Source: Candidatus Karelsulcia muelleri PSPU (GTDB lineage: Bacteria; Bacteroidota; Bacteroidia; Flavobacteriales; Blattabacteriaceae). Taken from it: 32,000 nucleotides of DNA. How positions within the stretch are numbered: the stretch's first letter is position 1; every line of letters starts with the position of its first letter. The notes under the pieces are model-generated. The model was not told the DNA's origin. It saw only the letters and a program-made list of their open reading frames with translations, and made no database searches. Below are positions 1 to 32,000 of this stretch, in pieces. The stretch covers positions 180,001-212,000 of the forward strand of contig NZ_AP013293.1 of NCBI RefSeq assembly GCF_000829155.1. Reading direction: 5' to 3'. The position numbers and the translations under genes were made by a program.

Positions 1-439
1 AATAGTCATTTAAATAAAAAATATTTTTATAATATAATTATTTGATAGATTAATATCAATAATTGTATTTTAAACACATATTATTAGATATATCTATAAC
101 ATTAATTAAAAGATCTTATTATTTCATAAATAGTTTATTTAAAATATTATATTAATTAAAAACGATTTTATACATCTAATTTTTAATAGTATTCTATTAC
201 CCACCCCAAATTAGGACACATCTTAGTAAGTCTAGGTCATAAATATTTAGCTAATTGTATTTGTGTTTTAGCTCTTTTTTAAAAAATATCCAATATAATT
301 TGGGTACGATAAAAAACTTTAGTTTTTATTATCCATCCTTTATAATAAGGATCTTTATTAATTTTTTTAGTTCCTAATTTATATTGTGCAATATAAGTTC
401 TAAAATTATTTTTATACATTCATGATCTTTAGTAAATTT

Positions 440-1750
440 TTATTTAAATCTAAATAAAATTTTTATTGGAATACCTGTAAAATTAAATTTTTCTCTTATC
501 TTATTTTCTATAAATCTTTTATATGTTTCTTTTATAAAATTTGGATAATTAGTAAAAAAAATAAATTGAGGATTATATGTTGGAATTTGGCTACAATATT
601 TTATTTTAATATATTTTCCATTTATTGATGGGGGAGTATTTTTATATAAAATAGGTAATATAATTTTGTTAAGTAAACTTGTTTTTATTTTTAATTTTAA
701 ATTAAATGAAATTTTCACTGCAGTTTTTATAGATTTAATTATATTTTTTTTTGTAAAAGATGAAGTAAAAAATATAGGTACATCATTAAAAGGAGTTATT
801 TTTTTTTTTATTTCTTTTTCATAATTAATTGATAAATTATTTTCATTTTTTTTAATTAAATCCCATTTATTTATTAAAATAACTATTCCTTTATTATTAT
901 TCTCAATAATTTTAAATATATTCAGATCTTGAGATTCAAAACCAGATTTAATATCTATTATTAGTAGACATACATCTGAATTTTGTATAGATTTAATGGC
1001 TCTCATTACAGAATAAAATTCTATATTTTCTTTTATTTTTTTTTTTTTTCTAATACCAGCAGTATCTACTAATATACATTCAATTCCAAATTTTTGATAT
1101 AAAACATCTATACTATCTCTTGTTGTTCCAGAAATGTTTGTAACAATATTTTGATTTTTATTTAACAATGTATTTATTAAAGTTGATTTTCCTACATTAG
1201 GACGTCCTACTATAGCTATTCTAGGAAATTTTTTTTTATTTTTATTTAAATAATTTTTTCTAAATATAGAGACAATTGAATCTAATAACTCTCCTGTTCC
1301 AGTTCCATTAATAGATGATATACAATATGTATTTGAAATACCAAGTTTTAAAAAATTTGAAGTATTATCTCTATTTTTAGAGATATCTATTTTATTTATT
1401 ACTAAATAAATAATTTTTTTTAATTTTAGTAGAATTTTTGATATATCGTAATCAATACCTAAAATATCATTGCTGGGATCTACTAAAAAAAGTATAATAT
1501 CTGATTCTTCTAATGCAAAAAAAAATTGTTCACATATTTTTTTTTCAAAAATATTTTCTGATTTATTTGTATATCCTCCTGTATCTATTAAACAAAATTC
1601 TATTCCATTCCAATTGCAAAAACCATAATTTCGATCTCTAGTTACGCAACTTTTATAATTAACTATAGATTTTCTATATCCTATTAAACGATTAAAAAGT
1701 GTAGATTTTCCAACATTAGAACGTCCTACTATAGAAACTATTTTATTCAT
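440..1750 (-). CDS. der: GTPase Der (EngA), double GTP-binding domain ribosome assembly factor
   Basis: Full-length 436-aa ORF with two tandem P-loop GTPase domains (GRSNVGKST...DTGG and GRPNVGKST...DTAG...NKWD) and a C-terminal KH-like tail. Confidence 0.93.
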   Translation of the reverse strand: MNKIVSIVGRSNVGKSTLFNRLIGYRKSIVNYKSCVTRDRNYGFCNWNGIEFCLIDTGGYTNKSENIFEKKICEQFFFALEESDIILFLVDPSNDILGIDYDISKILLKLKKIIYLVINKIDISKNRDNTSNFLKLGISNTYCISSINGTGTGELLDSIVSIFRKNYLNKNKKKFPRIAIVGRPNVGKSTLINTLLNKNQNIVTNISGTTRDSIDVLYQKFGIECILVDTAGIRKKKKIKENIEFYSVMRAIKSIQNSDVCLLIIDIKSGFESQDLNIFKIIENNNKGIVILINKWDLIKKNENNLSINYEKEIKKKITPFNDVPIFFTSSFTKKNIIKSIKTAVKISFNLKLKIKTSLLNKIILPILYKNTPPSINGKYIKIKYCSQIPTYNPQFIFFTNYPNFIKETYKRFIENKIREKFNFTGIPIKILFRFK

Positions 1751-1937
1751 AACATATTAAATTTATATCTCCATAAGCATAATTTATCATACTAACTGTA
1801 GACCAAATTCTACATGAGTTTTTAACAAAGTTAAAGATAATAAATCAGCAGCAACTATTAATCCTATATTTTAGCTAAATAATAATATCTTCTTCCTGAA
1901 GAACTTTTAAATTTAAGAATTATAAAATATTTGTTTT

Positions 1938-2789
1938 TTATAATACATGTTTATATGCATTGTAAGAAGATCTTATTAATGGACCACTTTCTACATATAG
2001 AAAACCCATATCTAATGCAAGATTTTTATATTTTTTAAATAAATAAGGGTGAATAAAATTTTTTACAGGTAAATGTTTAATAGAAGGAGATAAATATTGG
2101 CCTATAGTAATGATATCAATTTTAGCATTTATACTATCTTTTAAAGTCTGTATAACTTCTTCTTCAGTTTCACCTAATCCTAACATTAGACCAGTTTTTG
2201 TTCTTATATTACTTTTAATTTTTATATATTTTAATACATTAATACTACGATCATACTTAGCTTGAACACGTACTTTTTTAGTTAATCTACGTACAGTTTC
2301 TATATTATGTGATATCACCTCTGGTTTTTCATTTATAATAATATTTATTAAATCTTCTCTTCCTTTAAAATCAGGAATTAATGTTTCTAATGTAATTTTA
2401 TAATTTATATTTCTTATAGCCTTTATTGTTTTTCCCCATATAATGGCTCCCATATCTTTTAAATCATCTCTATCTACTGATGTAATTACTGCATGTTTAA
2501 TTCTCATAATTTTTATAGAATGAGCAACTTTTTTTGGTTCCTCAAAATAAATTTTTTTTGGTTTACCTGTTTTTACTCCACAAAATTTACATGATCTTGT
2601 ACATATATTTCCTAATATCATAAAAGTAGCTACTCCTTTTCCCCAACATTCAGCTATATTAGGACAACTACCACTTTTGCAAATAGTATTTAAATTCTTA
2701 TCATTTGATAATTTAAGTATTTTATTATATTTTTTCCCTATTGGGAATTTAACACGTAACCATTTAGGTTTATAAAAATATATTTTCAT
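1938..2789 (-). CDS. lipA: Lipoyl synthase
   Basis: 283-aa ORF with the radical-SAM motif CTRSCKFC and the N-terminal auxiliary cluster motif CPNIAECW. The length is typical of LipA. Confidence 0.93.
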   Translation of the reverse strand: MKIYFYKPKWLRVKFPIGKKYNKILKLSNDKNLNTICKSGSCPNIAECWGKGVATFMILGNICTRSCKFCGVKTGKPKKIYFEEPKKVAHSIKIMRIKHAVITSVDRDDLKDMGAIIWGKTIKAIRNINYKITLETLIPDFKGREDLINIIINEKPEVISHNIETVRRLTKKVRVQAKYDRSINVLKYIKIKSNIRTKTGLMLGLGETEEEVIQTLKDSINAKIDIITIGQYLSPSIKHLPVKNFIHPYLFKKYKNLALDMGFLYVESGPLIRSSYNAYKHVL

Positions 2790-2814
2790 TTTTTTTTAAA
2801 AATCGTAAATAAAA

Positions 2815-2970
2815 TTATTTAGATTTTTTATAATCACTTACAGTCAGTTTTTTTCTTTTTTTATATTTTCTTCTTTTTAATAATTTACGTCCATTTTTAC
2901 TATTCATTCTTTTTATAAAACCATGATTATTTATTTTTTTTCTATTAGAAGGTTGATAAGTTCTTTTCAT
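2815..2970 (-). CDS. rpmH: 50S ribosomal protein L34
   Basis: Not in the ORF track. My own translation of the minus strand gives 51 aa, [51 protein letters not shown], with the classic L34 start MKRTYQPS and the HGF motif. The stop is TAA at 2815-2817. Confidence 0.88.
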
Positions 2971-3031
2971 TATAAAAATAAATGAATTTTTTTATTTAAA
3001 AATAAATTTAAAAATATAATAACTAAAATAA

Positions 3032-3598
3032 ATGATTATATCTACATCAAATATAAAAAAAGGTTTATGTATTATTTTTAATAATGAAATATATAAAATT
3101 ATAGAATTTCTTCATGTTAAACCTGGTAAGGGGCCTGCTTTTATAAGAACTAAATTAAAAAATTTTATTACAGGACGTATAATAGAAAATAATTTTATTT
3201 CAGGTCATAAAATAAAAGAAATTAATTTAGAATATAAAATATATATATTTTTATATAAAAATAAAATTAATTACTATTTTATGAATATCAAAGATTATAA
3301 TCAAATATCAATAGAAAAAAAATATATAAAAAAATACAAATTTTTAAAATCTGGACAAGAAGTAATTATTATTTATAAAGAAAATAATAAAACGCCATTT
3401 TATGTTAAAATTCCTTCAAAAGTAATTTTAAAAGTAATTGATACAGAAATTGCTTTAAAAGGAGATACAGTAACAAATACCAATAAATATGTAAAGCTTG
3501 AAACAGGCTTGATTATACAAGTTCCACTTTTTATAAATATAGGTGATAATATAAAAATTAATACTGAAAATTCAATGTATATAGAAAGAATAAAATAA
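3032..3598 (+). CDS. efp: Translation elongation factor P
   Basis: 188-aa ORF with the EF-P loop motif VKPGKGPAFIRTKLKN and a typical three-domain length. Confidence 0.92.
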   Translation: MIISTSNIKKGLCIIFNNEIYKIIEFLHVKPGKGPAFIRTKLKNFITGRIIENNFISGHKIKEINLEYKIYIFLYKNKINYYFMNIKDYNQISIEKKYIKKYKFLKSGQEVIIIYKENNKTPFYVKIPSKVILKVIDTEIALKGDTVTNTNKYVKLETGLIIQVPLFINIGDNIKINTENSMYIERIK

Positions 3599-3600
3599 TT

Positions 3601-4482
3601 ATGAGTATATTAGTTAATAAATTTTCTAAAATTATAGTACAAGGCTTTACAGGAAAAGAAGGATCATTTCATTCTAATAAAATGATTTCTTATGGAACTC
3701 CTATAATTGGAGGGGTAACTCCAGGAAAAGGAGGAAAAAAACATTTAGGAAAACCTGTATTTAATACAGTAGAAGAAGCTGTAAAAAAATTAAATGCTAA
3801 TGTTAGTATAATATTTGTTCCACCTATGTTTGCATATGATGCAATTATTGAATCAATAGATTCAGGTATAAAAATAATAGTATGTATAACTGAAGGTATA
3901 CCTATTTCAGATATGTTAAAAATAAAAAATTATATTAATTTTAAAAAAAAATGTTTATTAATAGGACCAAATTGTCCTGGAATAATAACACCTAATGAGG
4001 CTAAAGTAGGAATAATGCCTGGATTTATTTTTAAAAAAGGAAGAGTCGGAATTGTTTCTAAATCAGGTACTCTTACATACGAAGCAGCCGATCAAATTGT
4101 AAAATCAGGATATGGAATATCTACAGCTGTAGGAATAGGAGGAGATCCTATTATAGGAACTACAATGAAATATATTATATCAGAATTTTTTAATGATTCT
4201 GAAACAGATATCATCGTTATGATAGGAGAAATAGGAGGAAAATTAGAAATAGATGCTGCAAAATGGATAAAAAATAAAAAAAATAAAAAACCAGTTTTAT
4301 GTTTTATTGCAGGACAGACAGCTCCAAAAGGAAGAACTATGGGACATGCGGGAGCAATAATAGGCAATAAAAATGATACGGCTATTTATAAAATAAATAT
4401 TTTAAAAAATTGTGGAATACATATAGTAAAATATCATTCACAAATAGGAAATGCAGTATTTAATTATTTTAATAATTGTTAA
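3601..4482 (+). CDS. sucD: Succinate--CoA ligase (ADP-forming) alpha subunit
   Basis: 293-aa ORF with the CoA-binding N-terminus QGFTGKEG, the SKSGTLTYE motif and the phosphohistidine loop GRTMGHAGAII. No sucC lies next to it. Confidence 0.93.
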   Translation: MSILVNKFSKIIVQGFTGKEGSFHSNKMISYGTPIIGGVTPGKGGKKHLGKPVFNTVEEAVKKLNANVSIIFVPPMFAYDAIIESIDSGIKIIVCITEGIPISDMLKIKNYINFKKKCLLIGPNCPGIITPNEAKVGIMPGFIFKKGRVGIVSKSGTLTYEAADQIVKSGYGISTAVGIGGDPIIGTTMKYIISEFFNDSETDIIVMIGEIGGKLEIDAAKWIKNKKNKKPVLCFIAGQTAPKGRTMGHAGAIIGNKNDTAIYKINILKNCGIHIVKYHSQIGNAVFNYFNNC

Positions 4483-4638
4483 AAAATTTATAAAGAACGG
4501 GGGGTAATAAAATGTATAAAATATCCAATCTTATCTGATATAAATCAAATACAACTATTTATTTGGAGTTACCATTAGTAATGAATGTTAATTCAGCTAT
4601 TCGTATGGTAGATGCACTTAAATATTCTTAATAACTTT

Positions 4639-5412
4639 TTATAAGTAGGCCCATCTAATTTTATTATTTAATTTTTTATCAATTACAATTGTAATTGATA
4701 AAATCAAAATTAAAATTTTAGATTTATCATATAATGATAAAAATTTATTTGATGATATTATAGCAATCATATTATTATATATATGTATTAATATACATAT
4801 ATTTATCGAGAAAGTAGTTACATAACTAACTCCAATAATATTTCCTATAAAAAATCCACTTATAAATTGTAATATATTCATATGAATAAATCCAAATAAT
4901 AATGAAGAAAATAAAATGGCTTTTATAGGATCTTCATTATTATATAATATATTTAATATTATTCCTCTGAATAATATTTCTTCAAAAAATGGGGCTAATA
5001 GTGTTATTGTAGGTATAAATATATATGGATATTTATATGTTTTTATATCTAAATTTTTTATATCTTTCAAAGATTGTTTTGAAACAAAAAATTTATTTAA
5101 TCCACAAAAATAATTATTAAATAATATTATAAAAATTATAAAAATAAAAAAAAAATAATAATTTATTTTTTTATTTTTTTTTTTTAAAAATATAATTTTT
5201 TTATTATTTTTATTATTTTTAATATATATATATATTAATATATATGGAAATATATAAAGTGTATAAAATAAAGTATATTTATTTATATTTAAAATATAAA
5301 AATAGTTTTTTAAAATTAAAGTTAAAATTTTAAAAATTATAAATTTTAAAATTATTTCTATTGAATATTTGTAACTGAATTTTGAGTTCAGCACGTATAT
5401 AATTTTTGTCAT
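4639..5412 (-). CDS. CPBP family (CAAX-type) intramembrane glutamic endopeptidase
   Basis: 257-aa polytopic membrane ORF with the family motifs EEILFRG and FGFIH in the C-terminal half. The N-terminal half is low-complexity and hydrophobic. Confidence 0.65.
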   Translation of the reverse strand: MTKIIYVLNSKFSYKYSIEIILKFIIFKILTLILKNYFYILNINKYTLFYTLYIFPYILIYIYIKNNKNNKKIIFLKKKNKKINYYFFFIFIIFIILFNNYFCGLNKFFVSKQSLKDIKNLDIKTYKYPYIFIPTITLLAPFFEEILFRGIILNILYNNEDPIKAILFSSLLFGFIHMNILQFISGFFIGNIIGVSYVTTFSINICILIHIYNNMIAIISSNKFLSLYDKSKILILILSITIVIDKKLNNKIRWAYL

Positions 5413-5427
5413 CCATGTTTAATAAAG

Positions 5428-5511
5428 TGCGGGTAAAGGGACTTGAACCCCCATATCTGTAAAGATACTAGATCCTAAGTCTAGCGTGTATACCAATTCC
5501 ACCATACCCGC
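5428..5511 (-). tRNA. tRNA-Leu (anticodon UAG), class II with long variable arm
   Basis: Manual cloverleaf on the minus strand: acceptor gcgggta/tacccgc, anticodon stem ctaga/tctag, loop cTTAGga, T arm ggggg-ttcaagt-ccctt (one terminal mismatch). CCA is not encoded. Confidence 0.85.
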
Positions 5512-5533
5512 ATGTTTTTTTTTACGTTTATAG

Positions 5534-5623
5534 CTATTTTTTTTTATGTCTATTTTTTCTACTTTTTTTTTTACGTTTATGTGTAGCTATTTTTTTTTTT
5601 TTTCTTTTTTTTCCGTTTGGCAT
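5534..5623 (-). CDS. 29-aa poly-basic peptide resembling the small ribosome-associated protein conserved in Bacteroidota (bS22/AURKAIP1-COX24-like)
   Basis: Not in the ORF track. My own translation gives MPNGKKRKKKKIATHKRKKKSRKNRHKKK ending in TAG. The pattern MP.GKKRK...ATHKRKKR.RKNRHKKK is what I recall for this family. The gene sits 14 nt downstream of the korA stop. Confidence 0.55.
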   Translation of the reverse strand: MPNGKKRKKKKIATHKRKKKSRKNRHKKK

Positions 5624-5637
5624 ATTTTAATTAAATT

Positions 5638-7383
5638 TTAAATTAACTGATATACTTTATTCATTATATCAGATATTGTAAAAGGAATTCCTTTTATTTT
5701 ATTTAAAGCAATTGGATCTATTAAAAAATTATTTCGTATAATATTAATTAATTGACCATTATTTATTTCGGGAATAAGAATTTTTTCAAAATTATATATT
5801 ATTTCTTTAATTCCATTAGGAAATGGATAGAGATATTCTAAATGCATACTAGATACAGAATATCCTTTTATAATCAGTTTTTTAACTGCTTCTGTTATAC
5901 AACCATAAGTAGATCCCCAACTTAATATTAGTAATTTTCCTTTTTTTTTACCTATATTAATTTTTTGAATAGGTAAATATTTTTTTATTTTATTTATTTT
6001 ATTTTGACGATATTTTATCATCAATTCATGATTATCTTTATCAGTAGATACATTTCCTGTTAAATGTTTTTTTTCTAATCCTCCTATTATATTTTCAAAG
6101 CCTATATTACCTGGTTTAACCCAATATCTTACTCCATTTTTATTTCTTTCATATGGAAAATATATAATATTTTTATTATAATTAATTTTAATTTTATTTA
6201 ATTTTTTTTCTTTAGGAATTTTCCATGTTTCATAGCAATTTGCTATATATCCATCACTAAGGATTATAACTGGAGTCATATATTCTATAGCAATTTTACA
6301 AGCAATAAAAGATATATAAAAACAATTAGAAGGAGATTTAGAAGCCAGTATTGGAATAGGACATTCTCCATGTCTTCCATAAAAAGCTTGCAATAAATCG
6401 GATTGTTCTGTTTTAGTTGGTAATCCTGTAGAAGGCCCAGCACGTTGAACATTTATAACTACTAATGGTAGTTCTAACATAAAACATAAACCTAATCCTT
6501 CTTGTTTAAGTGACATTCCAGGGCCTGAAGTTCCAGTCATACCTAAATGACCTGAATAAGATGCTCCTATTGATGAAGTAATAGCAGATATTTCATCTTC
6601 AGCTTGAAATGTTTTTATTCCATTTATTTTAATATTAGATAAATAACTAAATATTTCTGAAGCTGGAGTAATAGGATATCCTGAATAAAACATTTTTATA
6701 TTTGCTTTTTTACAAGCTGCAATTAATCCTAATGAAATACCTTCGTTTCCATTTATATTTATATAATTTTTTAATTTTAAATTAGAAATTAATTTTAATT
6801 TTTTTTCTTTTAAAAAAAAGTTTTTTTTACCAAAAAAAAATCCAGCTTTTAATAAAATTAAATTTATTTTAATTTTTTTTTTAAAAAATTTAATTTTTAT
6901 AAAATTTTTAATTTTATTTATTGATATATTATAAAACCAACATAAAAATCCTAATATAAACATATTATTATTTTTTATGTTTAATTTATTTTTAATTTTT
7001 ATATTATAAAATATATAATTTTTATTTTTTAAAGGATTTTCTAAATATCCTGCTAATTTTAATTGTTTTTTATTAAATCCAGAAATTTCAGCTATAATTA
7101 TTCCTCCAATTTTTAATTTATTTAAATATTTTTTTAATGAAAATGCATTCATTACTATGAATACATCATATTTATCTCCTATATATGAGATTTTTTTATG
7201 GCTAATATTTATTTTAAATACAGAAATTCCTGATTTAATATTAGTTGAACGTATTTCAGAAGGAAAATCTGAAACAGTACTTATATAATTTCCTAATGAA
7301 GTACATATATATGCAAATATTTTTCCAAGAAATTGGATTCCTTCTCCAGAATTTCCAGCAAATAGTATATTTATACTATTCAT
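5638..7383 (-). CDS. korA: 2-oxoglutarate:ferredoxin (2-oxoacid:acceptor) oxidoreductase alpha subunit
   Basis: 581-aa ORF with GYPITPASE, EDEISAITSSIGASYSG, TSGPGMSLKQEGLG and VINVQRAGPSTGLPTKTEQSDL, which are the fused gamma/alpha domains of KorA-type enzymes. Confidence 0.88.
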   Translation of the reverse strand: MNSINILFAGNSGEGIQFLGKIFAYICTSLGNYISTVSDFPSEIRSTNIKSGISVFKINISHKKISYIGDKYDVFIVMNAFSLKKYLNKLKIGGIIIAEISGFNKKQLKLAGYLENPLKNKNYIFYNIKIKNKLNIKNNNMFILGFLCWFYNISINKIKNFIKIKFFKKKIKINLILLKAGFFFGKKNFFLKEKKLKLISNLKLKNYININGNEGISLGLIAACKKANIKMFYSGYPITPASEIFSYLSNIKINGIKTFQAEDEISAITSSIGASYSGHLGMTGTSGPGMSLKQEGLGLCFMLELPLVVINVQRAGPSTGLPTKTEQSDLLQAFYGRHGECPIPILASKSPSNCFYISFIACKIAIEYMTPVIILSDGYIANCYETWKIPKEKKLNKIKINYNKNIIYFPYERNKNGVRYWVKPGNIGFENIIGGLEKKHLTGNVSTDKDNHELMIKYRQNKINKIKKYLPIQKINIGKKKGKLLILSWGSTYGCITEAVKKLIIKGYSVSSMHLEYLYPFPNGIKEIIYNFEKILIPEINNGQLINIIRNNFLIDPIALNKIKGIPFTISDIMNKVYQLI

Positions 7384-7385
7384 GT

Positions 7386-8396
7386 TTATATATTATTTAT
7401 ATATGTAAAATTTATTATTTTTTTAGCTATTTTTAGAAAAATATAATATATTTTTTTTTCATTTTTTAATACAATTGGACATCCAAAATCAGCAGATTTT
7501 CTAATACTTTCTATTATTGGAATTTCTCCTAAAAATTTAATATTTAAATATTTTGCCATTTTTTTAACTCCTTCTTCTCCAAAAATATAATATTTTTTAT
7601 TAGGTGATTCTTTAGGAGAAAAAAATGACATATTTTCTATAATTCCTATTATAGGAACATTAATCTGTTTAAGATTAAACATAGCTATTGATTTTCTAAC
7701 ATCTATTAAAGATATTATTTGAGGAGTACTTACTAAAATAACGCCCGTTATATTTAATTCTTGTATTAGAGAGAGAGTAATATCTCCAGTACCTGGAGGT
7801 AAATCTACTATTAAAAAATCTAATTTATCCCAAAAAGATTCATTTATAAATTCTTTTATAGCTTTACTTGCCATTGGTCCACGCCAAACTATAGCTTGAT
7901 TTAATTCTGAAAAAAAACCTATAGATAAAATTTTTATGCCATATTTAATAATAGGTAGTATTTTTTTACAATTTTCAATCTCTATTATAGATATTTTTTC
8001 ATTTTCAATATCAAACATTAAAGGTATTGAGGGACCATAAAGATCAGCATCTAATAATCCTACTTTAAATCCAAGATTTGATATTGTTAAAGCTATATTA
8101 GCAGCTATAGTTGATTTTCCTACCCCTCCTTTTCCAGAAGCGATTACAATAATATTTTTTATATTATTAATATATTTTTTTTCTTTTATATTTGAAATAA
8201 TTTTAATTTTAATATTTTTATATATATTTTTATATATACATTTTTTTATTTTTGATTCAATTTTTTTTTTATCATTAATATGATTTAATTCTATTTTAAT
8301 TAGAATTTTATTATTATTATATATAATAATATCAATTTTATTCTTAATTCCAATTTTTTTTATTAATTTTAAAATTTTATATTTAATTTTATTCAT
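7386..8396 (-). CDS. apbC: Fe-S cluster carrier ATPase (Mrp/ApbC/NBP35 family)
   Basis: 336-aa ORF with the deviant Walker A motif ASGKGGVGKST, then LLDADLYGPSIP and DLPPGTGD. The N-terminal ~80 aa are low-complexity. Confidence 0.88.
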   Translation of the reverse strand: MNKIKYKILKLIKKIGIKNKIDIIIYNNNKILIKIELNHINDKKKIESKIKKCIYKNIYKNIKIKIISNIKEKKYINNIKNIIVIASGKGGVGKSTIAANIALTISNLGFKVGLLDADLYGPSIPLMFDIENEKISIIEIENCKKILPIIKYGIKILSIGFFSELNQAIVWRGPMASKAIKEFINESFWDKLDFLIVDLPPGTGDITLSLIQELNITGVILVSTPQIISLIDVRKSIAMFNLKQINVPIIGIIENMSFFSPKESPNKKYYIFGEEGVKKMAKYLNIKFLGEIPIIESIRKSADFGCPIVLKNEKKIYYIFLKIAKKIINFTYINNI

Positions 8397-9370
8397 TTTT
8401 TTTTATTAAAAGCATTTTTGATTTTTATCATTGTAATATTTGCTATTTTTTGAGCTTCTTCAGCTCCTTTATTTAAAATATAATATATTATATTTTTATT
8501 TTTTAAAAAAAATTTATATTTTTTTCTTTCATTTGAAAAACTATATATTATATATTTATATAATTCTATTTTTGCTTTTTCATATCCAAATTCTTTTTCA
8601 AAAAGAATTTTTTTTTCAAAATTTAAAATTTCAGCTTTATTAGCTAATAATATATATATATTATATATAATATCATTATTTAATTCCTCATAATAGGATA
8701 TTTTATTATTATTTGTATGTATATTCATTATTTGTTTTTTTATTTCTTTTTTAGAATAAAAAATATTTATTGTATTCTTTTTAGATTTACTCATTTTAGA
8801 TCCATCTATCCCTGGTATAGACATTGAATTTTTTTTCATTTTAGCTTCTGGTATTACAAATATTTTTTTAATTTTATTATTAATTTTTTTTGCAATTTTT
8901 CTAGTTATTTCAATATGTTGTAATTGATCTTTTCCAACGAAAACTATTTTTGTTTCAAAAAGAAGTATATCTGCTGCCATTAATATGGGATATGTAAAAA
9001 GTCCAATATTTCTATTTTTATTAGAATTCTTAATATTTTTAAATGAATGAGATAACTTCAATCTTTTATAAGGGAAAAAACAATTTAAATACCAAAAAAG
9101 TTCCGTTATTTGAGGAATATCAGATTGTTTGTATAATATTGCTTTATCTATATTTAATCCACAAGCTAACCATGCAGCGGCTATTTTATATGTATTATCT
9201 TTAATATCTTTAATATTTTTTATTTTTGTGAGTGAGTGTAAATCAGCTATTAAAATAAAAACTTTTTCTAATGAATTATTCACTATATCAATAATTGGTA
9301 ACATTACTCCTAATACATTTCCTATATGTGGAATACCAGTACTTTTAATTCCTGTTAAGATTCTCGACAT
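8393..9370 (-). CDS. trpS: Tryptophan--tRNA ligase
   Basis: 325-aa class I synthetase with the HIGN motif (GIPHIGNVLG) and the KMSKS motif (GSKMSKSKKN). It overlaps the apbC start by 4 nt. Confidence 0.92.
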   Translation of the reverse strand: MSRILTGIKSTGIPHIGNVLGVMLPIIDIVNNSLEKVFILIADLHSLTKIKNIKDIKDNTYKIAAAWLACGLNIDKAILYKQSDIPQITELFWYLNCFFPYKRLKLSHSFKNIKNSNKNRNIGLFTYPILMAADILLFETKIVFVGKDQLQHIEITRKIAKKINNKIKKIFVIPEAKMKKNSMSIPGIDGSKMSKSKKNTINIFYSKKEIKKQIMNIHTNNNKISYYEELNNDIIYNIYILLANKAEILNFEKKILFEKEFGYEKAKIELYKYIIYSFSNERKKYKFFLKNKNIIYYILNKGAEEAQKIANITMIKIKNAFNKKK

Positions 9371-9426
9371 TATTTTTTATATTTTATTTAAATATATATA
9401 TTTAAATAAAATAAAATTTGTTATAA

Positions 9427-10749
9427 ATGAAAAAAATTATAAATTTTTTTTTATCAAAAATATTCTTTTTATTACTTATTATTATATATATAATAGCTCT
9501 TGCTATAGCAACTTTTTTGGAAGAAAAATATTCGACAGAAACAGCACAAGCTATTATTTATTATTCTAAATGGTTTGAAATAATAATGTTATTATTAGTA
9601 ATAAATTTTATTGGAAATATAAAAAAATATAAATTATTTAATTTAAAAAAATGGCCAATATTAACTTTTCATATATCATTTTTATTTATTATTTTAGGAG
9701 GAGGAATATCAAGATATTTTGGTTTTGATGGAACATTATTAATTCGTGAGGGGAATAAATCCAACCATTTTTTTTCAAAAAAAAAATATTTACAAATAAA
9801 TCTGTCAGATAATAATAAATGTTCTTGTTTTAAACAAAATTATATAATTTCTGATATTCATAATCATTTTGAAAAATTTTTTTATTTTAAAAATAATATT
9901 TTTCTAATAAAATTAGAGAATTATTTAAAAAATGTAAAAGAAATCTTTATAAATGATAAGTTAGGTGAAAAATATATTAATATTATTACTATAAATAATA
10001 ATATTTCTAAATATCATTTTATACAAAGTGGATCTCTAAAAGAGATAGAAGGATATTATATTAGTTTTAATAAACATGTAAAAGGTATTATAAATATTTA
10101 TGAATTAAATAATAAAATTTATATAGAAACTCCATTAAATCTTAAATCAGAATTGAAATTATCATATATATATAATATCTATAATTTTAAATTTTTTATT
10201 AAAAGTAAACCTATTTTAGTAAAAAAATATTTAATTCCTATTAATAATAAATATAATTTATCAAATTATCCATCTTATATAAATGGATTTATTTATAAAC
10301 AAAATTTGTTTAAAAAATTTGATATTTTAATATCAAAAAATTTTAAATTAATTAAAAATAAAATAAATTTTTTAGGAAATAATATATCTATTACATATGG
10401 TCCAATAGAATTGGAATTGCCTTTTTTTGTAAAATTAAAAAAATTTATTTTAGAAAAATATCCTGGATCTTTAAATCCATCTTTTTTCAAAAGTGAATTA
10501 CAAATTATTTATGGTAATAAAATAAATAATTTTTATATTTCTATGAATAATATTTTTGATTATAAAGGATATAGATTTTTTCAATCTGGATATAATTCAG
10601 ATGAAAAAGGAACTATTCTTTATATTAATCATGATTTTTGGGGTTATAATATTTCATATTTTGGTTATCTTATATTAATAATAAGTGTGTTTTTTATTTC
10701 TTTTTGTAAGAACAGTCGATTTGGTAAATTAAAAAGTCAATTTAAATGA
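9427..10749 (+). CDS. resB: Cytochrome c biogenesis protein ResB/Ccs1 (system II)
   Basis: 440-aa ORF with N-terminal transmembrane helices, a large soluble middle region and a C-terminal transmembrane helix. It lies directly upstream of ccsA and overlaps it by 4 nt (ATGA). It ends in TGA. Confidence 0.72.
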   Translation: MKKIINFFLSKIFFLLLIIIYIIALAIATFLEEKYSTETAQAIIYYSKWFEIIMLLLVINFIGNIKKYKLFNLKKWPILTFHISFLFIILGGGISRYFGFDGTLLIREGNKSNHFFSKKKYLQINLSDNNKCSCFKQNYIISDIHNHFEKFFYFKNNIFLIKLENYLKNVKEIFINDKLGEKYINIITINNNISKYHFIQSGSLKEIEGYYISFNKHVKGIINIYELNNKIYIETPLNLKSELKLSYIYNIYNFKFFIKSKPILVKKYLIPINNKYNLSNYPSYINGFIYKQNLFKKFDILISKNFKLIKNKINFLGNNISITYGPIELELPFFVKLKKFILEKYPGSLNPSFFKSELQIIYGNKINNFYISMNNIFDYKGYRFFQSGYNSDEKGTILYINHDFWGYNISYFGYLILIISVFFISFCKNSRFGKLKSQFK

Positions 10750-12521
10750 TTATGTCAATAAATAAATTGAATATTAAGAAACATATTATTTTAATATTTT
10801 TTTGTTTTTTTTTCATTAATTTTAATTATGGAAATTCTAATTTTAAAAATTTAGATAAAAAAAGATTTTATCTTGAACCTTCTCATACTAAAAAATTTGG
10901 AACTATACTTGTTCAAGATTCCAATGGGAGGATTAAACCAATGAATACTGTAGCCTTAGAATTATTAAGAAAAATTTCTAAAACAGATCATATTCAAAAT
11001 ATAGATGCCAATAATTGGTTATTGTCATTTTATAAAAATGATATATACTGGTTTATATATCCTTTTATAAAAGTTAATAAAAAACTAGGACCAAAATTAT
11101 TGGAACTTTTTAAAGTTAATGAAGATGGATATACTTGTTTTATTAATTTCTATAAAAATGTCACTAAATATAGTGATAAAAAAAAAAAATATGAATTAAT
11201 TTTTAAAAAAGAATTAAAAGAAGCTTTTTCTAAAAATCCTTTTGAAAGGAATGATTTTGATAAAGAAATAGTTGATTTATTTAGGACCATAAATATGATA
11301 TCAAATATTTTAAAAGGAAAATATATTAAGATTTTCCCTGTTCCTAATAATGAAAATATGGCTTGGGAGCCTTGGATTAATCCAAAATCTAATTTAGAGA
11401 ATATTTTACCATTTAAAGAATATTTGGAATCTTTATCTTATTCTAAAAAAACTAATAATTGGGATAAACCAAATCAAATATTAGATAATATTATTTCTTT
11501 TCAAAAAAAAAATGGTCTTTCTTTAATTCCTTCTAATAAGAAAGTAAAATTAGAAATTTTATATAATAAATTAAATATTAATACATTTTTAATGTATAGT
11601 TACATATACTTAGGTATAATAATATTATTATATTCTTTTTTTAGAATATTTAATAAAAAAAAAAAAATTAATTTTATTAATTATATATTATATATTTTAT
11701 TATATATATTTTTTTTATATCATACATTTGGTTTATTTATACGTTGGTATGTGTCTTCACATGCTCCTTGGAGTAATGAATATGAATCAATTATTTTTAT
11801 TAGTTGGTGTACTTTATTCTCAGGATTATTATTATCAAAAAATAAAAATTTATTTGTACCAGGAGTATCTTGTATTACATCAAGTATTTTATTATTTATA
11901 GCATATTTCAATTTAATTAATCCTGAAATTACAAATTTAACACCTGTTCTTAAATCTTATTGGTTAATTATCCACGTTGCAATTATCATATCAAGTTATG
12001 GCTTTTTAATTGTTAGTTCTTTTTTAGGATTATTAGTTTTAATATTTTTATTTTTAAATAAAAAAATAAGAAAAAAAAGACTAGAATTTATAATTTTTGA
12101 ATTAACTATTATTAATGAATTATCTATGATAATAGGTCTTTTTTTTCTAACTATAGGAACTTTTTTAGGAGCTATTTGGGCAAATGAAAGTTGGGGAACT
12201 TATTGGAATTGGGATCCAAAAGAAACATGGGCATTAATTACTATAATGGTTTATGTCTTTATTTTACATATGAGGTTTATTCCTTTATTTAAAGGAATCT
12301 ATATTTTTAATTTTTTTAGTTTTTTATCTCTATTATCTATAGTTATGACTTATTTTGGAGTAAATTATTATTTATCAGGATTACATTCCTATGCTAAAGG
12401 AGAAAATGTAAATATTTTATATATTTTTTACATTTTATTTATTATTATTATAATAATAATTATATTATCATTTAATGATTTATTAGATCATTTCATAAAA
12501 AAAAAAAAAATTAATAATTAA
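10746..12521 (+). CDS. ccsA: Cytochrome c-type biogenesis protein CcsA (system II heme handling)
   Basis: 591-aa ORF. The C-terminal polytopic domain carries the Trp-rich heme-handling motif WGTYWNWDPKETWALIT. Confidence 0.88.
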   Translation: MIMSINKLNIKKHIILIFFCFFFINFNYGNSNFKNLDKKRFYLEPSHTKKFGTILVQDSNGRIKPMNTVALELLRKISKTDHIQNIDANNWLLSFYKNDIYWFIYPFIKVNKKLGPKLLELFKVNEDGYTCFINFYKNVTKYSDKKKKYELIFKKELKEAFSKNPFERNDFDKEIVDLFRTINMISNILKGKYIKIFPVPNNENMAWEPWINPKSNLENILPFKEYLESLSYSKKTNNWDKPNQILDNIISFQKKNGLSLIPSNKKVKLEILYNKLNINTFLMYSYIYLGIIILLYSFFRIFNKKKKINFINYILYILLYIFFLYHTFGLFIRWYVSSHAPWSNEYESIIFISWCTLFSGLLLSKNKNLFVPGVSCITSSILLFIAYFNLINPEITNLTPVLKSYWLIIHVAIIISSYGFLIVSSFLGLLVLIFLFLNKKIRKKRLEFIIFELTIINELSMIIGLFFLTIGTFLGAIWANESWGTYWNWDPKETWALITIMVYVFILHMRFIPLFKGIYIFNFFSFLSLLSIVMTYFGVNYYLSGLHSYAKGENVNILYIFYILFIIIIIIIILSFNDLLDHFIKKKKINN

Positions 12522-12827
12522 ATAATTATGACTTATATCTTTTTATATATAAAAAATTTTTTTACTATTATTTTTGATAAAATGCAATTATATGGATATA
12601 TTATTAATATAATATTAATTATATTATTTATATTATATATGTTTTTTGGTATAAAAAAATATATATTATAATACAAATTATTTATATGTTTATAATGTTT
12701 ATAAGATATATTATTACTCTTATAGCTTATACAGTTCCATATTTTTTATATGAAATTAATTTTATTATTAAAGTAATAATAATTACAAATTTATCTTACT
12801 TTATAAGAAATCATTTTTATCCAATAA

Positions 12828-15299
12828 TTAAAATTTATTATCAAATATAAAATTCAATTTCCATCCTGGTTTAGTAGTCTTATCAAGAGTTTTATCCAAT
12901 CTATAAGATAAATCACATCCTAAATATCCAATATAATTTACAAAAAGTCTAAGTCCAGTTCCTATAGAACGTTTTAAATTGAAAAGAGAAAAATTTTTAT
13001 AATTATCAAATATATTTCCAGCTTCAAAAAAATTAGAAATCCAAAATTTAAACCAATTTTTATCCAATATTAAATATCTTAATTCTGATTTATATTTATT
13101 ATAAATCACTCCTCCATTTTTGGGAGTTATAACTCCCAAAAATTTATTAGGTTCAGAATATCCTCTTAAAGGAATAAAATTTTCTTTATTTAAATTATCT
13201 TTTTCAAAATTTGTTCCTCCCATATAAAAATTATTAAGATTATTTGAATTATTATTCAAGATAAATCCAAATTCATATCCTATTTTAGTCATCAAATTAT
13301 TAAAAAATTGATTATACAAAATCGTTTTCAATTGAAATTGAAAATATTCAAAAAATTTTTTTTTAAAATTAGAAATTCTTAATAAAGAAGGTAAGGTAAA
13401 AATTGACTTTAATTTAAAATTTTCACCTGTTTTCATGAAAATTTGTTTTTTATCAATTGTGTTTTTATTAAACAAAAATTTAAATTTTAAATTTTTTGAT
13501 GTTTTAATAACTTTTGTTATCAAATTGTTTTTATTAAAAAAAGATTTCTTATTAGAATCATAATTTATATGAAATTCTAGTTTATTCATTTTTTTTAATT
13601 TTTTTATAAATTTAATTGAATTTTTATTTTTTGTCAAATAATAATTTTTTTCTTCATTTAAATTTGGGTTTGAATTAGATTCAATATTATTTTTCTTTTT
13701 TTCTTTAGAAGAAAATAAATTTAATTTAAATTTACTAAAATTAAATAATTTGGGATCTATAAAAGATAGATTAATTTCTTTTAAATTTTCTCCTAAATTT
13801 ATTAAAAAATTAACTTTTTGATTATCCCCATATGGCCTTTTATTAAATTTTAAAAAATTTAATAAAGAAAAATTCTTTATTTTTAAAAAAAATTGTCCAA
13901 ATAAATCAGGAACTTTATAATTCATTTTAAAGTTTATCTCACTATTTTTTTTTTCAGTAAATAAAAAATTAATATCTACTTGATTTTTTGTTTTATTGGT
14001 TTCATTATTCCAATCCACATTTTCAAATAAATCTAATTTCTTTAAATTTTCTAATGATTTTATAATTTTTTTATGAGACCATAAGTCTCCTGGAGAGAAG
14101 GTAATTTCTTGTAAAAGAATACTATCTTTTACTTTTTTATTTCCTATTAAATTTATTTTATTAAAATAAAATTTTTCATTTTCTAATATAGAAATCTCTA
14201 AATCAAGAACATTATCATCTACCTTTTTTTCAGAAAAACTAAATTTTGGATTGAAATATCCATTTTTTTTATATTCTGAAATTAGACTATTGGGATTAGA
14301 TTCATTTAATACCAAACTTTTTATTTCTAATAAATTAAAAATTTTATTTTGAATTGAATTAAATTTTTGTTTTAAAATGTTATCGTTAAAAAATTTATTT
14401 CCTTTAAAAGAACAATTTCTTAAAAAGTATTGATTACCTTGATCTATTTTTAGATTTAATAAATAATAATTATTATTAATTTTTTTTATTTTTTCTGAAA
14501 GAATTTTTACTTCTTTAAATCCATTTATTTTAAAAAGATTAATTAAATTTTCTTGATCTAATTTAAATTTGTCTTTAACAAAGATTTGTTCTTTAAAAGA
14601 ATTGATCATTATATTTTTTATTTCCTCTTTTGAAAAAAAATTATTTCCTTCAATTATTAAATCTTTTATTTTAAATAAATTTCCTTTTTTTACTGTAATT
14701 TTTAATTTATTATTCTCTTCATAATCCATTTGATATTGGATATTTGTATATCCTTTTTTTTCATAAAATTCATTAATTCTTTTTAAAAAAAAAATAATTA
14801 AATCATCATTTAAATCTTTTTTTAAAAAATCTTTATCAAAAATTAATTTTGATTCTTTTTCAGTAATTCCTATTACTTCAATAGTATTAAAATAATCAAT
14901 TTCATTAGATGATATCTCTAATATAATTTCTTTATTATTAAGATAATGTATATGAATTTTTATATCTTTAAAATTACCATATTTTAATAAATTATTTATA
15001 GTTTTATCAAAATTATATTTTTTTATATCAATTTTATCTCCTTCTTTTAAATCTATTAAAGATAATATTTCATTATTTCCATATATTTTAATTTTTTTTA
15101 TTTTAAAAAAATTTTCTTTATTAAAATTTTCTTTTATCATAATTTTATTCTCACTATGAGCTGGTTGAAAATTTTCTTTATTAAAATTTTCTTTTATCAT
15201 AATTTTATTCTCACTATAAGCTGGTTGAAAATTTAATTCCAAAAATAGCTCTATTATTAGATATCTTAATATAGATAAAAAATTATTCATTTTGTTCAA
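12828..15299 (-). CDS. bamA: Outer membrane protein assembly factor BamA
   Basis: 823-aa ORF with a signal-like N-terminus, POTRA-like repeats (KIKKIKIYGNN..., IKDLIIEGNNFFSKEEI, INLIGNKKVKD) and a C-terminal barrel ending in aromatic F (WKLNFIFDNKF). Confidence 0.85.
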   Translation of the reverse strand: MNKMNNFLSILRYLIIELFLELNFQPAYSENKIMIKENFNKENFQPAHSENKIMIKENFNKENFFKIKKIKIYGNNEILSLIDLKEGDKIDIKKYNFDKTINNLLKYGNFKDIKIHIHYLNNKEIILEISSNEIDYFNTIEVIGITEKESKLIFDKDFLKKDLNDDLIIFFLKRINEFYEKKGYTNIQYQMDYEENNKLKITVKKGNLFKIKDLIIEGNNFFSKEEIKNIMINSFKEQIFVKDKFKLDQENLINLFKINGFKEVKILSEKIKKINNNYYLLNLKIDQGNQYFLRNCSFKGNKFFNDNILKQKFNSIQNKIFNLLEIKSLVLNESNPNSLISEYKKNGYFNPKFSFSEKKVDDNVLDLEISILENEKFYFNKINLIGNKKVKDSILLQEITFSPGDLWSHKKIIKSLENLKKLDLFENVDWNNETNKTKNQVDINFLFTEKKNSEINFKMNYKVPDLFGQFFLKIKNFSLLNFLKFNKRPYGDNQKVNFLINLGENLKEINLSFIDPKLFNFSKFKLNLFSSKEKKKNNIESNSNPNLNEEKNYYLTKNKNSIKFIKKLKKMNKLEFHINYDSNKKSFFNKNNLITKVIKTSKNLKFKFLFNKNTIDKKQIFMKTGENFKLKSIFTLPSLLRISNFKKKFFEYFQFQLKTILYNQFFNNLMTKIGYEFGFILNNNSNNLNNFYMGGTNFEKDNLNKENFIPLRGYSEPNKFLGVITPKNGGVIYNKYKSELRYLILDKNWFKFWISNFFEAGNIFDNYKNFSLFNLKRSIGTGLRLFVNYIGYLGCDLSYRLDKTLDKTTKPGWKLNFIFDNKF
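15111..15230. repeat. Tandem 60-bp duplication (2 copies, 1 mismatch) inside the bamA 5' end
   Basis: 15111-15170 and 15171-15230 are identical except g at 15158 versus a at 15218. They encode NFQPAYSENKIMIKENFNKE and NFQPAHSENKIMIKENFNKE in frame. Confidence 0.95.
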
Positions 15300-15582
15300 T
15301 ATAAATTATATTTATATATTTGTATACTTTAATATAAGTAATTTTTTTTTAAATTTGTAATAATTTAATGTCTTAAATAGGTCCCTTCTAAATTTTGTAA
15401 CCTATTTACATAATCTTTAATTATCTATCTCATCTGTTTTATTATTTAATATACAATATATAAATATTAAGACTATCAATATTTGATATATTTTATATAT
15501 TATTTTATAAATAAATTTTATTATAAACAAACTATTAAAAAATTTTTATTTTAATATATAAATATATTTTTTTAAAAAAAAA

Positions 15583-16137
15583 ATGAAAGAATCGTTTGAT
15601 TTAATCAAAAAATTTAAATTAGAAGTAAAAGATAAAAAGGAAAAATTTAAAAAAAAAATTTTAAAAATTAGAATAGATAGAATAAATGAAAATTTTTTAG
15701 ATTCTATTAATATAGAATATTATGGGCAGAAAGTACCTATAAATAATCTATCTACTATATTAAAAGTAAATGCAATTACTGTTTTCATAAAACCTTGGGA
15801 AAAAAAATATTTAAATATTATTTATAAAACTTTATTAAAAGAAGATAGAGGTTTCATCATTATAAATGATGGAAAAATGATAAAATTAAAAATTTCTAAA
15901 TTAACAGAAGAAACTAGAAAAAAATTAATAAAAAAGGTAAAATTTTTTTTAGAAAAAAAAAAAATTGAAATAAGAAATCTTCGAAATGAAGTTAATAAAA
16001 AATTAAAAAAATTTTCTTATTTAGAAGAAGATTTTTTAAAAAAAAAAAAAAATGAAATACAAAATATAACTGATAAATATTTAGAAAAAATAAATGTTAT
16101 TTTTAAACAAAAAGAAAAAGAAATATTAACAATTTAA
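15583..16137 (+). CDS. frr: Ribosome recycling factor
   Basis: 184-aa ORF of typical RRF length and layout (central domain followed by a long charged C-terminal helix). The stop overlaps the asnS start (TAATG). Confidence 0.88.
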   Translation: MKESFDLIKKFKLEVKDKKEKFKKKILKIRIDRINENFLDSINIEYYGQKVPINNLSTILKVNAITVFIKPWEKKYLNIIYKTLLKEDRGFIIINDGKMIKLKISKLTEETRKKLIKKVKFFLEKKKIEIRNLRNEVNKKLKKFSYLEEDFLKKKKNEIQNITDKYLEKINVIFKQKEKEILTI

Positions 16138-17540
16138 TGATAATAAATTCAAATTATATATATAATATATTAATTAATTATAATTTTTTTTTATTTAAAA
16201 AAATAAATGTAAAAGGATGGGTAAAACATTTTCGTTATAATTATTTTTTAAATATAAATGATGGATCTTCTTTAAAAGATTTACAAATTATTATTGATAA
16301 TAAATATTTTAATATTTTTTTTTTAAAAAAAATTAATATAGGAGTTTCCTTAGAAATAATAGGAATTTTAGTATTAAGTAAAGGTCAAAAACAAAATATA
16401 GAGATCTATGCAAATAGAATTAAGATTTTGGGATCTTTTAAAATGGAAGATTTACAAAAGACTATTTTACAAAAAAAAAAACATAGTTTAAAAAAATTAA
16501 GAGAACAATCTTATTTAAGATTTAGAACAAATATTTTTAGTTCTATTATGAGAATACGTCATAATATTGCTTTTTCAATACACAAATTTTTTTATAAAAA
16601 AAATTTTTTTTATATAAATACTCCTATTATTACAACTTATGATACTGAAGGAGCAGGAGATATGTTTAAAGTTACAAATTTTAAGTTGAAACAAATTCCA
16701 ATAAATGAATTTGGAGAAATAAATAAGACTTTAGATTTTTTTGGAGATTTTACATATTTAACTGTATCTGGTCAATTACAAGGAGAAGCAGCCGTTTCAG
16801 GTTTAGGAAAAATTTATACATTTGGACCAACTTTTCGTGCAGAAAAATCTAATACTTTTAGACATTTATCTGAATTTTGGATGATAGAACCTGAAATGGC
16901 CTTTTATAAATTAAATCATAATATGATTTTAGCAGAAAATTTATTAAAATATGTCATTAAATATGTGATAAATAATTGTTATGATGATTTATTCTTTTTA
17001 GAAAAAAAAAATATTAATAGATTATATTCTATATTAAATTCTTCTTTTAAAAGGATAAGTTATACTAATGCTATAAAAATTCTAAAATATAGTAAATATA
17101 ATAAAAATGGAAAATTTTTTTTTCCAGTTAAATGGGGAACAGATTTACAATCTGAACATGAAAAATTTTTATCAGAACATTATTTTAATAATTGTCCTAT
17201 AATTATATATAATTATCCGTTAAGAATTAAACCTTTTTATATGCGTATCAATGATGATAATAAAACTGTAGCGGCTATGGATGTAATATTTCCTATAATA
17301 GGTGAAATTATAGGAGGGTCTCAAAGAGAAGAAAGATATAATTTTTTATTAAAACGTATGATTGAGTTAAATTTAAATATAAAATCTCTTTGGTGGTATT
17401 TAAATATAAGACGTTTTGGATCTGTTCCTCACAGTGGATTTGGATTAGGATTTGAAAGATTAATTCAATTTATTACAAATATAAATAATATTAAAGATAT
17501 TATACCTTTTCCTAGATTTCAAAAAAATGCATTTTTTTAA
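16137..17540 (+). CDS. asnS: Asparagine--tRNA ligase
   Basis: 467-aa class IIb synthetase with an N-terminal OB anticodon-binding domain, motif 2 FRAEKSNTFRHLSEFWMIEPEMAF, and GGSQREER...GFGLGFERL. Confidence 0.92.
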   Translation: MIINSNYIYNILINYNFFLFKKINVKGWVKHFRYNYFLNINDGSSLKDLQIIIDNKYFNIFFLKKINIGVSLEIIGILVLSKGQKQNIEIYANRIKILGSFKMEDLQKTILQKKKHSLKKLREQSYLRFRTNIFSSIMRIRHNIAFSIHKFFYKKNFFYINTPIITTYDTEGAGDMFKVTNFKLKQIPINEFGEINKTLDFFGDFTYLTVSGQLQGEAAVSGLGKIYTFGPTFRAEKSNTFRHLSEFWMIEPEMAFYKLNHNMILAENLLKYVIKYVINNCYDDLFFLEKKNINRLYSILNSSFKRISYTNAIKILKYSKYNKNGKFFFPVKWGTDLQSEHEKFLSEHYFNNCPIIIYNYPLRIKPFYMRINDDNKTVAAMDVIFPIIGEIIGGSQREERYNFLLKRMIELNLNIKSLWWYLNIRRFGSVPHSGFGLGFERLIQFITNINNIKDIIPFPRFQKNAFF

Positions 17541-17591
17541 AAAAAAAAATATTTTTTATTTTAAAAAAAATAATTATATTAATTTTAAAAA

Positions 17592-17678
17592 GGAGAGATT
17601 GCTGAGAGGTTTAAGGCACATGTTTGGAAAACATGTATATATTAAAAATATTCAAGGGTTCGAATCCCTTTCTCTCCG
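17592..17678 (+). tRNA. tRNA-Ser (anticodon GGA), class II
   Basis: Manual cloverleaf: acceptor ggagaga/tctctcc, anticodon stem catgt/acatg, loop ttGGAaa, long variable arm, T arm aaggg-ttcgaat-ccctt. Confidence 0.88.
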
Positions 17679-17690
17679 CTATAAATTTAT

Positions 17691-17764
17691 GGTCTCATAG
17701 CTCAGTTGGTTAGAGCACCTGACTCATAATCAGGTAGTCGCTGGTTCAAATCCAGCTGAGACCA
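17691..17764 (+). tRNA. tRNA with CAU anticodon (elongator Met or lysidine-dependent Ile2; unresolved)
   Basis: Cloverleaf: acceptor ggtctca/tgagacc, anticodon stem cctga/tcagg, loop ctCATaa. The T arm gtcgctggttcaaatccagc resembles Ile tRNAs and the D arm resembles elongator Met. Confidence 0.85.
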
Positions 17765-17789
17765 CAAATAAAAATTTAATTATTAATTA

Positions 17790-18107
17790 ATGGAAGCATA
17801 TTTTGAAATATTAGGTTATCAATATAAAGCTTATTTAAATCGTTCTATTTATATTCCTTTTTTAGAAAAAGAAAAAATAGGAAATGATATATATATTAAT
17901 CATATATTTTTTTTTAAAAAAGAAAAATTAATTATGATTGGTAATCCAATTATAAATAATATAAAAATAAAAGCTAGGATAATAAAACATTTTAGATCTA
18001 ATAAATTAATTATTTTTAAAAAAAAAAGAAGAAAAGGATATAAATTAAAAAAAGGACATAGACAATATTTAACACAGATAAAAATTATTTCTTTTGAAAA
18101 AAAATAA
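17790..18107 (+). CDS. rplU: 50S ribosomal protein L21
   Basis: 105-aa ORF with the L21-type N-terminus ([11 protein letters not shown]) and a basic C-terminus ([16 protein letters not shown]). It lies directly upstream of rpmA. Confidence 0.9.
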
Positions 18108-18112
18108 AAAAT

Positions 18113-18364
18113 ATGGCACATAAAAAAGGTGTAGGAAGTTCTAGAAATGGACGTGATTCTATTGGAAAACGTCTAGGAGTTAAATTATTTGGAGGACAAA
18201 TTGCTAAACCTGGAAGTATAATTATAAGACAACGGGGAACAAAACATCATCCTAAAAAAAATGTATATATGGGGAAAGATTATTCAATTCATTCTTTAAT
18301 TTATGGAAAAGTTTTTTTTGAAAAAAAAAAAAAATCTTTTATATCAGTAATACCTATTTTATAA
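18113..18364 (+). CDS. rpmA: 50S ribosomal protein L27
   Basis: 83-aa ORF starting [24 protein letters not shown]...[10 protein letters not shown]-like, the canonical L27 signature. Confidence 0.95.
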
Positions 18365-18393
18365 TAAATATTGTACTAATTTAAATTTAGTGA

Positions 18394-18787
18394 GGGGCTG
18401 TATTGGAATTGACATCAAGATTAATATATAAGTAAGCATATCGTGTATTGTAATGTAATCACGTAAAATTAATTACAAAAAAAAACCGACAAAACAAATT
18501 ATGCTCTTGCTGCTTAATATTATTTATTAATAAAGAGTAAATTCGCATAAACTGCGAAAGCAAGATATTATTTTATTTTTTTTTTCTTACAAAAGAATAA
18601 AATATAAAATATAGTAAGAATAGGAAAAATTGAGGTTCTAAATTTTTCTAAAATTTATATAGAACTATTTTCTTTGTTAAAATTTCTTGTTATTTTACTT
18701 AGAATTATTTTTTTTTTATAAGATAAATATGTAGAAAGCTTATAATATTACTTGTTTGGACACGGGTTCGAATCCCGTCAGCTCCAC
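18394..18787 (+). ncRNA. ssrA: tmRNA (SsrA)
   Basis: The 5' end ggggctg pairs with cagctcc at the 3' end, which follows a tRNA-like T arm (ggacacgggttcgaatcccgtc). The internal tag frame reads ...KKTDKTNYALAA with TAA at 18515-18517. The exact resume codon was not determined. Confidence 0.9.
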
Positions 18788-18807
18788 TTAATTAATAAAT
18801 ATTAAAT

Positions 18808-19149
18808 ATGAAATATGAAACTCTTTTTATTTTAAATCCTGTTCTTTCTGAAGAACAGATGAAATATTGTGTCTATGAATACATAGATTTTTTTTTTAAA
18901 AAAAAAGCAAAATTATTGTTTCAAGAACATTGGGGTTTAAAAAAATTAGCTTATTATATACAAAATAAAATTAATGGATATTATCATGTTTTTTATTATA
19001 AAGTAAATTCTCAATTTATTTCTAAATTAGAATTAAAAATAAGACGCGATGAAAGAATCATTAGATTTTTTTCTGTTAAAATAGATAAAGATGCTTCTTT
19101 ATACATAAAAAGAAATAAAAGTAATTTGGTTCAGGCAGATTTTTTTTAA
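18808..19149 (+). CDS. rpsF: 30S ribosomal protein S6
   Basis: 113-aa ORF starting MKYETLFILNP (S6 hallmark YE..FI..P) with WGLKKLAYYI. It is the first gene of the rpsF-rpsR-rplI cluster. Confidence 0.92.
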   Translation: MKYETLFILNPVLSEEQMKYCVYEYIDFFFKKKAKLLFQEHWGLKKLAYYIQNKINGYYHVFYYKVNSQFISKLELKIRRDERIIRFFSVKIDKDASLYIKRNKSNLVQADFF

Positions 19150-19186
19150 AAAAAAAATTATATATAAATATAATAAAATAATAAAA

Positions 19187-20464
19187 ATGAAAAAAAATAA
19201 TATTGAAACTGAGACTAAAATAGTAAAACCTAAAAGATCTTATAAAAAAAAGATAAAAAACGTTAATGAAACTTCAATTGAAGGTGTAAAACCTAAAAGA
19301 TCTTATAAAAAAAAGATAAAAAACGTTAATGAAACTTCAATTGAAGGTGTAAAACCTAAAAGATCTTATAAAAGAAAACTTAAACCTGAAACGGAAGTAG
19401 CAAAACCTAAAAAAGATTATAAAACTGAAACGGAAGTAGCAAAACCTAAAAGATCTTATAAAAGAAAACTTAAACCTGAAACGGAAGTAGCAAAACCTAA
19501 AAAAGATTATAAACCTGAAACGGAAGTAGCAAAACCTAAAAAAGATTATAAAACTGAAACGGAAGTAGCAAAACCTAAAAGATCTTATAAAAGAAAACTT
19601 AAACCTGAAACGGAAGTAGCGAAATATAAACCGGAAACGGAAGTAGCAAAACCTAAAAGATCTTATAAAAGAAAACTTAAACCTGAAACGGAAGTAGCGA
19701 AATATAAACCGGAAACGGAAGTAGCAAAACCTAAAAGATCTTATAAAAGAAAACTTAAACCTGAAACGGAAGTAGCGAAATATAAACCGGAAACGAAAGT
19801 AGCAAAATATAAACCGGAAACGGAAGTAGCGAAATATAAACCGGAAACGGAAGTAGCAAAACCTAAAAAAGATTATAAACCGGAAACGGAAGTAGCGAAA
19901 TATAAACCGGAAACGAAAGTAGCAAAATATAAACCGGAAACGGAAGTAGCGAAACCTAAAAAATATTCTATAAAAAAAATTAAAACAGCAATTTTTCCAA
20001 TAAAAAATAAAATATTAGAATATTTTAATAATGAAATTAATCAAATTTTAAAAAATAAAAAAATCTATTTTAGATTAGATGAGTATAAATTATTAAATAA
20101 TAATATTATTTTAAATAAAAAAAAAAATAAAAAAATTATTTTTAATTTAAAAAAAAAATTAAAAAAAAAAAAAAAAATAAAATATAAACAAAATCTTGAA
20201 GAAATAGAATTAAGATTTTTAACTCCTTTTGAAGTAAAATTAAAAGAGAAAAAAAAATATTGTTTTTTTAAAAAAGCAAATATAGGTTATGTTGATTTTA
20301 AAAATCCATTATTTTTAATTAAATTTTTAAATGAAAGAGCAGAAATTCTTCCTAGAAGGATTACTGGAACTTCAAAAAAATTTCAAAGAAAAATAAAAAT
20401 AGCAGTAAAAAGATGTAAACAAATTGGTTTATTACCATATATAACTGATATATTAAGAAAATAA
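19187..20464 (+). CDS. rpsR: 30S ribosomal protein S18 with a ~339-aa repeat-rich N-terminal extension
   Basis: The C-terminal 86 aa (nt 20204-20464) are canonical S18: RFLTP...KKYCFFKK..IGYVDFKN..FL.KFLNE...ILPRRITGTS.KFQRKI..AVKR....GLLPY. The 425-aa ORF has a single Met, at position 1, so no internal ATG exists for a conventional-length S18. Confidence 0.85.
   Translation: MKKNNIETETKIVKPKRSYKKKIKNVNETSIEGVKPKRSYKKKIKNVNETSIEGVKPKRSYKRKLKPETEVAKPKKDYKTETEVAKPKRSYKRKLKPETEVAKPKKDYKPETEVAKPKKDYKTETEVAKPKRSYKRKLKPETEVAKYKPETEVAKPKRSYKRKLKPETEVAKYKPETEVAKPKRSYKRKLKPETEVAKYKPETKVAKYKPETEVAKYKPETEVAKPKKDYKPETEVAKYKPETKVAKYKPETEVAKPKKYSIKKIKTAIFPIKNKILEYFNNEINQILKNKKIYFRLDEYKLLNNNIILNKKKNKKIIFNLKKKLKKKKKIKYKQNLEEIELRFLTPFEVKLKEKKKYCFFKKANIGYVDFKNPLFLIKFLNERAEILPRRITGTSKKFQRKIKIAVKRCKQIGLLPYITDILRK
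19223..19963 (+). repeat. In-frame coding tandem repeat array
   Basis: Two 63-bp units (19223-19285 and 19286-19348, encoding VKPKRSYKKKIKNVNETSIEG) are followed by 16 cores gaaacggaagtagc[ag]aaa (ET[E/K]VAK). The cores are joined by three linker types, giving 27-, 39- and 51-bp units. Confidence 0.95.
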
Positions 20465-20488
20465 TATTATTAATAATAAATTCATCAT

Positions 20489-20929
20489 ATGAAAGTAATT
20501 TTATTAAAAAAAAATAACAATTTAGGAAAAAAATTCGAAGAAATAGATGTTAAACCTGGTTATGGTCGTAATTTTTTATTACCTAAACGTTATGTAATAA
20601 TTGCGACTAATTCAGTTAGAAAAAAAATAATTGAATTTAAAAAAAAAATAATTCAAAATAAAATAAAAAACCTAAAAAAAATTTTTTTTTTTTTAAAAAA
20701 AAAAAAAAAAATAGAAATTACTTTTTATCTTAAATTAGGAAAAAATGGAAAATTACTAGGATCAATTACTAAAAAAAATATAAAAAAAATTTTTTTTTTA
20801 AAAAAAAATAAAATAAAAAAAATTTTTTTAGAAAAAAGAAAAATAAATAAAATTGGAATTTTTAACGGTTATTTTAATTTACCATATAAGATAAAATACA
20901 AATTTTTATTTAAAATATTTTATTACTAA
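20489..20929 (+). CDS. rplI: 50S ribosomal protein L9
   Basis: 146-aa ORF with the N-terminal L9 signature MKVILLKK...LGKKFEEIDVKPGYGRNFLLPK and C-domain GKLLGSITKKNI. It contains a T13-A17 homopolymer junction. Confidence 0.92.
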   Translation: MKVILLKKNNNLGKKFEEIDVKPGYGRNFLLPKRYVIIATNSVRKKIIEFKKKIIQNKIKNLKKIFFFLKKKKKIEITFYLKLGKNGKLLGSITKKNIKKIFFLKKNKIKKIFLEKRKINKIGIFNGYFNLPYKIKYKFLFKIFYY

Positions 20930-21008
20930 TAAATGATTATAAAAAAAAAGTATTTGCTTTTTTAAAAATTTTTTTTTATATTTATAAAAGAAATAAAATT
21001 TACTTTTT

Positions 21009-21131
21009 ATTTTTTCTTTCTTTAGAGAGAGGAGAAAAAAATTTTTTTTATAAATGAGAGAATAAACTTATTGAAGTTTTTTTTATTTGAATATAACAAA
21101 AAACTGTCCTCTCTTTAAAGAAGGAAAAAAT
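21009..21131 (+). other. Long imperfect inverted repeat (25-bp stem, 73-nt interior) between convergent rplI and rpoZ; candidate structured RNA or bidirectional terminator
   Basis: 21009-21033 pairs with 21107-21131. The only two non-Watson-Crick positions are G.U wobbles when read on the + strand (21017/21123 and 21025/21115) and would be A.C mismatches on the - strand. Confidence 0.4.
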
Positions 21132-21463
21132 TAATTTTTAAGTTTTTTTTTAATTTTTTTAAAAGAAAGAAGATAATCTAAAAATTCTATTATAGAAATA
21201 GATGTAGGTTTGGTCATAATTTCATATTTTTTAGAAATTTTAATTCTTAAATCATTTAAAATAATTTTTTCAAATTTATCTTTTTCTTGTCCAAAAATAC
21301 CTATTTTACTATATAATGATTCTTTCATAAAATAATTTATTTGATAAGCTCTTTTTGCTAGAATCTGAACTAGATCATATATATTATTTCCTGTATTTTC
21401 AATTTTTTTTAGATCTATACTATAAGTAGATAAATCACTGTTTTTATATTTTAAATCAATCAT
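21131..21463 (-). CDS. rpoZ: DNA-directed RNA polymerase omega subunit (Bacteroidota long form)
   Basis: 110-aa ORF with the core TGNNIYDLVQILAKRAYQIN (omega motif N.Y.L....AKRA.QI). It lies immediately downstream of bamD, as in Flavobacteriia. Confidence 0.72.
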   Translation of the reverse strand: MIDLKYKNSDLSTYSIDLKKIENTGNNIYDLVQILAKRAYQINYFMKESLYSKIGIFGQEKDKFEKIILNDLRIKISKKYEIMTKPTSISIIEFLDYLLSFKKIKKKLKN

Positions 21464-21469
21464 AAATTT

Positions 21470-22357
21470 TTATTTATTTAAATAAAGTTTAGAATAAATA
21501 TCAACAATAATTAAATATGATTCTATTTTTTTAAATAAAAATAGAATTTTATTTGAAATTTTTAATTTGTTTTCAATTTTAAAATTATTATCATTTTTTT
21601 TAAAAAAAGATAAATAATTATCATATAATTTTCTTGTTTCTTGAAAAGAATAATTTTTATTATTTTCTTCTATTTTATATTGTGATATAATCATATATAT
21701 ATAAAATATTTGAGAATCTGGCATATATAGAAAATATTTAATTAAATATTTAAATATTATTAGTGAAGATTTATAGTTTTTTTTATTAAAATAATAATAT
21801 GCTATTGTTAAGTGTTTTTGTTTTATTTTAAAAACAGCCTTATAAAGGTTAGAATCAACTTCTTTTATTCTAATACTATTAGGATATAATTGTTTAAATT
21901 TTAAAAACAAATCTATTACTTTGTAAGTATTTTTTTGATCAAAATTAAAATCATTAGATTTAAAATAATAACACATTCCTAGATAAAAAAGACTTTCTTC
22001 TGAAAGAAAATTAGTATCAAATTTAAAAAAAACAGATTTAAAATCTAAAATAGCTGTATCAAAATTTAATAAAAAATAATTACATAATCCTCTAAAAAAT
22101 ATAATTTTTTTATAAATTGTTTTTTCTTTATTTAACGAATTTTTCTTTTCAGATAAAACCTCTTTTAAAACTTTTAAAGTTTCTTCATATTTTTCTTTAT
22201 GAAAAAAATTAAGTGCTCTTTTTATATTTTTTTTAAATCTTTTATTTGTTATTTGAGTTTTATCAAAAATTTGAATTAAATTAATCATTTTATGATTATG
22301 AATCATAAATGATTTTTCATATTTAAAAAAAAATAATAAATTAATGAATATATTCAT
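21470..22357 (-). CDS. bamD: Outer membrane protein assembly factor BamD (TPR lipoprotein)
   Basis: TPR-like helical repeats (ALNFFHKEKYEETLKVLKEV..., YFLLNFDTAILDFKSV..., LFYLGMCYY) and bamD-rpoZ synteny. The longest ORF starts at 22444, inside dapA. I prefer Met30 at 22357 (signal-like MNIFINLLFFF), which still overlaps the dapA 3' end by 17 nt. Starts at 22306 or 22288 are also possible. Confidence 0.68.
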   Translation of the reverse strand: MNIFINLLFFFKYEKSFMIHNHKMINLIQIFDKTQITNKRFKKNIKRALNFFHKEKYEETLKVLKEVLSEKKNSLNKEKTIYKKIIFFRGLCNYFLLNFDTAILDFKSVFFKFDTNFLSEESLFYLGMCYYFKSNDFNFDQKNTYKVIDLFLKFKQLYPNSIRIKEVDSNLYKAVFKIKQKHLTIAYYYFNKKNYKSSLIIFKYLIKYFLYMPDSQIFYIYMIISQYKIEENNKNYSFQETRKLYDNYLSFFKKNDNNFKIENKLKISNKILFLFKKIESYLIIVDIYSKLYLNK

Positions 22358-23240
22358 TAAATAAATGAACTTTTTTAAGTTCCAAAAAAAGTTTTTTTTC
22401 AAAATTTGGGCTACTTTTAAATAAAGGTAATCTAACATATTCATGACATAATCCTTTTAATTTTAATAAAGTTTTTATTCCAGAAGGATTACCTTCTTTA
22501 AAAATTAAAGATATAATATTAATTATATTATAATATATTTTATAAGCATAATTAATTTTTTTTTTTTTAATTAATAAAATTATTTTAGAAAATTCTTTTG
22601 GAAAGGCTTGTCCTATAACAGATATAATTCCATCTCCTCCTCCCAAAATTATAGGTAATACTAAATTATCATCACCAGATAAAATTATAAATTTTTTTGA
22701 AGTTTTTTTTTTTATAAAATTATATGATTGTATCAAATTTCCTGAAGCTTCTTTTATGCCTATAATATTTTTTTTTTTAATTAATTTATTAATAGTTTCT
22801 ATATTAATATTACAACCAGTTCTATGTGGAACATTATAAATAATAATATTTTTATCAGTATTATCAGATATTTTTTTAAAATGATTATAAATTCCTTTTT
22901 GAGTAGGTTTATTATAATAAGGACAAACAGATAAAATTGCATCAATACGATCTAAATTTATTCTGTTTAAATTATATATTACTTTTTTAGTATTATTACT
23001 ACCTATCCCTAAAACAATAGGTAATCTATCATTATTAACATTTTTTACACAATTTATAATATCAATTTTTTCTTTTAACTTTAATGTACAAGCTTCACCA
23101 GTAGTTCCTAATAATACTAAATATTTAACTCCTCCATCTATTACAGAAGAAACTAAATTTTCAAGAGACGTAAAATCTATTTTTCCTTGTTTATTAAAAG
23201 GAGTTATTAAAGCAATACCAAGACCCAAAAGTTTTTTCAT
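22341..23240 (-). CDS. dapA: 4-hydroxy-tetrahydrodipicolinate synthase
   Basis: 299-aa ORF with LLGTTGEACTL (GTTGE motif) and the catalytic-Lys region IIGIKEASGNL. Confidence 0.92.
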   Translation of the reverse strand: MKKLLGLGIALITPFNKQGKIDFTSLENLVSSVIDGGVKYLVLLGTTGEACTLKLKEKIDIINCVKNVNNDRLPIVLGIGSNNTKKVIYNLNRINLDRIDAILSVCPYYNKPTQKGIYNHFKKISDNTDKNIIIYNVPHRTGCNINIETINKLIKKKNIIGIKEASGNLIQSYNFIKKKTSKKFIILSGDDNLVLPIILGGGDGIISVIGQAFPKEFSKIILLIKKKKINYAYKIYYNIINIISLIFKEGNPSGIKTLLKLKGLCHEYVRLPLFKSSPNFEKKLFLELKKVHLFNEYIH

Positions 23241-23275
23241 TTATTTTAAATTAATAAATATGTTTATGAAACAAA

Positions 23276-23350
23276 TGGACATTATTGGATTTGAACCAAT
23301 GACCTTTACCCTGTCAAGATAACGCTCTTACCAAACTGAGCTAAATGTCC
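23276..23350 (-). tRNA. tRNA-Val (anticodon GAC)
   Basis: Manual cloverleaf on the minus strand: acceptor ggacatt/aatgtcc, anticodon stem ttatc/ggtaa (one G.U), loop ttGACag, T arm attgg-ttcaaat-ccaat. Confidence 0.85.
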
Positions 23351-23404
23351 TATATATATATAATAATATTTAATATTATTATGAATTTTTAATTTATTAA
23401 ATTA

Positions 23405-24406
23405 ATGATAGCAAAAGAAAAAATAAAAAAAATATGGATAAAAATTAAATTTTTTTATTTTTTATTAAAAATAAAAAATATAAAATATAAAAAAAAAAAT
23501 AAAAAAAAAGTAAAATATTTATATATTTTTATATATAAATTATTATATGATATAAAAATTTTATTAATAAATATAAAATTTCTAAAAAAAATAGAATTAA
23601 TTAATAAATTAAATAAAATTAAAAATTCAATTTATAAAATTGAAAGTAAAATACTTTTTACTAAAAAAGTATATAAATTAAATGCTATTATACAAATAAC
23701 TCCAGGAGCTGGAGGAACAGAAAGTTGTGATTGGGTTTCTATGTTATATAGAATGTATACTATGTGGGCAGAAAAAAATAATTATTCTATAAAAGAATTA
23801 TATAATTTACAAGGAGATGTTGGAGGTTTAAAATATATTCTTTTTGAAGTTCAAGGTTTTTATCCTTTTGGATTTTTAAAAGGAGAAAATGGAGTTCATA
23901 GATTAGTAAGAATTTCTCCATTTGATGATTCTAAAAGACATACATCATTTGCTTCTGTATATATATATCCATTAATTAATGATGATATAAAAATTCAAAT
24001 AAATAATTCAGATATAAAATGGTCTACATTTAGATCAGGAGGATCTGGTGGACAAAATGTAAATAAAGTTGAAACTGGAGTTAGATTACATCATAAACCT
24101 ACTAATATAATTATTGAAAATACTGAAACAAGATCACAAATTAATAATAAAACTAAAGCCTTAAAATTACTTAAATCTCGTTTATATTATATTGAAAAAA
24201 AAAATAAAAATATTATACGAAAAAAAAATAAATTAAAAAAAATAGAATGGGGATCTCAAATAAGGAATTATATTATGCATCCTTATAAATTAGTTAAAGA
24301 TTTAAAAACTGGATATGAAACATCAAATATAAATTCAGTAATGGATGGAAATATAAATAATTTTTTAAAAAATTATTTAATTCTTTTATTAAAAACAAAA
24401 AAGTAG
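23405..24406 (+). CDS. prfB: Peptide chain release factor 2
   Basis: 333-aa ORF with the RF2-specific SPF tripeptide ([17 protein letters not shown]), the GGQ motif ([14 protein letters not shown]) and [11 protein letters not shown]. The N-terminal ~95 aa are low-complexity and shorter than usual. The gene reads as one frame. Confidence 0.9.
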
Positions 24407-24556
24407 TATCTCTAGTCAGAGAGAAACAGATAGTTTAATTATTTTATAAAAAATTCTTCTCTACAGAAGAGAGAGCAAATACTTTTTTATTTTTATATTA
24501 ACATTTATAAAGTTATATTACTGGATAAATAATAATTTTTTTTTTAATATAAAAAT

Positions 24557-25270
24557 ATGAATATTGGATTAATAGGATATGGAAAAATGGGAAAATCTAT
24601 AGAAAAACAAGCTATACTACGTGGTCATAAAATTAGTTTTATTACTAATAAAACACCAACTTATAAAGAATTAAAAAAAAATGATATAGAAATGGTCATA
24701 GAATTTAGTTCTCCTAAATATGCTGTTTCAAATATAATTATTTGTATTGAAAATAATATATCTGTAGTTTGTGGAACTACAGGTTGGTATAAACATTTTT
24801 TTTTTATAAAAAAAAAATGTAAAAAATACAATGGATCATTCCTTTATTCTCCTAATTTTAGTATAGGTGTAAATATTCTTTTTTATATAAATAAATTATT
24901 AGCAAAATTAATGTTTAAATCTAATTTAGATTATAAAGTAAGTATAAAAGAAATACATCATAAAAATAAATTAGATACACCAAGTGGAACTGCTTTGCTT
25001 TTAGCAGAAGATATAATTATAGAAAAATATTGTGATAATTGGGGATTAATTAATTTTAAAAAAAAAAAAAAGTCCATATATATAGACTCAAAAAGAATAA
25101 ATAATATAATAGGAATACATTCTGTAATATATAATTCATCTATTGATAGTATAGAAATTAAACATAATGCTAATAATAGAAAAGGGTTCGCATTAGGTTC
25201 AATAATTGCAGCTGAATGGTTATTTAAAAAAACTGGAATTTTTTCTATGAAAGATGTTTTAAAATTATAA
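24557..25270 (+). CDS. dapB: 4-hydroxy-tetrahydrodipicolinate reductase
   Basis: 237-aa ORF with the N-terminal dinucleotide fold IGLIGYGKMGK and the signature EIHHKNKLDTPSGTAL. Confidence 0.92.
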   Translation: MNIGLIGYGKMGKSIEKQAILRGHKISFITNKTPTYKELKKNDIEMVIEFSSPKYAVSNIIICIENNISVVCGTTGWYKHFFFIKKKCKKYNGSFLYSPNFSIGVNILFYINKLLAKLMFKSNLDYKVSIKEIHHKNKLDTPSGTALLLAEDIIIEKYCDNWGLINFKKKKKSIYIDSKRINNIIGIHSVIYNSSIDSIEIKHNANNRKGFALGSIIAAEWLFKKTGIFSMKDVLKL

Positions 25271-25415
25271 AATAATAAAATTTTTAATATTTAAAATATT
25301 ATTATTAATAATAATTATTAAAATAATATATTTTTTAGCGACTTATAATATATATATAAAATATAAAAGAAAACTTTTTGAAGCTATAATTCCAATATAT
25401 AATGTCATTATATTA

Positions 25416-26627
25416 ATGAGTATCTTAAAAAGACCGATATGGTGGTCTATATTATTATATTTTCCTATAATTTTTTTTTTAATATATCCTTTATTATGTT
25501 TAGATATAATAAATCTTTATAAAGAACGTCATAATAAAAAAATATTATTTTTAACAATGGGGGCTTATTTAATATATTTAAATATAAAAAATAAGGTTTT
25601 GTTAAATAACATTAATAATAAAAAGAAAACATCTTTATTTTCTTATTTTATTTTTTCTTCTTTTATAAAAATATATATAATTCAATTTTTTTTTATTCCT
25701 ACTCCTTCTATGCAAGATAGTTTATTAGTGGGAGATTTTTTATTTGTAAGTAAATTCCATTATGGAATAAGAATTCCTATAACTCAAATTTTTTTTCCAT
25801 CAGAAAATAATGAAATTAAATTTTTAGGAATAAAATCTTATATAAATTATATAAAATTACCTTATATTAGATTACCTAAGTTTAAAACTATTAAATATAA
25901 TGATATTTTAGTATTTAATTTTCCAAATGATTTAAAAGAAATTCCTATTGATAGGACAAAATATTATATTAAACGTTGTATAGGTTTACCAGGAGATAAT
26001 TTAAAAATTAAAAATGGTTTTATTTATATAAATGGAATTTTAAAATCAAATGACAAAAATGTTTTTTTTTATAAAATTCAAAAAATTTTTAATTCATTCA
26101 ATATTTTATTTTTTTTAAAAAAATTATGTTTAAAAAAAGATTATATATATAATATAAAAATTAATGATTATAAAATTAATTTTTTTAAAAAAAATATTTT
26201 ATATATAAAAAAAAATATTATGCCAAAATATTTAAAAGAATATAATATTTTTCCAGAAGATAAATTCTGGAATCGTGATAATTATGGTCCTATATATATA
26301 CCAAAAATAGGAGATAATATATCTATAAATAAAAAAAATATAAATTTATATAAAGATATAATTGTTAAATATGAAAAAAATTCATTAAAATTAAAAGATG
26401 GTAATATATTTATAAATAATAAAAAAACATCTAATTATAAAATTAAAAAAAATTATTATTTTTTATTGGGAGATAATAGAAACAATTCATTAGATTCTCG
26501 TTATTGGGGTTTTTTACCATATGATTATATAGTAGGAAAGCCATTATTTATAATATTAAATTTAATTTTTAATAAAAAAAAAATATTTAAATTACGTTGG
26601 AATAGAATCTTTACTATTTTAAAATAA
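25416..26627 (+). CDS. lepB: Signal peptidase I (start probably upstream of the first ATG)
   Basis: Catalytic Ser region PTPSMQDSLLVGD, Lys region YIKRCIGLPGD, and GDNRNNSLDSRYWGFLP. The frame is open from 25263, and the segment upstream of the ATG encodes a conserved-looking module (see findings). Confidence 0.88.
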   Translation: MSILKRPIWWSILLYFPIIFFLIYPLLCLDIINLYKERHNKKILFLTMGAYLIYLNIKNKVLLNNINNKKKTSLFSYFIFSSFIKIYIIQFFFIPTPSMQDSLLVGDFLFVSKFHYGIRIPITQIFFPSENNEIKFLGIKSYINYIKLPYIRLPKFKTIKYNDILVFNFPNDLKEIPIDRTKYYIKRCIGLPGDNLKIKNGFIYINGILKSNDKNVFFYKIQKIFNSFNILFFLKKLCLKKDYIYNIKINDYKINFFKKNILYIKKNIMPKYLKEYNIFPEDKFWNRDNYGPIYIPKIGDNISINKKNINLYKDIIVKYEKNSLKLKDGNIFINNKKTSNYKIKKNYYFLLGDNRNNSLDSRYWGFLPYDYIVGKPLFIILNLIFNKKKIFKLRWNRIFTILK

Positions 26628-26639
26628 ATTATAATAATT

Positions 26640-26837
26640 ATGAAATTAATTACAAATGTAAAAGAAGGAGAATCTATAGATAGAGTTTTAAAAAAATGTA
26701 AACAAAAATTTGATAAAGCTCGTATTTTAAAAAAATTACGTAAACGTCAACATTATATTAAACCTTCTGAAAGAAAAAGGAAAAAATTAATAAAAGCTAA
26801 ATATAGAGAATATATAAATTCTAAAAATTATGATTAA
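26640..26837 (+). CDS. rpsU: 30S ribosomal protein S21
   Basis: 65-aa basic ORF with ESIDRVLKKCKQKFDKARILKKLRKRQHYIKPSERKRKK, the typical bS21 pattern. It overlaps the aroE start by 8 nt. Confidence 0.9.
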   Translation: MKLITNVKEGESIDRVLKKCKQKFDKARILKKLRKRQHYIKPSERKRKKLIKAKYREYINSKNYD

Positions 26838-27582
26838 AATATATGGATTAGTAGGTAAAAATATTAGTTATTCTTTTTCTAATTCTTTTTTTAAAAGAAA
26901 ATTTAAAAAAGAAAATATAAAAAATACTATATATAATATTTTTGATATAAAAAAATTATCATTAATAAATGAAATAATAAAAGTAAATAAAAATTTTTTA
27001 GGATTTAATGTAACTATTCCATATAAAAAAAAAATAATTTCTAAGATTAATATCATTAATAATAATTTAAAAAAAATAGGATCAATAAATACTGTTAAAA
27101 TCATAAATGATATTACTATAGGTTATAATACAGATATATATGGATTTGAAAATTCATTTAAACTTAAATTAAAATCATATCATAATAATGCCTTAATTTT
27201 AGGTAATGGTGGAGTATCTAAATCTATAATATATGTTTTAACAAAATTAGGTATAAAATATCTTGTTGTTTCAAGAAATAAAAAAAATGGTATTTCTTAT
27301 TCAAATATTTCTAAAGAAATTATTAATAATAATAATATTATTATTAATTGTACTCCATTGGGAACATATCCTAATATTAATGAATGTCCTAATATTCCTT
27401 ATGAATTTCTGTCAAAAAAACATTATTTATATGATTTAGTTTATAATCCTAAAGAAACTTTATTTTTAAAAAAAGGAAAAAATATAGGATGTATTGTCCA
27501 AAATGGACTAAATATGCTTTATTTACAGGCAAATCTTTCTTGGAAAATTTGGAATGAGATTAATTTTGATATATTATATTAA
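26830..27582 (+). CDS. aroE: Shikimate dehydrogenase
   Basis: 250-aa ORF with YGLVGKNISYSFS, GFNVTIPYKKK, GSINTV, GYNTD, the NADP loop ILGNGGVSKS, NCTPLG and LYDLVYNP. Confidence 0.88.
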   Translation: MIKIYGLVGKNISYSFSNSFFKRKFKKENIKNTIYNIFDIKKLSLINEIIKVNKNFLGFNVTIPYKKKIISKINIINNNLKKIGSINTVKIINDITIGYNTDIYGFENSFKLKLKSYHNNALILGNGGVSKSIIYVLTKLGIKYLVVSRNKKNGISYSNISKEIINNNNIIINCTPLGTYPNINECPNIPYEFLSKKHYLYDLVYNPKETLFLKKGKNIGCIVQNGLNMLYLQANLSWKIWNEINFDILY

Positions 27583-28559
27583 ATAATATTACATATATAA
27601 TTTATTAATTCATCTAATCCTTCTTTAGAAAAAGAGGAAATAAAAATATATTTTTCATTTTTTTTTAATTTATTTATAATTTCATATTTTAATTCATTAT
27701 CTAAATGATCAGATTTAGAAATTAATAATAAACGTTTTTTATTTAAAATTTTTTTATCAAAAAAATTTAATTCATTTAATATTATATTATATTCTTTAAT
27801 ATAATTCTTTTCTTCACAAGAAATCATAATTAATATAATTCTATTACGTTGAATATGTTTCATAAATTTAAATCCTAATCCTTTTCCTTTTGAAGCACCT
27901 TTTATTATTCCAGGAATATCTGCTATAACTAATTTTTTAAATTTTTTATAATTAAGTATACCTATATTAGGATTTAATGTAGTAAATGGATAATTAGATA
28001 TTTTTGGTTTAGATGATGTAATAATAGATATTAAAGTGGATTTTCCAGAATTTGGAAATCCAATAATTCCTACATCGGCTAGAATTTTTAATTCTAAAAA
28101 AAAACAAAATTCTTTTACAATTTTTCCTTTTTCAGAATAAAAAGGAGCTTGACATATAGCATTTTTAAAATGCCAATTTCCTTTTCCTCCTTTTCCTCCA
28201 TATAATAATATTTTTTTTTCATTATGATTTAATATTTCCATAATAATATTTTTATATTCATCTTTAATAATAGTTCCAATTGGAACTTCTATTATACAAT
28301 CTTTTCCATTAGAACCAGTAATCCTATTTATCCCTCCATTTTTTCCATTTTCAGCTATATTATGTTTTTTATATTTTAAATGAGATATTGTATATAATTG
28401 ATTATTTCCTTTAATTATTACATTTCCTCCTTTTCCTCCATCTCCTCCATCAGGACCTCCTTTATTAATAAATTTTTCTCTTCTAAAATGTATTAGACCA
28501 GATCCACCATTTCCACTTTTACAATAGATTTTTATAAAATCTATAAATTTATTAATCAT
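27579..28559 (-). CDS. obg: GTPase Obg/CgtA
   Basis: 326-aa ORF with the Gly-rich Obg fold (GNGGSG...GGPDGGDGGKGG), G1 GFPNSGKST, and DIPG. Its 3' end overlaps the 3' end of convergent aroE by 4 nt. Confidence 0.93.
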   Translation of the reverse strand: MINKFIDFIKIYCKSGNGGSGLIHFRREKFINKGGPDGGDGGKGGNVIIKGNNQLYTISHLKYKKHNIAENGKNGGINRITGSNGKDCIIEVPIGTIIKDEYKNIIMEILNHNEKKILLYGGKGGKGNWHFKNAICQAPFYSEKGKIVKEFCFFLELKILADVGIIGFPNSGKSTLISIITSSKPKISNYPFTTLNPNIGILNYKKFKKLVIADIPGIIKGASKGKGLGFKFMKHIQRNRIILIMISCEEKNYIKEYNIILNELNFFDKKILNKKRLLLISKSDHLDNELKYEIINKLKKNEKYIFISSFSKEGLDELINYICNII

Positions 28560-28571
28560 ATAAATATTTAA

Positions 28572-29966
28572 CTAAATATGAATACATTTATTATAAGCAT
28601 TATTTATTGCTTCAATAATAGATTCACTAATAGTAGGATGTGGGTGAATACATTGACTAAATTCAAATGATGTTGTTTCTAATTTACGAGCTACTACAAT
28701 TTCAGAAATAAGTTCTGTAACTCCAGAACCTATCATATGACATCCTAACAATTCTCCATATTTTTCATCAAAAATTACTTTAATAAAACCATCTGTACTA
28801 TCATTAACTTTTGCTTTTCCTAAAGCCGTAAATGGAAACTTACCTATTTTTAATTTATATCCTTTATTTATAGCTTCTTTTTCAGAAAAACCTACATATG
28901 AAATTTCAGGATTAGAATAAATACACATAGGAACATTGTTATAATTTAATGTAAAGGGATTTAATCCCGTAATTTTTTCTACACAAATTATTCCTTCATA
29001 AGAAGCAACATGAGCTAAAGAAATACTAGAAATTACATCTCCTATAGCATAATATCCTTTTATATTAGTTGAATAATATTTATCGACACAGATATGTTTA
29101 GTATTATTCATATCAATACCTATTTCTTCTAATCCTAAATTTTCAGTATTTGGACAAATACCAATAGCAGAAATTATAATATCTACATATAAAATTTCAT
29201 TATTATTTTTTAAATTTTTAATAATTACTTTTGTACATTTTTTTTCAGATAAATATGAAATATTTTCAATAATTGAAGATTTTATTATTATAATACCAGA
29301 TTTTTTAAATAACTTTTCCAATTGTATTGAAATATCAATATCTGAAGATGGTAAAATATAAGGCATTTTTTCTATTATAAAAATTTTAGATCCTAGACTA
29401 TTATAAAAATAAGCAAATTCTAAACCAATAGCACCAGATCCTATAATTAAAATATTTTTAGGTATAGTTTTTAATAACATCGCTTCACGATAACAAATTA
29501 TATTTGATAATTCTTTTTTCTTAAAAAGATTAGATCTAGCTCCTGTGGCTATAATTATATTTTTAGCATTATATTTTTTTTTATTTCCATATTTATCTTT
29601 AACATATACTATTTTAGTTTTTAATATTTTAGCTTTACCATATAATATTTTTATATTATTTTTTTTCATTAAAAATGAAACTCCTTTATTCATCTTTTCT
29701 GATATAGAACGACTACGTAAAATAATTTTTTCAAAATCTAATTTTAAATTATTAGTAATAATTCCATATTTTGAAGCTTTTTTTAAAGTATTAAAAATAT
29801 TTGCACTTTTTAATAATGATTTTGTTGGTATACACCCCCAATTAAGACATACACCTCCAATATTTTCCTTTTCGACAATAGCTGTTTTTAATCCTAATTG
29901 TGCAGCACGTATAGCAGCTACATAACCTCCAGGACCACTTCCAATTATAATTAAGTCAAAAGACAT
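28572..29966 (-). CDS. lpdA: Dihydrolipoyl dehydrogenase (E3)
   Basis: 464-aa ORF with FAD-binding IIIGSGPGGY, the redox disulfide GGVCLNWGCIPTK, the NAD fold IIGSGAIGLEFA, and the C-terminal HPHPTISE. Confidence 0.93.
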   Translation of the reverse strand: MSFDLIIIGSGPGGYVAAIRAAQLGLKTAIVEKENIGGVCLNWGCIPTKSLLKSANIFNTLKKASKYGIITNNLKLDFEKIILRSRSISEKMNKGVSFLMKKNNIKILYGKAKILKTKIVYVKDKYGNKKKYNAKNIIIATGARSNLFKKKELSNIICYREAMLLKTIPKNILIIGSGAIGLEFAYFYNSLGSKIFIIEKMPYILPSSDIDISIQLEKLFKKSGIIIIKSSIIENISYLSEKKCTKVIIKNLKNNNEILYVDIIISAIGICPNTENLGLEEIGIDMNNTKHICVDKYYSTNIKGYYAIGDVISSISLAHVASYEGIICVEKITGLNPFTLNYNNVPMCIYSNPEISYVGFSEKEAINKGYKLKIGKFPFTALGKAKVNDSTDGFIKVIFDEKYGELLGCHMIGSGVTELISEIVVARKLETTSFEFSQCIHPHPTISESIIEAINNAYNKCIHI

Positions 29967-29981
29967 AAATAAAGAATTTAG

Positions 29982-30066
29982 TACTCACGACTGGATTTGA
30001 ACCAGCAAATCTTAATAAGATACTACCACCTCAAGGTAGCGTGTATACCAATTTCACCACGTGAGT
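29982..30066 (-). tRNA. tRNA-Leu (anticodon GAG), class II
   Basis: Manual cloverleaf on the minus strand: acceptor actcacg/cgtgagt, D arm nearly identical to the other Leu tRNA, anticodon stem ctacc/ggtag, loop ttGAGgt, long variable arm. Confidence 0.82.
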
Positions 30067-30108
30067 CTTTAAAAGACAATATTCATAATCTACTATTAAA
30101 TAATATTA

Positions 30109-30486
30109 TTAACTTATTAATAATTTACTTAATATTTGAATTTTATTTTTCCACCACATTTTAGATTCTTCTATTTCATTTTTTTTAGCAAAATCTGTTA
30201 TAATAAGGTAAATATTTTTTGTTAATTTTTCTTTTTCAAGAAAAAATTCAAAATAATAGATCTTATCAAGATCTTGTTCCCATCTATATCTTACAGATTT
30301 ATATGGTATTTTTTTTATTAAAAAACATGTTTCTTCATATCCGTTCCAAGTAAAAATATATCTATTACTTAGATAAATAACATTGTCAGCAAACCATTCT
30401 GTCATATTTGAAGGTGCAGAAATATAATTATATAATATCTTTATAGAAGAATTCATTCTAAATTCAAAGTTTATTTTTTCACGCAT
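30109..30486 (-). CDS. START-like/SRPBCC-fold domain protein of unknown function (conserved in Flavobacteriia)
   Basis: 125-aa ORF. The pattern ...LYNYISAPSNMTEWFADNV......FTWNG.EE...L.KK.....VRYRW......YFEF......LT....L.ITDFA...EIEESKM.W...I..L matches my recollection of the ~125-aa START-like protein family of Bacteroidota. Confidence 0.55.
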   Translation of the reverse strand: MREKINFEFRMNSSIKILYNYISAPSNMTEWFADNVIYLSNRYIFTWNGYEETCFLIKKIPYKSVRYRWEQDLDKIYYFEFFLEKEKLTKNIYLIITDFAKKNEIEESKMWWKNKIQILSKLLIS

Positions 30487-30539
30487 TTTTTTTATCTGTT
30501 TTAATTTATTATTATAATAATAATAAATTTTAAAAAAAA

Positions 30540-30613
30540 GGCGTGATAGCTCATTTGGTTAGAGCGTCGGATTCATAACCCGGAGGTTGGGGGTTCAATT
30601 CCCCCTCACGCTA
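30540..30613 (+). tRNA. tRNA-Met family (anticodon CAU), initiator-like anticodon arm
   Basis: Cloverleaf: acceptor ggcgtga/tcacgct (G1.U72), anticodon arm gtcgga-ttCATaa-cccgg close to the E. coli initiator GTCGGG-CTCATAA-CCCGA, T arm ggggg-ttcaatt-ccccc. The D stem is elongator-like. Confidence 0.85.
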
Positions 30614-30636
30614 CATTTTACATATAGAATAATTTA

Positions 30637-31977
30637 ATGAATTATAAAAATATCATAAAAAATTTTTTATATTTTTTTAAAAAAAAAAATCATAAAATTA
30701 TTTATTCTGCTTCACTTTTAGCAAAAAATGATACAACTTTAATGTTTACTAATGCTGGAATGAATAGATTTAAAAACTATTTTATTTGTTATAAACATCC
30801 AAAATTTTTAAGAATTACGAATATTCAAAAATGTCTTAGAATTACAGGAAAACATAATGATTTATATGATGTAGGAAAGGATAAATATCATCATACTATG
30901 TTTGAAATGTTAGGAAATTGGTCATTTGGTGATTATTTTAAAAAAAAAGCTATAAAATGGGCTTGGGAGTTATTAACAAAAATTTATAAAATAAAAAAAT
31001 ACAATATTTATGTTACTATTTTTAGTGGAGATAAAAAAAAAAATTTACCTTTTGATATAGAATCATATAAATTTTGGAAAAAAATAATAGATGAAAATCA
31101 AATTATTTTTTTTGATAAAAAAAATAATTTTTGGGAAATGGGGGAAACAGGTCCATGTGGATATAGTTCAGAAATTCATATAGATATTAGAAATGAAAAA
31201 GAAAAAAATAAAATATCTGGAAAAAAATTAATTAATAAAGGCCATCCTTTAGTAATTGAATTATGGAATTTAGTTTTTATAGAATATTTTAGGAAAAAAA
31301 ATGGTAATCTTGAAAAATTACCGAAATCTCATGTTGATACAGGAATGGGTATAGAAAGATTATGTATGATTTTACAAAAAAAAAAATCTACATATGATAC
31401 TGATATATTTAATATTTTAATTAAAAAAATAGAAAATATTACTGGAATCGTTTATGGGAAATTTTATAAACAGGATATAGCCATTCGTGTATTAGCAGAT
31501 CATATTAGAGCAATTGTATTTGCTATTAAGGATGGGGTAATTCCTTCAAATAAGAAATCAGGATATATAATAAAAAAACTTTTAAGAAGAACTATTATAT
31601 ATTATTATATTTTTTTAAAAAAAAAAAAAAAAATTTTATATAAACTTGTAAAATATGTATTATTACAGAATAATAAATTTCATTACAAAATGAATAATAA
31701 AGAAAAAATTATAAATTTTATAATAAAAAAAGAAGAAATTTTATTTTTTAAAACAATAAGTAAAGTTACTTTTAAAATAAAAAAAAAAATTTTTCTTTTA
31801 AAAAAAGAAGGTAAAAAAAAAATAAATGGAAATATAATATTTAAATTATATGATACATATGGATTACCTTTTGAATTAGCAAATTTTATGGCTATAAAAA
31901 ATAATATGATTATTGATAAATTTTCTTTTGAAAAAGAAATGTTAAAAACAAAACTACGTTCTAAACAAAAGAAATAA
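30637..31977 (+). CDS. alaS: Alanine--tRNA ligase, catalytic plus tRNA-recognition portion only (446 aa)
   Basis: FTNAGMNRFK, HHTMFEMLGNWSFGDYFK, GPCGYSSEIH, WNLVFIEY, DTGMGIERL, ADHIRA and LYDTYGLPFEL. The ORF ends with TAA at 31975-31977, about half the usual AlaRS length. Confidence 0.88.
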   Translation: MNYKNIIKNFLYFFKKKNHKIIYSASLLAKNDTTLMFTNAGMNRFKNYFICYKHPKFLRITNIQKCLRITGKHNDLYDVGKDKYHHTMFEMLGNWSFGDYFKKKAIKWAWELLTKIYKIKKYNIYVTIFSGDKKKNLPFDIESYKFWKKIIDENQIIFFDKKNNFWEMGETGPCGYSSEIHIDIRNEKEKNKISGKKLINKGHPLVIELWNLVFIEYFRKKNGNLEKLPKSHVDTGMGIERLCMILQKKKSTYDTDIFNILIKKIENITGIVYGKFYKQDIAIRVLADHIRAIVFAIKDGVIPSNKKSGYIIKKLLRRTIIYYYIFLKKKKKILYKLVKYVLLQNNKFHYKMNNKEKIINFIIKKEEILFFKTISKVTFKIKKKIFLLKKEGKKKINGNIIFKLYDTYGLPFELANFMAIKNNMIIDKFSFEKEMLKTKLRSKQKK

Positions 31978-32000
31978 TGAAATATAAATCTATGGAGAGA

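Follow-up and report, generated by a model that had tools for sequence, protein, structure and literature searches.

rpsR locus and its extended ORF

The window analyzed here is a stretch of 32,000 nucleotides from Candidatus Karelsulcia muelleri PSPU (hereafter Sulcia). It contains rpsF, rpsR, and rplI in the order found in Bacteroidota, and the same order was found in the two sister strains of the lineage (L001 and L002) as well as in L003 and L004. A tandem repeat array at positions 19223–19963 lies inside rpsR, the gene for ribosomal protein bS18. The features of the locus are as follows.

18808–19149, + strand: rpsF (bS6), upstream gene in the operon (Pfam Ribosomal_S6, E 4e-22; position kept in the sister strains)
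19187–20464, + strand: extended rpsR ORF of 425 codons, a single ORF running from an N-terminal extension with the repeats through a linker to the bS18 domain
19187–19222, + strand: unique N-terminal leader MKKNNIETETKI (identical in L001; three residues differ in L002)
19223–19348, + strand: two mutually identical 63-bp units encoding VKPKRSYKKKIKNVNETSIEG (TRF)
19349–19963, + strand: core array of 16 units K[P/T]ET[E/K]VA (regular expression; TRF higher-order periods 129, 78, and 93)
19964–20200, + strand: K/N/I-rich non-repeat linker, approximately residues 260–338, common to the three strains of this lineage only
20161–20177, + strand: A17 homopolymer in the ORF, encoding poly-Lys
20201–20464, + strand: bS18 domain, residues 339–425 (Pfam Ribosomal_S18; alignment to 7jil_w)
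20489–20929, + strand: rplI (bL9), downstream gene in the operon (Pfam Ribosomal_L9_N, E 1.6e-16)

Residues 366–416 of the rpsR product matched Pfam Ribosomal_S18 (PF01084) with 63.6 bits (cutoff 21). PDB bS18 chains matched the product with E values down to 1.8e-28, and the bS18 domain aligned to residues 13–98 of Flavobacterium johnsoniae bS18 (PDB 7jil_w) with an E value of 1.6e-27. The length of 425 residues is outside the ca. 75–100 residues typical of bS18; since the domain is intact, the product is an extended member of the family. bS18 of free-living relatives has 87–100 aa, and the homologues of free-living relatives and Blattabacterium taken together have 87–124 aa. Among the proteins found in these searches, the 425-aa product was the longest bS18, with ca. 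four times the normal tail length.

The repeats are in frame in an ORF that ends in the conserved S18 domain and occupies the canonical position between rpsF and rplI. We consider it fairly probable that the array encodes an N-terminal bS18 extension specific to the Sulcia lineage with ca. 285-kb genomes. That the array forms the N-terminal part of the rpsR ORF had been overlooked in the initial annotation of this DNA. The possibility that ssb or priB had left a remnant between these two genes, rpsF and rpsR, was rejected: S18 was the sole Pfam match, and there are Bacteroidota relatives in which rpsF directly precedes rpsR. A scan for promoters and terminators between rpsF and rplI gave counts equal to chance.

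Structure of the repeat array

TRF detected arrays spanning 19223–19967 with periods of 63, 90, 129, 78, 93, and 27 and scores of 300–500. Period 63 was present in 2.5 copies (98%), period 129 in 1.9 copies (99%), and period 78 in 3.3 copies (98%). The first two 63-bp units (19223–19285 and 19286–19348) showed no difference, and a third, partial copy extended to ca. 19378. The regular expression GAAACG[GA]AAGTAGC[AG]AAA gave exactly 16 matches from 19388 to 19937 (copy number as assembled). The successive matches were spaced by 39, 51, 39, 39, 51, 27, 51, 27, 51, 27, 27, 27, 39, 27, and 27 bp, where the joint between cores is KPKRSYKRKL at the 51-bp spacing, KPKKDY at 39 bp, and KY at 27 bp. 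The modules followed the order aX bT aX bX bT aX cX aX cX aX cZ cX cX bX cZ cX. The nested TRF periods, the identical 63-bp units, and the 16 cores confirm the hierarchical, near-perfect array described in the initial annotation, and the 15 spacings bear out its three linkers giving 27-, 39-, and 51-bp units.

Variation within the 21-nt unit (K-P/T-E-T-E/K-V-A) was confined to four columns. Two held synonymous third-position variants (CCT/CCG, 8:8; GCA/GCG, 10:6), and two held first-position variants (C/A giving P/T, 14:2; G/A giving E/K, 14:2), in agreement with the few a/g and cct/ccg changes and the two E-to-K changes noted earlier. A higher-order block, KPKRSYKRKLKPETEVAKYKPETEVA, had been counted three times; two copies were exact, and the third carried a single E-to-K change. 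When up to three mismatches were allowed, the core pattern had 14 matches in the window, all of them in the array, and none in 100 shuffles. A chance origin of the repeat copies is therefore excluded. Regarding RNA structure, the array folded worse than shuffles (z = +1.84), and the CCG-GAAA-CGG mini-hairpin of CCG-type units was weak and, as DNA, did not reach significance (z = −1.4).

GC content and codon usage of the array

The GC content was 0.306 in the array, 0.329 in its core part, 0.189 in the window, and 0.134 in the remainder of the rpsR ORF. When GC content was calculated along the window, the array was the maximum at the 741-bp scale (0.308; best elsewhere, 0.293), and at the 200-bp scale it was equaled by a site near 6344 (0.38). 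The G+C enrichment seen earlier is thus real, but it is modest and mostly an effect of amino-acid composition (P, E, T, A, and V). The codon usage of the array also differed from that of the other genes: ACG accounted for 16 of 20 Thr codons (other genes, 9 of 306), CCG for 8 of 26 (3 of 226), and GCG for 6 of 16 (4 of 204), and GC3 was 0.138 vs 0.07. Relative to the CCG/GCG unit of a sister strain, the existing variants of the array were all GC-to-AT.

Either selection on the peptide or a young origin had been proposed for the GC excess. Because part of the excess consists of rare codons at synonymous positions, a young origin fits better than peptide selection. The excess would then combine amino-acid composition with rare G-ending codons that hitch-hiked during amplification of a founder unit, and the decay of these codons under AT-biased mutation may still be incomplete.

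Turnover of the array among strains

The flanking DNA of the sister strains was 96% and 93% identical to the window, dS in neighboring genes was ca. 0.02–0.07 among the strains, and the remainder of rpsR was nearly identical. At exactly the same site, L001 had 7.8 copies of a 21-bp unit (LKPEVAK; 100%) and L002 had 4.4 copies of a 63-bp unit (99%), whereas the window has 16 cores and 2.5 copies of its 63-bp unit. Since otherwise near-identical sister strains carry different arrays, expansion and contraction postdate the lineage split, and the recent remodeling proposed in the initial annotation holds. The 63-bp unit of the window was homologous to that of L002 (ca. 84% identical, with mostly amino-acid-changing differences), and the 16-core array was related to the LKPEVAK unit of L001. 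Copies are identical within a strain while the 63-bp unit has diverged between the window and L002, a pattern that suggests concerted evolution.

The linker DNA was nearly identical in the three strains, with a single in-frame indel of 6 nt. The linker was missing from all other S18 proteins found, and a search of 1.84 billion representative proteins gave no linker homologue besides that of the sister strain; a conserved linker 50-mer had no match in JGI metagenomes. An exhaustive HMMER search with the extension returned the sister strain only, plus compositionally similar P/E/T/V/K repeat proteins. The 15-mer CCGGAAGTAGCGAAA gave no sign that the unit is foreign: its only matches were single chance ones in viral contigs. 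Substitutions in the linker, tail, and S18 domain were too few among the three strains for a meaningful dN/dS test. S18 proteins of other Sulcia lineages had 83–167 aa, with shorter, hypervariable tails; some clades had basic tails and others acidic ones (L003, net −15). Across Sulcia, the S18 tails spanned ca. 97–167 aa, and the TPET copy number differed among close Sulcia strains.

Properties of the N-terminal tail and proposed mechanism

As deduced from the ORF, the tail would comprise ca. 340 proline- and lysine-rich residues with a net charge of ca. +65; the corresponding net charges in the other two strains were +32 and +43. The tail is probably disordered. AF2 modeled residues 1–262 as coil (pLDDT ca. 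45), and in the 75-residue linker it gave low-confidence helices only (pLDDT 32–52) rather than a folded domain.

We propose replication slippage between tandem copies as the process by which the tail lengthens, shortens, and is reshuffled; it would act at nested scales from a 6-bp duplication inside the core to the 21/27-, 39/51-, 63-, 78-, 93-, and 129-bp units. Near-identical head-to-tail copies (TRF 93–100%), unit lengths in multiples of 3, and arrays that differ despite conserved flanks are all as expected of a slippage polymorphism. The initial annotation assumed that reduced endosymbionts lack the processes needed for such expansion. This premise is wrong here, as slippage between tandem copies requires no recombination genes. 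Only length changes in multiples of three would be kept, as any frameshift would destroy the essential S18 domain downstream. Repeat-length heterogeneity is documented in Sulcia, and heterogeneity within a population or individual was shown for other loci of leafhopper Sulcia (PMC7952229). mutS, mutL, and mutH are reportedly kept in the spittlebug Sulcia strain CARI (PMC7952229); therefore, a repair defect is not the cause of the repeat instability.

The tail may be tolerated because the N-terminus of S18 is on the solvent-facing side of the 30S platform, and selection on the tail sequence, largely a passenger, would be weak or absent. Such a polycationic tail would bind RNA non-specifically. 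Variable and oppositely charged tails across Sulcia point to a tolerant S18 N-terminus rather than to the seat of a conserved function, and we take the tail to be more probably a passenger than a functional module. On the other hand, the retention of a basic tail in all three strains could reflect selection for charge instead of neutrality, and a 340-residue tail on an abundant protein under strong genome reduction is not obviously cost-free.

In an alternative, which we regard as unlikely, the polycationic, proline-punctuated tail would have been selected as a functional RNA-binding arm on the 30S platform. It would adjoin the mRNA exit as well as the bS21/bS18/bS6 pocket, where Bacteroidia hold the 16S 3′ tail, and it might capture A-rich mRNAs devoid of Shine-Dalgarno sequences, stabilize rRNA, or compensate for lost factors, with repeat turnover tuning its length. 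The persistence of a long, strongly basic tail in three strains despite complete repeat turnover is consistent with this idea, as are the long N-terminal extensions of organellar bS18 in solved mitoribosomes (6xyw_Bq, 261 aa; 9evs_Q, 237 aa) and the basic heptad repeats of plastid S18 (PMC2695775). In F. johnsoniae, bS18 contacts the 16S 3′ tail through Y32, R34, K37, S38, I40, F50, N56, E57, L62, R65, and L66 (PMC7797042). Nine of these 11 positions are retained in the Sulcia domain (Y358, K363, I366, F376, N382, E383, L388, R391, and I392, the last for L66), and R34 and S38 are replaced by F and A, respectively, in the alignment to 7jil_w. However, in other Sulcia clades the tail is acidic or much shorter although the S18 domain is almost identical; therefore, no tail property is conserved across Sulcia. 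Furthermore, most differences between strains in the 63-bp unit change an amino acid, the exhaustive search gave no counterpart of the tail outside the lineage, and AF2 predicted no fold.

More doubtful still is the wider proposal that selection has shaped the tail into a rapidly evolving polycationic arm on the 30S platform, in a ribosome blind to Shine-Dalgarno sequences, and that the plastid expansions of grasses and Cereus share with those of Sulcia a pressure acting in AT-rich reduced genomes. If so, the common pressure could lie in capturing A-rich unstructured mRNA or in making up for rRNA or protein elements that were lost near the mRNA exit, and bS18 would be a recurrent site of ribosome remodeling from bacterium to organelle.

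Reading frame and translation start

Judging from the sequence, the whole ORF would be translated from the ATG at 19187 into a bS18 of ca. 50 kDa. The S18 frame of the window contained no stop codon, vs 34 and 70 in the other two frames, and the counts were 0/29/26 in L001 and 0/24/38 in L002. This frame was open for ca. 340, 165, and 183 codons N-terminal of the S18 domain in the three strains. Shuffled ORF sequence was open in 0 of 2000 trials, and the shuffled linker in 5e-5 of trials. The repeat unit lengths (21, 27, 39, 51, 63, 78, 93, and 129 bp) were all multiples of 3. Therefore, a change in array copy number cannot switch the gene, unlike in a phase-variable contingency locus. The A17 run at 20161–20177 could cause a frameshift, and L002 has two A19 runs, yet all three strains have the run in frame. 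The start codon ATG, located closely 3′ of rpsF, was kept in all three strains. In L003, which belongs to another Sulcia lineage, the extended rpsR ORF begins 2 nt past the rpsF stop.

Alternatively, the array could lie outside S18, in an untranslated leader or in an ORF of its own that is decaying, with S18 translated from a non-canonical start such as ATA or ATT near residue 335–340, as some annotation pipelines assume in other Sulcia (P0018, 83 aa, MRFLTP). The annotated lengths of rpsR products leave some room for this: 83 aa vs 148–154 aa among the ca. 270-kb Sulcia genomes, 97–103 aa vs 131–152 aa among the ca. 190-kb genomes, and 75–100 residues as the usual size of bS18. Bacteroidia do not use Shine-Dalgarno sequences; therefore, a ribosome-binding site cannot serve to confirm the start. 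This alternative is nevertheless highly improbable, given an S18 frame open in three strains whose other frames hold 24–70 stops, a linker with little chance of staying open when shuffled, repeat units and indels that are without exception multiples of 3, a conserved ATG closely after rpsF, and the absence of any ATG, GTG, or TTG in frame between codon 1 and the S18 domain of the window. The annotated starts of Sulcia rpsR disagree, giving products of 83 to 167 aa for genes that are nearly identical, and our analysis favors the long forms. Pairing of the repeat motif GGAAG/CGGAAG with the anti-Shine-Dalgarno sequence, in the manner of the autoregulation proposed for Bacteroidia rpsR and rpsU, was rejected since the motif mismatches GGAGG; no SD-like sequence was found upstream of rpsR or rpsU in this genome's sequence.

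Least probable of all is an assembly artefact in the length or arrangement of the array: near-perfect nested repeats of 27–129 bp over 740 bp are hard for short reads and the exact protein has no record in public collections, but two independent complete sister assemblies have arrays at the same site with the same conserved boundaries, and the array is in frame with variant copies that follow an ordered higher-order arrangement, unlike a collapsed consensus. An exact-sequence search with the AsnRS protein of the window likewise gave no record.

Comparison with known S18 extensions

In grass plastids, rps18 encodes six to seven copies of an N-terminal heptapeptide, SKQPFRK (Weglohner & Subramanian 1991, as cited in PMC2695775), and in Cereus a tandem-repeat-rich insertion enlarges rps18 to 1308 bp and 927 bp (bioRxiv 10.1101/2025.08.18.670840). 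As in Sulcia, the protein is bS18, the genome is reduced, AT-rich, and of bacterial descent, and basic in-frame repeats lie upstream of the S18 domain; length or copy number varies between close relatives, and the gene is judged functional. The grass heptad resembles the L001 heptad (LKPEVAK ×7) in kind, and the larger Cereus gene is about the size of Sulcia rpsR (436 vs 425 codons). However, the Sulcia units (KPETEVAK, KPKRSYKRKL, and LKPEVAK) and SKQPFRK are dissimilar in sequence; therefore, the two are of independent origin, and the plastid gene is an analogue and not a family member. The Sulcia arrays are also far more perfect, turn over between strains only 4–7% apart, and consist of nested units (27, 39, 51, and 63 bp) in contrast to one simple plastid heptad, and they belong to an insect endosymbiont rather than an organelle. 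The plastid rps18 expansions are the closest counterparts of the rpsR array.

Mitoribosomal bS18m, part of a ribosome of endosymbiotic origin, resembles the Sulcia protein in that a long N-terminal extension is followed by the conserved S18 domain. Organellar extensions are, however, conserved, non-repetitive, mostly nuclear-encoded, and structurally integrated, whereas that of Sulcia is repetitive, predicted to be disordered, and strain-specific. F. johnsoniae bS18 (7JIL chain w, 98 aa) shares the gene order and aligns with the domain end to end, and Sulcia bS18 differs from it by ca. 326 extra N-terminal residues and the replacements Arg34 to Phe and Ser38 to Ala. The heterogeneity loci described by Waneka et al. 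2020 (PMC7952229) for Sulcia/Nasuia comprise a 6-bp microsatellite and other short arrays of ca. 55–140 bp in leafhopper Sulcia; none of them is described in rpsR or as lengthening an essential protein several-fold.

Significance of the rpsR array

The rpsR locus, completely rebuilt between such close strains, stands out because Sulcia is a textbook case of genome stasis. It offers a ready-made, high-resolution length marker for typing strains and host populations. Sequence gain driven by slippage would be continuing in a ca. 285-kb genome, counter to the overall trend of reduction. If the tail is incorporated, the ribosomes would carry a flexible appendage of ca. 40 kDa and ca. +65 beside the mRNA exit. 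Together with the plastid cases, the array points to the N-terminus of S18 as a generally permissive, possibly useful, site of expansion in reduced genomes.

bamA likewise had strain-specific in-frame duplications in the window and in the sister strains. These duplications support that slippage is active in this lineage.

Identification of the array as part of an extended bS18

The array (19223–19963) lies in frame within a single 425-codon ORF (19187–20464, plus strand), of which residues 366–416 matched Pfam Ribosomal_S18 (63.6 bits) and residues 339–424 aligned end to end with residues 13–98 of Flavobacterium johnsoniae bS18 (PDB 7JIL chain w; E 1.6e-27). This ORF, an extended rpsR, is flanked by rpsF (bS6) and rplI (bL9), as is usual in Bacteroidota, and asnS, two tRNAs, rplU, rpmA, and tmRNA are found upstream. 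The array falls within an extension of ~340 residues at the N-terminus of ribosomal protein bS18, a gene context missed in the initial annotation. The extension comprises the following parts:

Leader, 12 residues
Repeats, residues 13–259
Non-repetitive, K/N/I-rich linker, ~residues 260–338

The tmRNA gene (18394–18787; Rfam 69.5 bits), which separates rpmA from rpsF, specifies the tag peptide DKTNYALAA according to ARAGORN. On the minus strand, the listed ORFs at 21470–22444 (TPR/BamD-like) and 22341–23240 (dapA) overlap by ~100 nt. The sister-strain annotations of these genes have shorter starts (310 and 272 aa), and the upstream start of the BamD-like ORF in the window is therefore doubtful.

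Architecture of the array

Tandem Repeats Finder covered 19223–19967 with arrays of periods 63 (2.5 copies, 98%), 129 (1.9 copies, 99%), 78 (3.3 copies, 98%), 93, 90, 39, and 27. Script searches reproduced the nested structure described in the initial annotation: two perfect 63-bp units start at 19223 and 19286 and are identical in sequence, the core GAAACG[GA]AAGTAGC[AG]AAA occurs exactly 16 times, and successive cores are spaced by 27, 39, or 51 bp, corresponding to three linker classes. Of the higher-order block thought to recur three times, two copies are exact and the third differs by one E-to-K change. Variation in the 21-nt core is confined to four columns (two third positions, both synonymous, and two first positions that give P/T and E/K), and the synonymous variants are linked to linker type, GCG with the KY linker (27-bp spacing) and GCA with the KP linkers (39 and 51 bp). 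When up to three mismatches were allowed, the core pattern gave 14 matches in the window, all within the array, with 0 expected from shuffles.

Comparison with two sister strains

Protein searches gave two close matches, both named "30S ribosomal protein S18 [Candidatus Karelsulcia muelleri]", P0001 (249 aa) and P0002 (267 aa), whose source chromosomes are complete (284,838 and 287,254 bp). In the two sister-strain loci, L001 and L002, 20 kb of surrounding sequence aligns collinearly to that of the window (96% and 93% identity, respectively), and the synonymous divergence of neighbouring genes is ~0.02–0.07. Exact-sequence look-ups of the S18 and AsnRS proteins of the window gave no entry, which makes the window a third strain of this lineage. 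The DNA of the leader, linker, and S18 domain is almost identical in the three strains, the sole indel there being 6 nt within an A-run. Within these conserved boundaries, the array architectures are unrelated between strains:

Window array, 2.5 x 63 bp plus 16 cores
L001 array, 7.8 perfect copies of the 21-bp unit TTGAAACCGGAAGTAGCGAAA (LKPEVAK)
L002 array, 4.4 copies (99%) of the 63-bp unit VKPKRSSIKSRKPVNEASIEV

The 27-bp unit of the window is equivalent to the 21-bp unit of L001 with 6 bp duplicated internally (CGGAAA-CGGAAG), and no PEVAK-type units were found in the L002 array. The 63-bp units of the window and L002 are homologous but only ~84% identical, with mostly amino-acid-changing differences, while the copies within each strain are identical, a case of concerted evolution with rapid turnover. 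The split from L001 must predate the higher-order copies of 78 and 129 bp, which are near-perfect; this supports the recent expansion originally proposed.

Base composition of the array

GC content is 30.6% in the array, 18.9% in the window, and 13.4% in the remainder of the same ORF. As had been claimed, the array is GC-enriched: no other stretch of its length in the window is as GC-rich, and at the 200-bp scale it ties with one other site. The excess is mostly due to amino acid composition (K 29%, E 14%, P 10.5%, V 8.5%, T 8%, and A 6.5%) and is in part synonymous. ACG accounts for 16/20 Thr codons in the array vs 9/306 in other genes, CCG for 8/26 vs 3/226, and GCG for 6/16 vs 4/204, and GC3 is 0.138 vs 0.07. 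The initial annotation had offered selection on the peptide or a young origin. Peptide selection cannot explain the G-ending codons, whereas amplification of a founder unit containing them by chance can, leaving a young origin as the favoured alternative. The L001 21-bp unit has CCG and GCG throughout, and each of the window variants CCT, GCA, ACT, and AAA differs from it in the GC-to-AT direction, which fits a young GC-richer seed unit that was re-amplified as it decayed under AT pressure.

Distribution and predicted structure of the tail

Across Sulcia, the S18 domain is highly conserved and the N-terminal tail is hypervariable. S18 has 97–152 aa with a basic tail (KVGTTKVKVK...) in ~190-kb genomes and 129–167 aa with an acidic tail in ~245–277-kb genomes, where L003, a locus from a different Sulcia lineage, has a net charge of -15 and the TPET motif copy number differs among close strains. 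S18 of free-living Flavobacteriales, Blattabacterium, and Shikimatogenerans has 87–124 aa. Among 1.84 billion representative proteins, the linker plus repeats had no homologue except in the sister strain; other matches to the extension were unrelated proteins with P/E/T/V/K-rich repeats. One unannotated protein of this library, P0053 (119 aa), has a CxxC...CxxC N-terminus and ends in three copies of IVKPKRKYERKIKDIENTE, 56% identical to the 21-residue unit VKPKRSYKKKIKNVNETSIEG of the window (E 4e-5); this likeness is probably convergence of K-rich repeats.

AlphaFold2 predicted coil for the repeat region (pLDDT ~45) and only low-confidence helices for the linker. The linker DNA (19964–20200) gave weak tandem-repeat signals of period 32–36, and L001 has 36 bp x3.5 (71%) at 10337–10464. 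The linker could be an older repeat array decayed under AT-biased mutation, a weak signal that is not significant alone in AT-rich sequence; if true, it would point to cycles of birth and decay in the tail.

Possible role and predicted translation of the tail

bS18 is located on the 30S platform. In Bacteroidia, bS18, bS21, and bS6 form a pocket sequestering the 16S rRNA 3' tail (PMC7797042, PMC13000457), and 9 of the 11 residues contacting it are retained in the window bS18, as aligned to F. johnsoniae bS18. A disordered 340-residue arm with a charge of +65 at this site would inevitably contact RNA. We consider that the tail is probably a tolerated passenger, in which an intact reading frame would be the only enforced property. 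That it is an adaptive arm for mRNA capture or rRNA stabilisation seems unlikely: a basic tail is kept in all three strains, but the same S18 domain bears acidic or short tails in other Sulcia clades, the repeat units change mainly by amino-acid-altering substitutions, and no tail feature is conserved beyond this lineage. No Shine-Dalgarno-like sequence was found upstream of rpsU (bS21; 26642–26839) or rpsR (19150–19186). In free-living Flavobacteriia, rpsU has a strong SD used for autoregulation (PMC7797042); this circuit appears to be absent in the window.

Sequence evidence strongly suggests that the tail is translated, and an array region that is untranslated or separate from S18 is very improbable. 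In the three strains, the S18 frame runs without a stop for 341, 165, and 183 codons, against 24–70 stops in the other frames; shuffled extensions were open in 0/2000 trials, and the shuffled non-repeat linker alone in 5e-5 of trials. All repeat periods are multiples of three, codon 1 is the only in-frame ATG, GTG, or TTG ahead of the S18 domain in the window, and the extended rpsR ORF of L003 begins 2 nt downstream of the rpsF stop. Mis-assembly of the array is very unlikely.

Start annotations of nearly identical Sulcia rpsR genes are inconsistent (P0018, 83 aa vs P0024, 148 aa; P0004, 97 aa vs P0006, 131 aa): some annotations begin with a non-ATG codon directly at the S18 domain, and others take in the tail. 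The open-frame evidence favours the long forms. A 17-A homopolymer (poly-Lys) lies inside the rpsR ORF at 20161–20177, downstream of the repeats and ahead of the S18 domain; L002 rpsR has two 19-A runs (gene positions 385 and 457). Homopolymers of this kind readily slip in DNA, during transcription, and on the ribosome, yet the frame is kept in 3/3 strains; slippage there may be needed for, or may impair, expression of the S18 domain.

Parallels in organellar S18

The closest precedent is plastid rps18, which in grasses has 6–7 copies of the basic heptapeptide SKQPFRK near the N-terminus, with copy number varying among species (PMC2695775), and in Cereus plastomes reaches 1308 and 927 bp through tandem-repeat-rich insertions (bioRxiv 10.1101/2025.08.18.670840). 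Mitoribosomal bS18m also has long N-terminal extensions. The Sulcia repeats have no sequence in common with either, indicating convergence with organellar S18 extensions rather than membership. In full-text literature searches, no account of repeats extending S18 came up for Sulcia or any other insect endosymbiont; the long ORFs already carry the S18 annotation in two public genomes. The Sulcia case is an in-frame tandem-repeat expansion at a permissive protein terminus, the S18 N-terminus in reduced genomes. The array is a striking exception to Sulcia stasis, a useful marker, and a neat plastid parallel; its mechanism is ordinary, and a function of the tail is a proposal only.

Proposed mechanism of repeat turnover

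Because of the nested periods, perfect copies, variant-linker linkage, and multi-unit blocks, we propose that the array arose as tandem copies repeatedly slipped or misaligned at replication. The initial annotation held that reduced endosymbionts usually lack such processes; this does not apply, since repeat slippage is RecA-independent and requires no recombination genes. Nor is a repair defect required, since the spittlebug strain Sulcia-CARI is reported to keep mutS, mutL, and mutH (PMC7952229). Slippage events are also not unique to rpsR, as bamA in the window and both sister strains has near-perfect duplications of 60, 45, and 63 bp that are in frame and differ between strains:

15108–15234, minus strand, window bamA-like gene for outer-membrane assembly (12828–15299; Pfam POTRA), 60 bp x2.1, 98%, in frame
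5946–6068, L001 bamA, 45 bp x2.7, in frame
4870–4998, L002 bamA, 63 bp x2.0, 100%, in frame

bamA is a second slippage hotspot of the lineage, and the peculiarity of rpsR is that its N-terminus tolerates duplications repeatedly. The duplicated peptide of the window bamA-like gene, NFQPA[Y/H]SENKIMIKENFNKE, occurs twice.
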